DNA from: Andalucia godoyi And28
Taxonomy: Eukaryota; Protista; Jakobida
Direction: 5' to 3'
Assembly (NCBI GenBank): GCA_009859145.1
Contig: VRVR01000043.1
Span: forward strand, 191,185-255,184
Length of the DNA stretch: 64,000 bases
Both the position numbers and the translations under genes were made by a program. Below are positions 1 to 64,000 of the stretch, one piece after another. The notes beneath the pieces were generated by a model, which saw nothing but the letters and a program-made list of their open reading frames with translations, searched no databases and was not told the DNA's origin. The number at the start of each line of letters is the position of its first letter. The stretch's first letter is position 1.

Positions 1-1
1 T

Positions 2-703
2 TTGCACGAAGTACAGCACGTCTTCTCCGCGCAAGTGGTCGAAGCACTTGAGCTTTCGGATGGCTCGGAGTGTCTCGATCGCCTGGACACTCCTGGCAAG
101 CTGGGTCTGTTGGTGAGATTGGTATGCACTTCTGTCGTATTACACGGCGCATCCGCGCTTCGTTCCCGGTACGGTGTTTCCGTGGAGCAGATTGAAGTGT
201 ATTCAAACTCGAAGTCACTAGTCGGACTAGAGAAGATACCCTCGTTGAATGTTTCCTCTAGCATCCTTTTTCACCTGGGAGGGCTCGAAAAGTTTGTCGC
301 ATTCTTTGGCCACCAGCAGCCGGCTTCCGAGCTTGCGAGCGCAGATCTTTCCGAACTGCTTTCCAATGCACACAGTCTTCTTGATCGATTGCAAACGGAT
401 ATGCTTATTGGCCGCTCTGATTTGTCGTTTCATACGCATGGAATTGCTCTTCGAAAACTTCCAGTGCGCAAGCGATCTGCTACAAATCGACGAAAACGCA
501 AAATTCGGCAAATCAAAGAAACAGCAGAATACGACGACGACGACTACGAAGACGATGACGACGATGATGATGACGACGACGACGACGACGACGATGATGA
601 TGAAGACGGCAACGACGGATATCCAGATGAAGATGGCAAAGCTGCAGAGGACGCCAACGACGACGAAGAAACGTCTTTTAATGACAACGGTAAGCGAACG
701 TGA
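2..703 (+). CDS. Hypothetical protein, 5'-truncated by the window edge, with basic NLS-like patch and long Asp/Glu-rich tail
   Basis: ORF open from base 2. RKRSATNRRKRKIR is followed by a poly-Asp tract (GAC/GAT repeats at about 530-605). A GTAAGC donor-like site near 690 means the true 3' end may be spliced. Confidence 0.6.
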   Translation: MHEVQHVFSAQVVEALELSDGSECLDRLDTPGKLGLLVRLVCTSVVLHGASALRSRYGVSVEQIEVYSNSKSLVGLEKIPSLNVSSSILFHLGGLEKFVAFFGHQQPASELASADLSELLSNAHSLLDRLQTDMLIGRSDLSFHTHGIALRKLPVRKRSATNRRKRKIRQIKETAEYDDDDYEDDDDDDDDDDDDDDDDDEDGNDGYPDEDGKAAEDANDDEETSFNDNGKRT

Positions 704-1545
704 TTCTCGGATGACACCAGCGCCGCGTCGCTTTCTGTGAAACCTGTATAGTGAAAAGATTATCCTTCACCCGCGCGATAGCCCCTTGCTTTTCCATTCT
801 TCTCCAGTTCCTTGGATGGATGCGACTGTGCGATCCGCCGCCAGCAGGCTCGGACCTTTCCCCACGCTTCCACGTGTTTTTGCTTTTTTTGCGGGATGCA
901 AGCTGATTTTGAATCCAGCGACAGCCAGGCTGGACTGTGCGGGTGGTGTCTGCGCTTGGATCCTGGAGGAGCATTCGTTACCTCAATGCGTGCAGATTCC
1001 TCGTGGATACAAGCAATGTTTCTAGCGACGATTACCAGACGCCATCACTGGCCATCAGTGCTCTTTCAGTGCTCTATCGCTTCCTCGTTGCGACTTCTCC
1101 ATGTTCCAGTGTGGTCGATTGCCTGCTGCGACGACGTTTGCTCGGTGTTGCCACCAAGTGGATAAACGATGTGGTCCTGCTCGCATGCGGACCAATCGAC
1201 GCGCCATCGGAACGAGTCGACGGAATTGCGTGCAGATTGGAGCACCCTGTGGTCTGCTGCTCACCCTCCCCCCCTCCCCCCTTCCCCTCTCCCCCCCCTT
1301 CTCCCCCTCTCCTCTTCCTCTGATTGAGGTGACATGTTTTGGGAGATTTTCCACCTCGGGGGAAAAACCGAAAGCAAAACGAGACGTGCCGTATCCCCAG
1401 ATTCGCCTTCGTATCTCCTGCCGTCCTCCTTTCGTCCTTCACCCTTCTTTTTTAAAAAATAATATTAACGCGTCTTTCTGCTAGCGGAATTTCTTCGTCT
1501 GTATTGTCAATAACGGAATTTCCAATCTTGCGGGTTGGTTAGCAA

Positions 1546-3871
1546 ATGTCGTTTCCTCCACTGGTATGTTTCGTGTTGTTATAATTCCAACGCATTTTCG
1601 TCACAACCGACTTTCTTCTCGTTCTTTCGGGGGAAGAAAGGAAAAAAAAGAAAAAAATTATAATTATGATAAGCCAACTCTCATTCTCATGTACTCTCAC
1701 TCGCTCACTTCCTCTCTCTTGTTTTTGTCCATATCCAGGGTATTAATTTGAATTTGCTGCAGCCCAATGCGAGCTCTTCTTTCGGTCTGAGCCCAGCGGA
1801 CGGCGTGTCGAACTCGCCTCACCAGGATACCACGGGTTCAGGAACACCGATTTGGCAGCGGCGGTTGTCGGCATCTGTGCGAAGCAATGAGACTTTTCTG
1901 AAGCTGAAAATTGACTCGGATGAGATGGAGGTTCCGCCACCTCAGCCGCAGCACCATCACCATCACCAGCACCAGCACCAGCACCAGCACCAGCACCAGC
2001 ACCAACAGCAGCATCAATATCAGCAACAAAATCAGCATCAACATCAGCAACAAAATCAGCATCAACATCTGCATCCGCATGGGCATCCTCTGTCGTCCAT
2101 CGTGTCACCAGGAAACAACACCTCCATCGGGGTCAATGGCGCCGTTCTGCATAATAGTAGCGCGTCTGCAGCACATGCGCATTTGGGCTACCAATCTCCT
2201 ACCACCGCTGCTGGACTGCAGTTTCTGAGTCCGAAACATTTTGCAAATCTGTCTCTGTGCTCCCCGACCGGTTCCGACTCGTCTGTGGATTCCGTCGGGT
2301 CGTTCCTTTCTCCTTCTTCATTCCAAGCGGCCAGTTTGCTCAACCCTATGAATTCTTGGTTTATTGCAGGGTGGGATCGATCCGAAGCGGTCTTTTCGCC
2401 GCAGCAAGGCCATTCAGGTGTTACAGATGCACATGCAGTGCAGTGGATGCAGCTAGCCGCAGCAGTCCAGCAGCAACAACAACAACAGCAACAGCAGCAG
2501 CAGCAGCAGCAGCAACAACAACAGGAACAACAGCAGCAACAACAACAGCAGCAATATTATCAGCGTCAGCATGAACAACTGTTGCAGCAACATGTTCCGC
2601 AGCAGGTGCAGCAACAAGCACAGCAAGAGCAGTATCATCCGACAATGCAGAGTCGGTTGTCGCGTGATTCTGCAGTGGAGGACGAAGATGCATTTTTGAA
2701 CATTCCGGAAGCGACTCCACAAGGAGGTCCGACCACTGAGCTGTTTGTTCCTCCACTTTCGAGCCTAGAGTACGGATTACCCGGGTCTGAGCCGATGCAT
2801 CCAGCGCAGCAAACGGACTCGTTCCAGAGTTTTTTCGACACTCTTGCTTCTTCCCATTTAGAGATTGACTCGCAGCGCGAAAGCTTGGTGATTCCTCCTG
2901 TGCTGTCCGCACAAGCTCGCGCAAGATCAAAGTCCGGGGGATCGCGGATGGTCACGTCTGCTTCTGCACTGGAAGCCATGCAGGATGTGCCGCAGGTCGC
3001 GGAAAATGCAGGCAGCTTCCATGAAACAACTCCTTCGCGCCGGGCCCATTCAGGGCCAGCTTTGGATCGCGCAAGTTCGGAAGACGGAATGGCGACGATG
3101 ATGCATCACGATACACACACGAGTTCCGTGTCCTTCCAAATTCCTGCGTCCACTTCGTCCCATTCTCCGGCAAGCGGGGTGTTTTCCAACACGCGACCGT
3201 CTTCCCAGTCCATCGGAGGCCGAGTCTGGCGCGTCGAATTCAGCGTACCAGACTTTGATGCCTCAAAGTACCTGTATTTTGAGCTGCGCACTCTGAAGTC
3301 GCTGTTCCCCGTGTTTCCAGACGTCCTGTACACCCGACGACGGTACAAGCTCTCCGTGTCGATCACGCTTCCGAACTTCGGCCGCGTTCCAAACCTCGTC
3401 ATGCTGTTTGGAATTGTCGATTCAACTGTGAAGTATACATGTGATGACATTATTCCCCGAACAGGCGCGTATGTCGATGAGCATGGAAGCGCCTGTTTTA
3501 AGCTCTTTTTACGCAAGAAGAAGTCGTCTCTCTCTGGCAACGCGTCGACAGCCACCACCATCTCTTCTTCTTCAGCCGCATCCACGGCAACGAACACTCC
3601 CGTTACGAATGCTACTAATTCTTCGTCAATGCCAACTGCGACCACCGGCTCGAATCCCAGCATGTCGCCTGCCGCCGACGTTTCGCCAATCCCCGTCAGT
3701 CCGACTTCCATTGCAAGCACCGAGTACCGGCTGTACATTGCCCTCGGCTTTGCTCGGCCTGAAATGCCGCTCACCGAGCAGTGTGTCCCCGCCGTCAGCG
3801 AACTACAGTCCGTCGCAGCTCTCGCCACCTCTCCGCCATTTCGCATCGTCCAAGCCCTCGTCGCCGAGTAG
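1546..3871 (+). CDS. Gln/His-rich protein with C-terminal beta-rich globular domain, putative transcription factor; join(1546..1563,1739..3871)
   Basis: The ORF track starts at a TTG (1748). ATG 1546 gives MSFPPL, then donor GTATGT at 1564, an AT-rich intron and acceptor CCAG at 1738, rejoining in frame (GINLNLLQP...). Poly-Q and HQ repeats precede an ordered domain ending TSPPFRIV. Confidence 0.75.
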
Positions 3872-4304
3872 CAGCGGCACCACGCCGTACATATGCGCTT
3901 CCCCCCGGTGTCACAACTCCCAGACTACTGCTACATAAAAAACATAAATACCAAATAATAAAATAAGTTAAAAACATGGAGAGAGAATAACTTCTGTAGT
4001 GCGGAAGTTGCAAAAAATAAAGTAAATTAATTACACAAAAAACGTGTCACTGAGTGTCATGTCACCACCACCCCTTGCATTTTTTTTTTTGGCTCAGTCA
4101 GTCATACTGTCAGTTCTGTCATTCCTTGAGTCGCCCTCTGTTTTCTGAAATTGTCGTGTCTCCGCATTTTTCCCGGTTTTTCCAACTTTTCCGCTTTTTC
4201 CGTCTTTGCTTTTTCTTCATCTTGTTTTTCTCGTCTTGATGATTTCAGCGGCTCGCTACTTGGTAAAAAGACGGGCTGCAGGTTTCGCGGGTCACTAGTA
4301 AGCG

Positions 4305-4761
4305 ATGGCACAGTACAGTACGACCGCGGGGTACTTGGCGGTGGTGACGGCGATTCTATTTTTCGGGTCTTTTGCGACGCCGCTGAAGAGAAAGTCGGTT
4401 GTGAAGCTGCATGTGGACCCGCTTGTGATGCAGCTCTACATGATGGTTTCGATCTTCCTGTGCAACTGGCTGTCGCTAGCAGCCGACCCCAACTTTGAGT
4501 TTTCCGTGTTTGGCTTCTACTCGGCAGCAATGTGGGTTCCGGGAAACGTGTTTGCAGTGCTCGCAATCCGATTTCTCGGTCTCGGAGTCGCCCAGGGAAC
4601 CTGGTCTGGGCTCATCATGCTCGTGTCGTTTGTCTGGGGAGTCACGGCCTTTGGACAAACTGTCAAGTCAGTCGTAGGGGCAGTATTTGGCCTGTTTCTG
4701 CTGGTTGCCGGTGCCGCTGGTCTTGGCATGGTTCCCTCTGACCCGTCCACATCCTCATCTG

Positions 4762-4828
<67 letters not shown>

Positions 4829-5426
4829 CTCGAATGGATACGGTCATGACCGTGACCAAGGTTCTGAGGCGTCAAAGTTGCTACTTCCGAGTACTGCTGC
4901 TGCTGGTATTGCGTCTAAGCAGGATGCAGCTGCCGTTGCTGGTGCAAAGAACAAGGTGATTGGAGCGTTTTGCTGCTCGATGACGGGGCTGCTGGCAGGT
5001 ACAACAATGATTCCTGCGCGATTCAATTCAGACGCGTCCATCAACTTTGTTGCGTCGTTTGGGATTGGAGTGCTGATTGTCACGCCGATTGTGGCGATAG
5101 TGTGGTTCACAACGCGGTACATCATGCTCAAGAAGAAGGGACAGGCACACTTGTTTAAAATCGAATTTCACCCCAAGGAAGCTGCGTTGCCGGGCTTGTT
5201 GTGCGGTGTGCTGTGGAGCATAGGAAATGCAGGAGCGACGATTGCCGTGATGTCGCCGTTGGGACTCACCATTGGTTATCCGCTATCCCAGGTTGCCATG
5301 GTGGTTTCAGGGCTTTGGGGAATCGTGGTCTTCCGAGAAGTGCGCGGCTGGAAGCACATTTCCATGTTTGCTGTCTTTGCCATGGTCGTCCTTGGAGGAG
5401 CTGCATTATTAGCCCTGTTTGGATGA
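4305..5426 (+). CDS. TMEM144: TMEM144 / sugar-transport (DMT superfamily) multipass membrane protein
   Basis: About 10 hydrophobic helices in two repeats. Motifs FFGSFATPLK, DPLVMQLY, GLGVAQGTWSG and GLWGIVVFREV match the TMEM144 family. Confidence 0.85.
4758..4829 (+). repeat. (TCTGGC)12 coding microsatellite encoding a Ser-Gly linker
   Basis: Perfect hexamer repeat in the loop between the two transporter halves. Confidence 0.95.
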
Positions 5427-5530
5427 CAGCGCTTTTCCGGCCCCTTCATGTACCATGTTGTTTATTGTTCTCTGGCGCATGTACGTTTGTCTTTTCTTTT
5501 AATATTAATATCATTATTGTTTTGCTGTTG

Positions 5531-8500
5531 TTATTCGGGATTCAATGGCTTCCGGCGATGCATGATGATCTTCCTCAATGTTGTAAAGATCATCGCTGCA
5601 ACAGTAATCAGACCCACCAGCACATTGACACACACGGCTCCCGCTTGCGCGATCGAAATAATGTAGATGGTCGTCTCCATCTGTGCCGAGGTTCGGCCTA
5701 GATAGGCCACTGGGAATGTCGCCATGAGCGTTCCAAGGTCAAAAATCGAGTTGAAGAAGAAGAGATACTTATCAGTGGCATCGTGAAAAGGCTTCTTCAC
5801 GGCAGCGAGCCCTATGCGCAAGAAGTCAACAAGACAGACGAGAGACAGCTGGAGAACAGGGTCGATGGCACAATAGTCACCGACGACCACAATGCAGGCA
5901 TCCAGGAGTGTGCACAAGATCATCCATGCATCGAACCACAATGCATGCGACGCATACGGCTCAAAATACAGCGCGGTGAAGGAAACCCGTTTTTGACACT
6001 GCTCTGCCGTCGTTGTCGTTACATCGCTGCTGGATTTGGCGGCCTGCATCCGATGCCAGACAGGCATGGCAATCAAGAAGCCAATCAGCGCTGCAGCAAG
6101 GCACACCAAGCTCAAAAACGACTGAAATACGGCAGACGTGTTGAACAGCAGTTGCACAAGTCCAGTGACAAAGAGTGGAAAGAGAACAGCGGTCAGCATG
6201 CTCAGTGTGATCATGTACAGTAGTCGGTACATGAACCCCAGCACAAGTGCTCTTCGTCGCGAGCCCTCCGATGATGTCTTGTTGCTGCCATCGGGAGGAG
6301 CAGCAGTAGCGGTGGTAGTAGCAGCAGCAGTTGTCGTTGTTGCGGTTGGGGTATTACCGTGTTCACTCTTGGGCATGCTCCCCATCGCACAGTCGTCTCG
6401 CACAATGAACGATGATTCATATGACATCGTGGAAGAAAGCGATGTCGGCTCGTCAAATCGGAGCCTGTCTATGATGTCTCCATTTCCATCACGACCACTA
6501 GTGTGATCAGTGTCGTCCGTCAGCTCACAGACTGCATATGGATTATCATGAAATGTGACCCGCGAGCGCTCTTTGAGAAACCCCCGCTTTGCAAAAAGCC
6601 TTCCTTTCTGCGTCTGAGCGTTTGCAATCTCTTCCAGCACCGCAGATAGCCGTTTCATGTCAGCTGGAGAAATGCCAGAGCTCGTTCGAGATCGTGGGGG
6701 TTGAGTTTGGGGTTGAGTCTGAGTTTGGGATTGAGATTGAGAGTCTATGGAGCCCGAGTCGGCGCTGCCCTGATTCAGAGGAGAAAGCCTCGGAGTGCAT
6801 CCACCTTGTCGAGCGACGCTAGGGGACGCAGGTGGAAATTGTGTGGCAAAGAGCTGAGATGGAGACTGAAGATAAGCGCCTGGAAGCTTCGACGACGCAC
6901 CATCAAGGATCATCGGCGGAAGACGGTTTCTCGTACGTACGCCAATGAGCGGGGAGTCCGAGACGTGATCGAAAGACTCCGTCCGCACATCAACCAGTAG
7001 TCCTGGGCGAATCGCGGACGCCTCGCGATGCAGGGTCCGTTGCATTGGCGTCTGATCCTCAAGATCACCTGGTGCATTTTCGACTGGAGTGCTCGATTCG
7101 ATAGGTGATCTGGAGTGCATTAAAGGCGTAACAGAGGTCGACTTTCGCCCGAACGTCGCGCCTAATCGTAAGAAGCTCCTGAGCTTGGTTCGAAGGAACG
7201 ACTGCCGGCGAGCGAGTTCTTTCACCAAGAATCCCTGAATGATGCGCATGATGAGAAACAAATTGAAAATAACAAACATCGAGAACATAAACGCAAGGAA
7301 CAGCGATTCAAACGACTCGCTAAAGGTTCCATGCGCGTTCTTCAAGAAGATCTTCAGGCTGGAATCCGTTTCGTAGTCCACTTCCTGTGTTGCATATCCA
7401 ATTGGATCCCCGACGTCTCGGAGGAATCCGATTTGGAAACCAAACAAGATCACGCTGAATCCTTGGACAAACACCTCGATGTACCACAGCGGAAACTCCA
7501 CTCGCAGACATGCAAAACGAACAAGGTTTTGAATTGCGTCCAGGACTTGCAGCGACGAGCCGGATGCAGAGGACGACGCTACGGCTGACGATGCGGCAGC
7601 TCCCGAAACCGCTTGCGATGCATCTCCGTAGGAATCTCCGCCCACGGGAGGCAGCTTATCCGGGATAGTTGGAGGAGGCGCAGGAAGCGGAGGAGGAGAG
7701 GGAGTTCCCTGCGGAGGATCACAGGACGGTAGCGTCGCATTGTCGTTGTTGCACACATCACACGCTTCTCCCTTGAATCGTGGGTCGCATACACACAGGC
7801 CCAGAGGCGAACAGTAGCCGTGCCCGGAGCACGTCGTATTCGACTGGCAGAATCTTGAACACTGACTCACGCCATCACTGTTGTTCATAGAGGATACTTG
7901 TGGAAACAGATTAGCCCGACACACGTTGCATTGGCTGCCGGTAAAATTCAAAGAGCACTTGCACGAGCCATTCAGGTTGCAGATCCCGTGACCTGAGCAA
8001 TTGCTGACGGGATCACAGTATACATTGCAAATCCCACTCGGGTAGCGATTTGAAAGACACGCAGTGCAGTTCGACGACCGAGCGGAAGTGGCCGTACCAA
8101 AGCCTTCTGGGCACGCGATGCATGTGAAATCCGTTTCAATTCCATTTGAATACGTGTTCACAGGACACTCAATGCATCTACTCTGGTCGTCACTCGGAGC
8201 AGTGCCGGGTTCGCACAGATGACACTGTGGCAGCGTCTGATTCGATATCGAGCCCAGTCGACATTTTACGCACGACGTCCTGTTCACGTTCGGTTCAAAG
8301 CCATCGGAACAAGAAACGCACCCTCCCACCATGGTCTCATTTCTCACCTTTCCAGATTCGCAAGCAGCACATCCGTCTCCCTGGCTGGAAATCTCCGTTC
8401 CAGCAGGGCATTGCAGACACAGACCTTTGAGATTCAAGTCCGAGCCGTTGTAGTAGTACGAATGTTCTGCACAGGGCACACAAAACGACTGGTTCAACGA

Positions 8501-11500
8501 CGGTTCAAATCCAAATGAGCAGAACGTACAGTTGAATTGCGTTGATGCATTTGAATAAGTGTTGGTCGAGCAGCGAACGCACGAACCATTCGGCGCATGT
8601 CCAAAGCCGGAGTTGCACAAAACAGCAGCAGCAGGAACACTGCAATTCGAAGCACTACAGTTTTGCAGCGCCTCCGTTGCACTGGTAATGTTGCACGCAC
8701 TACGATCTTCAATGCTTGACCAACCATCGGGGCAACGAGCACACAAGAATCCAGTGGAGGTATTCGAATAGAATCCTTGCGCGCACGCCATGCATCGAGA
8801 TTGGTTGGCGGACGGCTGCTGTCCAGGTCCGCAGACACTGCAAATGAACGACGTAGAAGAGTTCGAATACGACCCGGCTGGGCAGGACACGCAGTCTGCT
8901 CGCTCCATATTTGGTTCCGTACCAGAAGCGCAAGGAGCACATGACCCGTTCGACTGTGTGTGGCCAAGAGCTGAAAACCTCCCAAGGGGGCATGCTACGC
9001 ACGATGTTGAGTACAAGGGCATGAATCCTGCTGGACAAAACGAACAAATGGGCACTGTTTCATTGGAAAACATGTTATCAGAACAAGAAACGCAAGCATC
9101 GTTCACGAGTTCTTTGCCAGCAGGACACCGGCTGCAAAGGATTGACGACAAGTTGAAGAATTCATGAGCACCGCAAACAACGGGAACACAGCGGGCACGA
9201 TCTTCCGTGGCCAGGCTTCCGGGTTCACAAACGGCGCACACGTATCGGGATGACGCATTTGAGAATGAATTACCATCACATCTTTCGCACACGGATCTAT
9301 CTGCCGACGACTCGTGTCCATCTGGACAAGAAATGCAAAGGCCATTTGTGGATGAATTGGAGTACGATTCTCGCCCACAGAGAACACAAGCACTGTTGTC
9401 AGGCATAGGTTGGTGCCCCGTCGGACACTGAAGGCAAGAAAACGACGTGGTCGAATTGGAGTACATATTCGATGCACACGCGATGCAAGAACTTTGATTC
9501 TCGGAGGGCTCATATCCAGCAGAGCAGTAGTCGCAAACACCATTTGCAGAATCGTTAGAAAACATGCCTCTTGGACAACGTATGCAGTATGACCTGTCCA
9601 ATTCGGGATAAAGGCCCGGTGGACATCCCAAACAGACGAAACTGGTCGACGCATTGGAGTACATGTTGAGTGGGCAGACGGCACACGATGTGCGGTCGTC
9701 GCTCGGCTGGTTCCCCGGAGGGCATGCTGTGCAGACACCAGACGTTGATGCATTGGAGTACATGTTGAGTGGGCAGACGGCACACGATGTGCGGTCGTCG
9801 CTCGGCTGGTTCCCCGGAGGGCATGCTGCGCAGACACCAGACGTTGATGCGTTGGAGTACATGTTGAGTGGGCACACGGCACACGATGTGCGGTCGTCGC
9901 TCGGCTGGTTCCCTGGAGGGCATGCTGCGCAGACACCAGACGTTGATGCGTTGGAGTACATGTTGAGTGGGCACACGGCACACGATGTGCGGTCGTCGCT
10001 CGGCTGGTTCCCCGGAGGGCATGCTGTGCAGACACCAGACGTTGATGCGTTGGAGTACAGTGGTGAGTGGGCACACGGCACACGATGTGCGGTCGTCGCT
10101 CGGCTGGTTCCCCGGAGGGCATGCTGTGCAGACACCAGACGTTGATGCGTTGGAGTACATGTTGAGTGGGCACACGGCACACGATGTGCGGTCGTCGCTC
10201 GGCTGGTTCCCCGGAGGGCATGCTGCGCAGACACCAGACGTTGATGCATTGGAGTACATGTTGAGTGGGCACACGGCACACGATGTGCGGTCGTCGCTCG
10301 GCTGGTTCCCCGGAGGGCATGCCGTGCAAATAAAACTGGTAGATATATTCGAGAATAAATTGCTTGGGCACGGTTCGCAGAATTGCTGACTGGAGCTAGG
10401 CTGAAAGCCAGAGTCGCACAATGCGCATCGATTCATTGTGGACGAATTGGAGAATTGATTGGACGGACATGAGACGCAAGAGGATGCTCCAGCGGAGGGC
10501 TCTAAACCATCTTCACAGGTCATGCAAATGCCGCTGCTAAGGACAGAATTGGAAAAACGTCCAGAGGGACAAGTCGAGCACGAAGATCGGTCTGCAGTAG
10601 GCTCTGAGCCGTTGACGCAGTATGTACAGACAAAGCCAGTGGAAGCATTGGAGTACTTGCCCAGTGCGCATTGCAAGCATGCTTCGACGGGAAAGAAAGA
10701 GACGGTTGACCCGGACGGACAGTCGTTGCTGCAGTCTCCTGTTGGATACCTGGCCAAACTGCACAGCGAGCAGTCGTTTGCTCCAGAGTGATTTGGATCG
10801 CACACACATTGTCCTGAGGCATTGCAAACACCGTGCGAGGAGCAGCTAATCTGTGCATCGCAGAACACATCGCATGATGCGCCATAGTAGTGATTCGAAC
10901 ACTGGGAGCAGTTCGCTCCCGCATATCGAGCTGGGCACGTAACCGAGACGACTTTGGTGTCGATGCTGACACCTGTAGGAAACCATTGGATTTGCGACCC
11001 CGATACGGCACGAGCAGACAGCGATGCCGTTCCTTGGCTGAGCCCCAATACCGGCACACTAGCAACCTTGTTTGTATTACTGATTGTCACAGATGGCACC
11101 TGAAACGTCGCCACTGTTGAATTCGACGATGCAAGCGAGAGAACAACCGTGCACGGAGCGAACTCGACAGAGCACGGAGACCGATACAGGGATATTTCGA
11201 CAGTGTATACAGATGCCTGGCCAGAAAGAGAGAGCACTCCTGCATTCACCGTCATGCTGATGATGTTTGTGACTGTGAGTTGGAGCACAGGTCGCAGCGA
11301 CGCAGATGCCAGCGGACTCCAGATAGACGCTGTGGTACTGCTCGCCGAGTGTATCCTCAATCCAAAATTGCGATTCGCAGATACAGTCCAGAACATTGCG
11401 GACGGCGTAATGTCCACAGTGATTGGAATGTTTGCAGTAGGAGACCCCGGAAACGCAGGAAGATTTCCCGGCAAAGCAGTGGCGGAAGGCTGGTTTGACC

Positions 11501-11888
11501 ACGTTATGCTTGACGAAGTCCAGCTCGATGTTACGTTGTACAACGTAAACGGCCCACCGCTGTTGTTTTCAAACGTAAAGATGAGCGATGCCGCCACGAT
11601 GTACGACGAGCTTGCAACACACTCAAACACATTTCGTACGCGGAAAACACTCCGAAGCTCGCTTATCAGCAGCGCACTGTCTCGCGCCTGCATCCTCGTC
11701 GTAATCGTGCTGCTCGACAGCAGCCCGTCGTCCACCTGCGCAAAGTCCATCGCAGATTGATCCAGCGGGAACTGGACCGTCGTCGTCGACTGAGCTCTTA
11801 CGCAGTCATGCATCAGCACCAGCAGTAGTACAGTGCACACAACACCGCAGCACCCAGTGCGGCTGTTCCGCTTCATTATCGCCACCAT
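5531..11888 (-). CDS. Large Cys-rich multipass receptor-like protein (signal peptide, DNRLRE-like domain, EGF and furin/GCC2-GCC3-like repeats, Pro-rich stalk, TM bundle), split by a 1-nt frameshift near 10060
   Basis: ORFs 9555..11918 and 5531..10279 are two halves of one gene that switch frame inside the 99-bp array. First ATG 11888 precedes a hydrophobic signal. WTSSSITWSNQP..NFGLRI..RPVLQL is DNRLRE-like. Many CxxCPxG and CSGHGxC repeats occur, and several C-terminal TM helices flank a long Ser/Gln-rich loop. Confidence 0.8.
9651..10326 (-). repeat. Near-identical 99-bp (33-aa) tandem array, about 7 units
   Basis: Units start at 9651, 9750, 9849, 9948, 10047, 10147 and 10246 and encode CPPGNQPSDDRTSCAVCPLNMYSNASTSGVC(T/A)A. 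The unit at 10047 is 100 bp. Confidence 0.95.
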
Positions 11889-12633
11889 TATTCCATGGCC
11901 TTCGACTTTCTCGTTCACTTTTTTTCACTTCTTTTCCTTCTTCTTCCTCTTCTTTAGTGGATGAACGTGGTTTTTGGAGTCTGCGGGTTGTGCAACCCCG
12001 GGGTTCCCGAGTCCAGTCTGTTCTCAACTAGAAAGAATGAGGACCCAACAGTCAACACCTAACAGCGAATGCCGCGTCTGACTGCATCTCCACACCCACT
12101 GTGCCCGTGCAGTCGCTCACCAACAACACGTCCGACGATGCAGACCTGGTTTCCCTCGCTTACGACGCTCGAAGCATTCCGTCAGCACTTTGCCTGGACG
12201 TCGGTGGACAAGCGATGCGACGGACTGACGACTATGTTTTGCAAAGTTTCCTCATTTCAGCATTCTTGTTTCAGCAGCAACCTCCGCTTTGCTCGGACGC
12301 ACACTTGAAAAAGCACCTTACGGTAGGAATGACAACGGAGGAATGACAAATGACAACGGAAGAATGACAAATTGATGGAGGAGTGCTTTGTATTCTGCAA
12401 TAGCATTTTGAAAAAACCCTGGGCGCACTTCGGGATAACTAACCCCCTGCTGCTGCAAATCAAACCAATGCAATGCACACTGGAGCGACCATGGACTTTT
12501 CAAGCGGTTTTCCCCCTCCATTTTCAATTATACGGATTCTTGGTACAATTCAACACTTATTATTATTATTAGAGCGTCGAATTCTGATTTGCTGTTATTA
12601 TTATTATTTAAATTTAGATTTGATTGTGGAATA

Positions 12634-14097
12634 ATGAGCTTGACGCGCGCAATCCGATCTGTTCGCGCATCGCGGCTGTCTTCGCTGTCCAGACGACCGG
12701 CGCCTTCATTCTTGCACGGCACCAATGCCGTGATTTCCGATTCTCGTTCGTTTTCCACATTTCCATGTTTTCGCTCATTTCCGTTTTTGCAGGCGTTTTC
12801 AAACGTCGTTCCGTTCCTGATGGCAGACATCGGCGAAGGAATCACGGAAGTGGAGGTTTTGCAGTGGTATGTGAAAGAAGGAGACAAGATCTCGCAGTTT
12901 GATCGCGTGTGTGAGGTGCAGTCCGACAAGGCAACAGTGGAAATCACGTCGCGATACGACGGAGTTGTTTCTAAATTGCATTATAAAAAGGGGGATCTTG
13001 CGAAAGTCGGAAAGCCGCTGATTGATGTACAGGTCGAAGGGGCCGTGTCCTCGGAGCCATCTGCGTTTGATAGCAAGCCGGGGTCGTCCGCTCCAGCGTC
13101 GACAGCTCCAGGAGCGGGAATGCAGCAGCAGGAGGAGGAGGTGGCCGCAGAGAAGGGAAAGAAGGGTGAGATTGCCGGTGTTGGGAAGGCACTTGCAACT
13201 CCTGCAGTTCGTCGAGTTGCACGCGAGAAGGGCATTGATCTGAGCTCGATTCGTGGATCCGGACCGAATGGACGGGTTTTAGTAGAAGATTTAGAGTCGG
13301 CATCATCATCATCATCATCATCATCATCGCCGGCGACGGCGGTGGAAAGCGGCAATGGTGCATTGTCGAGTGCGTTTGCAGCGTCGGCAGATGTAGTGAT
13401 TCCAGTCCGTGGAATCACACGAACGATGATCAAGACGATGGAGTCGTCGCTTTCGATTCCTCATCTTGGATACTCGGACGAGATTGTCATGGACAAGTTG
13501 ATTTCGGTCCGTTCTCAATTGAAAGATGCATGCCTGGAGCGAGGCGTGAAGATTACATACATGCCGTTCTTCATCAAGGCTTGCTCACTGGCCCTCTCCA
13601 AGTATCCGATTCTGAATTCGTCATTGACTGGATCGACAGAAGGCGAGCGAGTGATTGTGCAAAAGGCAGCCCACAATATTGGAATTGCAATGGACACACC
13701 CTCGGGACTTCTGGTCCCCAACATCAAGAACTGCGAGTCAAAGTCCATCTTTGAGATCGCTCGGGAACTGAACGATCTGCAGGCGCTTGCCAAGGCCGGA
13801 AAACTGTCGTCGGCGTACTTAACCGGAGGGTCGTTTTCCATCTCCAACATTGGTGCAATTGGCGGCACGTATGCCCGCCCCGTGATTGTTCCGCCCGAGG
13901 TCGGCATTGGCGCCATCGGCAAGATTCAGACACTGCCGCGCTTTGATGCGACCGGAAACATCGTCAAGGCTAACATTCTCAATATTTCATGGTCCGCCGA
14001 CCACAGAATCGTCGACGGCGCCACAATCGCAAAATTCTCAAACGCAGTCATTGGATTCATTGAAAACCCCGAAACCCTCCTCGTCGACCTCAAGTAA
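12634..14097 (+). CDS. DBT: Branched-chain alpha-keto acid dehydrogenase E2 (dihydrolipoamide acyltransferase), mitochondrial
   Basis: Arg/Ser-rich presequence from ATG 12634; lipoyl domain ADIGEGITEVE..VQSDKATVEITS; E3-binding ATPAVRRVARE; catalytic SADHRIVDGA. Confidence 0.95.
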   Translation: MSLTRAIRSVRASRLSSLSRRPAPSFLHGTNAVISDSRSFSTFPCFRSFPFLQAFSNVVPFLMADIGEGITEVEVLQWYVKEGDKISQFDRVCEVQSDKATVEITSRYDGVVSKLHYKKGDLAKVGKPLIDVQVEGAVSSEPSAFDSKPGSSAPASTAPGAGMQQQEEEVAAEKGKKGEIAGVGKALATPAVRRVAREKGIDLSSIRGSGPNGRVLVEDLESASSSSSSSSSPATAVESGNGALSSAFAASADVVIPVRGITRTMIKTMESSLSIPHLGYSDEIVMDKLISVRSQLKDACLERGVKITYMPFFIKACSLALSKYPILNSSLTGSTEGERVIVQKAAHNIGIAMDTPSGLLVPNIKNCESKSIFEIARELNDLQALAKAGKLSSAYLTGGSFSISNIGAIGGTYARPVIVPPEVGIGAIGKIQTLPRFDATGNIVKANILNISWSADHRIVDGATIAKFSNAVIGFIENPETLLVDLK

Positions 14098-14350
14098 AAA
14101 ATTTGCGCAAGTCTCAACCCGCAAGTCTCAACCCGCAACATCTTTTCCCCATTTTTTTTCGGGCACTTTTTAATTTTTACAGTCGAGTTTCAATGTGTCT
14201 CTTTGACGGATCGCAAATTCTGAAAATCTCCTATCTCTGCATTTCGTTTCTTCACTAAAAAAAATATTAAAAATCAAATTATTTTCACTGATTTTATTTG
14301 AATTGTTTTTGATATATTTTATTGTTAATTGTTGTTTGAAGGGTTTTTGG

Positions 14351-14379
14351 GAAAGAGAGAGGGGAGAGAGGGGAGAGAG

Positions 14380-14459
<80 letters not shown>
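14351..14459 (+). repeat. (GA)n purine microsatellite abutting the start codon of the BTB gene
   Basis: GA/GGGGA run ending immediately before ATG 14460. Confidence 0.95.
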
Positions 14460-14465
<6 letters not shown>

Positions 14466-17399
14466 TCGCACTGCGTGCTGAATCTGCCCGCGCTCAGTGC
14501 AAAGTACGTGTGGCTTCCGACATGTACGCTTCCTACAGCAGGCAGCGGGGCGTTCTTGTTTGAAGCTCGGGCGCATAATGACATTCATGTAGCGCTACAC
14601 TATTCGTGCTCGGAATTGGCGTCGCAGCGAGACTCTCGGTATCCGGATGCTGCGGCAGCGTACGAATTCCTGTTTGGCGGATACACAAACACAAAGAGTT
14701 TGATTCGGCGATTTGGAAAGCAGGTCGCGCTGACGTCGTTCAAGCTGACGACAGGCGCGGCGATTCCGCAGGGCATATTCACACGATTTTGGATCTCAAT
14801 CAGCATCGACGGTGTGCTGGCGATGGGTTATGGATCCGTCGGCGAAAATGTTATCCTTCGATGGCAGGATGCAGAGCCGGTCACGACGGTCATGTATGTC
14901 GGACTTTCTTCGTGGGACTCGCCAGTCCAGTACCGCAACTTCTACACGACACCGTCATCGATTGTGACGGGGTTGCATTCCGGCGCAGGACCTCGAAGAA
15001 CAGCGGTGACTCGATCCGCTTCCAATGAACCCTATTCACCAGCATCCGCATTCACATCAATTGCACCTGGTCAGTCCAGCAGCAACAGCAGCGGCAGCAG
15101 TAGTAGTAGCACCAGCAGCAACAGCTTCTCCTCCTCCTTGTCAGGGAACTCAATATCGAGCTTGCAAGCGACTGCACTATACGAGTCTTCGCTGGCGGAC
15201 TCGCTGTTGACGCCTTCCTCGGGTGCTGTAACAGGACCGTTGGCATCGTCTGCTTCCTCTCCAGGAGCAATTACCAACACCTCAAACTCGAGGAGGTTTT
15301 CAACACCACGGTCAGAATCCGTGTCATCGGCGGGGGGTGCTGTGTCAACAGAGGTTATCGTCGACGCGTCGTTCGTCAGTGTCGTGTCGAATGATTGGAG
15401 GTACAATCTCTTCTCGCTGCAGCAATCTGGAATCTTTTGCGATGTCATTTTGAACTTTGCGGACGGCTCGCAGTCGGCTGTGCATTCTTTCGTGCTCGCC
15501 GCTGCGTCGCCGCTGTTCGCTCTGAAATTCCGACAGCTGCGCCAGTCGAACCCGCAGCATCTTGTGCAAGAAATGAACTGTTTCTTGTCGGACGCGGACC
15601 TGGACTGCGATGTTACGGGGTACGAATGGGAGGTGCTGATGGTGGCAATCTACACGGGACTCTTGTACGGGATCCAGTCTTTGGATGTTGATCGGTATAT
15701 TGCAATATCGAGAGGTCTGCAGTTGGCAAACATTTGCGACGCCCTCGTCGCGCAGCGGTCCAATCTGATGAGTCAGCCGTTTGCGCATTCACAGTCTAGC
15801 TTGGCTTGCGAGCAGACGTTGCTGCGGTTTCGCGAAGTGCTGCTCGATGCTACGACACCGGACGACGTCGAGGTGTACTACGCAGAACATCTGGAAGGAT
15901 CCTTTGGGGATTGCCAGCTTATTTGTGACAACATGCGGTTTGCATGTCACCGCGCCGCTCTTGGTGCGCATTCCAATTTTTTCTTTCGCATGTTCTCTGG
16001 CGGATTTCACGAGTGCATTACTCGAGAGTGCGATCTGACGGACATGATTTCTGCTGATGTACTCCGGCAGGTCCTGGAGTACTGCTACTCGGGTGTTCTG
16101 CCTCCGTCGATTGCTTGCGACTCGCGGAAGCTGGTCGATCTGATGACGGCCTCTTCGGAATTTATGCTTACGATTCTGAAGCGCGAAGTGGAACGTCGCC
16201 TCTGCGAAGTCGTGCAGTCTCCAGGCTTTGCCGCCGACTTGGTCTCCTTGGCGGATGCGTGGGACTGTCCCGTATTGCGCGATCGCTGCATTGATGTTCT
16301 GCAAGTGCAGTTTTGCTCACTTCCGACGGACAGCGTGCAGAACTTGTCGATAAGCGTAGTGGAGGAACTGTTGCAGCGTGAAGATCTACATGCCGACATA
16401 AGCCAAAACGACATTTTCCTGTTTTCTCTCAACTGGCTTGCGTCGTCCGTCAGCAATCTTCCCACACAGGATGTGGATGTAGTCAAGAAGGGTTACGAAA
16501 CTCGTGTGTTTCCATCGCTCCGAATTCACCTCCTGTCTCGCGACTTTCTTGATGGGCTGATTTCTGATACCCGCTATGCCGCTTTGCTGCCACCCGTGTC
16601 GTTTGCGCGACTGCAGCGCGCAGCCTCGGACCTTGCAGAATCGATTGCAGCCTCTGCTGCAGCCTCTGCATCGGCCTCTGCCTCTGCATCTTCGTCTCAA
16701 CTCGCATTCTCACTGCATCCTCTCGCAAAGAGCCTTTCAGAGATGCTTCCGTCCAATGTGAAGATCCCACGTCTCTCCGTTGCTCTGGCCTTCGTTCGGC
16801 CTGGGGATGACAATGGCGTCTTCTACTACATCGGATCGAAGGGTCATACACACCCTTGGACGAATCCGCATTCGAACGGGGACGTCGTTGTATCGTGTTC
16901 GTCGCCCAGGAATCGTTTCTCACACTCTGAATTTGTTGTGGATCGACGCACTCATTCGACTGTTTTCTTTACCTCGCCTACGCACCAGCCGTGGGTCGCA
17001 GTGGACTTGGGAGAGAAGTATCGTCTCCTGTGCACGCGATACACGCTTCGCCACGACTCCTCGGCCAGCAACTTCTTGCGGTCTTGGGATTTCCAAGCGT
17101 CGGATGACGGACAGAGCTGGAGCTGCCTTCGCACTCACCGAAACGACACGAGCATTTCCCATTCGCGTGCCTGTATTTCTTTCTTGGTTTCCACAAGCTC
17201 CCAAGGGCATCCGTTGCCACAGGACGCGCAGCAACTGCGTGAATCGACGTGCCGTCCGTACCGGCACTTTCGAGTGATCATGCGAGATTGCTCCAGCTCC
17301 GGCTCCGATCAAATGGTCCTCAGCAATCTCGAGTTGTACGGCTTCCTCGTGCTCCGTACGTTGACCCAAGCAGCTCCAACTGCGCCTCCTGCGCTTTGA
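14460..17399 (+). CDS. FAMeT-like + BTB + BTB + BACK + discoidin (F5/8-type C-like) protein, At2g30600-like architecture
   Basis: N-terminal FEARAHNDIHVAL..YEFLFGGYTNTKSLIRR; two BTB motifs (HSFVLAAASPLF, HRAALGAHSNFFFRMFSGGFHE); BACK-like helices; C-terminal DDNGVFYYIG..WVAVDLG..LRSWDFQASDDG..YRHFRV. Confidence 0.85.
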
Positions 17400-17437
17400 G
17401 TTCTGTCCTCAGTTTTCTTTTGCTGTTCCCTCCTCTT

Positions 17438-17473
<36 letters not shown>

Positions 17474-17607
17474 TATTTATGATTCACTCTACCAGTCGTT
17501 TGTGCAAACCTATCGAGGTTTTCTCTGAAAAACTGCATCGTCCATTGCGCCTCTTCCTTTTCCTCATGGATTCCTTGTTCTTTGTTGCCTCTTTTCCCCC
17601 TCCCTCT

Positions 17608-18531
17608 CTAAAGCACGATCTTGCACTGCGAAGGACCGACGTGTTCCTTCATATTGCGGTACCATTTTGAGATGCGAGACTTGCTGGTCACCTCTGGCCA
17701 CAGTTGCAATGGTTCAACGGCCCTGAGCACACCAAAAACAGAGGCATCTGTGACGTTCGGCTGTTTCCCTCCTGCAAATCCGCCTCGGGAATCCACGAAT
17801 TCGGACCACTCGTTCAGCCGGTCCACCAAGGCTTGTCGTTCGTCTGCGAATCCGTATTTGCGCTTGAGCATCTTGCCAATCACATACATCACCACAGTCC
17901 CCACAACCTGTGCAGCCCGCCTCTCCATCGCGGAGAACTTGTGATGCTCGGTCATGTACTCCAGCGAATCCCATGCCTCGGGAATCGTCCGGTAAATGTT
18001 CGGCGGCAGTGTTTTGACAAGCGACGTGTCCACCCATGCTCTCCACTTTTCAGACTCGCTGTCCCTCAGAAAATCATCGTTTCCCGTCATTCGTACTTCC
18101 AGCGTTTCAATGATCTTCGACGACTCGATAAGCCGCTCGTACGCCGGCATCGCAATCACGATCGGCACTTTGGTGTAGTCCACCGACCACTTCAGCTCAG
18201 TCTTTGTCAGTGGATTCACCTCCACTGCCGTATATGCAATCTGCCGCCAGTCCAAATACGCCTTCACCTTGTTGCAGAACGGGCACGACGAATACTGGTA
18301 CAGCAGCACGCCAGTTTGAAACTCCGGATGGGCGCCACCTGTTGTAAACACCCGCTGTCCTCCGCCCGCTGTACTGGCATCGGCATGCAGGCTGCGGTCG
18401 ACACGAGTCGACTCCGGGAGCGCAGACGACACCACAAGCGACAGCGGTCGATAGCTGACCGCGGTCACGGCTGCCATCGTGCAGAATGCTCCTGCGAATA
18501 GCCTTGCTCCCGTCCTGAACGCATGCTCCAT
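17608..18531 (-). CDS. PTGES2: Prostaglandin E synthase 2-like glutaredoxin/GST protein
   Basis: LYQYSSCPFCNKVKAYLD, YTKVPIV, WRAWVD..LPPNIYRT and PNVTDASVFGVLRAVE. Likely ATG 18531 (MEHAFRTGARLF, presequence-like). Confidence 0.9.
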   Translation of the reverse strand: MEHAFRTGARLFAGAFCTMAAVTAVSYRPLSLVVSSALPESTRVDRSLHADASTAGGGQRVFTTGGAHPEFQTGVLLYQYSSCPFCNKVKAYLDWRQIAYTAVEVNPLTKTELKWSVDYTKVPIVIAMPAYERLIESSKIIETLEVRMTGNDDFLRDSESEKWRAWVDTSLVKTLPPNIYRTIPEAWDSLEYMTEHHKFSAMERRAAQVVGTVVMYVIGKMLKRKYGFADERQALVDRLNEWSEFVDSRGGFAGGKQPNVTDASVFGVLRAVEPLQLWPEVTSKSRISKWYRNMKEHVGPSQCKIVL

Positions 18532-18644
18532 GCTTGTGTCAACCTGCTGTGCTTTTCTCCTCTCGCCAGCACGAATGAAAGATGGGGAGAAAAAGAAAGG
18601 CGGAAAATAAAAAAGAAAACCCCGAAAAAAGGAAAACGGAGTCA

Positions 18645-19079
18645 TCAAAAGTCGAGGACCAAGACGGGGTCTACAGCAGATGCGGCAGAATGGGCAGTGC
18701 AGAAGGCTCTAGCGTGGATGGCAAGGTCGCGCATGGCGTCGAGAGCGAGATGGGCATAGACGACCCTCGACTCGTCGGTGTTCGGTCTTTTGATGCGCAC
18801 GGGCCTGCCGGACCACGCAAGAATGTATGCAGGGACAGTCTCGATGTCAAACAGCCGTAGTGCGTCCACGAGGTCCTTGGGCGACGCATCCAGCGACACG
18901 ACCACCGTGGAGTCCACCAGCATTTGATGCTTTGATGCTAGCTGCTCCATTTTGGCGCGTTCTGCGAGCGACGACGGGTGAACTCGCGAGACGAACAGCA
19001 CGAGAACGAGCGATTGCGGTCGTTGGGAATCAAGAAACGAAGACAGCTCCGACACGCGTACTTCGTGATGACTCGCCAT
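18645..19079 (-). CDS. Thioredoxin-fold protein resembling Dim1/TXNL4 family, no CxxC
   Basis: 144 aa from ATG 19079. The pattern LVLVLF..HP..VVVSLD..LFDIETVPAYIL.WSGRPVRI parallels Dim1/Dim2 proteins. Confidence 0.6.
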   Translation of the reverse strand: MASHHEVRVSELSSFLDSQRPQSLVLVLFVSRVHPSSLAERAKMEQLASKHQMLVDSTVVVSLDASPKDLVDALRLFDIETVPAYILAWSGRPVRIKRPNTDESRVVYAHLALDAMRDLAIHARAFCTAHSAASAVDPVLVLDF

Positions 19080-19497
19080 GACTCTCTCTGCTGCTGCGTG
19101 TTCTTCAGCTACGAGAGGGAGAGAGAGGGTTTCACGCTTTTCATTTGCTTTCTGAACGCCAAACAACCCCCCAAAAGACAGACGGGAAATGTCCGTCAAG
19201 CCACTACGATGGGCAGTGACATGACATCTGTTTCGCTCTTACATTTTACCTCTCCAAAAAGGGTCTTTTGGTCTTTTAGAGTTTTCTTATCCGTGTGCGT
19301 TCTCTTTCTTCGACTCCTCTTCCTCTTCCTCTTCCTTTTCCTTTTCCTTTTTACTTCCCCAATGCAAGACAAGTCGCGCTTCTTTTTTTAAAAAAAAAAT
19401 TATTAAAAAAGGGGCGAGGTTCTGTCTTTCTATCATTCTGTGTGTGTTTTTTATTTAAATTTTAAATTTTAAACTTCGTTATTCAGTAATTTAGGCG

Positions 19498-22400
19498 ATG
19501 AGTGCGGAACTTGCTGTTTACTCGGTGCTTGAGGCACGGAACCATACACAAACCGGCCCATGGGCATTGTGCAAAGTCGTGCTGGCGGCGATGAAGGACT
19601 CGATTGCATCGCGCGGCCTGACGGAATCTGCTACTGCATACTTTGCCGCACTCATGGACGCTGTGGAATCCGGCCTGGATCGATTAGACCTTCATGCGCT
19701 CGAAGCGACTCTAAAACTTATTGAAATCAATATGCAAGAGTATGTTTGTTTTTTGTTTGGTTGTTTGCTCTTATTCTTGTGTTTGTTCTTGTTGTTTTGC
19801 TTTTTCTTGTTTTGTCACTGCGGCGTGTTTTTTTTTAAATTAAAAAACAATGCTTATCCTTTGTGTTTTACCGTTGGAAAAATCTCTAGTCTTTCGGAAA
19901 ACGTAATCCGTTCCTCGTATGCTAATACGATAAAGTTGATGGGGACCCTTATGGACCGATACAGCGAAACTGCGGGAATCGTAAAGATTCTTCTGCGCAT
20001 CTTGTCGTTTTTGCCGCTGAGTGCACATCATATGCAGTCTCTCTTGTTTCCGGTCTTGCTAGACACGCGAGGAAAGGTTCGAAAGGAAGCACAGGATACG
20101 CTGGCGACGATTGCGCAGTTCAAGCTCGATGGGAATGGCGCAATCGCAGTTGGCGATGCATTCGGAGCGTTCGCCTCCGCTATTCTCAGCGGAGAGGCAA
20201 AGCCTATGGCCGCACGGCAAACTGGGAAAAGAGCGCACGTGGAGGATGAGGAGCATTCGGAAAAGCCACAGCATGGCGTTTCCAAACACAGCGTTGCAGA
20301 CAGCGAGCAGCTGGGTGTACTGTACATACTGCATTTCTTGGAGAGCAAGCCGATTGCTGCACTGATTCGATCTCCGTCCATTCTCAGAAGTATCGTAGGA
20401 GTGCCGATTCGGTTCTCAACATCTCCTACATGCGTACTGCACGCGTTCCGAGCACTGCTATCGCTGATCGAATCCGGTGCGTTGGATGTAGCAGTGCTGG
20501 ATGGCTCGTCTCCGTTGGCTCGACAGCAGCTCGTGGAGACTCTCTGTTCTTTCGTGCCTGTTGAACTTACGTCGTCTGCAAACGCATTCTCTTCCAAAGT
20601 TGTTGGAAAAGTGTACGTCATTCCGTGTTTGATGGCGCAGTTGCGACAGAACCACCCTATTGTGCCGCTGCTCTCTTCGCTGCTGATGGCGACAGCCTCT
20701 TGGAATTTCGACGATGCTGCCCAGTGGACTTGGAGAGTCCTGGCTTCCATCTTCACTCGAGGAAACACAATCTCTGGTGGTGACGCAAAAGCCAGCTCTT
20801 TTGCGAACGAATTTCATGCAATGACTCCGTCGCTCCTGAGCGCTCTAGAGTCATGCGTGTCCAGGCTGGCACTGAACCCGGTTCTGATTTCTGAATTCGA
20901 AAAATTCTGGATGACCGGGTTTTCCGCTCTGAAACTGCGATCGCTTGCGCCATCTGCACTGTCGAGACTCTTCAAGTCCATCGCGAAACATAACCGTCCG
21001 TCGCGCGAAATGCTCTTGTGGCTCGACTCTCTCTGTCGGGCAAAGGCCACGCAGCAAAAGGGCCTTGATGAAGACGACCTTTTCGACTGGCAAGAGGAGG
21101 ATCACCTGAAGGGCGGTGCAGTCAAAGTACTTGAACAGATTGTCGAGACACACGGAATGCACGTTGTTTTGTCGGAACTACCACTTCACACCAAGCCAAT
21201 CTCTGCCTTGGTCCCAGCCAAGCCGTCCAAGCAAACCAAGGGTACTGCGGAGGAGTCTCTTGTGATTTCTCAGGAGAGGGATTATCTGTTGCCGATTATT
21301 GTTCGTGCCTGTGATCCGTCAACGTCTTCCCTGGCCTTCTACCTCGCAAACTTGTATCCGCTGAGAAGGATTCTCCTCCATCGGATGCGTGTTGCTGCGG
21401 CGCAGTCTCTTCAAGTCCGAGCGAAGAATCTCGGAATCTATGCATTTCAGATTCTGTCTGTGTTTCCGCGTGTTGCCTCTTCTGCTCTCCAGACAACGAG
21501 CTCCGTCTCGGACGAAGCATTGCGGTTGATGATCACGATGATGTCGAATATGAAGGATGATAGCGAGTTTCTGGCAGACGTTCCTACCAACTGGGAAGAC
21601 GGCGTTGATGTACTTTTGAATCGCTCCGAGCAGACCACTGTTTTTTCGGCGTGGAAGCAATTTGTTTCTGTCCCGGTTCACTTTGAAACTCTTTTACAGC
21701 ACTCTCGCTCTGCTCTTCCAGTGATCATGGATCTTGCGGCGCATGGAGACTCGAGCGCCATGACTGCGTTCCAGAAAACTATTGGAGCCCTTGTGTCGTC
21801 AAAGTTCATCTCTCACAGCACCGACAATTCTGTCCTTGCTGGAGGATCTTCCATAGTCACCGAACTGTTGTTCCGTGTTCTGCAGCGAATTGTCCAGTTG
21901 ACCTCGGATGTTCACGGGGCGAGCAGTAGCGCGGGGTCGGAGCGCATGCAACGGACAACGTCTACGGCCACGGACGTTGCCGCATTGTTGCAGCTACTTT
22001 CTGTCATGGTGCTGCCGGATGATTCGTGTTTGTTGGTGCTCCGTGTTCTGGAGCCATTTTTTGTCATCCCTACGTATACGTCTCAACCGTCGATTGTGAA
22101 GCGTGCTTTGCGTCTTGTGCGAAAAGTAGTCTCTGCATTCTCGCCGCTTGGAGGAAATCCAGCTGCAGGAAATCTTGATGCCAAACGACAGGAAGTGTGG
22201 AGCGCTGTGCAGAGTGGTGCGCTGCGGGTCTTGGAGAAGTCTGCAGATATCGCGCGAGCCCCGTCAGTGCGCTCCGCAAGACTTGATCTTCATGCAGTTC
22301 TCTTTTCCACGGAGTCCTTCAGCGCTGCCCAGTTCGCCGAGCAGATGGATGCGATTGTCGTGGACGCTGTTCTTGCGACCCGCGACTCCAACACGAAGAC

Positions 22401-23970
22401 TCGTCGATCAGCGTGCCGAGTTTTGGATGCAGTGTTGGCAAATCGCCCGTTTTCCTTTTTGATCAAGGCACTCGTTGGCATCCTGGCGGCGCGGACTGCT
22501 ACGGCTGTCACGGCTGCGTTGAAACTTGTTGCACGCATTGTTGCTGCATCATCAGCATCGGTTCAGCCTATTTATCGTGTGGTTGCGCTTGCGGATCCGC
22601 GTGAGCATTTCCAAAACCCACTGGGAGAAGCACAGGCGTCGGCTTTGCTCAGTATCCTCTTTTCTTTCTTGGAGGCTCCGTCGATCGATTTGGAAATTGT
22701 GAAGGGCGCAATCCATGTTCTTCTCAGCATGTTCACCGTTGTGTCGAAGCACTCCGATGAAGTGTTTGAGTTTGCTTCGTATGCCTTCGACGAGACCTCG
22801 AATGGCCTGCTGGATGAGGATGATGATCCGGACCTGGATTTCGAAGATGTCGGCGAGGAAGTGGACGATGACGCATCGGATGGCGAAGAGGAAGGCGCCG
22901 AAGACATGGAAGCGGACAGCAATGTCGGATCTGCATCGCACGCGTCTTCCTTTGCCTCGTCGTTCGCCTTGGATCGCGGAATTTCGCGGGAGCTTGCAAG
23001 GACACCGATTCCAAAGTTGGAGTTTTCGTCGCTGATTGCTCCTCGCATGCACAATGTGAAAGGATCTGCAGTTCGTGCCGTGGACGAAGGCACGCCGCTG
23101 GAGCGTCTCGTCCCCGCCCTGCTTCGGTGGTCGTCGAGAAAGGAGTCTACGTCGACTGTGCGTCTTTTGGCTAAGCGCTTGTGGGCTCGACTGATGCGAG
23201 CGTACTCGTTCGACGTTATCTCGCGCATGGTTGGGACGGATCATCACGCGCTTCTGGTGAACATCCGCAAGGCAGATGAACGGAAGAGACGCAATAAGGA
23301 CAAGGGCCAAGCCAACAGCAATGGGGCGTATGACTCGGACGAAGTCAACACTGGAAAGCTTGCCAAGAAGAATGAGCACAAACAGCGAGTTGCCGGCTCT
23401 GCCAACCAGAAATCCGTTTCCAAGGACGATGGCATGGTTCGGTTTCGGAACGTCGAAGGCGATCTTTCGGAAGCCATTGCGCTTTCCAAGCCCCGCAAGC
23501 GAGGGTTCAATGACATTTCTCACGACGCGCTTGGCTACACAAATGACAGTGATGAAGAAGAGCATGACCAACGGCATGAACCACATCAGGCGGCAAAGAA
23601 TCTGCCGTCGCGTCTCAAACGATCGGTTGTTCAAACGGAACGCATGGGCGACCGCGAAGCTCACGGGGATGAAGAAGAAGGAGAAGGCGGCGATGGCGAC
23701 GGCCGAAGTTCTCGTCACATTCCGGACCACCTGCTCCGAGCAAAAGAAGCCCGCAAGCAGAGTCGCCAAAAGATGCTGTTTGGCGATGTCCACACCGGCG
23801 AAGAGTTCAGCGCCGCCAAGCGTTCGCGAGGAGACATCAAGAAGCCCGGCAAAGTGGATCCGTACGCATACGTCCCTCTCAATCAGCGGTTCCTCAACAA
23901 GCGCTACCGCCATCGATCCGAAGAGCGATTCACGCGCGTCGTCACCAACAGCAACCACAATCAAAAGTAG
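19498..23970 (+). CDS. RRP12: Ribosomal RNA processing protein RRP12-like; intron 19740..19889
   Basis: Long HEAT-like helical protein with C-terminal GDIKKPGKVDPYAYVPLN motif. A 150-nt T-rich GTATGT...CTAG intron removes the aberrant Cys/Phe stretch in the ORF translation. Confidence 0.85.
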   Translation: MSAELAVYSVLEARNHTQTGPWALCKVVLAAMKDSIASRGLTESATAYFAALMDAVESGLDRLDLHALEATLKLIEINMQEYVCFLFGCLLLFLCLFLLFCFFLFCHCGVFFFKLKNNAYPLCFTVGKISSLSENVIRSSYANTIKLMGTLMDRYSETAGIVKILLRILSFLPLSAHHMQSLLFPVLLDTRGKVRKEAQDTLATIAQFKLDGNGAIAVGDAFGAFASAILSGEAKPMAARQTGKRAHVEDEEHSEKPQHGVSKHSVADSEQLGVLYILHFLESKPIAALIRSPSILRSIVGVPIRFSTSPTCVLHAFRALLSLIESGALDVAVLDGSSPLARQQLVETLCSFVPVELTSSANAFSSKVVGKVYVIPCLMAQLRQNHPIVPLLSSLLMATASWNFDDAAQWTWRVLASIFTRGNTISGGDAKASSFANEFHAMTPSLLSALESCVSRLALNPVLISEFEKFWMTGFSALKLRSLAPSALSRLFKSIAKHNRPSREMLLWLDSLCRAKATQQKGLDEDDLFDWQEEDHLKGGAVKVLEQIVETHGMHVVLSELPLHTKPISALVPAKPSKQTKGTAEESLVISQERDYLLPIIVRACDPSTSSLAFYLANLYPLRRILLHRMRVAAAQSLQVRAKNLGIYAFQILSVFPRVASSALQTTSSVSDEALRLMITMMSNMKDDSEFLADVPTNWEDGVDVLLNRSEQTTVFSAWKQFVSVPVHFETLLQHSRSALPVIMDLAAHGDSSAMTAFQKTIGALVSSKFISHSTDNSVLAGGSSIVTELLFRVLQRIVQLTSDVHGASSSAGSERMQRTTSTATDVAALLQLLSVMVLPDDSCLLVLRVLEPFFVIPTYTSQPSIVKRALRLVRKVVSAFSPLGGNPAAGNLDAKRQEVWSAVQSGALRVLEKSADIARAPSVRSARLDLHAVLFSTESFSAAQFAEQMDAIVVDAVLATRDSNTKTRRSACRVLDAVLANRPFSFLIKALVGILAARTATAVTAALKLVARIVAASSASVQPIYRVVALADPREHFQNPLGEAQASALLSILFSFLEAPSIDLEIVKGAIHVLLSMFTVVSKHSDEVFEFASYAFDETSNGLLDEDDDPDLDFEDVGEEVDDDASDGEEEGAEDMEADSNVGSASHASSFASSFALDRGISRELARTPIPKLEFSSLIAPRMHNVKGSAVRAVDEGTPLERLVPALLRWSSRKESTSTVRLLAKRLWARLMRAYSFDVISRMVGTDHHALLVNIRKADERKRRNKDKGQANSNGAYDSDEVNTGKLAKKNEHKQRVAGSANQKSVSKDDGMVRFRNVEGDLSEAIALSKPRKRGFNDISHDALGYTNDSDEEEHDQRHEPHQAAKNLPSRLKRSVVQTERMGDREAHGDEEEGEGGDGDGRSSRHIPDHLLRAKEARKQSRQKMLFGDVHTGEEFSAAKRSRGDIKKPGKVDPYAYVPLNQRFLNKRYRHRSEERFTRVVTNSNHNQK

Positions 23971-24120
23971 TAGAAGTAAGAAGTTTTATTTTTTTCGGTG
24001 GTGATGGCGGTGGTGGTGGACTGCATGAACGAACGAGCCTCTCTCTCTTCTATCGCAACCCCTCCCACGAGCCCACAACAGAAAGATGGGAGAAGAAGAA
24101 AAAGAGAGTAGGGAATTTTC

Positions 24121-24434
24121 TCACTCTTTTCCTTCCAGCGCCTTTTTCTGCTTTTCTCGCATGATTGCCGCATCACTACCCTCACCCAATGTCCGCAGTC
24201 CACAGTCCACAGTCCACAGTCCACAGTCCAATGTTCACAGTCCGCGACAAACAGGTTAAACCGTTAATAAAGGAAACACGAGCGGTCATAGTAAAAAACA
24301 CGTGTACGCTGCACATACCGTTCTTTGCGCTGGGCCATCGAGAGGCCGCTGTCGTCTGCGCCCTTGGGAGCATTCTTTTCGCGACGGTTCATCGCTCGAG
24401 CGCGGTCAATCTCTCTCTGATTTCCACGCGTCAT
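24121..24434 (-). CDS. SERF: SERF/4F5 small EDRK-rich factor, 56 aa; complement(join(24121..24175,24319..24434))
   Basis: Exon 1 MTRGNQREIDRARAMNRREKNAPKGADDSGLSMAQRKER, donor GTATGT at 24318, acceptor TAG at 24176, exon 2 DAAIMREKQKKALEGKE then TGA. Matches the SERF consensus MTRGNQRE..GLS..RKxRDxxIMxxKQ. Confidence 0.93.
24191..24246 (+). repeat. (GTCCACA)n 7-mer minisatellite inside the SERF intron
   Basis: Four perfect and about four degenerate units. Confidence 0.85.
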
Positions 24435-24693
24435 CTGGTCCTTTCCCTCAACCAAATCAAAAACAAGAATTCATAAGCATAATGCGAGAGGAAAAAAAGA
24501 CGACTAAAAGGAAAACGACGACGGAAACAAAATCCAAGAAATGAAAACAGTCGAGCGCAGTCGAGTCTTCCGTCTCCCATCCTCTGGCATCCAGCATCAA
24601 CCAACGGGCAGCGGATCGGCTTTCTCCTCAACTGAAAAAATCATCGAGTATGGATGCTGTTCTATGTCCCGCTTATTAAAACATAGATCATTA

Positions 24694-24905
24694 ATTGATC
24701 ATCGGCTAAGGTGTCGTCGACGACAGATCCAAGCCACGTGTTTTATTAATTGCGGGGGGCGAGCACCACTTCTTCTTCTTGCTCTCGGCCTCCGACGAGC
24801 GGGTCGGGCATGGCCGGTTTGAGTTTGTTGGGAAGACCCCTCTTTGGAGCCATGAGATGTTTTTCGTCTTTGTCTCTGACGAGGTGCTGCTTGAGGGGTT
24901 CGATT
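24694..24905. repeat. Dispersed repeat family A, copy 1 (structured element of unknown type)
   Basis: Shares CCAAGCCACGTGTTTT(T)ATTAATT and a core of about 100 nt (CTTCTTCTTCTTGCTCTCGGCCTCCGACGAG..GGGTCGGGCATGGCCGGTTTG..GGGAAGA) with 43450-43717. Confidence 0.9.
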
Positions 24906-25011
24906 AAAAATATAGTTAATAAAATAAATAATAATTAGTTTAAAATTAAAATAAAAAACCGAAAAGAACAGAAAGATTAAAAGTACCCGTTGGATTAGAT
25001 CAACAGACTTG

Positions 25012-25195
25012 CGCCTACATTGCACACGAACCCCGGATAATCATCGCTGATCACCCATAATCAATGTTGCAACCCAGCAACATGCATAATGCAACGCGGC
25101 GGCGTGTTTATAGGGATGTCATGATCAAAATGGGGGCGAAACGAATCAGGCATCGTGTGACGGAGTTGCTGAAGCAATAAGTGGCAACGGTGAGA
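25012..25195 (-). mobile_element. Probable internally deleted mini-copy of the Fanzor-associated element
   Basis: Minus strand begins TCTCACCGTTG (compare TCTCACC..GAACCGTTG at 35239) and ends GTTCGTGTGCAATGTAGGCG. It shares CAATGTAGGCG exactly, and GCATTATGYATG and GTGATCA, with the tail at 60407-60460. Confidence 0.55.
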
Positions 25196-25547
25196 TATTG
25201 CTTCGATGCTTTTCATCGAGAAAACGGCCAACCGTACTCGTCTGCTTCTTCCCAGTTCGCAACCATCCTTCCCTCCTCTTCTTCATCTTGTCTCTTCTTT
25301 TTGCATGTTGTTTTCATCATTGCAGGAGTATTGCAATTCGGACTGATCGTTTCTATTAACATTGCTATATTATTATTGGGAGTTGGGGTTTTTTTTGGGG
25401 GGGGTTGATTTTTGTTTTTGGGAAAGGGTACTAGGGGTTTCTTGTTCCTATCTGCACATACACATACACATACACATACACATACCGACACCTGGACGTA
25501 CGGAGTGTTGTGAAAGGTGCGATTAGAAGGTTAAGAGTAGGGGAAGT

Positions 25548-28500
25548 ATGGAGTCGTCAGATCGTCGGTCGTGGCGAGTTCTTCCTTCGCCGGATACTGC
25601 GCGGCCTGGAATCTATCCATTGCCAGAGCCGCCGCTGCTTGCTCGGAGACCGACAAAGATTGAAGCTGTGAAGAATCCGCTTTTCCCGCCTGCCTTTCCG
25701 CTGAATGAGCCGCAGCCACAGAGCCCGTCAAGAAGAGGCGGAGGAACGGGCGGAGGAACTGGTGCCGGTGGTGCACTGGATCCGCTGTCTTCCACTGCGT
25801 TTGGGGACTCGCGGAACCTGGACCGCTTCTTGAATGAGGAGCGCCGCAAGAGCAGGATCGTGTACTGGGTCATGGGAATCCACATTCTGATCCTGTGGGC
25901 CGTGGTTGCGCTGCTCTTGTACAACACGACGAAGCTGCAGCAGCTGGCTGGAGAGTCAAATTATGATGTGGCCAAGGTGTCTGCGAACTCGGTGAGCGCA
26001 AATTCGCTGCTGGTCTCTTCGAATGGGCCCCAGCAGGTCTCTGTGGAGTCGAAAAACGCAGCAGCTTCACTAGCGGTAAAGTCACACGCGGGAACGGCAT
26101 CCCTTGTGCTGGAGGACAGCACGTCGCCCGTGTCCATTGCGTCGGCGAACGGCGTGCTGGTTGTCCAATCGGGAACCCAGCCCGCAATGAAGGTCTCTGC
26201 CTCAGGAAGCAGTTTCAATGGTAGCGTTTCAACGTCGTCGCTGATGGCGAACACCATTAATCTTTCTGCAGGCGAAGCCACGACATTTTCGTTCTCAAGC
26301 GCACGTCATTCATTCGATCGCATTGCAGCAAGGATCGCAGTCGACACGCAGCATTCTCTGTCGTTCAGCCCGACCGAAGGCTTCTCTTTGAGCAAGGGCA
26401 GCGATGCCATGCTGCAAATCCGCGACAGCATAGTGTTGCGATCTGCGTTGGGCGCGGTTGTGAACATCAACAATGTGCGATTTGACAATCAGACAATCAG
26501 CATGCCTGGTCTGCTGCTGTCAAACAGCGGCATCGCGGCGAGCAATGGATCCTTTGGAATTTCAGTGTCATCTGGAGATGTCACTATTTTCGCCAGTCAG
26601 GGTAGGATTTTAGCACAAAGCGATCTTGTCGTTGCAGCGGGCGGACACGTATTCGCTTCGAATGTGCATTCTTTGCCGTCGGAAGACCTTCGGATTCACT
26701 CACACACAGGGCTCATGACCATCAATACTTCAAGGCTTGTTATTGGTCCTGCAGATGCGGTCAACGTGTCTGTTACAGGAAAAGTTCAGGTTGCCGCTGG
26801 AGATGGCACGCCTGGCTCCTCGGCAACAGGGTTCGGGGCCGGAGGAGATGGATCCAAGGGAGGGGACATAACGCTTCGTGCTGGTACGGGGGGTGCTGGA
26901 GGTTCCTCTGGAGGCTTTTCTGGTGCGGGGGGAGACGGAGGTGCGGGCGGAAATGTCTTCCTCGTACCGGGCACAGGGGGCGCTGTTGCGGCTGTGGACG
27001 TCCTCCATGCTTCTGCACCCGGCATCGACGGAGAGGTCATCGTATCTCCGTCCTGTGTTTTTTCTGGGACAGGCTGCCCGTCGAGCTCTGCCTCTCGATT
27101 GCGAATCTCCACTCCCACTCCAACCTTGTCATTTGGAGATAAGGGGTCGTCATGGGTCTTCCTCGCCAACAGTTCCACCAGTGGATCCTCATCGTTTCAC
27201 ATGTTTTCAGACGTCTTTGGATGCAATGTGATGAGTTGGGGCTCGTCTTTGCGGAATGGCCTGTCGAACTCCCGCCCTTCCGTGGAAGTAGAACAGGGGA
27301 TTTTCCGCGTTCATCAAGGTGGCCTGGATCACGCAACTATTTCTGTTTCTCCACTGTTCACGAGTTTTACGCTGCTGTCGCAATCCAATAATGCATCTAT
27401 TTCGTTCGCGGATCGGTTTTTCATCTCTGCAGATGGAGATTCGTTGAATATATACTCTTCACAAAACACCAGCAGGAGATTGGAGTTCCTTTCTCCGCGA
27501 CAAGAGCTGGTTTCAACAGGACTCCCGTTGTCATTCGTCGAGTCTGCTAATGGCTCGCTGCAGCAGGTCATAATCAGTTCCCGTACCGTACTCGCCGCGA
27601 ATGGGTCGACAGTGCAGGTTGGCGAGGCGGTTCTGTCATTCTCAAATGGTTTGAACATCCGTTCCAAAGGATCACAAATTCAGTTCAGGGATTCTGCGGA
27701 TGTAATTTCTATATCTGCAAACAGGTATCTTACAGTAGACTCAGTAGAGCCTACAAGATTCCTCGCCGGTGTTGCGTTGTGCACCTCTCCTCCAAACGTC
27801 GATCCGACGTGCACCAATTCCATATTGCTGAACGGTTCGTCGGCTTCCATTTCGTCTTCCTCGCTGTCTCTGGATTTCGCATCTTCCAGCATTACTGCCG
27901 ACAGTCTTCATGGTCGAAGCATTTTGTTCCTCGACTCTTCCAGGGGTGTTTTCGTTGATTCGACCAGACCACTCTCCGGAGTCACAAGTTCAGCTGCTTC
28001 TGGCGTGTTTTCTGATTTGCAGATCTTCTTCTTTAATTCGACAGTGCTCAGTCAGAATGCTTCCATTTACATCAGTCCTGCCGATTCCTTGATCATTTCC
28101 GGGTCTCGAGTGATGAAGATAGGCGCTGTTGTCCTATCCGGACAGACGAATGCGCTGACCGGCCCAGGAATGGTCCTGGATTTTTCTGGAAACTCCTTGA
28201 AGTCCACTTCGGGCAGCGGCCTATCCATCGTGTCCCACAGCTCCTTGCTTTTGTCATCGCTTGCTGCGGACGTTCTCGTGTCTGCCCCCGAGGGCCGACG
28301 AATGTTCCTTCAAGCCGGGGCTCGTGTCGTTGATGGTTCGACCATGGTTTTGAATTTCACGGCGGCGTCCGTGCGATCTTTGGATGTTCTGAATCTGAAT
28401 CCGTATTCGAATGTTGTTGTTCAAGGCTCCTCTGGAGCAACGGTTGTCGTACTGGGAGATGCTTCGATCGCAAGCAACATCCGAATGACGCCCACGTCTG

Positions 28501-31322
28501 TTACGGGCTCCTCGCTACAGATCAAGTTTGCCGACTCGGTCGGCGTACCGGGAACCACAGGCTCCATCAAAGACACTGCGCGGGATCTTCTTCTGAGTTC
28601 TGTGCACAATCGCGTCATTCTCGCAACAGGGACGCAGGGAGTTATGGTGGAGGTGTCTCCGGAGGCTTTCACAGGAAGCGGCGGAACTGCGTCGCCCCTG
28701 ATGTCCACTTCGGTATCCTCATTTTTCTTGGACTTTGGACGCCGAACAGTTGGAACTTCTGTGGGCACAGAGAGTCTCGTGTTGCGTGGAGGCAATGACG
28801 TGCAGATTACGGGATCTAACCGGATTGTCTTCGGTTCCGTTGTGACTGCCCAATCCCTCACGGTTTGTGGGTCATGCGGCGCCTCGTTCGATCAGTCTTT
28901 TATTTCCGGATTGCAGCTGAAGATCGACTTTGTTGGATCGTCGGTGGAGTCTCAGACGGGAGATCTCATCGTGTCTTCTCCTGCAGCTGGAGGCGTGATC
29001 TCTCTGCGATCCAATTCTGGCATTCGCTTGAAGTCGTCAACGGGGTCCACTGGTCTGAACATGCGAGACGAGAATTCCAACCTTGAGATTGATTTCGCGG
29101 CTCGGCAGCTGCGCTCCATGACTGGAGAATTGATCATCAAGGGCGAAGCATCCACTCGCATCATTTCTGGAGACGCTGGACTGTTCCTCGTTCCATTGGG
29201 AACCGGGCCAGCGAAACCGCTGAAGATTACCGCGGGCGCAGCAGATAGCACGCTGTATTACCAACGCCCTGTTGCGTCCTGTGGAAGCGGGATCTTCCCC
29301 ACGCACTTTACCGGGCAAAATGCAGCTGGTGGATGTGCGTCTGCCGGGGGCTCTGTCACTGTTGCTGCTGGATCGGCTTTCCAGGGGGCTGGCGGCGATG
29401 TCTCGGTCATCGCTGGCGACAACACGGCAGCGCCTGGAACGGCCGGGAATGTGTATCTCATTAGTGGGCAAAACATCGGAGGAAACATTGGAGACACGCT
29501 TGTACAGACGCGCCAGATGAATGTGTATTTCAGAGGTGCAGAGTGGAAAGTCCTCAGCGTCGGTACGAGTACTGGAGATGGCGATTTCGTCTACGTTGGT
29601 AATGCGAACTCGACGTATACGTTCGACACAGATGCGTATACGGATGCGATTGTGGCCCGTTCTCGGATGCAGAATCTCATTGCGGCAGAGACCATCACGA
29701 TTTCGAACGAGATTCCCGTATCCCGCAACATTCTGACTTCCATTCAGATTGGACATCCCACGGACATGAACATTTACACGCAGCTGATTTATGCGCGGGC
29801 ATTGCGGTATCGCTTCGTGGATCACAACATGTACACTGGCTTTTTTATGGATCCTGTCAGTATCCTCCTGAACCGTTCCCACACGATTGACCTGTATACC
29901 ACCAACTTGACGGCGAGGTCGGAAGGGTTCCTGGATTTTCAAACGGGGACGCAAGGAGTGCGCATGGGGCCGATCGACACGCTGCGCACTCTGATGGTGG
30001 AAGTTGGATCTGTGAAGGCAGCTGTTGAGATCTACCGCCCGCAGTCAAATGGGGTTCCTGCGACGTACACAAAGCTGATTGGCCAGCATGCATGTTCATT
30101 GTGTGGTGCTGGTGGAGCGGTGTCGATCTATGGAGGTTCTGCCCACAGTGCAAGCAATGCCGATGTGGGTGGTGCGGTGAGTCTGTACGCCGGTGACGGA
30201 CTCTCTGGCAGTTCTGGTGGCGCGATTTCGATCGTTGCCGGGTCGGCTGCGGGTGCTGGGTCTGGTGGTTCGCTGACCATCCAAGCGGGTACTGGTGCTG
30301 CGACGGCTGCGTACGGCGGTATTGATGTTCGCACTCGGTGGTTTGACGTTCGAAAGGTCTCTGAAACGTATTCGCTGTTGCACATTGACACGCACACGGA
30401 CGACACGAATGGCGACTATGTGAATGTCGGAAATTGGGACCTTGGAATCCTGTACTCGGATGCACGGTACACGAACAAGGTGCAAATTCGAGCGACCGAA
30501 TTTAATTCCGAGGTCGGGTCGAAGATGAGCGTGGTTCCAGCACAGACGTCGTCTTCGCAGTTTCTTGTTGGTTCTGCATCGCTCTTTTTCAACACGATTG
30601 AACTGCGCTCCACGCTGACGACGATCTACGACAATGCGAATGTGGCGGCACTGACGATTACGACGACGACCGCAACTCTATTTCGCTCCACAACGCTGGA
30701 TCTGAAGACGTCTGGGGGTGCTGGAACGACGATTAATGTTGGCCAGAGTGGCACACTGACAGAAAATGTGAACCTTCGGGGAACGAACGTCAAGATCTGG
30801 AATGCAGGAACGGCGACCGTGACTGTGCAGCTGAACGGCGACATGCTCATCGATGTTGGTGCCTCGTATGACCTCAAGATCGTCACGGGCGACTTGGATG
30901 TCCAGGCTGGGAAAGTCAAAGAGTATGGCAACAGCATCATGCCTGCCGGCTCCATCATCATGTATCGTGGCTCGTCATGCCCGCCCGGGTTCACTGCCGT
31001 TTCGGAGGCCCGCGATCGTGTTCTTGTCGGTCTTCCAAGCTCGGGATTCAGCGCCGGAGCCTCCATTGGCCCTGGCACAGGCGTCTCCACATCGACCTTC
31101 CAGCTAACCACAACGGCCGGCGCAGCCACCGTCCCCCTTCCCGGCCACGGCCATGGAACCTCCAACTTCTGCTACTCTGCCTCTGGATGCAGTGTCTCGA
31201 GCGCATATACGGGAAGCACCAGCGCCTCCACGCTTACCGTGAACACCTTCAACACCGACTCGAGAAACATCAACGGCATCCTTCCCGGCGTCTACTTCCT
31301 CGTCTGCGAAAAGACCCTGTAA
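25548..31322 (+). CDS. Type II membrane-anchored fibre protein with phage tail-fibre-like repeats and C-terminal tail-collar/HxH tip, 1924 aa
   Basis: Single TM helix near residues 104-125; long Ser/Gly/Thr-rich beta-strand region; GGx(V/I)x(I/L)xAG repeats; C-terminal MPAGSIIMYRGSSCPPGF..RDRVLVG..LPGHGHG..LPGVYFLVCEK resembling phage tail-collar domains. Confidence 0.8.
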   Translation: MESSDRRSWRVLPSPDTARPGIYPLPEPPLLARRPTKIEAVKNPLFPPAFPLNEPQPQSPSRRGGGTGGGTGAGGALDPLSSTAFGDSRNLDRFLNEERRKSRIVYWVMGIHILILWAVVALLLYNTTKLQQLAGESNYDVAKVSANSVSANSLLVSSNGPQQVSVESKNAAASLAVKSHAGTASLVLEDSTSPVSIASANGVLVVQSGTQPAMKVSASGSSFNGSVSTSSLMANTINLSAGEATTFSFSSARHSFDRIAARIAVDTQHSLSFSPTEGFSLSKGSDAMLQIRDSIVLRSALGAVVNINNVRFDNQTISMPGLLLSNSGIAASNGSFGISVSSGDVTIFASQGRILAQSDLVVAAGGHVFASNVHSLPSEDLRIHSHTGLMTINTSRLVIGPADAVNVSVTGKVQVAAGDGTPGSSATGFGAGGDGSKGGDITLRAGTGGAGGSSGGFSGAGGDGGAGGNVFLVPGTGGAVAAVDVLHASAPGIDGEVIVSPSCVFSGTGCPSSSASRLRISTPTPTLSFGDKGSSWVFLANSSTSGSSSFHMFSDVFGCNVMSWGSSLRNGLSNSRPSVEVEQGIFRVHQGGLDHATISVSPLFTSFTLLSQSNNASISFADRFFISADGDSLNIYSSQNTSRRLEFLSPRQELVSTGLPLSFVESANGSLQQVIISSRTVLAANGSTVQVGEAVLSFSNGLNIRSKGSQIQFRDSADVISISANRYLTVDSVEPTRFLAGVALCTSPPNVDPTCTNSILLNGSSASISSSSLSLDFASSSITADSLHGRSILFLDSSRGVFVDSTRPLSGVTSSAASGVFSDLQIFFFNSTVLSQNASIYISPADSLIISGSRVMKIGAVVLSGQTNALTGPGMVLDFSGNSLKSTSGSGLSIVSHSSLLLSSLAADVLVSAPEGRRMFLQAGARVVDGSTMVLNFTAASVRSLDVLNLNPYSNVVVQGSSGATVVVLGDASIASNIRMTPTSVTGSSLQIKFADSVGVPGTTGSIKDTARDLLLSSVHNRVILATGTQGVMVEVSPEAFTGSGGTASPLMSTSVSSFFLDFGRRTVGTSVGTESLVLRGGNDVQITGSNRIVFGSVVTAQSLTVCGSCGASFDQSFISGLQLKIDFVGSSVESQTGDLIVSSPAAGGVISLRSNSGIRLKSSTGSTGLNMRDENSNLEIDFAARQLRSMTGELIIKGEASTRIISGDAGLFLVPLGTGPAKPLKITAGAADSTLYYQRPVASCGSGIFPTHFTGQNAAGGCASAGGSVTVAAGSAFQGAGGDVSVIAGDNTAAPGTAGNVYLISGQNIGGNIGDTLVQTRQMNVYFRGAEWKVLSVGTSTGDGDFVYVGNANSTYTFDTDAYTDAIVARSRMQNLIAAETITISNEIPVSRNILTSIQIGHPTDMNIYTQLIYARALRYRFVDHNMYTGFFMDPVSILLNRSHTIDLYTTNLTARSEGFLDFQTGTQGVRMGPIDTLRTLMVEVGSVKAAVEIYRPQSNGVPATYTKLIGQHACSLCGAGGAVSIYGGSAHSASNADVGGAVSLYAGDGLSGSSGGAISIVAGSAAGAGSGGSLTIQAGTGAATAAYGGIDVRTRWFDVRKVSETYSLLHIDTHTDDTNGDYVNVGNWDLGILYSDARYTNKVQIRATEFNSEVGSKMSVVPAQTSSSQFLVGSASLFFNTIELRSTLTTIYDNANVAALTITTTTATLFRSTTLDLKTSGGAGTTINVGQSGTLTENVNLRGTNVKIWNAGTATVTVQLNGDMLIDVGASYDLKIVTGDLDVQAGKVKEYGNSIMPAGSIIMYRGSSCPPGFTAVSEARDRVLVGLPSSGFSAGASIGPGTGVSTSTFQLTTTAGAATVPLPGHGHGTSNFCYSASGCSVSSAYTGSTSASTLTVNTFNTDSRNINGILPGVYFLVCEKTL

Positions 31323-31540
31323 CCCAAACTGTGCCAACTGTAAAAAGTATATATGTATAAAATTAGCAAAAAAACAATAATAATAAAATGTCGCTTGTCT
31401 CACGTGATGCCACACCTCCCCACCCCGTCCCCCCTGCCACAGGTCCGTCTTGCTTTTGCTTTTGCCTTCTTAAGTGCAGCAATAAAGACAAACCAAAAAG
31501 ACATCAACAAAAAGAAAACGTTGTCGTTCAGTCCGGAAGA

Positions 31541-34198
31541 ATGGACAGCGGAGTGCCATCAGTGGGCACAGCTCCCATCCCAATGCCTTCCGTCGCCGCT
31601 CCCAACAACAGTAGTAGCAGTACTGGAAATAGCAGCAATAGCAATAGTGGAGGCACTACGGCCACGTCGAGTTCGAGGGTGATGGAGGACGAGGGTGAGT
31701 TCCAGCAAAAATCCGCGTCTGCGAATGCGTTCTACAAGGCGTCGTACGAACGGACGCGCGCGGAGAATCGTGCGCTGTATGCTCGAATCGCGGCACTGGA
31801 GTCCGATAATGCCGCGCTGCGAAATGCACTCTTTGAATCGCGGATGGCTGTTCTGGAGGCCAAAAGTTCCCACTCGCAGTCGCAATTGCAGCCGCAGCCG
31901 CAGCGGCAACGACAGCCGCAACCGCAGTCGCAGCTGGGAAGTACTGCTGGCGGAGGCGCTAGTGGTCAGTTGATCCATACGAGTAGCGGTGTCAGTGTCG
32001 GTGGTGGCGGTGGTGGCGGCGGTAGGATGAATCCTGGACACTCGAAGAACCAAGACTCAATGTCGATGCCGCCGCTTGCAGTCATGACGACGGACATGCC
32101 ACTATCACATGTCAGTGCGTCCCCGTCTGTTCCGCTGCACTTGTCATCGATTGCGCGAAATGCAGCGCCAAGTGCTGCACCACCGCTACCACCATCACTA
32201 CCACCACCACCACCACCACCATCATCATCATCATCCTCTACCTCTGCTCCTGCATCTTTTTCTTCGTTTGGTTTTTCGCATGCAGTTCCTGCTTCGGCCT
32301 CTGGCTCCTGTGGCCCCTCTGCGTCTGCTGGTGCAGCGGCCTCTTCCGGTTCTTCCAACTCTGGTTCTGCTTCCACGTCTGGCACTGGCACTGGTTCTGC
32401 GGTTGTACCTCTGCAGACATCGCCTACGTCGGCAACGACGCCGTTTTCGTTTCCGTACACTTCGGATGCGTCGCAGGCAGTTCAATCGGCGCCGATTCCT
32501 CTGCATTTGCAATCAGTGGGGACATTTGCAAACCACGGCGGCGCAGTGTATTCGACGTGTTTTTCGTCGGATGGCCGCATTTTGGCGTCTGCGTCGTATG
32601 ACGGGTACGTCCGACTGTTCAATGTCGATCACCTGCTGTCATCATCCCAGAATTCTGCTGCTGCGTCGATTCCAATTGCTGCAAAGGCTGTACACTCGGC
32701 GCATGCCGTGCACTGCGCATTCAACGCTTCCGACAAGCTTGTTGCCTCGTGCGGATTCGATCATTCATTGGTGATTTCAGATGCATCCGTCGCGTCATCT
32801 GTCGCGTTTGCGACGCCAGCATCCAATCCCGGATCAGGCGCTGGACAAGCCTCGGGACCGGCGCCAAGTCAGGGGACCGTGTCAGGCCAGGGGGGTTCTG
32901 CATCCAGCGCGCTCAGTCGAGTGTCGTCGCTGGTGCTCAAAGGTCTCGCGCAAAGTGTGGAGTTCAAGGTGAAAGGCCACGAAAACACCGTTCTGTGCTG
33001 CGATTCTAAAGGCACCGTGGTGATGTGGGATGTCAGAACACCGGCTGCCGAGGCCGTGCATATCCCGCATCCGGCAATGGTCAATTGCCTGGCTGCAATT
33101 TCAACCGAAGAAGGGATGTGGGTGTCTGGAGATCGAACGGGTTGCGTCAGGCTGTATGATATCCGAGCGATTGGCCAGGGCATCCCAACCACCAGTGTGA
33201 ACAACGCTGGGATGGCCGGAGTTGTCAGGAGCGCCGTCGTTGGCATCTCTGGAACCCCCATCACCTCCATTCGATATACTGCAGATTATGGAGGGTGGAT
33301 CGCTGTCAATTCGTATGATAATTGCATTCGTGTTCTGGATGCAGGTGGATTTTCGAGGCTCGCATCCGCTTCTGGTCTCGCAGCATCGTCGTCGTCGTCA
33401 TCATCTGCTGCGTCGTCCTTGTCAAGTTCGCCCTCTGCTCCTTCCTTGTCTTCTTATTCCGCGACATCTACTACAGCATCCGCTGCAGATTCAGATTCGC
33501 TGGGGTCGCTGTCGTTTTCTTCGTTGTCTGTGCGCAATGCGTCGAGCGGGGAAATGTCTTTGCGGGTCATGGCTGCATCCAGTCGAGGTACCGTCCGGAT
33601 CAAGCACTGGCCGATCCGCGGCAGCTGGGTGCCGTCCTTGTGCTTCTCTGGCTTCTCCCACCCAGCCGCAGCCGCAACCGCAAACTTGTACCAATCTCAA
33701 GGCTCCGTGTTTTCGCTGTCGGAACCGTCCGCAAGCGTCATTGATGGTGGACTGTACTATGCCACTGGTTCTGCCGATGGTCTGCTGTCGCTTTTTCGAT
33801 TTGATCCTGCATCAATCGCGGTCTCGTTTGCGACAAACGAGAAAATGCTTCCAATTTCTGGCTTGCCGTGTGTCGCTCAATTAGAGGCCTTTTCAGGAGA
33901 CGAAAAGTGCTTTGCTGTCGATGCAGTCTCGTTGCAAATTCCGTTGTTTGGAGCACGGGCCGCAGCACAGCAGCAGCCGCAGTCCCAACAACAACAGTCT
34001 CAGCAACAACAATCTCAGCAACAGCAGCAGCAGTCACAGCAACATCAGCAGCAGTCACAGCAACAACAACAACAACAACAGTACCCGTACAGCAGCATTC
34101 TTGGCCAGCCACTTGCGTCCACCAAAGCACTCGTTGCGGCGTCTGGATCCGATGGTTGTGTTCGGCTATGGACCATCGAACCACGTCTTCGCAGATGA
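31541..34198 (+). CDS. Coiled-coil + WD40-repeat protein with Ser/Pro/Gln low-complexity inserts
   Basis: Likely ATG 31541; coiled coil YERTRAENRALYARIAALESDNAALR; WD40 motifs HGGAVYSTCFSSDGRILASASYDGYVRLFNV and VAASGSDGCVRLW. Confidence 0.8.
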   Translation: MDSGVPSVGTAPIPMPSVAAPNNSSSSTGNSSNSNSGGTTATSSSRVMEDEGEFQQKSASANAFYKASYERTRAENRALYARIAALESDNAALRNALFESRMAVLEAKSSHSQSQLQPQPQRQRQPQPQSQLGSTAGGGASGQLIHTSSGVSVGGGGGGGGRMNPGHSKNQDSMSMPPLAVMTTDMPLSHVSASPSVPLHLSSIARNAAPSAAPPLPPSLPPPPPPPSSSSSSTSAPASFSSFGFSHAVPASASGSCGPSASAGAAASSGSSNSGSASTSGTGTGSAVVPLQTSPTSATTPFSFPYTSDASQAVQSAPIPLHLQSVGTFANHGGAVYSTCFSSDGRILASASYDGYVRLFNVDHLLSSSQNSAAASIPIAAKAVHSAHAVHCAFNASDKLVASCGFDHSLVISDASVASSVAFATPASNPGSGAGQASGPAPSQGTVSGQGGSASSALSRVSSLVLKGLAQSVEFKVKGHENTVLCCDSKGTVVMWDVRTPAAEAVHIPHPAMVNCLAAISTEEGMWVSGDRTGCVRLYDIRAIGQGIPTTSVNNAGMAGVVRSAVVGISGTPITSIRYTADYGGWIAVNSYDNCIRVLDAGGFSRLASASGLAASSSSSSSAASSLSSSPSAPSLSSYSATSTTASAADSDSLGSLSFSSLSVRNASSGEMSLRVMAASSRGTVRIKHWPIRGSWVPSLCFSGFSHPAAAATANLYQSQGSVFSLSEPSASVIDGGLYYATGSADGLLSLFRFDPASIAVSFATNEKMLPISGLPCVAQLEAFSGDEKCFAVDAVSLQIPLFGARAAAQQQPQSQQQQSQQQQSQQQQQQSQQHQQQSQQQQQQQQYPYSSILGQPLASTKALVAASGSDGCVRLWTIEPRLRR

Positions 34199-34565
34199 TT
34201 CTTGTACATATTCTAGAGATAAAGAAAGGGAAGGGGGGGAAAACGCCTTTGTGCGCGTTTCTCTTATTTCGTCTGTTTTCTTCTTCTGCATTTTTTCTTT
34301 GACGGTTTTCGTCAAGGCGACTCGGGAACCTCTGCAGCTGTTCCGTCATCGATTATTATGGTGGTGATGGTGGTGATGTGCGACAAGTTGGACGCAAAAC
34401 CGACGGTCAGAAAACAGAGCGTCGATTGACAGACGGCCAAATTGTTCAAGTCTGGGTTTGTATCCCCAAAACTGTCCTTTATGTTCGAAGCGCGACAACG
34501 AGCCATGCCATTTTTAGAGATGGGCCGTATCAGAGCCTCGGTTTATTAAAGAAAAAAGAAAAAAG

Positions 34566-34620
34566 AAAAATAGAAAAATAGAAAAATAGAAAAATAGAAA
34601 AATAGAAAAATAGAAAAATA
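34566..34620 (+). repeat. (AAAAATAG)n 8-mer minisatellite
   Basis: About 7 consecutive units in the spacer between convergent genes. Confidence 0.9.
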
Positions 34621-34822
34621 AAGGAAGAGAAGTAAAAGGAGAAATTAAAAGATAAAAACAAGCCAAGGCATATGAGAAATTGGGATTTGAAAAAAGGAAG
34701 CGGAGACACGAGAATGTGCGAAATTTCAGAACTGCCAGCTTTTTGAATCAGGTGCCTACTGTAGTGTTGAGCTGTTTCCTTTAAAGCTGTTTTTTTACAA
34801 CAGACGGGGGGAGTGGAGCGAG

Positions 34823-35251
34823 GATTATTGGGCGTCTACGTTATACACTGAACATGCATATATATATATGAATAGACATGCATACTCAGTCTTGCATCCC
34901 GATGCCGGGAAGGGGATAGGCCCCAACACGCCTCACGGCGTTCTTCAGATAAATGTTCCGCGCTCCGTTCCCATTCTCAATCAATCTGTGAGCCACTTTC
35001 TCAGCGTGACACATTACTCCTGAGAAGAGTGCATTTTGATTCTGACGGCCCTAGCAGCAGGCGTAGTGACACATGGTCTCTTAGTAGGTCTGCGGGACCT
35101 AGGAGGCCCTGTATCACGAATTCTTGTGAAACAAGCGTGCTAGTGTCGGCCAGTATTGACGGTGTCTGTTTATGTATACTTCCGTTTATGCATGACAATG
35201 ACGTGTTATTAATCAACGGTTCAGGACACTCTGGTGAGAGATTATTGGGCG
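34823..35251 (-). mobile_element. Non-autonomous Fanzor-derived element (34835..35239) flanked by a 12-bp direct repeat
   Basis: GATTATTGGGCG occurs at 34823-34834 and 35240-35251. The minus strand of 34940-34969 encodes NGARNIYLKN (RuvC-III motif) and is homologous to 60490-60580. Confidence 0.8.
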
Positions 35252-37056
35252 GCGCACCACAGCTCGTAGAGAATGCGACATTCGCGCTCTCGGACAAGCT
35301 GTGCAGCGTACTTTTGCCACAACAGCGCATGGCTGGCAGCAATCGGCGCGTCTATGGACCGGCGCTGTTGCTGTTGTTCCTTGATCCACTCGGGCGATGC
35401 GAGCATGTCTTCGAATGGTTGCTGGCGGATTTCAGAGAGTGAAAAGACAAGGTGGTCGGGAACCGTTTCATATTCAACAAGGCGCGAAACACACAATTGT
35501 GCAATCGTTCTCTGCACAAGCCCGCGGATCGACAATCGTCTCGAGGCTTCGTCTCCAAACATTTCGGAATACATCAAGACAAGTATCCGAATCACGCTTG
35601 CACAGCTGTTTCCAGATATCTCCATTTCCATTACTCCTTCTCCTGCCCACTCCTCTTCTCCGTCTTCTTCGTCTTCTCCCTCATCACTGTCACCGTGATC
35701 ATGACCATGGTTGGCCGGTGGAGAAGAGAGAACGGAATCGTCGCCGTCGAGAAACTTCTTCAAGACGAGGTGGTCTGCAAGGACGAATTCGCAGGGTGCA
35801 GCAGGATCCCAGTCCGCACACTCGCTGTTGTGCACCGCCTTTGTGTTCCAAACATGGGCAACCAACTTGGAAATGGCATCGCCATCCTGCTTCTGGTGCT
35901 GTTGCTTCGACTGGCTGTGACGCATGAACGACTTGTATTCAGCAGTAATCTGCAGAATGCACTGCACCAGAAGCATTCGGTCGACCGTTACGGACTCGTC
36001 TTCCCATGGATTGGAAGCATCGACGAAGCCGTACTTGCGCAGAAGCTCGCTGTTCGCCTGCCTGCCATATGTATTGAAGATCTGCTCGCCCGCATGGATG
36101 TCCTTGATCGCCACCATTGCCACTGAATCGCGCTCCCAAAACAGCGATGCATTGTGCTTTACACTGCAATGATTCAGCAAATCCGCCAGCGGGACCATGC
36201 TCATCCGGCTGCAGCCTCGCCTCCTTTTTGCACGTCCTACGTGGTCCCAGTCCCAGTCCCTGTCATTTTCACTGTCGTGGTGATCATGCTCGGTAAAGCT
36301 GTAGGCGGCAGCCCACGACCCGATGCGCAAGTATTCCTCAAAGGATGTAAAGTCCGGGTGGAAACACTCGGGGAACAGTTCTGTGAACGGCGCAATGTTG
36401 TTTCCATACTGCTGCTCCATCTCTGCACATCCAAGGTTCCGCCCCACAGATGTCATTCCAAGCATGCTTGCGCGCTCGTCCTTGTTCCAATAGATCGGGA
36501 ACCTCTCGTATCCTGGCGGCATTGGCGGTGGTACTGACATCTCGTGTGCATGAGCTTCGCGTTCATTCCTCGGTCTTCTTTTCGGCTTCGGCAACACCGA
36601 TGCAAATGCATCCAGATACGGCTTCCAATGCGAATTCTCTCGCTTCGAGGTCTCATGCATCACCCCAAGACACAATCTCGCCCAATCATTCGACCGGAAA
36701 TCCTGCATGACGTGCCTGTGCGTCGAGCTCCGAGATCGCTGGAAACACATACACCGAACCTCCAGACCACTCGTCCGAGAATTCAAAAATGCCGTCCGCG
36801 GAACCGAAAACAGCACTGTGCCGCGACGAAGCACTCCATCACTTGCGCTGCCAGTGGTACCCATCTTGCAATAAAGTCCCCACTGACTCCCGTCCGATCC
36901 GCCATGCGAGATCACGACTGCAGGATGTGTCTGTACTCCGCGTGAGAACAGCCACGACGAAAACTCCCGCATAACTGCCGTACTGCGAGCACCATCATTG
37001 TTGCTGCTATTCTCAATCACCGCGAGCGGTGCACGTGATGCAACTGCTGGATCCAT
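35242..37056 (-). CDS. SETD6: SET-domain N-lysine methyltransferase, SETD6/Rkm4-like
   Basis: AYSFTE..MVPLADLLNH..AIKDIHAGEQIFNTYG..NSELLRKYGFVD motifs of the Rubisco-LSMT/SETD6 class. Confidence 0.8.
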   Translation of the reverse strand: MDPAVASRAPLAVIENSSNNDGARSTAVMREFSSWLFSRGVQTHPAVVISHGGSDGSQWGLYCKMGTTGSASDGVLRRGTVLFSVPRTAFLNSRTSGLEVRCMCFQRSRSSTHRHVMQDFRSNDWARLCLGVMHETSKRENSHWKPYLDAFASVLPKPKRRPRNEREAHAHEMSVPPPMPPGYERFPIYWNKDERASMLGMTSVGRNLGCAEMEQQYGNNIAPFTELFPECFHPDFTSFEEYLRIGSWAAAYSFTEHDHHDSENDRDWDWDHVGRAKRRRGCSRMSMVPLADLLNHCSVKHNASLFWERDSVAMVAIKDIHAGEQIFNTYGRQANSELLRKYGFVDASNPWEDESVTVDRMLLVQCILQITAEYKSFMRHSQSKQQHQKQDGDAISKLVAHVWNTKAVHNSECADWDPAAPCEFVLADHLVLKKFLDGDDSVLSSPPANHGHDHGDSDEGEDEEDGEEEWAGEGVMEMEISGNSCASVIRILVLMYSEMFGDEASRRLSIRGLVQRTIAQLCVSRLVEYETVPDHLVFSLSEIRQQPFEDMLASPEWIKEQQQQRRSIDAPIAASHALLWQKYAAQLVRERECRILYELWCAAQ

Positions 37057-37170
37057 TTTCCATTTCCCAGCGGTAGTCAGCCTTGCAATACAAAAGACAG
37101 CACCGGAGGAAAAAACCGAAAAGAAGAAAGAAAACTAGCCTTTTTTAAATAAAAAATAAAAAATTAATAC

Positions 37171-37205
<35 letters not shown>

Positions 37206-37480
37206 AATAATAATTATAATTATAATATCAAAAGGAACAGAGAAAGCACCCGGTCTTCACGCTTGAGACTTGAGACATGATCCGCTTGAGACTTGGACAA
37301 CACTTTTACGAAGCACTCCCGAAAAATCAAATATGAAATAACAATCACGACAAAACGAAACAAAAAACAGAATAGAATAGAATAGAAAATAAAACAAAAA
37401 TACGAAAAAAGAATGCGCAGTTGGTGGCGACACCAGGTAGACGGAGGCATCACTACCAGACACCACACGATACCACATAC

Positions 37481-39253
37481 TTAGCAACCGATTGGGAGTT
37501 TCTCGTACTTTGTGGGCATGGCAGCGCATCGCTCGTTCATGTGCGGATACGGTCTCTCGGACGCAAAGCCGTCTTCTTCGAGATTGAACCAGTACTTGCC
37601 CATGATCTGGCAGTACCTGTATCCCATCTTGTCGTTTCCGGCACGAGTGCAGGCTGCAGGCTGTTTCCAATTGGTGTCAAAGATGTTGAGCTGGTAGACA
37701 TCTCGAGGGACAAACTCGGTAGCCTGGAGCTCGATTCCCGGGAAGAGCCCAGCCTCGATGTACATGCGCATGACAAACACGTCGCAGACATACGAAGGAC
37801 CGTCGGGGTATCTCCACTCATCCAGCTCGGGAGCGCGCATCACGTCCATAAAGGCGACTCCGGCCTTCTCCATCTCGGCGTACACACACTCAATCGACGA
37901 GCATGCGCCACTCATGTTGAAGTATGCCTCCAGACGCTTGTTGATGCCCATCGTGAAAATCGAGGTGATGTTGTCGTGCATCAGACGGTCCGCAATCGGC
38001 AGCGCAACCATCAGCAGCTGTGCCGACAGTGGCGGCGGAAGATTCGAGTCGGCAGTGTCCAGCCATCCAAACACAAAGTTGTGGTATCCATACGGCGTGT
38101 TCGTCATCGTCAGCGAGCGAATCCACTGTGCAAGATGCGTCTGCGCAGCCGGGGAGGTAAACTGCTGCAGATTCGACGGCGAAAGCGGAGCCATCGCCAC
38201 CAGGAACTGGGCCTTCAGCGCTTCCTTCACCCAGTCGTCATACAGACGGCATCCAATGCCGTAGGGCGGCGGGAAGTATACCGGTCCAAACGGGTTCTTG
38301 TCCGTCGACTCGCACACGTACAGCGTCTGCGGATCCTCGTTCTTGTCCATGTACGGGCCCTTTCCGTCGGCAAAGCGGACTGCAACAGCCGTGTGGCCTG
38401 CGCGCGAGCCAGTTCCAAAGATCACCATAGGATCCAATCCATCCAGGCGCGTGATTGCCAGGTAGGTGCCGGACGGGACATCTGCGGCCGCAGGGGCAAA
38501 CGGATCCATTGACGCAAGATCACGTGGGGCAAACGTAATGTTTGCCTGGTCATGCAAAAACGCCACATTGTCCTCTGCCATGTGGTGAGCAGACAGGAAC
38601 AGCTGCAGTGTATCATACAGCGCCTTGATCTCTCCGAGCGTCGACAGCTCAATTGAAAAGATCCGCAGACCCGCAAGCGTCAGATCTGCCGCCTCGGCCG
38701 CAGAAAACGGCGCGGTCAGCGTCACCTTGTGTGTGCCGCGTGTTGCAAACGAGTGCAAAAAGAACCGCTCGGCAGTCGCAAACAGCAGCGTCTCATGGCA
38801 CAGCAGCGACTTTGGAGCCGACAGCGTCAGACTCAGCGTTGCCGCCGTCGCGCCCAGTGACGCCGAGGACGAGGCGAGAGGAGAAAGCGTGGCAGAATTG
38901 TCGGTAAAGCACCGCCCAGTGGTGAACTTGACCGTGGGGCCGCCGGGAAGCGGGCTCGCAGCAAAGAGCGGCACAAACTCAAAGTCGTCCGTCTTGAGCG
39001 CAGTGGACGGCGTGTACGTTGATGCCAGAAGCGCAGACCACTCGGGAAGCGTCAAGGGCCGCGCAACGGACGGGTTCGACAGAACGACAGCGGAAGACTC
39101 CGGCTGTGTGTATGCCGCGCCGAAGATCGTCGGCATGTGGGTCCATCCATTCGCCACGAGCGACGCATGGTCCGACCCAGAATCCACTGACGAGGCACAA
39201 GCCAGAGCCAGTACCGCAGCGCACAACACTGCAATCCCAAACACTGTCCGCAT
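37481..39253 (-). CDS. Secreted permuted papain-like (NlpC/P60-superfamily) amidase/acyltransferase
   Basis: Signal peptide MRTVFGIAVLCAAVLALACA; His motif GSRAGHTAVAV upstream of Cys motif SYVCDVFV..EFVPRDVYQL, i.e. permuted order. Confidence 0.7.
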   Translation of the reverse strand: MRTVFGIAVLCAAVLALACASSVDSGSDHASLVANGWTHMPTIFGAAYTQPESSAVVLSNPSVARPLTLPEWSALLASTYTPSTALKTDDFEFVPLFAASPLPGGPTVKFTTGRCFTDNSATLSPLASSSASLGATAATLSLTLSAPKSLLCHETLLFATAERFFLHSFATRGTHKVTLTAPFSAAEAADLTLAGLRIFSIELSTLGEIKALYDTLQLFLSAHHMAEDNVAFLHDQANITFAPRDLASMDPFAPAAADVPSGTYLAITRLDGLDPMVIFGTGSRAGHTAVAVRFADGKGPYMDKNEDPQTLYVCESTDKNPFGPVYFPPPYGIGCRLYDDWVKEALKAQFLVAMAPLSPSNLQQFTSPAAQTHLAQWIRSLTMTNTPYGYHNFVFGWLDTADSNLPPPLSAQLLMVALPIADRLMHDNITSIFTMGINKRLEAYFNMSGACSSIECVYAEMEKAGVAFMDVMRAPELDEWRYPDGPSYVCDVFVMRMYIEAGLFPGIELQATEFVPRDVYQLNIFDTNWKQPAACTRAGNDKMGYRYCQIMGKYWFNLEEDGFASERPYPHMNERCAAMPTKYEKLPIGC

Positions 39254-39769
39254 GATTCACAGACCTTCTTTTTCCCTCTTTTGTTGAATTTAAAAAGGGC
39301 GAAGGATTATTAATTAATTAAAAATGAACAGCAACAAAAACAACAACAACAAAAACAAAAACAAAAACAAAAACAAGAAACGAGAATTAAAATTAAAGAA
39401 AGAATAGAGGAGAAAGGGAAAAGGAAATACAAGAAAAAGGGGGAAAACAACCAGCAGCGGAGACACGGACATTGGGGCCAAAAGGGGTTTAAAAAGGCGG
39501 AGCGGACTGAGTGTTGGGTTTTCCCCCACTCGACAGTTGAGACTTTCGACTCGAGCTGTCCAGCGGGGAATTCCAGTGTTTGATGGATTTGGGTTTCGAT
39601 AAAGCGACTGTAGTATAGATTGTTGCAAAAGCCGCGCAATTTTTTTCCCGCGAGATTTTTTCCGGGCTGGAATTTGCAATTCTTTTCAAATCGCATTTTC
39701 TCTTGCACTGAAACATAGAGAGGGGAGAGAGAGGAGAGAGGGGAGAGAGGGGAGAGAGATTGATGAAAG

Positions 39770-40900
39770 ATGGAAGACGAGTTAATGTCGTTTTTATGCG
39801 ACAGCGAGCGGGGATCGGCGGTTATGGAGCGATCCAAGTCTCAGTTTCTGCACCCGACTTCGAACAGGCTGTTGTGCGATGCGTATCCAAGCGGCGTTCC
39901 AGCGGGTGCTGTGCTTGAGATGTACGGCAATGTGGACTGTCCGTTGCTTGATACTGCCTATCAGCTGATTGCTTCGTGCGTGATGCCGCGGACGGTGCGC
40001 GTGCAGACCGGCGGGAGTGCGACGGCGTATGCGCTGGACATCCAGGGCGCACAGTCGCGATGCACCGTGATTGATACGGACGCGGAGTTCAATGTGTTCC
40101 GCTGCATTTCGATCATGACTGCGGACCTGCACAGGAGAATCGAGCAGCATTCCATGCACCATCCGCAGCTGGCGCATGCAGACGAGCTGACGCTGCTGGA
40201 TGATGACTACGACAGTGCGGTCAAGGCGTGCTTGTCGCGCATCACGATCCACCGCGCGGGGCGGCCAGAGGATCTGCTGGTCTTGCTGCGGACTCTGTCC
40301 TCCACGGCGTTTGCTTCCACGCGGCTCCTTTGCATTTGCCCCCTCATGTCGGCTAACATCCAGGAAGCAGCAGGCGCGCCCAGCGGCCAGACAATCGCAA
40401 GTGCGTCCGCTGCGGCGCATGGTGAACAGGAATTGTACACGCTTGCGTGCATTGCCAGAACAGTCCGCGAGCTCATGAAGAGGTATCGGTTTTCCATCGT
40501 CGCCGTCAAGCGAGCGTACCATGTGCTGTCCTCCCAGATTCTGACGCTCGGTCCAAACGTCGGCCAGTTTGGGCATCGCGAGACAGCTTCCTCGGACTGG
40601 GGCTCGCTGGTGTCCATGCGCATCTTCTTCAGCAAAAGCATCCTTGCTCCTCCGCAAGATCTTGTGTCGCAGCAGCACGATGGCAGCCCCGTCGTCCCTC
40701 TCGGGTGGGTGGCGCGAGTGCAGGTCCTCGCTCCAAACAGCACTCGCTCCACGCACACAGCAGCTGGATCACGGCAAAATTTACAAGTATCGGATTCAAC
40801 GGATGCCATTGCGTCTGCCATACCCTCCGGTACCAGGTATTATATTACATATTTGACCTCCTTTGACCACGGACCCATGTACATAAAATGGACATTGTAA
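39770..40900 (+). CDS. XRCC2: RAD51 paralogue XRCC2-like with degenerate Walker A
   Basis: VLEMYG..YQLIASCVMP, VIDTDAEFNVFRCISIM and WGSLVSMRIFFSK parallel the XRCC2 motifs LYHLTARCILP, FIDTDYHFDMLRL and WQQLVKHRMFFSK. Confidence 0.75.
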   Translation: MEDELMSFLCDSERGSAVMERSKSQFLHPTSNRLLCDAYPSGVPAGAVLEMYGNVDCPLLDTAYQLIASCVMPRTVRVQTGGSATAYALDIQGAQSRCTVIDTDAEFNVFRCISIMTADLHRRIEQHSMHHPQLAHADELTLLDDDYDSAVKACLSRITIHRAGRPEDLLVLLRTLSSTAFASTRLLCICPLMSANIQEAAGAPSGQTIASASAAAHGEQELYTLACIARTVRELMKRYRFSIVAVKRAYHVLSSQILTLGPNVGQFGHRETASSDWGSLVSMRIFFSKSILAPPQDLVSQQHDGSPVVPLGWVARVQVLAPNSTRSTHTAAGSRQNLQVSDSTDAIASAIPSGTRYYITYLTSFDHGPMYIKWTL

Positions 40901-40983
40901 GACGCACGCGTGGTTCATGATGAAAAATTAATTAATTAATTAATTAAAAAAATAAAATAAAAAGAAGAAGAAGAAGAAGAAGC

Positions 40984-41024
<41 letters not shown>

Positions 41025-41162
41025 AATAAATAATGAACCAAAAAAACCCTACAACATCGGCCGGACGCGGCAACCACTTGCGCTCCACATCGAGGTTTGC
41101 GAGAGCAGGGAAGAGTCGGGAATGCACAGTGATCAGTTACGGGACTTCTCTGAAGCAAAGTG

Positions 41163-43151
41163 CTACTTGTGGCGCAGCTTCAACAAATACTTGATCTTCG
41201 ACACGATTTCCATCGCGGTTCGTTTGCTCGTGACGATGTAGTTCAGTACTTCTCGTCCAGACGCCGATTTTGGATCCCGAAACAGAATAGAGAACGAAAA
41301 CTCCGAAGGCGGTTCTTCGAGATAGGCGTCCATGATGTCGACCACAGGGCGCAGCGGATGCTTTGTCTTTGACTGTTTTGCCTCCTGTCCCTTGGGCACC
41401 ATGTTGTACAGGTTATCACGATCGATTCCAAGGCGGCGTTCCTGGTGCTGACCGTACTTGTTCACCTTGACAACACGATACTCGGAATATTGGGAAGCAG
41501 TGAACTCGGAGAAAAAGAAGTCCATATCAAAAGGCGTGTCTTCTGGGATGGCGGCTCCAGGCTGCGAGCCGACAAAAGAGTGTCGGCTGACCCCGGCAGG
41601 GGCTCCGCTTGACAGCGATGTCCCTTCGAGCACAACCGATCGAGTGGACAGGACACCCATTGTCACTTCCAGCTTCGGGCCAGTCGGTTCAATGCTCTGA
41701 CCGGAAATGGGATCCGTAACCTTGAGCAAATAACGGTGTCCGTCATTCTCCAAACCGAGCTTCGTCACGAGCACGTCTCTCAAATCCTTCAGCATCAAAT
41801 CCGGCGAAACATACACGTTGCGAAGTCTGTCTGGCAGAATCGAGACTTGGACAAGCACGTCTTCGAGTCTCTTATAAATAGGCCTGGCCAGCAACTCCGC
41901 AGACGCTTCCAGCGCATCCGCAGGATTTCTCTTTGTGCTCCCCGCGTTTCCCCCGTGACCATTCGATGTCCCGTTTGGCACACCCGCAGTTCCCGACGAG
42001 AAGTTTGCAGCCCGCACGCTCGGTTCCGAAGCCGCAGCGTCTGCAGCTGGTCGAGCGGACCTGGGAGCCGTGACCAGGGTCTGCTGGGTGTTTCGATTCA
42101 CGCCTGCTCCATCGATGTTTGCTACGCTGGCACGTCGCATATTCACATTTTCCGAAATGCACAGAGTAAACATATCGAAGCCAACCTTTTGCACTAATCG
42201 CGCATAGTCCAGTGCCGGGAGATCTTCATCTGCACATCCGTCGTCGTCTGCAATTCGGAGAACATAGTAATGGACGTCGTTTGAAGGCAGCGCTTGCATT
42301 CCTCCCGACGATCGGACGGCTGCAAGCGTAAGTCGAATAGACTGTTCGACGGTCGCCGTTTCCGGGATCTTCACACGAAACTTTTGTCCATTCAAGAATG
42401 CCAGAAACACCGTAATGGGAAACAGTCGTCCCGTCAAGTTGATCACATCGCCTTGCAAATGCGATGTCAATTGGGACACACGGGCGGGACGATTCGCATC
42501 GACGGGAGGAACTGCAACACGCTCAAATACAATCTTTGAACCGTCCAGATTCCCGCTTGCGCCATTCGAGCCATTCTGCGCCCCACTGGCGTTCTGATGC
42601 GTGAGTTGCGCATGCATCGGCGGTGCAGCCTGCTGCTGTTGCAGCTGCAATTGTGGTTGTGGTTGTGGTTGTGCAGCGTCCAGCATTCCGCCTGGATTGT
42701 TGGCATTCATGTTTGCCGCATGATTACTCGCAAGAGTCAATGGCCTCGCAATCCTCGGTCTTCTTCCATGTCCGCGCGCTCCATAGAAGTGAATCCTGCC
42801 GTCTCGTTCGCGGTCACCTCGCGGAGCCACATTCGGCGCGGCCTGCGCTTGCTGGACCGTGTGATGATGACTATGATGGTGCTGGGACTGGGACTGGGAC
42901 TGGGACTGGCCGGACTGACTGGACTGACTGGACTCCGGATACGAAATGTTTGCATGGACTCTTCGTTCCGTGTCTGCGACTGTCTTTGCCCGCTTCAACT
43001 GCGCCAGGTGAGATGCAGAAAACGCTCGTTTGGACGCAGACTTGTCGCATTCGGCGCGAAAATCGTCGTATTCTGCAGCAGAAACCACGTCTGGCGGGGA
43101 TTCGGCCGGTTGCACAGACCTCAGAGGCGGAGGCGGATTGTGACAAAACAT
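41163..43151 (-). CDS. MAPKAP1: TORC2 subunit SIN1/Avo1/RIP3 (CRIM + RBD-like + PH)
   Basis: CRIM: IPETATVEQSIRLTL..YVLRIADDDGCADEDLPALD..FTLC. SIN1-PH: YSEYRVVKVNKYGQHQERRLGIDRDNLYN. Confidence 0.9.
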   Translation of the reverse strand: MFCHNPPPPLRSVQPAESPPDVVSAAEYDDFRAECDKSASKRAFSASHLAQLKRAKTVADTERRVHANISYPESSQSSQSGQSQSQSQSQHHHSHHHTVQQAQAAPNVAPRGDRERDGRIHFYGARGHGRRPRIARPLTLASNHAANMNANNPGGMLDAAQPQPQPQLQLQQQQAAPPMHAQLTHQNASGAQNGSNGASGNLDGSKIVFERVAVPPVDANRPARVSQLTSHLQGDVINLTGRLFPITVFLAFLNGQKFRVKIPETATVEQSIRLTLAAVRSSGGMQALPSNDVHYYVLRIADDDGCADEDLPALDYARLVQKVGFDMFTLCISENVNMRRASVANIDGAGVNRNTQQTLVTAPRSARPAADAAASEPSVRAANFSSGTAGVPNGTSNGHGGNAGSTKRNPADALEASAELLARPIYKRLEDVLVQVSILPDRLRNVYVSPDLMLKDLRDVLVTKLGLENDGHRYLLKVTDPISGQSIEPTGPKLEVTMGVLSTRSVVLEGTSLSSGAPAGVSRHSFVGSQPGAAIPEDTPFDMDFFFSEFTASQYSEYRVVKVNKYGQHQERRLGIDRDNLYNMVPKGQEAKQSKTKHPLRPVVDIMDAYLEEPPSEFSFSILFRDPKSASGREVLNYIVTSKRTAMEIVSKIKYLLKLRHK

Positions 43152-43449
43152 TCTCCAACAAATGAAGAAACGAAGAAGAAAAATGATATATATATATATG
43201 TATATTAATAAATCAGTAAAAATTTAAAAAAACAGAAAACGGAGACACAAGGTGTGCCTGAAAAAGCAAGTGGGAAAGGGGCAGGATGGATGATGATGGG
43301 GAAAAAAAAATGCGTGTGAAACCATTAACAGTGAAACAAAGGCTGACAAAACGGATGCGTACGTTGATCGGAGATTCGAGGCGATTGACATTTGTCGAAT
43401 TGCAGCTGCATTGCCTGCTGTAGTGTGCTCGTTTTTTCCTTTCGTTTTT

Positions 43450-43717
43450 ATTGGTCATTGGTTAAGCTGTCACCGAAAGACAGAGCCAAGCCACGTGTTT
43501 TTATTAATTGGGGAGGGGGAGGGGGAAGGGGAGGGGGAAGGGGAGGGGGTGGGTTGAACACCAGCTCTTCAATGCAGATTGCTCTGCATCAAAGGGGCAC
43601 CGCTTCTTCTTCTTGCTCTCGGCCTCCGACGAGAGGGTCGGGCATGGCCGGTTTGGGTTTGCTGGGAAGATCCCTCTTTGGGACCATGCGATGTTTTGTC
43701 TGCTTGAGGGTTTGATT
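43450..43717. repeat. Dispersed repeat family A, copy 2 (with G-tract and hairpin insertion)
   Basis: Same orientation and core as 24694-24905, plus an inserted (GGGGA)n tract at about 43511-43551 and hairpin ATGCAGA-ttgc-TCTGCAT. Confidence 0.9.
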
Positions 43718-43924
43718 ATTAAAAAACAAACTAACAGAAAATAATAGAAAGAGTAAAAAAGTGAAGACTGAAGAATGAAGAAATACTGGGACTTTGACTA
43801 CGGTAAGAATTCGCGTCCCCATATAGGTTTTAGAAATAAACACACTTCCGGTTTAATGTTGCTTGTTTGATGTTCATTGTTGATACACAAAGCTGTCAAC
43901 CGTCGGACTGTAGAGGACCGGGGG

Positions 43925-45151
43925 ATGTCCAGTGCAAACGAGCTGCCATGCAGACGGCCCATGTCCGGGAGACAGATGGTTTGCATGACTTGGGCCGCGC
44001 CCGCATCATTGACGGCGATGGATACGGCGCAGAGTACGACGGTTGGAAAGACGATGCGGATCGTGTCGTACAATATCCTTGCACAGAGCCTTGTGAAACA
44101 CGGCCCGTTCCAGCACGTTAGGCACCACTTACGGGCGTTGAAACACCGGGTTGCGAGCCTCGTGTCGGAACTGTCAAGCTACGACGCGGACGTTCTATGC
44201 TTGCAGGAAGACGACATGTCTGACTCCATGTCGCGCTTGCTGTCGTGCGTGGACACCGGCAGCGGGACGTCTCGGTCGTATACGATCGTCAATTCCCACC
44301 GGCCTCGCAAGGCGGACGGCTGCTCTATATACTATGACGACACTCGGTTTTCGCTTGCTTCTGCCTTTTCGCTGTCCTTTGACATGATTGCGCCGTACGT
44401 TGTCCAAGCCTGCCGGCCAAAGTACATCCGACATAACATCGGGCTTGGCGTGGTGCTCAAGGAGGAAGCATCAGGGTGCCTCATGCTGGTTGCCAACTGC
44501 CATATCCAATGGAGCCCGGCTTTGACAGAGGTGAAGCTTGCGCAGGTTGTGTGGATGGCCACTGTGGTCCAGCAGCTGGCAAACGAAGTGTACCACTGCC
44601 CCGTTCTCTGGGCCGGCGATTTCAACTCCCTGCCCAATTCATCCGTCTACTCATTCCTTGCTTCGTCGGGCGTTTCTTTGCGCGGTTTCCCGGAATTTGA
44701 AAAGTACCTGTCTCTTGATTTTGCCATCGAGCACCGGGCTTTGCATGCTGCTGAAGCACCGTTCCTTCCACACCCTCCTTTTGCTGCAGACATACGCTCC
44801 GTTGGGCTGCGGTCTGCAATGTCTGCATACCGCACTGTTTCCAGCCCTTTGCTGCTTCCGCAGTCCCGCTCGAATCTGCCTCCGCGCTACCACATGAACC
44901 ACATTCTATCTCGGGAAACTGCAGCCAAGGAGCATGCGCGTTTGGGGGATAACGAGCCAGAATATACAAACTTCTCGTCGGACTTTGTGGGAACGCTCGA
45001 CTACATCTGGGTCAGTCCCGCAAACGTTTCGGTGTGCGCGGTTGCCGAGTTGCTGCCTGAAGCATTCATCAAACTGCACACTGCATTGCCTTTACCACAG
45101 TTCTCCTCGGATCATCTTGCTTTGGTGGCGGACGTGCGTATCCACTGGTGA
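43925..45151 (+). CDS. CCR4/Angel/nocturnin-family EEP phosphodiesterase (deadenylase-like)
   Basis: IVSYNILAQSL, DVLCLQE, DGCSIYY, GDFNSLPNS, FVGTLDYIW and SSDHLALVAD motifs. Likely ATG 43925. Confidence 0.9.
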   Translation: MSSANELPCRRPMSGRQMVCMTWAAPASLTAMDTAQSTTVGKTMRIVSYNILAQSLVKHGPFQHVRHHLRALKHRVASLVSELSSYDADVLCLQEDDMSDSMSRLLSCVDTGSGTSRSYTIVNSHRPRKADGCSIYYDDTRFSLASAFSLSFDMIAPYVVQACRPKYIRHNIGLGVVLKEEASGCLMLVANCHIQWSPALTEVKLAQVVWMATVVQQLANEVYHCPVLWAGDFNSLPNSSVYSFLASSGVSLRGFPEFEKYLSLDFAIEHRALHAAEAPFLPHPPFAADIRSVGLRSAMSAYRTVSSPLLLPQSRSNLPPRYHMNHILSRETAAKEHARLGDNEPEYTNFSSDFVGTLDYIWVSPANVSVCAVAELLPEAFIKLHTALPLPQFSSDHLALVADVRIHW

Positions 45152-45547
45152 GAAATTCGAGAGGACACCGTCTTTCAGAACGGCGTTTTCTCTCCTTATT
45201 TTGGTGCTGTTTTTCGTTTCGGCGTTTCAACTGATTATCAAGGTGGTTGCGCGAGAGATTTCGATTGTACGAGTAAAATAGAACACGACACTACCAAATC
45301 AAAGAAGAAAAAACCGTGGCATCAGAATTATGTACATCAACGCTGCAATGATGCAAGTCAAACAATAGCATCAGAGATTGGAGCGGGATTTTCGTCGTCG
45401 TCGTCTTTTTTCTTTTTTTTTTCTTCCCCTTCTTTCTTTTCTTTTTTTCTTCCCCTTCTTGTGTAGAATGTGTTTCCGTTTCCCACCACCCACCACCACG
45501 CAATAGGCCCCGAGCAGCCCGTGCTCACGCCGGCAAGATCACACAGT

Positions 45548-46897
45548 CTAGTCCATCTTGTGCCCTGCAGTCAAGAACGAGAATCGAGAGTTAGTGTCCT
45601 TGGACCGAAGCGCGTCATCGGGGTTCCAAAACGATTCATAGCGAAGTCGTTCCTGTTCGGAAGCCTCCGGGGAGAGAATATTAGAACGAGAAAACACTGC
45701 TGATTCCGGGTTTGACGAATGCAGACTAAACGGCGTGGGCTCGACCTCGATTGTCGACGGGAACTGCACCTTCATCGTCTTTGGTGTGAACGGAAACACA
45801 AATGACGAGAACATGTCTCCTGAGAATTCGACACAATGCACGCTGGACGAATTTCGTGGAGAAGGAGGAGTCGAAAGCGCGTGCTTCGGAGGCACCGAAT
45901 CACACGTCAGACTGAACTCTTTCAATGAGTCTGAAAGTGAATACTGAGATGGGGTCGTCGCTGCACCAGGCACGTCCGAAGCAGCGGCACTTGTCCACGG
46001 CACGAAGCCACGAGAATCAGATGCCAGTGAGGAATCCGTAGCAGTCACCTGACCTGTGTTGCCAAACGCTACTTGCGATTCGACCCATGTCGGTGGATCT
46101 GACGTCACAGCCGGGGTGCCCTTCCCGCCTCGTTTCTTGTCCTTTGCATACGACCGAGGTGCCGAGCCCTTTTCAGAATTGGCTCTACGTCTTCGCTTCA
46201 TTGTGACATCCAGCGGCCCACAGCCAGCACCCTGAGAATTCCCAAATGGAATGCACACGGGACCGGTCTGCTTGGTTCTCTCTTCAAAAGTCACTGCAAC
46301 ATCCGAGTGGGGCGACGAAAACAATGTATTTTCTCTGCCACTGTGTTCGGTGCTTTGACATCGGTACGGGGATGGAGCCTCAGTTGCAGTGGGAACGTCA
46401 GTTGACGTGGGAGTTGGCGAGGGCATGGAAGCATCCGAGCGAGGTGTATCCTGCCCCCCAACACTCACGATTGAATGCAGTGTCTGTTCTTCCTGTGCCG
46501 TCGAAATAAGCAAATTGGACGGTTCGTACTCGAGAGCTTCAGTCCGGGGATCCGTGGACTCGCCGGACGGCACAAACAGCGGCAGCGTCTGTGAATCGGC
46601 CGCATGCAGCAGCAGCGAGCAGCTAATGGGCCACTCCATCATTCGGTGCTTCCACAGCAACGACAGCGAAAATGGATGCTGGAGAGGAACCAAGAGTGTG
46701 TGGTACGGACCCGAATCCTTTTGGAAACCCACGGCGGTCGCAGGACGCGGGCTCACTGCATGCGACAGCGGGAACGACTTCACAAAGAAGAAAAACCGGC
46801 ATAAAAGTACCGAAATCGCGAACAATGCCAAGATGGTCATTACCATATACACTACAGATGAAGGCTCGTAAGAAGAAGCCATGTATTCGTCCATCAT
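45548..46897 (-). CDS. Hypothetical protein with N-terminal transmembrane helix and Ser/Pro/Thr-rich disordered body
   Basis: 449-aa ORF with genome-typical composition; hydrophobic VVYMVMTILALFAISVLLC; basic KRRRR patch; no family recognised. Confidence 0.6.
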   Translation of the reverse strand: MMDEYMASSYEPSSVVYMVMTILALFAISVLLCRFFFFVKSFPLSHAVSPRPATAVGFQKDSGPYHTLLVPLQHPFSLSLLWKHRMMEWPISCSLLLHAADSQTLPLFVPSGESTDPRTEALEYEPSNLLISTAQEEQTLHSIVSVGGQDTPRSDASMPSPTPTSTDVPTATEAPSPYRCQSTEHSGRENTLFSSPHSDVAVTFEERTKQTGPVCIPFGNSQGAGCGPLDVTMKRRRRANSEKGSAPRSYAKDKKRGGKGTPAVTSDPPTWVESQVAFGNTGQVTATDSSLASDSRGFVPWTSAAASDVPGAATTPSQYSLSDSLKEFSLTCDSVPPKHALSTPPSPRNSSSVHCVEFSGDMFSSFVFPFTPKTMKVQFPSTIEVEPTPFSLHSSNPESAVFSRSNILSPEASEQERLRYESFWNPDDALRSKDTNSRFSFLTAGHKMD

Positions 46898-47003
46898 GCT
46901 TGCTTCTTTTTTTCTTCTTCCTCTTCTTCTTTCGTTTTGCTTTCTCTCAACCCAGTCGAAGCAAATGGTAATGGTGAAAGCGAGGCAGAACGAGCGAGCG
47001 AGC

Positions 47004-47004
<1 letters not shown>

Positions 47005-47077
<73 letters not shown>
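47005..47077 (+). repeat. (GA)n microsatellite
   Basis: Perfect dinucleotide run about 110 bp upstream of the minus-strand gene at 46897. Confidence 0.95.
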
Positions 47078-47078
<1 letters not shown>

Positions 47079-47450
47079 AGAAACTGAATAATTGGCAAAG
47101 GCGAATTGGAAAAAAAATAATATGATTATCACTGTTTTTTAAATTAAAAAAAGAAGAAGAAGAAAGAAAAAAGAAAAAAGAAAAAAGAAAAAAATGAAAA
47201 AATCAAGGAGAAATGATAATGATACAAAGTAATGATACAAAACGAACGCAGAACAACAAAAAGAAAAAGGAAAAAGGAAAAACGCTGTACTGGTTTTAAT
47301 GGAGTTTCATAGACTAAAGGCGGATGACGGATGGCGGATGGGAATTTTGGCAAGTTGGAAGGACCGAAATAGAAGTGTCACACGTGTGAGTCTTTTTTTT
47401 TTATTATGGGAGGTGCAAATTCCTTTTTTGGTAAATTCCGACAAAAGAAG

Positions 47451-47492
<42 letters not shown>

Positions 47493-47539
47493 TAATTAAT
47501 TCATTCATTGATTGATGAAGCAGCTGTTGTTCGTGGTTG

Positions 47540-50179
47540 TTATTCCGGAGATGGCGCGGTGCTCAGGCTGCACAAACCAGAGGAGAGAAAGTACTGGAGA
47601 AGTGCATCGGAGCGGTCGATATCAAGACCGCTCACTGCTCTCATATGCCCTCTGCTCATTTCTGGGCTGTTGATGACATGGTTCTTGACGTGCAAGAACA
47701 GCATGGGAGATACATGGTTTCGCTGGCACCACGCGGACTCTTCTGCATTGAGCAGCTCTGTCCGAGGAAGCGATGAAACATCCATGATGCCGCCCCACTC
47801 GGCCTTGCGTCCAACGAACTCCGACAGCACCATCAACCACGCTTCGTAGTCCGGTTCGGATTCCGCAACAACGTCAAGCGACCGTTTTCCGCCCTCGTAG
47901 ATCAGAGAAAAGGACAAGTAGAACTCTGCGCTGGCCTCCAATGCTCGATTCCGAGCAAACACCTTGGTGTACTGACCACGCTGGAACTTTTCCACGTCAG
48001 AAAACAAGAGACTGTCAGGCTCCAAGCGACCGCTCTCCCCGTGCTTTGGGTCAAACCATGAGATGCGGTCGTGGGACGCAGGAATGAAAAAGTGTCGGGG
48101 ATGAGGCTGTCCGTATCGGCCGTGTTTCATAAGCACGCAGCCGTGCTCGAGATAGCGAATCACATCATTTAACAGATTCTGGCGGTTGAAAATCTCCTCT
48201 TGCTGCCTTCGAATCGCAGCCTCGACGGACTCTGCAGATCTCCCGTCTTGCAAATCAGCAAAATCGACGGAGGCATCCTGGAGCTCGCCGTCGTTTTCCT
48301 CGCGATCGTCCTGTCCCGGCAGCGGGGCCTCGATATCCCCCGAGACTGCAGATCGGAAAACATCTGCAAAGATCCCTTCGCAGACCCAGTGAGCCTCGGA
48401 CTCGGATCGCTTTGCTTGCAGCTCTTGCAACTTTGCTTCCTCGGTCTTGAGCTCCGCGTCTTTCTTCGACAATAGCTTGCGGGCTTTGCGGATCTTTTGA
48501 AACGCGTCCCAAATCTTCTTTTCGATTTCCCAATGGCTGTTCTCCTCCTTCCACTGTTTATCTTCGCGGTCGAATGCGGCTGTCCATTGTTCAAATTCCT
48601 TCGAGACTTCCAATTCCCGATTTCTAATTTCATCATTCAGCAAATCTTCTTGCCGCTCCAGCAGCGCCACTTGCGCCTGCAGCGCAGCCACCTCATCGCC
48701 GACAGCAGCGCGAGCAGTTTCAGCCTCTCTAATGCGTCCATACAGCTCGTCCACAACAGCCCCGCGAGAACTCTTTTGCTTCCCGACCTTCTCCTCGAGC
48801 TCCTTCCGCGTTTGCACAGCCAGCTCGAGCTTGTCGTTCAAACCTTTGCACAGCTGCTTCTCGGACTCTGCAAGAGCATCGACCCCCTGCTTCACTTTCA
48901 GCTTCACATGCTGGCGGTCCTTTATCTCTTGATCGGACGCTTCTTTCGCGCGCCTTTCTCTCGCGTCCACAAGCATGGAGCGGAGAGCATCGTCAAAATT
49001 CGGAGCGCCTACCATGCTGTCCGTGAATCGGAAGGAGTATCCATGGACGGCCTGCACAAATCGCAGATTGGCAACGAGTTCTTCATGCTCTTTCGCGACA
49101 CGCAAATATGCTGCCTCTGCTTCTCGATCTGCTGGATTCACTTGCTCTGCCTTCATTTCCTTGACGCGATCCGCGAACCTCATCGTGGACAGGGATTCGT
49201 GGACCGACAGTTCCGAAGGAGACAGATTCGCAATGAGCAGCACCTTGCAATTACCCGAAAACGAGTTTTTCAGCAGCCTCGTAAGCTTTGAGTCTCGGTA
49301 CGGAATATGCCCACGGCTCATGAACAGCGCATTGACCACCATGCCAAGCGCCGAGAGAGACTTGTTGATGAACTGGGCCTCTTTCAAGCGATCTCCTTCC
49401 ACGCCGGAGCGCTTGATCCTCTCCGATCCTGCCAAGTCCACAAGCGTCAGCCTACTCGAGACGACTTTTGCCGACGCTCTGTCCTTTTGCGAAATGTCAA
49501 TAAAAAACAGCGCGTGCGAACGGGAAGATCGATCGTTCATGTGCGTGGATGACGTTGCACGGTTGTTGTTTGCCTTTGTGAACAAGTTGTGCACTTGCAT
49601 CACATTCGAGACAGCAAACGACTTGACGTTCTGAATGAACACATTATCGCGATCTTCCTTGAGCACTGGTTCTGGATCTCCCTTCTCGGACAGCAAATCT
49701 CGCACCATTTCATTATAAATCTCAAGAATCGACAGCTCAACCGCCACATCCAGGTTCCGTGCATTCCGTCTCTGGTATGTAAATATGTCCACCAGAGCGC
49801 GCAAAAAGAGGCCAGAGTCTTCTGTGAGCAAATTCTGTGCATCGATGACATCGCTACGCGTCCATTCCGACGTGTCTCCCAGCACCGTGTACGTCTTTCC
49901 GGATCCTGTTTGCCCGTATGTGAAAATCGTGGAGTGGAGTCCCTGCAGCGCGGCGTCCACGAGATCCACCCCGCTTTCTTCATACACATGCTCCCCGGTG
50001 TTCGAATGATCGAACACAGCATCGACCGCAAACGTGTTTGTCTTTTTGTCCTCTGGATTTACAATCAACACCGTCGTTTCATTGGCTTTCTGAACTGCAT
50101 CAACATCGAACTTTTCACCAAGGCGAGACAGTCTCGGCCGGATCCGCACAGCGACGCGAACTTTCGAATCATCCGTCAT
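47540..50179 (-). CDS. Kinesin with coiled coil, PH domain and C-terminal SWIRM/HTH-like domain
   Basis: From ATG 50179 (MTDDSKVRVAVRIRPR): P-loop GQTGSGKT, switch I SSRSH, switch II DLAGSE, HIPYRDSKLTRLL. PH: LMKHGRYGQPH..QRGQYTKVF..SLDVVA..WL. Tail LLNAEESAWCQRNHVSP..LLQYFLSSG. Confidence 0.9.
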   Translation of the reverse strand: MTDDSKVRVAVRIRPRLSRLGEKFDVDAVQKANETTVLIVNPEDKKTNTFAVDAVFDHSNTGEHVYEESGVDLVDAALQGLHSTIFTYGQTGSGKTYTVLGDTSEWTRSDVIDAQNLLTEDSGLFLRALVDIFTYQRRNARNLDVAVELSILEIYNEMVRDLLSEKGDPEPVLKEDRDNVFIQNVKSFAVSNVMQVHNLFTKANNNRATSSTHMNDRSSRSHALFFIDISQKDRASAKVVSSRLTLVDLAGSERIKRSGVEGDRLKEAQFINKSLSALGMVVNALFMSRGHIPYRDSKLTRLLKNSFSGNCKVLLIANLSPSELSVHESLSTMRFADRVKEMKAEQVNPADREAEAAYLRVAKEHEELVANLRFVQAVHGYSFRFTDSMVGAPNFDDALRSMLVDARERRAKEASDQEIKDRQHVKLKVKQGVDALAESEKQLCKGLNDKLELAVQTRKELEEKVGKQKSSRGAVVDELYGRIREAETARAAVGDEVAALQAQVALLERQEDLLNDEIRNRELEVSKEFEQWTAAFDREDKQWKEENSHWEIEKKIWDAFQKIRKARKLLSKKDAELKTEEAKLQELQAKRSESEAHWVCEGIFADVFRSAVSGDIEAPLPGQDDREENDGELQDASVDFADLQDGRSAESVEAAIRRQQEEIFNRQNLLNDVIRYLEHGCVLMKHGRYGQPHPRHFFIPASHDRISWFDPKHGESGRLEPDSLLFSDVEKFQRGQYTKVFARNRALEASAEFYLSFSLIYEGGKRSLDVVAESEPDYEAWLMVLSEFVGRKAEWGGIMDVSSLPRTELLNAEESAWCQRNHVSPMLFLHVKNHVINSPEMSRGHMRAVSGLDIDRSDALLQYFLSSGLCSLSTAPSPE

Positions 50180-51243
50180 ATTGTGCACATTAATCGCCAC
50201 CTGCTCCCTCGAAGTGCCTCTCTTTGGCTTCGAAAAAAACAACAAAAACAAAAACAAAAACAAAAAAAGTCGTCGAGAGAGTCGAAAAAACACTCGTCTG
50301 TAAGGCAACATCGATAAAATTTCAATTCGGAAATTCCGGCATTTCCAACCTTGCGATTTCTTTCCGTCTTTCCCATTTGTCCGTTTGTTTTTTCCGTTAT
50401 CCGTCTTCTTCTTCTTCTACTTCTACTACTACTACTACTACTTCTTCTTCTTCGTCGTCGTCGTCTTCGTCGTCGTCTTCGTCTTCGTCTTCGTCTTCGT
50501 CTTCGTCTTCGTTTGGGTTGGATTTTTAATTTAGTTGCTGTTGCTTGCTTGCTTTCTTCGTCTCTTATTATGTTTTCGTGACCTGATGGTGCATGTTGTG
50601 AAAACTGACATTCGGCGACGCGTCGTTTGGCCCCACCGGTGTGAGAGGTGAGCGTGCGGTGCCTGTGTCCCTCCATCCGACGAGCACTGCACGAACAAGA
50701 AGTGATGCGCATGCAGATGCTCGAGAGTCCGGCGTTGCGTCGTGCGCGTTTTCGTGCCCCAGGGGGGAAGTTTGAGACATTTTACCACAGTGAGCTGTCC
50801 ATCTGACCGCCGCTGCGTGGGCCGCGATGACCGTTTGTCGGTCCGGCCGCCGTCTCCCTGTATCGGAATCCATCAGGGCATTCCTAGTCCAAGCGAGTTG
50901 GAAATCTCGCGTAGAGAGCACTCATGAAAATTACGTTTATGACGGTGAATGCGGATAAAGCGCATGAAAGGATGTCGGACATTTCGAAGCGGGAAAAGAG
51001 CGAGTAAAAACATTAAAATGCGTTGAATCAAGTGATGCTTCTTCGCATCATCGTCAATCACAGACCATCAAACTCGCCGTTACTGGGGAATTCTTCCGAC
51101 AATGCAAAACTACAAAACTCCAAACGGAACATGGTTGCAACCATCATTGATCCTGCCGAGGTTGATAGTTGAAATCGATAGTTGACAGCAGCTAAAAAAG
51201 AATAATAAGAATAATAAGAATAATAATAATTATTGGACGATAT

Positions 51244-54200
51244 ATGGCGAAGCGGGTGCAGCTTGACAGTGGGTCTCGTGTTCTGCAAGAGTACTTTTTG
51301 AATCCGTCGCAGGTATGGGACAAAGAAGACAAGTGCGAGGTAGTCATTCTGTCGAGCTTCGGCATGTCGACGTTTCTCAAGGACTCCTTTATTTTTCGAT
51401 TCAGTGCGCTGAAAAAGCTGGACATCTCGAAAAACAGACTCCAGTCGCTGCCCCCTGCTGCATGCTGGCACTTCTTAGGTTGTCTCGAAGTCCTGTTTCT
51501 GCATGAGAACTACCTGTCGAAGTTCTCGGACGTGTTCAAACTGGGCGCACTGCCGAAGCTGCAGTATCTTACGTGTTTTGAGAATCCGATTGCACTGCAT
51601 CCGGACTACAGACCGAAGATCGTATCTGCGTTACGATCGCTGCGTGCATTGGATGAGCACGTCATCTCGGATGCAGAGGCAAGCTCCGATTATGCGTCTC
51701 TCGACTACAGAGGCCACTTTTCGCCGCTGTCGAGCGTTTACCGCATTTTGAAGCCGTCTGAAAGGGCGTCTGTTCTATTTGGGGATGCTGCACTGGGTGG
51801 AAGCGGAGCGGACCAGTGCTTCTTGATGGACGTCGAGCTGAAGGAGGTCAGCCAAATCTTCGCAAAGCAAAACCCGTCTTCCAAGGTCCAGAGATCGTGG
51901 AAGCATCTGCGGCAAAAGATGATGAAGTCGAGAATGGAGCAGGTGCTCAAACGGTCCGTGCTCGACATACAGAGGGTGTTTCGAGGATACAAATGCCGAA
52001 GGGAAAACAAACCAGTGATGAGCGATTCAAAGGCCGTGCTGCTCATTCAGAAGCTGTTCCGTATCCGACGCGCCAAACGGCTAGCAAAGAGTTTCAAATG
52101 TGCCAATTTGCCGTTTTCATTCTACTGCGCGGAAGAGGACATGCAGCTTGTTGTGTCCTTGCTGGACAAGTCGCTGCGAATTTTGGGAAAGCACAATGTG
52201 CGACAGTTGACCATAGGCCAAGCCTCCACAAATTCATCTTCTTCCCGTGACGAAAGCGCCGACGACGAAAGACTGGAGAACAACGAGCAGGACCAGCAGC
52301 CGTTGGATCGCGAAGACCCAAATTTTCTGGATGATCACGAGTTCCAGTCCGGGTTTTCGAGTTTTGGCCCCTTGAAATCTCCCATCATGCTCTCGAATGC
52401 TGCCGACGACCGCCTGGACCTGGCCCCGCCGTCTTTGCAAAGCTCTTTTGCAGCGCTAAAGCTGGACCACGATCATAAGAAGACGGTTCATTACATCGTC
52501 AAGTCAAGCTATATCTTGTCCCTTCGAAAATCCACTTCAGTATCCCACAAGGGCATCTTCCAGGACACATTTTCTGATGGCAATTTTGTTTGTCGGCGAC
52601 TGCTTTCCATCAAGCCCCTTCGAGAGTATCTCGCAAATTGTGGCTTGGTCATGGATCGAGCGGCAATCATCCGGTATGCCACGACGTATCTCCGCCCTCG
52701 CTATCGCTTCAGCAGCCGAAGAATCGCGGAGTTCATGCAAATTATCCGTGAAGAGATCGAAAACGAACAGTATCGCGAGTTTCTCAAGGAAATACAGTTG
52801 CCGGATTCGAGACTTGCGGGATACTTCCTGTCCCTGGTTCAAGAGCACAACCAATCGATTCTTTCCCGTATCCCCGGGAAGCCCTCTTTGCACGACATGA
52901 CAGATGCAAATCGACTGCTGGTTTTGTACGATGTAGGCATGACGAATCGTGTCTGCAATGCTGTCAGCGTGCAGTCCTCCTGGCGTGGCCACGTTGCACG
53001 TCAAAGCATGGACCCTCCACTGATTGATGGTATTCTACGCAATCGAGGTGCCATGCTGCTGCAGGCGCACATTCGTGGTTTGCTTGCGCGAGTTCGAACG
53101 ACAATGCTCCTGGAATGCGTGAAAATCATCCGCAAGTTCCGTAATGGCCAGTCCATAGTCTTGCGAGAGGAGGTGGACATGGAGATGTGGCAGTGGGACC
53201 ACATACACGATCACTCCGTGTCCTGCATCCCGGAATCCAATCTGCAGTTTGGATTTTCTCTTTCCAACTGGCTCCTGCTTCGTGATAATTCCATGCTGCC
53301 GTTTTGGCTTCGAGCCTGGCTTCCGGAAGCGGCGTCCGGCGAATTGGTGTACGATGTCTCGCGGTCTGTCCGGCAAACCTGGTGGGTTGCACGATTTAGG
53401 GCTTCTCGATGCTTGCTGGAGGATGACGATGGGGTTCGATATGTCATGTATACATTTGAATCCATGCAAGAAGCAGTGGCGCGTGCACTCATGTTCACGA
53501 TTCGAACGTTCTTATTCCACACGTCGTCAGGGCTTCCACTTCTCGCGGTCGACGAAGTACCCGATTCTGCGCTTGTTCGCCGCAGTCAGATTCTGTTCCG
53601 TAGATGCATTGAACGAAGAAAGCGAATTCGATTGGCGCTGTCCAGGATTCCAATCCAGCCGAATCTGAAAAGACAGACTTCGGCAGGCGTAATTGGGAAG
53701 GATGCGCCGGAAGCAGAACGGAATCCTCGATCGGAAAAGGTCTCCTCTTTGGATCTCGGAAAGCTCCTTCGGGATGTGCGCTCGGGTACTGGCGCACCGG
53801 TGTCGCATCGCTCGTCAAAAGTTGCAGCGTCGTCAACTGATCGCGAATCGCTGACGTCTTCAAGAGCCCGTGACTCCAATGCCGTGAACACCCGGTTGTC
53901 TGCTGCAGCCCCTTCGGGATTCTCTGTGTCGCAGCTCACGTTTGCAGATGATGATCCCTCCACTTCGGACATGGCGCTGTCATCAGACGCTTTGGAAAAA
54001 TCGGTTGACCTGCTTGTGCAAGGGAGGGAAGCTCCTGTGGTAGCAGACATGGCCTTGCGTCACACCAACGATCTCCGCGGAAGGGATCTACTTTGCACGG
54101 ATGCGCTGTATCCTTCCACAGACGATGCAGAGCAGCGAAATCGGGCCAGAGAGCACCGCCTTATTGAGGATCAGAAGAGGCGAGAGGTCCGCGAGAGGCT

Positions 54201-55152
54201 TCGCTTCCTGGATACGGGCCCCAGTTCCGCGTTTCGTGATGCACCCACCATTCCGCCGCACCTGATAAATTCGGATGAGCGTGCGTGCGAAATGAAGGAT
54301 CGCGTGTCCGTCCGCAGAATATCCATGAAGAGTGCAGTGCAGACGTCCCGTCAAAACGCGAACGCTCGGAAAGCGCAACTGGGCAGTCAGGTTCGCCTGG
54401 AAAGCGGGGCGATGCGCAAAACGGTGGCTTCACTGCAGCGGGTGTCCAAGCCTCGCAGCATCCCATGTGCGAGCCGCGCGTCGGATCGAAAGACGAGTCC
54501 AGTGTCCTCTTCTTTAGGATCTGCAGCTGTCGTCCAGTTTGCACAGATGAGAAGTTTGCTGAGCCGGCACGCCATCAGCTCCGAGTTTGCCCAAATCAAG
54601 GAAGCGCAAGTCACTGCCAATCGAGAAAAGGTTGCTGCAATACGGTCTTCTCTTTCTTCACGCAGCGGAAGCAGACCCACGCGCTCGGACGTGGAACAGG
54701 TGTCGAATGAGCCTTCCACCCAGCCAAGCTCCGCTCGAAGCGTGTGGGTTGCAGCATCGTCCATTTCGGATGTTGATGTGGACGCAGACCTTCCTGTGCA
54801 TTTCCACGTGTCAGAGGAGACGGAATGCTTGCGGATCCGAGAGCGCGACAGAGTACCGTCTCTTAGTTCCTCCGTTTCTCCCGATGAGATTCCTCGAAGA
54901 GGGAGTATCGCTCTACTGTCTGTGCAGGTTCCTCTGTTCGACGGACCTCCGTCGCTGCATTCTATCAAAGGATCCGTGTCTCCACCCTCGTTACCCGTCA
55001 TTCCAAGACAGAATTCCTTGAAAGTTACTCGTCCATCGTCTTCTAATTCTCGCTCACTTCGGCACGACTCGAGCGACCCGCTTCCAGACTTGCTGTTGTT
55101 TGGAAATTCAAAAACCGGCTCCGATCGTCCCTCCGTCAGTCCCTTCATTTAA
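51244..55152 (+). CDS. LRRIQ3: Leucine-rich repeat and IQ-motif protein, LRRIQ3-like
   Basis: N-terminal LRRs with cap (LQYLTCFENPIALHPDYRPKIVSALRSLRALDEHVISDAE) and several IQ motifs (VQRSWK, IQRVFRGYKCRR, VQSSWRGHVAR, LQAHIRGLLAR). Confidence 0.75.
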   Translation: MAKRVQLDSGSRVLQEYFLNPSQVWDKEDKCEVVILSSFGMSTFLKDSFIFRFSALKKLDISKNRLQSLPPAACWHFLGCLEVLFLHENYLSKFSDVFKLGALPKLQYLTCFENPIALHPDYRPKIVSALRSLRALDEHVISDAEASSDYASLDYRGHFSPLSSVYRILKPSERASVLFGDAALGGSGADQCFLMDVELKEVSQIFAKQNPSSKVQRSWKHLRQKMMKSRMEQVLKRSVLDIQRVFRGYKCRRENKPVMSDSKAVLLIQKLFRIRRAKRLAKSFKCANLPFSFYCAEEDMQLVVSLLDKSLRILGKHNVRQLTIGQASTNSSSSRDESADDERLENNEQDQQPLDREDPNFLDDHEFQSGFSSFGPLKSPIMLSNAADDRLDLAPPSLQSSFAALKLDHDHKKTVHYIVKSSYILSLRKSTSVSHKGIFQDTFSDGNFVCRRLLSIKPLREYLANCGLVMDRAAIIRYATTYLRPRYRFSSRRIAEFMQIIREEIENEQYREFLKEIQLPDSRLAGYFLSLVQEHNQSILSRIPGKPSLHDMTDANRLLVLYDVGMTNRVCNAVSVQSSWRGHVARQSMDPPLIDGILRNRGAMLLQAHIRGLLARVRTTMLLECVKIIRKFRNGQSIVLREEVDMEMWQWDHIHDHSVSCIPESNLQFGFSLSNWLLLRDNSMLPFWLRAWLPEAASGELVYDVSRSVRQTWWVARFRASRCLLEDDDGVRYVMYTFESMQEAVARALMFTIRTFLFHTSSGLPLLAVDEVPDSALVRRSQILFRRCIERRKRIRLALSRIPIQPNLKRQTSAGVIGKDAPEAERNPRSEKVSSLDLGKLLRDVRSGTGAPVSHRSSKVAASSTDRESLTSSRARDSNAVNTRLSAAAPSGFSVSQLTFADDDPSTSDMALSSDALEKSVDLLVQGREAPVVADMALRHTNDLRGRDLLCTDALYPSTDDAEQRNRAREHRLIEDQKRREVRERLRFLDTGPSSAFRDAPTIPPHLINSDERACEMKDRVSVRRISMKSAVQTSRQNANARKAQLGSQVRLESGAMRKTVASLQRVSKPRSIPCASRASDRKTSPVSSSLGSAAVVQFAQMRSLLSRHAISSEFAQIKEAQVTANREKVAAIRSSLSSRSGSRPTRSDVEQVSNEPSTQPSSARSVWVAASSISDVDVDADLPVHFHVSEETECLRIRERDRVPSLSSSVSPDEIPRRGSIALLSVQVPLFDGPPSLHSIKGSVSPPSLPVIPRQNSLKVTRPSSSNSRSLRHDSSDPLPDLLLFGNSKTGSDRPSVSPFI

Positions 55153-55505
55153 GCCGAGGTTTTCATTCTCTTTTTTTATGATTTAATTTGTTACATATGT
55201 AAAATATATATTTTTTTTCTGCAGAAAATGCTAAAGCTCGGCGGCTGTAATGTAAATATAGGAATGAAAACACAAAATTCCAAGTCTCGGGGACAGGGAC
55301 CGTTGAGGGTTAGCAGGCCTCCAATCACAAAAAAAAAGAAAAAAAAAGGAGGACCTCATTCTGCTTCTGCTTTGGGTTTTATTATTATTGTTATTTTACT
55401 TTCGTTTTTTTCCATGGAGATTCGTATGTTTTCAAAAATTATCTATTCATATCCATTCATATATTCCAGGCTGTGTGCATATATTTCCGCTTCTCTAGGT
55501 TTGTG

Positions 55506-58500
55506 ATGACGGAAGTTTACACTGAGGATGACAAGCGAAAAGCGACGGAAGGAGTGAACAATCCTATTGTTGCTGAGCTACTTGAATCTAATGGGATTTC
55601 AAAAGAGTCGTTTGTTGCGGGGAAACGCAAGAAACACCTGGAGATGTTCATGTACAACTACCCCCGCATGAGTGGCTTGCAGTTCTTCGATGGGCTATCA
55701 TCTTTATCGATCATTCAACAAGACGTCGAAGTGATTGAGAACTTGAATCGATGTACACAGCTTGAAAAACTGTGGCTTTGCGAGTGTCGAATCAAGGCCA
55801 TTCAAGGTTTGGATGGCTGCATCTCTCTCAAAGAGCTGTACTTATATTCCAATAACATTTCGAAAATCCAGAATCTTTCCAATCTCAAGCAACTGGAGGT
55901 TTTGTGGCTGAATGAGAACAGGATTTCCGTCATCGAGGGACTTGATTCCCTGCGTGCCCTGCGTGTCTTGTGGCTTTCCAAGAACCACATAAGTCAGATA
56001 GGGACGTCGCTGGACAACAATGAGAATCTGGAAGAGCTCGACTTGTCGTGTAATAATATTGGCAATTTCAAAGATGTACCGAACCTGCAGCGACTTGCAA
56101 GGCTGCGAACGGTGTTCTTCTCCAATCCGATCTTTGGTGATAATCCGATCTGCAAGCTGGGGAACTACCAAACGTTTACTCTGTATCATCTTCCGCAGAT
56201 CTCAATGCTGGATGCCTGTCCAGTGTCTGAAGAGGCTCGTCACCTGGCAGATGCGACCTTTGTGAAGAAGAAAATGTACTACAATATGCGAATCAAGACG
56301 ATGAAGAGGAATGCCGCCGTGGTGCAACGCTTGGTGTCTCAGAAGCGAACGCAGATTTCAAGTGAGATTTCGGCTTCTTTACATTCCTTGTTGCTGGAGA
56401 AGGCTTTCAGATTAAAGGACTATGTCGAGCTCAGAGGCCCCGCTGCACTGGGTGTCTTTTCCGCCGTTGAGAACTTGGATGACTTAGCCGATGTTGACGG
56501 CGATCCTTGCGAAGTGAAAGCTGATGATGCGGAGTCTGTTGCCGTCTTTAACACGATTGTTGCTGGAATTCGCTTTCGAACGCGTCAATTACGTGATTTG
56601 GATGCTTCCATCGAGTTTTTCAAAGAGCGTGTCGCGGAGGCATCTTCCTTGAATTATCACAGACTCATGGTGGAACTCGAATCGGGAGGAAACGTCCGAC
56701 TCGAGGAAGGTCGACCGAAAGATATTTGGTTCACATCTTGTGTCGACTTGGTTCGATCTCGATTTTTCAGTTCCGACTACGCGGATCCGACGCTGGGAGT
56801 GCGCGGAATCCGTGTGTCTCGTGTCTGCCGTATCCACAATCGCTTTCTTCGAAACCGATTTGAAGGCAAATTGGAGCAACTTGTCGACACCAGCGACATG
56901 TCGTACAAGAAGTCTTTAGAATATTTGTTTGTCGGTGAGAATCCAGCAGACCGGAATGAGCTGTTGAGGTTCGCTGAAGATGGCGTGGACGCCAGAAGTC
57001 CAGAAGATGACAGCATCGTGCTGACAAATAGCGTCAGCCTTGCGGACTTTAGACGAGTTTCGTCTCGCAAGTTTTCTCGTCACAAAGAATTTCGTCTTGG
57101 CTCGCTTTTGATTTGCAAGGTTTACTCGGGAAGCAAATACGGAACCGAGGAAGTCCGGTTTTCCAATCCGTACTTGGCTTCGGCAGGACGACCCGATCGC
57201 CCGTTCTCTTCTGCGACGTTCGGTCTCTCTCCGTTGTCCAAGTCCGGAGACGCGTGTTCGTTTTGCCGTATCCAGTCGGATGATTCAAAACAGAAATTAT
57301 GGTATCTCTTCGACGACAGTCTTGTTCTTCCGGAGTATCTCGTGTTTTTCGAATACGTGGTTGAGGGCATTCCGCAAACTGATGGGAGGCCCGTCCCATC
57401 TGTCGAAGATGAACAGAATCGAACATCCCTGGATGTGTTCGTTTCCGATGTTGCGTCGTTGCCAAGTTCGTCGATGCCTGTGTCTGTTACAGAGCAAGAT
57501 TCTTTGGATTTGTGCACGTATACATCTGCCTATGTTCACTTTACGGCACGCTGCACCGAGATTGCACTGTCTCCTGAAGCCATGGGGCAACAAGAAAGGA
57601 TTGGTCCCATTGTGCGGCATGCAGAATCAAAGAGAAAGTCGGCAGATTCACTCGATGTCGACTCCTCGTTCATTCTGCGGTTTTCCTCTTTCTTGAGAGT
57701 TTCCACGCTTGCCGCACTGACGTACTTGAATCTTTCCGCATGTGGACTGAAGCGTTTTGACGTGGTGAGCGACATTCCCAACTTGGAAATCCTTGTTCTG
57801 GCGTTCAACGAATTGCCGAAAATGGACGCGTTTTTTGGTTTGAAGCGTTTGGTGCATCTGGATCTTTCAGGCAATCTTCTCAAGAGGATCGAGGGTCTTG
57901 AAGGCCTCTCTCAACTGCAGAATTTGTTGCTGCAGAACAACCTGATCTACCGCTTGGAAGACGTGAATATCCTGAAGCGGAATATTCCCGATGTCATACA
58001 TCTAAATCTTCGAGGCAATGCGATTTGCGACGTGAAGAACTACAGGTCCATCATTCTGCGTCGTCTGGTGCATCTTAAATCCCTTGATGGCTTACCCGTT
58101 ACCTCGGAGGAACGGACGTCTGCTGGAGAGCGTCCGTCATCCATTACATGGGAGGTTCTTATTCAACATGCTCGCACAAGAGGGCCTTTAGGATGGAGTT
58201 TTCTTGGCAAAATCGAATCTCCAGATTCCTTGCTTCCTGTCTCGCATCAGGCATTTGCTTCTGATGCGGCTGCTCAAGACGAAGATGATGGTGTGTCTGG
58301 AAATGGTCCATCGCAGTCACTTTTGTCACCGACAATACTTGACTTGTCCTGCTTGGAGAAAGTGCAGGTGTTGGAGCTGCCGCACATGCGAATTCGAAAG
58401 ATTGTCAATCTGGATCGCCTTATCCAACTTCGTCGCCTGAACCTGTGTGACAATGAGCTATCTCGAATCGAAGGTCTGGAGACGAACCTGTCGTTACAAG

Positions 58501-60197
58501 AACTCAACCTGGAGGAGAACAAGTTGACGAAGATAGAGGGACTTGAACGGTGTGTGCGCTTGCGGAAGTTGGAATTGGGCAAGAACAGAATTGCCAGAAT
58601 TGAAGGTGTCTCGCATTTGAAGGATCTCACGCTGCTGTCCATCGAGGACAATGATTTGTTGAGTTTACAAGGTGGCCAAATGCTGTTGTCGTTGATGGAA
58701 TTTTATGCGGGGAACAATAAGATTGTTTCTAGTCGTGAAGTGAACATTCTGAAAGACCTGCCCAAGTTGATCATTCTGGATCTGTCTGGCAACCAAATGT
58801 GCAAGGCCGACGAAGACTACCGTCTGTACGCTATTTACTGCCTTCGCAAGTTGAAAGTTCTGGATGGCGTATCAATCGATGGAAACGAGTCTCAAAGGGC
58901 CAAAGAGATGTTTGCGGGTCGCCTGTCGACAGAGACATTGGTGGAGCGACTTGGACATGCGAACTTTGGGCAAGTTTTGGAATTGAATTTATCTTCCTGT
59001 GGAATTCGTGATGGTCTATCAATGCTTGAAGACTTTGCAGCACTTCGAGAATTGGTTCTCGACGGCAACCTAGTTTCGGACATTGAGCCCATCTCAAAAC
59101 TCCGTGGACTGCAAGTCCTACGGCTTTCCAGGAATCGCATTGAAATGTCCAATGCGTCATATGCCGCTGGAAGAGGACATGTTGGGAAATATCTAGAGCA
59201 GCTATCCGCCCTTGAAGTGCTGGACTTGTCGTACAATGCAATCTCCTTCATTCCCGGACTGCATCTGCATCGTTTGTCTCGTCTGAAATCCTTGATTCTG
59301 AGTGGTAACGAAATAGTGAAAATAGAAGGGTTGGAAAACTTGGTGCAGCTTCGAGAGTTGTATCTGGATAAGAACAAGATCCGGCAGGTCGATGGGTCCT
59401 CCTTCGCCTCGCTCGTCAATCTTCGCGAGCTGCGTTTGGAGGAGAATGCGCTGAAGCAGCTGGATAACTTCCGCCCCTTGTCTCGTCTACAGTCACTTCA
59501 TTTGTCTTGCAATCGGATTATGGAGTTGTCCGAGCTGGATAAGCTTGTTGAGCTTCGATCTTTGTTGGAGATTTTACTCGTCTTCAATCCAGTGGCGAGG
59601 AAGCCGATGTATCGACCACATCTGCTGCGGAGAGTCCCTTCTCTGCAGATGATTGATGGAAAGGAAGTTACGTTTGATGAGCGCGAGCGTGCTGATGCAC
59701 TGTATTCTGCGCAGGAGTACAATGCAGCAGTGGCCAGTGCAGCGCAGTATGGGGGGCCTTCGAGCCAAATGCCCATCGACCGCACAGCCATCCAGGCGAC
59801 GCAGCCACCTCCTCAATCCGGTATGTACGCGGCCCTCGCTTCGGGAAACAACACGTACATCCTGCCAACTGGTGGTGGTCCCGGTTCGCTGACTTCTGCA
59901 AGTGCTGCTGGATCCAAAAATGTCAAATTGGCGTCCATGGCTCCGTTTGAGATGGCCGGCATGTCCTCGTCCAATCCTGCATCCATCATTCCGGCTGGTG
60001 TAGGGACGTATCGGTTGCAGCAATCATCGAACCAGAGAGTTGGTAGTGCAGAGAGTTCTCGGCCGTTGGAGATCCAGTATGCTCCTCCTCCCGCGCACCA
60101 GTATGCAACATCCAATACACAGGGTAATGTTTTGGTTGTTCGACGAGCGAAGAGCAACAGTCGCGGTACCCGCGAGGGATCGTTCAAGAAACGGTGA
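55506..60197 (+). CDS. LRRC9: Leucine-rich repeat-containing protein 9
   Basis: LEMFMYNYPRMSGL.., NPICKLGNYQTFTLYHLP, ADATFVKKKMYYNMRIKT and ELESGGNVRLEEG match LRRC9, followed by many SDS22-type LRRs. Likely ATG 55506. Confidence 0.9.
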   Translation: MTEVYTEDDKRKATEGVNNPIVAELLESNGISKESFVAGKRKKHLEMFMYNYPRMSGLQFFDGLSSLSIIQQDVEVIENLNRCTQLEKLWLCECRIKAIQGLDGCISLKELYLYSNNISKIQNLSNLKQLEVLWLNENRISVIEGLDSLRALRVLWLSKNHISQIGTSLDNNENLEELDLSCNNIGNFKDVPNLQRLARLRTVFFSNPIFGDNPICKLGNYQTFTLYHLPQISMLDACPVSEEARHLADATFVKKKMYYNMRIKTMKRNAAVVQRLVSQKRTQISSEISASLHSLLLEKAFRLKDYVELRGPAALGVFSAVENLDDLADVDGDPCEVKADDAESVAVFNTIVAGIRFRTRQLRDLDASIEFFKERVAEASSLNYHRLMVELESGGNVRLEEGRPKDIWFTSCVDLVRSRFFSSDYADPTLGVRGIRVSRVCRIHNRFLRNRFEGKLEQLVDTSDMSYKKSLEYLFVGENPADRNELLRFAEDGVDARSPEDDSIVLTNSVSLADFRRVSSRKFSRHKEFRLGSLLICKVYSGSKYGTEEVRFSNPYLASAGRPDRPFSSATFGLSPLSKSGDACSFCRIQSDDSKQKLWYLFDDSLVLPEYLVFFEYVVEGIPQTDGRPVPSVEDEQNRTSLDVFVSDVASLPSSSMPVSVTEQDSLDLCTYTSAYVHFTARCTEIALSPEAMGQQERIGPIVRHAESKRKSADSLDVDSSFILRFSSFLRVSTLAALTYLNLSACGLKRFDVVSDIPNLEILVLAFNELPKMDAFFGLKRLVHLDLSGNLLKRIEGLEGLSQLQNLLLQNNLIYRLEDVNILKRNIPDVIHLNLRGNAICDVKNYRSIILRRLVHLKSLDGLPVTSEERTSAGERPSSITWEVLIQHARTRGPLGWSFLGKIESPDSLLPVSHQAFASDAAAQDEDDGVSGNGPSQSLLSPTILDLSCLEKVQVLELPHMRIRKIVNLDRLIQLRRLNLCDNELSRIEGLETNLSLQELNLEENKLTKIEGLERCVRLRKLELGKNRIARIEGVSHLKDLTLLSIEDNDLLSLQGGQMLLSLMEFYAGNNKIVSSREVNILKDLPKLIILDLSGNQMCKADEDYRLYAIYCLRKLKVLDGVSIDGNESQRAKEMFAGRLSTETLVERLGHANFGQVLELNLSSCGIRDGLSMLEDFAALRELVLDGNLVSDIEPISKLRGLQVLRLSRNRIEMSNASYAAGRGHVGKYLEQLSALEVLDLSYNAISFIPGLHLHRLSRLKSLILSGNEIVKIEGLENLVQLRELYLDKNKIRQVDGSSFASLVNLRELRLEENALKQLDNFRPLSRLQSLHLSCNRIMELSELDKLVELRSLLEILLVFNPVARKPMYRPHLLRRVPSLQMIDGKEVTFDERERADALYSAQEYNAAVASAAQYGGPSSQMPIDRTAIQATQPPPQSGMYAALASGNNTYILPTGGGPGSLTSASAAGSKNVKLASMAPFEMAGMSSSNPASIIPAGVGTYRLQQSSNQRVGSAESSRPLEIQYAPPPAHQYATSNTQGNVLVVRRAKSNSRGTREGSFKKR

Positions 60198-60408
60198 ATA
60201 AGGTAGATTCGCTTGAGCTTCTGTTTGTCGCCAATGTTTTCATCGATTCTTTAGCAATCGTCGCCATTATGCGCAAAGTGGAAAGCACAGAGTTTATAAC
60301 GTTTTTTTACCTTGTCCGCAGCAAGCGACCTCGGGGAGATCGCAGTGTTACTTGGCTTGATAAATTTTATGCGGATCCCGTCTGTCGTTTGCCGTCGTTT
60401 ACGCAACG

Positions 60409-61360
60409 CCTACATTGTGAACTAGCCATTCATGATCACTCTTAACCATACATAATGCGTCTTATATCAAATTTGGATTCACACTCGATTCCGAAGGGGG
60501 TAGACCCCAACACGCCTTGCCGCCGTTCTTGAGATAAATGTTGTTGCGCGCACCCATTCCCCAATCGCGATCAATCCGGAATGCACACTGTGGACATGCA
60601 AACACCCTCCAATGCGGCGCTTTTCCCTTTCTGCAGGCTCCCTCCGCACTATACGAAACGGGGTCGAATTTCGGAAGGACGACAGTGTCTTACTCCCTCA
60701 CACAGCCATTTTGCAAGCTTGCGATGCATGTCTGTCGTCAGGCTGCGGATCTGCTGATGCATTTGCAAACACAGGCCTCTTGTCAAGTGGGATTTGGTTC
60801 TTGTCCCGCACGCCGCTCAGCTGTGGAATGCACCCGGTGCGGACGGCCCAGCGTCAGAGGGATTGCCGCGAAAATGTCATACGTCTCACGTAGCTTGGCA
60901 GGTGGTCACTTACATTCGAATCGCGTGGCAAACACAAAAAATGCAAAACAAAAGGGGGTTGCTGCTTTAAAATGGTGTCCCAGAAAATTAGTGTCTGAAC
61001 AATTCGGTTAAACGAGCAAACCCGGATGTCTCATTTTCGCTTGCGGACTGCTGCTTGCGTACGTTCATGCACGTCGCTTGTGTTTGCCGTCTTTCGCGAG
61101 CGGCATCAATTGATTCACGCTCTACTTGGGTGGGTGCAATGCACTCCGCCAGCCGAATCCAAACTTGGAACTGCTGCAGCTGGATTGATGCCATTTTTGG
61201 GCGGAGCCGGGTTTGTCGGGAAGCGGAGGCTGCTCGTGTGTTGACAGCTCCGTTGAACAACATTTGTGTGCTTGCGAATCACCAATGAACAACATCGACA
61301 CTCACAATTCTTTAATGGACGCTTTGTGTGTTTGTTGATCAAACGACGTTCCACGGAGCT
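60409..61360 (-). pseudogene. Decayed Fanzor2/TnpB-like RNA-guided nuclease element
   Basis: Stitched minus-strand frames: LDAG/VRT (60855-60835, RuvC-I DPGVRT-like); LQMHQQIRSLTTDMHRKLAKWLCE / DTVVLPKFD (60765-60660); RVFACPQCAFRIDRDWGMGARNNIYLKN (60608-60525, Zn ribbon plus RuvC-III). Frameshifts, stops and deletions are present, and the left boundary is approximate. Confidence 0.85.
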
Positions 61361-61386
61361 ATGAAAAACAAAGAAACAGAAAAAGC

Positions 61387-62694
61387 ATGAATCAGCCATT
61401 GCTAGAAGCGCAGCCCGTGGAACAGCGAGTTTTGGTCCGTCATCGGACAGCATCCTTGCTGGCCAAGCTTCGCAAGTCTGTTGTGCTGCGGTATGACGGC
61501 CAGGAGAAAAACCGGTTGTCTGCCGTAGCAGTGGATCGAAAGCTGCGATATCTGAATGTGATCATTACATTCTTTGCGACTTTGGGAATTTTGCTGATGA
61601 TATCCTTCGTTGAACTGGACTGGAATTCAGATCAGCAAGAGTATGTATTGTCTCCCACTGGCCTGTTTCTAAAGGTTGTGAATGTCGTCGTAGCGTGGAT
61701 ATGTGCAGTTCTGTTATTTTATTATTATGCATTTCGATCGCAAATTCAGCAAACGCAGTGGTCGTTTGGATCTCGGCTTCAGGCGATCTGGCATTCGTCG
61801 CTACGATGGAAGTTTCTCATGGAGCTTCTGGCGGTGTTGATTGTTCCCATTCCGTTTACAACGATGGATGATCCATTTCAGATTGAGTGCGCAGGTATCA
61901 TGTTTGCCAGGTTGTATTTGTGGGTCAGAGCCGTGCGTGATTTTAGTACAATTTATGTGCTGCGACATCTTATCCGGGCGTCGAATGATTTCTTTCGACG
62001 ATTTCGGCCAAAGATTGGCATTCGTCGTTCGTTCAAAGTGCTTTTTTATGAACGAACAATTTTTGTGTCGATTGTTTTTCTTTGTTTTTCGCTTCTGATT
62101 TCAGCTTTTATCATCTACACAGCAGAACGCGGAGAGCCTCACACGAATTTCGACTCGTATATTACCGCCATATGGTACACTTGGGCTGCAGCGTCAAGCA
62201 CCGGCTATGGTGATGTAGTCCCCACGACTACGTATGGTCGTATTATTGGGATCTTGCAAGGTGCACTGGGAATTGTCACGATTGCTGTTTTAGGCGGTGT
62301 CATCACCAACAAGCTGTCTCCGACTCGGAATGATAACTATGCGATGCATTTCGTCAAAGCACGTAGCGTGCGCAAAAAACAGGGCTACTGGGCAGCGGTT
62401 TTGATACAGACAATATGGAGAACGAAAACGAAACGGATCAGCCCGGCAGCAGCAGCAGCCCTCATCAAAACTGCTAGAAAACAGCTGAAGCGCGTGAAGC
62501 TATTTAATACTCTCCACGGTAAGGGAGAGACCGCAGCATTTGGTGCTCATGCAAATGACGATAGCTGCTCCTCAGAGGAGATCTTGGATGCTGTTGTCAT
62601 GATCCAGAAAAGCATCACTGCCTTGAAGAAAGAAGTCCGTGAGCTCCGAAGCGTTGTTGCCACCAAGTCCGCGGGAAGCAGCGTTGCTATCTAG
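61387..62694 (+). CDS. SK/KCNN-like 6TM potassium channel
   Basis: Six TM segments; S4-like FARLYLWVRAVRDFS; pore WYTWAAASSTGYGDVVPTTTYGR; C-terminal AAVLIQTIWR calmodulin-binding-like motif and coiled coil. Confidence 0.85.
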   Translation: MNQPLLEAQPVEQRVLVRHRTASLLAKLRKSVVLRYDGQEKNRLSAVAVDRKLRYLNVIITFFATLGILLMISFVELDWNSDQQEYVLSPTGLFLKVVNVVVAWICAVLLFYYYAFRSQIQQTQWSFGSRLQAIWHSSLRWKFLMELLAVLIVPIPFTTMDDPFQIECAGIMFARLYLWVRAVRDFSTIYVLRHLIRASNDFFRRFRPKIGIRRSFKVLFYERTIFVSIVFLCFSLLISAFIIYTAERGEPHTNFDSYITAIWYTWAAASSTGYGDVVPTTTYGRIIGILQGALGIVTIAVLGGVITNKLSPTRNDNYAMHFVKARSVRKKQGYWAAVLIQTIWRTKTKRISPAAAAALIKTARKQLKRVKLFNTLHGKGETAAFGAHANDDSCSSEEILDAVVMIQKSITALKKEVRELRSVVATKSAGSSVAI

Positions 62695-63058
62695 ACACGC
62701 TGTCGTGAATGGAATTGCACAGTTGTGGAATTGGAAGGCTTTGCAGGAAACGGGCGACTTCATCAAGGACTGACTCTGAACAAACAGGTGAGAGTACCAG
62801 TGCCGATCGTCCATTTGTTACGACCCAAGTCGATTTTAGGCGAACTCGTGCTTTGAATATGTTGGAAGCTTTGTGCCTGCTCTCCCTCCTTTTTATCGGT
62901 GTAGGTTCTCAATGACAAGTAGCTTTTTGCTCCTTGCGCTGTCGCAGAAGTCCCAGCATGTCGGAATGTCGAGGGAAGGGCGAGATGCAGCGTGTGCGCA
63001 GTCGTTGAGCAAGGAGGATATGTGCAGCACTCATCATTCTCATGATGGCCACCTTCGG

Positions 63059-64000
63059 TCACCCATTCGCGCACGAGTCGCCTTCGTGGCACAGCGCGGT
63101 GCACCGACGGTTGTTCTTGGTGCATGGACGGTGTGAGTTGGAGCATTTCTTTTTCGCTCTCCTACAGTTACAGAAGCGCGGTCCATCGTTTGACAATATT
63201 GGCTCGATACCCGTTGAATGCTTCATCCCAGCTTCGGAGACGGATATCGTTTCCACTGTCTCTTGGCTTTGGTATTTTTGGAACATGGCTCGGAGTTGCG
63301 CATCTTGGTTTGTTCCTTTGGGAGCAAGTGCCACGAGAGCAGAAGACTTCATCGCAGGCTCAACTAGCTTTCCTTCAAAGAGGACCTTGTACGAATCCAT
63401 TGGCTTTCCTGTTCTTCGGTTGCGCATCCGCTCTGCGACAACTCCAGGCTGTCTCACGGGAGCCAGTTTGCTTGCCCCTGGAACATCGAAATACACTGGC
63501 GCTCCCTCTTCGAATGTGATGACAGAGACGACGGTGGGCGCAGGCGGTGCAAATTGCGATTGCTCCGGGGATCCCAAGTCCCGAGGAGATGTGTCGATGA
63601 TCAGGTCGATGGGCGATTCCGAAAGCACCGGTGATTGAAGGCTCAAGTCGACTGTTGCATCAGGAGCAGGATGCTGTGGCGATTTGTTGAGGGTTGCAGC
63701 AAACACGTCGTAGATATCCAAATTCTGTTTACGCAATCTCTGAAAACACATCAGGACAGGAACAGAAGTAAAAAGAAACGGCAAGTGCAAAACACCACAG
63801 CAGCAAACGGGTCCGCAGGACGATTGCCTGGATGTGGAGATGACGGTTTCATTGGCACAAGTGCTTCTGGCTGCACAGTTTCTCGATATGGGTAGAGCGG
63901 GAGCGGAATTAGTGCTGCTGGACATCAGCGAGCTCGTTTGGTGCGATCGGTGAGCTGTACTTTTCAATGTAAAATGTGCTGTCATCCTCAGTTTTTTTGC
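63059..64000 (-). CDS. 5'-truncated ORF resembling the C-terminus of Ginger2/KRBA2-type DDE transposases
   Basis: Frame is open to the window edge. A Cys cluster is followed by SH3-like VYFDVPG..PGVV..YKVLFEGKL, then ETISVSEAG, and terminal CNCRRAKKKCSNSHRPCTKNNRRCTALCHEGDSCAN. Confidence 0.55.
   Translation of the reverse strand, partial: AKKLRMTAHFTLKSTAHRSHQTSSLMSSSTNSAPALPISRNCAARSTCANETVISTSRQSSCGPVCCCGVLHLPFLFTSVPVLMCFQRLRKQNLDIYDVFAATLNKSPQHPAPDATVDLSLQSPVLSESPIDLIIDTSPRDLGSPEQSQFAPPAPTVVSVITFEEGAPVYFDVPGASKLAPVRQPGVVAERMRNRRTGKPMDSYKVLFEGKLVEPAMKSSALVALAPKGTNQDAQLRAMFQKYQSQETVETISVSEAGMKHSTGIEPILSNDGPRFCNCRRAKKKCSNSHRPCTKNNRRCTALCHEGDSCANG

Follow-up and report, generated by a model that had tools for sequence, protein, structure and literature searches.

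Decayed Fanzor2 relics resembling NlovFz2 in intergenic spacers of the jakobid Andalucia godoyi

Fanzor2 proteins are eukaryotic, TnpB-like nucleases of the IS607 lineage that are guided by an omegaRNA, while Fanzor1 proteins (e.g., SpuFz1) have enlarged REC domains and reside in eukaryotic transposon superfamilies. The described system closest to the locus studied here is NlovFz2 of Naegleria lovaniensis (Heterolobosea, Discoba), a biochemically characterised omegaRNA-guided nuclease with the TAM CCG (Saito et al., 2023, PMC10432273), and it is the only relative for which activity has been shown in the literature (PMC10432273). The combination of a DPG motif with E-x6-CxxC has been defined as a fingerprint of Fanzors (PMC10711439). 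IS607-like ORFB remnants have been described from oomycetes, amoebae and fungi (Gilbert and Cordaux, 2013, PMC3673617; Bao and Jurka, 2013, PMC3627910). The closest solved structure is that of ApmFz2, the ISvMimi-type Fanzor2 of Acanthamoeba polyphaga mimivirus (L79; 9B0L).

Jakobids are deep-branching Discoba, known chiefly for their bacteria-like mitochondrial genome, and in the literature and supplements that could be searched we found no text mentioning jakobids together with Fanzor. We have analyzed the terminal 64 kb (the window) of contig VRVR01000043.1 of the jakobid Andalucia godoyi. A preliminary description had placed on its minus strand a hidden TnpB-like pseudogene of the Fanzor2/IS607 type, which was dead and carried stops and frameshifts; the letter strings quoted there are all found on that strand. 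The contig is eukaryotic and 255 kb long, with ordinary eukaryotic neighbor genes, and telomere repeats were not found at its end. The locus lies ~3 kb from that end, in a spacer flanked by genes for an LRR protein and a K+ channel. Positions 60401-60832 (minus strand) are a decayed and broken Fanzor2 relic, in which the following parts can be recognized.

60788..60841, minus strand: (V)RTG-CIPQLSGVRDKNQIP (CIPQ..DKNQIP), the strand right before RuvC-I; 60% identity to P0007 residues 144-158
60697..60768, minus strand: the long helix LQMHQQIRSLTTDMHRKLAKWLCE; profile positions 318-352, E 4e-9
60663..60689, minus strand: DTVVLPKFD; profile positions 354-362, 18 bits
60525..60608, minus strand: second CxxC and RuvC-III, RVFACPQCAFRIDRDWGMGARNNIYLKN; profile positions 432-458, E 1e-8
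60401..60516, minus strand: omegaRNA-homologous 3' tail; nhmmer, L003 1567-1764 = 60608-60401, E 2.9e-21

A 137-aa stitched translation of the relic was used as the query for the protein search. With phmmer this gave 37 matches at E <= 1e-3 among 1.84e9 proteins, the best at 2.3e-8. Eight of the best ten were true relatives, all carrying the Pfam domain Cas12f1-like_TNB and some of them also OrfB_IS605 and HTH_OrfB_IS605; the remaining two were repeat-protein noise. A family profile made from 26 of the retrieved proteins was then compared with a six-frame translation of the whole 64 kb, where it placed 60816-60652 first (E 4e-9) and 60689-60465 second (E 1e-8), in co-linear order. These E-values are somewhat circular, because the relic itself had served to collect the profile proteins; this does not apply to the phmmer and DNA-level results. 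The intact gene of a metagenomic relative (protein P0223, locus L003) has 83% nucleotide identity to 60606-60493 over 114 nt (E 1.5e-26), and it aligns with the relic at the DNA level in four co-linear segments (E 0.005, 1e-9, 2e-23 and 6e-5), with which nhmmer is concordant. A global MAFFT alignment of L003 with the relic was set aside, as it misaligned the internal deletions. The relic thus has significant, co-linear homology to the RuvC and zinc-finger (TNB) regions of Fanzor2/TnpB, and the phmmer and L003 matches bear out the pseudogene that had been proposed. Run directly on the relic, Pfam gave only a sub-threshold TnpB match (PF07282, E 0.004-0.009) and NCBIfam likewise only sub-threshold TnpB matches. 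The stitched peptide found no match in a word-indexed homolog search, and only a spurious canavalin match by phmmer against the PDB.

The surviving blocks, i.e., the CIPQ strand, the helix QIRSLTTDMHRKLAKWLCE, VVLPKFD and CPQC..DRD..ARNNIYLKN, are co-linear. The long helix is 70% identical to P0223 residues 284-306 and contributes 47.7 bits to the chain alignment. DTVVLPKFD is entered from it via a +1 frameshift, and at the DNA level this stretch corresponds to L003 1267-1358 = 60756-60664 (E 1e-9). When the family is aligned to TnpB, the position of the canonical RuvC-II glutamate is occupied by the Pro of VVLPKFD, as in Fanzors. The second CxxC and RuvC-III (DRD..ARNI) are retained, as had been proposed, in the form CPQC....DRDWGMGARNNIYLKN at 60608-60525; this block contains two in-frame 3-nt insertions, and has 62% identity to P0223 residues 388-422 (E 1e-7) and 83% nucleotide identity to L003. 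The C-terminal tail RRVGVYPL (60559-60494) is frameshifted into another frame.

The CIPQ block requires closer inspection. In the intact proteins the strand preceding RuvC-I reads RTGxYYLCIPxxxxxRxENQxP. The block, which also matches P0014 and P0036, scores 18.7 bits at profile positions 246-268, the next aligned position being 330. Its significance is moderate, with p in the range ~0.002-0.02 (~0.002 against shuffles, ~0.015 against a real-sequence null), and the query that gathered the family already included part of it. At the DNA level it is matched by L003 1013-1053 = 60828-60788 (71%, E 0.005).

RuvC-I with its DPG (DPGVR) is absent from the relic, falling within a ~180-nt deletion of profile positions 269-329 (L003 nt ~1054-1254) with its junction within about 60765-60788. 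A DPGVRT-like remnant of RuvC-I had been read from D-A-G (60855-60847) and V-R-T (60844-60836). Those letters exist, but RuvC-I lies in the deletion; the in-frame G-CIPQLSGVRDKNQIP matches the strand upstream of RuvC-I, so that the remnant reading is out of order, and VRTG is instead the RTG of the RTGxYYLCIP strand. Of the three motif blocks originally proposed, two are found far beyond chance and the RuvC-I block is misassigned. The stitched AIDAGVRT (20 bits) was rejected as RuvC-I, since two frameshifts are required to read it and its place is 5' of the block that precedes RuvC-I in intact proteins. ADPQ (60752-60741) was rejected as a remnant of the DPG, being an out-of-frame reading of well-aligned QQIRS codons.

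A second internal deletion (profile positions ~375-431), whose junction falls at about 60608-60663, has removed the relocated RuvC-II glutamate together with the first CxxC (E-x6-CxxC), in agreement with the loss of RuvC-II noted earlier. The deletions take away two of the three catalytic residues, so that the relic is inactive, and with stops, frameshifts and a collapsed terminal hairpin it yields no nuclease and no usable guide RNA; the relic itself is non-functional. Lacking the DPG, it is classed as the remnant of a Fanzor2 gene and not as a Fanzor2, and since the alternative glutamate is missing too, it is assigned to the family through its homology to proteins in which both are present.

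The sequence 5' of the CIPQ block is deleted or unrecognizable. Using tblastn with a full-length 582-aa relative, the ORF of L029, we found nothing upstream of 60832 (E > 0.6), and there is no signal above chance beyond that position, the chain score having p ~0.1-0.2. This leaves unsupported both the N-terminal HTH that had been suggested (WIRL..PTQVERESI) and a 5' end placed 25 bp upstream of the K+ channel ATG (61360). The upstream pieces WIRL..PTQVE, TRLRPKMASIQLQQFQVWI and FVLHFLCLPRDSNVSD were rejected as N-terminal or HTH parts, the frameshift-tolerant chain score having p 0.03-0.23 against shuffles and real-sequence nulls. No similarity to TnpA was found anywhere in the 64-kb window and no Resolvase match upstream. 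Many eukaryotic Fanzor2 copies are without TnpA, and its absence here is therefore compatible with an origin in this family.

The 3' tail starts with GGCGTGTTGGGGTCTACCCCC (60516-60496) and ends in the right-end motif CAATGTAGGCG (60417-60407). Three intact copies of the element, 97-99.8% identical to one another but with different flanks, and three relics in the window all stop at GTAGGCG, here at 60407. The 3' limit, earlier set at 60409, was correctly placed; similarity to the three intact copies and the two other relics stops at the right-end motif, at 60407. The would-be guide would be the flank from 60406 downward. No Rfam family matches the tail. The fold of the whole 3' region has z -3.7 in L003 and +1.4 in the relic, no better than shuffles, and the terminal hairpin has z -5.1 in the intact L003 and +0.7 in the relic. 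Evidently the structure has decayed at this site.

Two further relics of the same family are present, so that the 64 kb contain three, in three different intergenic spacers, namely those between the LRR and K+ channel genes, between the WD40 and SET genes, and between an RRP12-like gene and the gene next to it.

34832..35103, minus strand: second relic, an internal-deletion derivative; tblastn, nhmmer E 1e-20
25011..25076, minus strand: third relic, terminal hairpin and right end only; L003 1696-1758 = 25074-25012, 75%

In the second relic an N-terminal HTH region (P0223 residues 24-59 with one stop; tblastn 47%, E 6e-4) is fused to the C-terminal end NGARNIYLKNAVRRVGAYPLPG (residues 387-425; 59%, E 1e-8), after which come the omegaRNA tail and then the right end, whose motif is at 34833-34848. 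At the DNA level L003 1610-1680 = 34974-34904 (90%), and the terminal hairpin (34832-34905) is stable, with z -2.1. The third relic (nhmmer E 1e-3) has the right-end motif CAATGTAGGCG at 25012-25022, and its hairpin (25007-25080) is still stable at -27.5 kcal/mol and z -3.6. Five pairs of the terminal hairpin are changed on both sides across four sequences, a covariation that is weak because there are only four sequences, three of them dead. The presence of three relics in 64 kb, together with an intact metagenomic relative matching them at 83-90% nucleotide identity, upholds the proposal that the host lineage carried this family.

The intact relative is an NlovFz2-like, multi-copy element found in two JGI metagenomes, whose contigs include Ga0456364_0004875 and Ga0456364_0037892; the A. 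godoyi proteome contains no counterpart of its neighbor genes at >=90% identity. The DPG plus E-x6-CxxC fingerprint is present in P0223 and in 130 of the 142 full-length family members altogether, and the named members are eukaryotic (Naegleria, Lipomyces, Stygiella, Phalansterium). The HTH_OrfB_IS605 domain and the size of 440-580 aa in the relatives are typical of Fanzor2. Directly upstream of L002 and L012, which are close relatives, lies an IS607 TnpA (MerR HTH and Resolvase), and the more distant L005, L006 and L014 have TnpA upstream too; in L003/L029 an N-terminal extension ORF stands in its place. Compared with the PDB, the family profile finds mimivirus Fanzor2 (9b0l) at E 2e-65 and ISDra2 TnpB at 7e-24; the entries listed at E <= 1e-3 were Fanzor2 (9b0l), TnpBs and Cas12f/m, with none named Fanzor1.

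The profile of the relic's relatives is covered by NlovFz2 over its full length, with 568 bits, and NlovFz2 and P0223 are 46% identical. It shares with the family the PFW...W...WF N-terminal extension, the IRLYP HTH region, the YYLCIP..ENQxP strand and ALDPGVRTF, as well as KIRN..DLHKKL..WLC, LLPxFE, E-x6-CxxC and DRDxNGARNI. Its omegaRNA starts ..GTGTTGGGTCTTCCCC, with a GTGTTGGGxCxxCCCC hairpin that L003 and the relics share, and the scaffold ends ..AAAGGCG right before the guide, where L003 and the relics likewise end in ...AGGCG. Judged by these shared sequence features, the relic's family is the same subfamily as the characterised NlovFz2, and not the possibly uncharacterised one envisaged before. 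The hosts belong to the same supergroup (Discoba), one a heterolobosean and the other a jakobid. Unlike NlovFz2 the Andalucia relic is dead, with RuvC-I and the alternative glutamate deleted, frameshifts, and the hairpin lost. As the subfamily is already characterised, the relic is a modest addition and not a new system.

ApmFz2 (P0223 E 3.6e-26) has the same DPG and alternative-glutamate architecture as the relic's family, but ICIGKLN where the family has LLPKFE, and no PFW extension. It sits in an IS607 element with TnpA, like L002, L012 and L005/L006/L014, whereas the Andalucia relics have no adjoining trace of TnpA. The bacterial IS200/IS605 TnpB proteins (e.g., ISDra2, PDB 8H1J/8EXA) share the fold family and the domain order (WED/HTH, RuvC, zinc finger, RuvC-III), and their omegaRNA overlaps the 3' end of the gene, as it presumably does in the relic's family. 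However, they have the canonical RuvC-II glutamate in an i-x-i-E-D-L strand some 50 residues ahead of the zinc finger, a position at which Pro is found in the relic and its family, and their RuvC-I has D-hydrophobic-G in contrast to DPG; the family-profile match to ISDra2 TnpB is also much the weaker of the two given above. The IS607-like ORFB remnants are the same kind of thing as the relic, namely IS607/Fanzor2 copies that are species-specific, often degraded and scattered through protist genomes poor in introns, and differ from it in host lineage.

The homology, the order of the blocks, the deletions, the right end, the two sister relics and the family identity are accounted for if 60401-60832 is a neutrally decaying Fanzor2 remnant inserted in the spacer between the LRR and K+ channel genes, and we hold this reading with high confidence. 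The length of the spacer also speaks for it, 1190 bp being far above the ~217-nt mean spacing given in the genome paper for a set of closely packed gene pairs. We infer that the origin was the insertion of an active element working as its intact relatives do. In such an ancestor the omegaRNA would be transcribed from the 3' end, with a guide taken from the flank past the right end. A Fanzor2 element would have entered this spacer; two internal deletions have removed RuvC-I and the segment with the relocated glutamate and first CxxC. What persists is, in order, the pre-RuvC-I strand, the long helix, the LPKF strand, the second CxxC and RuvC-III, the frameshifted tail and the omegaRNA-homologous tail. 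An integration of giant-virus (NCLDV) DNA carrying Fanzor2/IS607 could in principle have left the relic with no independent transposon insertion. Giant viruses are enriched in Fanzor2 (PMC10530073), IMG/VR giant-virus contigs hold relatives at 38-40% identity, and the genome paper mentions transposon/viral-like subtelomeric scaffolds, the relic lying close to a contig end. Yet three small relics with the same right end in three spacers among cellular genes are the signature of independent insertions. No viral genes were seen adjoining the relics, the omegaRNA motif has no match in IMG/VR, and the closest relatives have eukaryote-type N-terminal extensions like that of NlovFz2, so that a viral origin is improbable. 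We give still less credence to a remnant of a prokaryotic IS200/IS605 or IS607 TnpB, acquired from bacteria directly or through assembly contamination, with no eukaryotic Fanzor involved. The relic is inside a large eukaryotic contig with eukaryotic genes on both sides, the canonical glutamate position is the Fanzor-like Pro, the nearest relatives have DPG and the alternative glutamate and those with names are eukaryotic, and mimivirus Fanzor2 gets a far stronger family-profile match than do the bacterial TnpBs. In favor of a prokaryotic source stand the Pfam domains of the relatives, which are the generic TnpB ones, and the culture of A. godoyi on bacteria (genome paper).

Neutral decay may also be questioned, if the remnant or its 3' omegaRNA/right-end module were kept for a putative function: it might still be mobilized in trans as a non-autonomous element, serve an active Fanzor elsewhere in the genome as a stand-alone guide RNA, or act on the neighboring genes as a regulatory element or terminator. 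The right end is kept in all three relics, the hairpin is stable in two and carries the five two-sided changes, and the second relic keeps both N- and C-terminal ends in the manner of a deletion derivative. In 60401-60832, however, the hairpin is gone and the fold of the whole 3' region is no more stable than that of shuffles, the covariation is weak for the reason given above, and compensatory changes can predate insertion, having arisen in active subfamilies. We therefore regard retained function as improbable, too. That the motifs resemble Fanzor2 by chance in non-coding DNA might be argued from the sub-threshold scores of single curated profiles and the noise-like upstream pieces; it is refuted, to near certainty, by the phmmer result, by the DNA-level match to the intact L003 gene in four co-linear segments, and by the two further relics of the same element in the window.

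A wider proposal is rather speculative, and we consider it unlikely. The Andalucia lineage might host, or recently have hosted, a still-active NlovFz2-like Fanzor2 family without TnpA, having the N-terminal extension in the former place of tnpA. This family might also leave hairpin-bearing derivatives with only right end and omegaRNA (34832-35103, 25011-25076), which could be non-autonomous elements or could act in trans as stand-alone guide modules for an intact nuclease encoded elsewhere in the genome.

The range of Fanzor2 is now extended to the jakobids, a new host lineage for a known kind of element, and the three relics in 64 kb attest to repeated invasion of the compact A. godoyi genome. 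Both the family and its mechanism were already known, as was its occurrence in Discoba, and the understanding of Fanzors is therefore unchanged. In the intact element of the JGI metagenomes the right end is precisely defined and the omegaRNA tail is structured, and the element is testable as a compact nuclease.

All of the peptide strings quoted in the preliminary description of this region were found on the minus strand. Joined into a 137-aa pseudo-translation and searched with phmmer against 1.84 billion representative proteins, they gave 37 matches at E ≤ 1e-3, with a lowest E of 2.3e-8. Eight of the ten best carry Pfam Cas12f1-like_TNB (formerly OrfB_Zn_ribbon), some also OrfB_IS605 and HTH_OrfB_IS605, and the remaining two are repeat-protein noise. 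The eight true relatives read AIDPGVRTF ... DMHRKxAKWLCExxxVILLPKFE ... EEYTSKTCGxCG ... CPxCxxxxDRDWNGARNIYLKN. A family profile was built from 26 relatives and run against the six-frame translation of the entire 64 kb. Its two top-ranking matches lie at 60816-60652 (E 4e-9, profile positions 318-352) and 60689-60465 (E 1e-8, profile positions 355-365 and 432-458), and are mutually co-linear. Since the relic served to gather the proteins behind this profile, its E values carry some circularity, from which the phmmer result and the evidence at the DNA level are free. Scored directly on the relic, curated profiles remained below threshold (PF07282, E 0.004-0.009; NF038281, E 0.07).

A profile search of a larger protein collection returned >1000 family members. 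Among the matches listed, the best scorer against the relic was P0223, an intact protein of 437 aa from JGI metagenome 3300042934 (73 bits, the next 50). At the nucleotide level its locus, L003, is 83% identical to 60606-60493 over 114 nt (E 1.5e-26), and sensitive local DNA alignment gave four co-linear segments.

Segments shared by L003 and the relic (window coordinates; L003 coordinates; identity; E value)
60828-60788; L003 1013-1053; 71%; 0.005
60756-60664; L003 1267-1358; 69%; 1e-9
60606-60493; L003 1569-1675; 83%; 2e-23
60456-60402; L003 1709-1763; 69%; 6e-5

As judged by these comparisons, demonstrable homology spans ~430 bp, 60401-60832. The anatomy of the relic was derived from a frameshift-tolerant chain alignment to the family profile, together with the L003 DNA segments.

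Anatomy of the relic (all minus strand, in order 5' to 3')
60841/60832-60788: (V)RTG-CIPQLSGVRDKNQIP, corresponding in intact proteins to RTGxYYLCIPxxxxxRxENQxP, the strand before RuvC-I
junction within 60765-60788: deletion 1, ~61 profile positions (L003 nt ~1054-1254), removing ALDPGVRSF, i.e., RuvC-I
60768-60697: LQMHQQIRSLTTDMHRKLAKWLCE, 47.7 bits in the chain alignment
between the 60697 and 60689 blocks: +1 frameshift, from the chain alignment
60689-60663: DTVVLPKFD, after the +1 frameshift
between the 60663 and 60608 blocks: deletion 2, profile positions ~375-431, removing EEYTxKTCGxCG
60608-60525: RVFACPQCAFRIDRDWGMGARNNIYLKN, with two in-frame 3-nt insertions
3' of the 60608-60525 block: frameshifted tail RRVGVYPL
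to the right end at 60407: non-coding tail

The loss of RuvC-II reported earlier is borne out, since deletion 2 takes the relocated RuvC-II glutamate along with the first CxxC, and the AAC duplication seen previously is one of the two 3-nt insertions. The letters D-A-G and V-R-T, taken for a RuvC-I remnant, do exist at 60855-60836, but the assignment was wrong. Stitched together as 'AIDAGVRT' they would score 20 bits, a reading that requires two frameshifts, and they lie upstream of the CIPQ block, whereas in every intact protein RuvC-I lies downstream of it. Without a change of frame, 'VRTG' leads into CIPQ, and its counterpart in intact proteins is the RTG of RTGxYYLCIP. Statistically, the CIPQ block is itself no more than moderately significant (p ~0.002 against shuffles, ~0.015 against real sequence), and was partly included in the query that collected the family. 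Upstream of 60832 the chain score is at chance level (p 0.03-0.23), with no Pfam match in three frames and no match with the 582-aa full-length relative. There is therefore no support for the proposed N-terminal HTH (WIRL..PTQVERESI), nor for a 5' boundary placed 25 bp upstream of the K+ channel ATG.

The right end, i.e., the 3' boundary of the element, was located using intact metagenomic copies. L029 (metagenome 3300042934, as L003) and L030 (3300042922) are 97-99.8% identical to L003 and lie on other contigs.

Intact copies of the 582-aa Fanzor2 element (JGI metagenomes, different contigs)
L003: 1-1759
L029: 336-2124
L030: 1-1260

The three resemble one another precisely as far as ...GTAAAATGTAGGCG, which is also where the match to each of the three Andalucia relics breaks off. 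This common stop defines the right end, at window 60407 in the present relic, so the original start coordinate of 60409 was correct. Beyond the right end the flanks of the metagenomic copies differ, which argues for a multi-copy family that is probably active in its metagenomic host. The genes neighboring the metagenomic element were not found in the A. godoyi proteome at ≥90% identity. CT-rich low-complexity spacers flank the element in L029, similar to the long (AG)n microsatellites in intergenic spacers of the window at 14354-14458 (54 copies) and 47005-47076 (36 copies).

To which nuclease family does the relic belong? The Fanzor fingerprint, DPG in RuvC-I with an alternative glutamate six residues before the first CxxC, is reported in <1% of TnpB homologues (Yoon et al., PMC10711439). 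It is matched by 130 of the 142 full-length relatives collected, P0223 included. The canonical glutamate position is occupied by Pro, in LLPKFE in the family and VVLPKFD in the relic. The mimivirus 'TnpB-like protein L79' (PDB 9B0L, a Fanzor2) matches the family profile with E 2e-65 (3.6e-26 for P0223 alone), whereas the match of the bacterial ISDra2 TnpB is far weaker (7e-24). Naegleria lovaniensis Fanzor2 (NlovFz2), which Saito et al. (PMC10432273) showed to act as a nuclease guided by omegaRNA (TAM CCG), aligns along the full profile length (568 bits, E 7e-175), is 46% identical to P0223 and shares the N-terminal PFW...W...WF extension. Its mapped omegaRNA, the guide RNA from the 3' element end, starts ..GTGTTGGGTCTTCCCC, and the scaffold ends ..AAAGGCG, with the guide next; the corresponding sequence in L003 and in the relic is GGCGTGTTGGGGyCTACCCCC ... 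AATGTAGGCG, then flank. On the fingerprint of its relatives, the Pro position, the 9B0L and NlovFz2 matches and the omegaRNA ends, the relic is assigned to the NlovFz2-like subfamily of Fanzor2, and not to an uncharacterised family as had been suggested. That it is a fragment of a giant-virus integration, or came directly from a bacterial TnpB, is unlikely.

By homology to TnpB and Fanzor2, the intact ancestor would have expressed the nuclease and, from the 3' end, an omegaRNA. DNA immediately past the right end would supply the guide, with which the nuclease would be directed to cleave matching targets adjoining a TAM. We compared the folding of this region in L003 and in the relic.

Predicted folding of the 3' region
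intact L003, last ~206 nt: -76.5 kcal/mol, z -3.7
intact L003, terminal 74 nt (long hairpin): -27.4 kcal/mol, z -5.1
60401-60832 relic, whole 3' region (211 nt): -55.1 kcal/mol, z +1.4
60401-60832 relic, terminal hairpin: -10.7 kcal/mol, z +0.7

With these z-scores the relic has no plausible guide scaffold. Rfam holds no family for the 3' RNA of the element. Deletions, frameshifts and the lost hairpin fold confirm that the copy is dead: the Andalucia relic is a decayed insertion, incapable of nuclease or guide function. An exapted omegaRNA module is unlikely, and chance similarity is already refuted, the four co-linear DNA segments being part of the evidence against it.

The window contains two sister relics; a search by nhmmer with the whole element found no further copies in the 64 kb.

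Sister relics (both minus strand, in intergenic spacers)
34832-35103: relic 2, an internal-deletion derivative
25011-25076: relic 3, reduced to terminal hairpin and right end (CAATGTAGGCG)

In relic 2, the N-terminal HTH region (P0223 residues 24-59; 47% identical, one stop) has become joined to the C-terminal NGARNIYLKNAVRRVGAYPLPG, after which come the omegaRNA tail and right end. L003 shares 90% nucleotide identity with relic 2 over 71 nt (34974-34904) and 75% with relic 3 over 63 nt (25074-25012). Both relics retain a stable terminal hairpin (z -2.1 and -3.6, respectively). Across four sequences, both sides have changed in 5 of 24 hairpin pairs, which is weak evidence as three of the copies are dead; most simply, the paired changes reflect origin from different active subfamilies.

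An IS607 TnpA ORF lies directly upstream in the next-closest relatives, L002 (source of P0007) and L012, and likewise in three relatives farther removed (L005, L006 and L014); Pfam matches to MerR HTH and Resolvase confirm this ORF in L005 and L014. L003 and L029 instead show a 582-aa ORF whose N-terminal extension is basic and NLS-like, and no trace of TnpA was found anywhere in the 64-kb window. In L009 (3359-4300/3736-4140) a C-terminal fragment of an IS607 TnpA-like ORF overlaps the Fanzor2 N-terminal extension in another frame, and a faint TnpA-like match (E 0.11) lies within the extension in L003 (246-449). The eukaryote-type extension may have been built over a former tnpA.

[quoted passage not shown] The same authors excluded from the assembly short subtelomeric scaffolds in which transposon and viral-like sequence is abundant. 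The 60401-60832 relic lies inside an unusually long spacer of 1190 bp.

Genes flanking the relic
ends 60197, plus strand: LRR-protein gene, 1574 aa
starts 61387, plus strand: K+ channel gene, with Ion_trans_2 and SK_channel matches

Window base 1 is VRVR01000043.1 position 191185 (GCA_009859145.1), and base 64000 is the contig end (255184), where telomere repeats are absent. The same record carries a 2-oxoacid dehydrogenase E2 protein (P0047) that the window encodes. A 308-aa ORF with no Pfam match occupies the very end (63059-63985, minus strand). Elsewhere, a 99-bp unit is repeated 6.8 times at 97% identity (9654-10328), overlapping the long ORFs listed on the minus strand from 5531 to 11918.

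IS607-like ORFB remnants have been known in protists since 2013 (PMC3673617, PMC3627910), and Fanzor2 of the discobid Naegleria has already been characterised biochemically (PMC10432273). We found no paper or supplement tying Fanzor to Andalucia or jakobids. What is new is a jakobid host lineage for a dead copy of a kind of Fanzor2 already known, a result of modest significance. A degenerate 190-aa Fanzor2-like transcript (P0017, EukProt) is present in the jakobid Stygiella incarcerata, and transcriptomes of the amoebozoan Phalansterium solitarium (EukProt) contain apparently intact family members of 471-474 aa (P0029, P0287).
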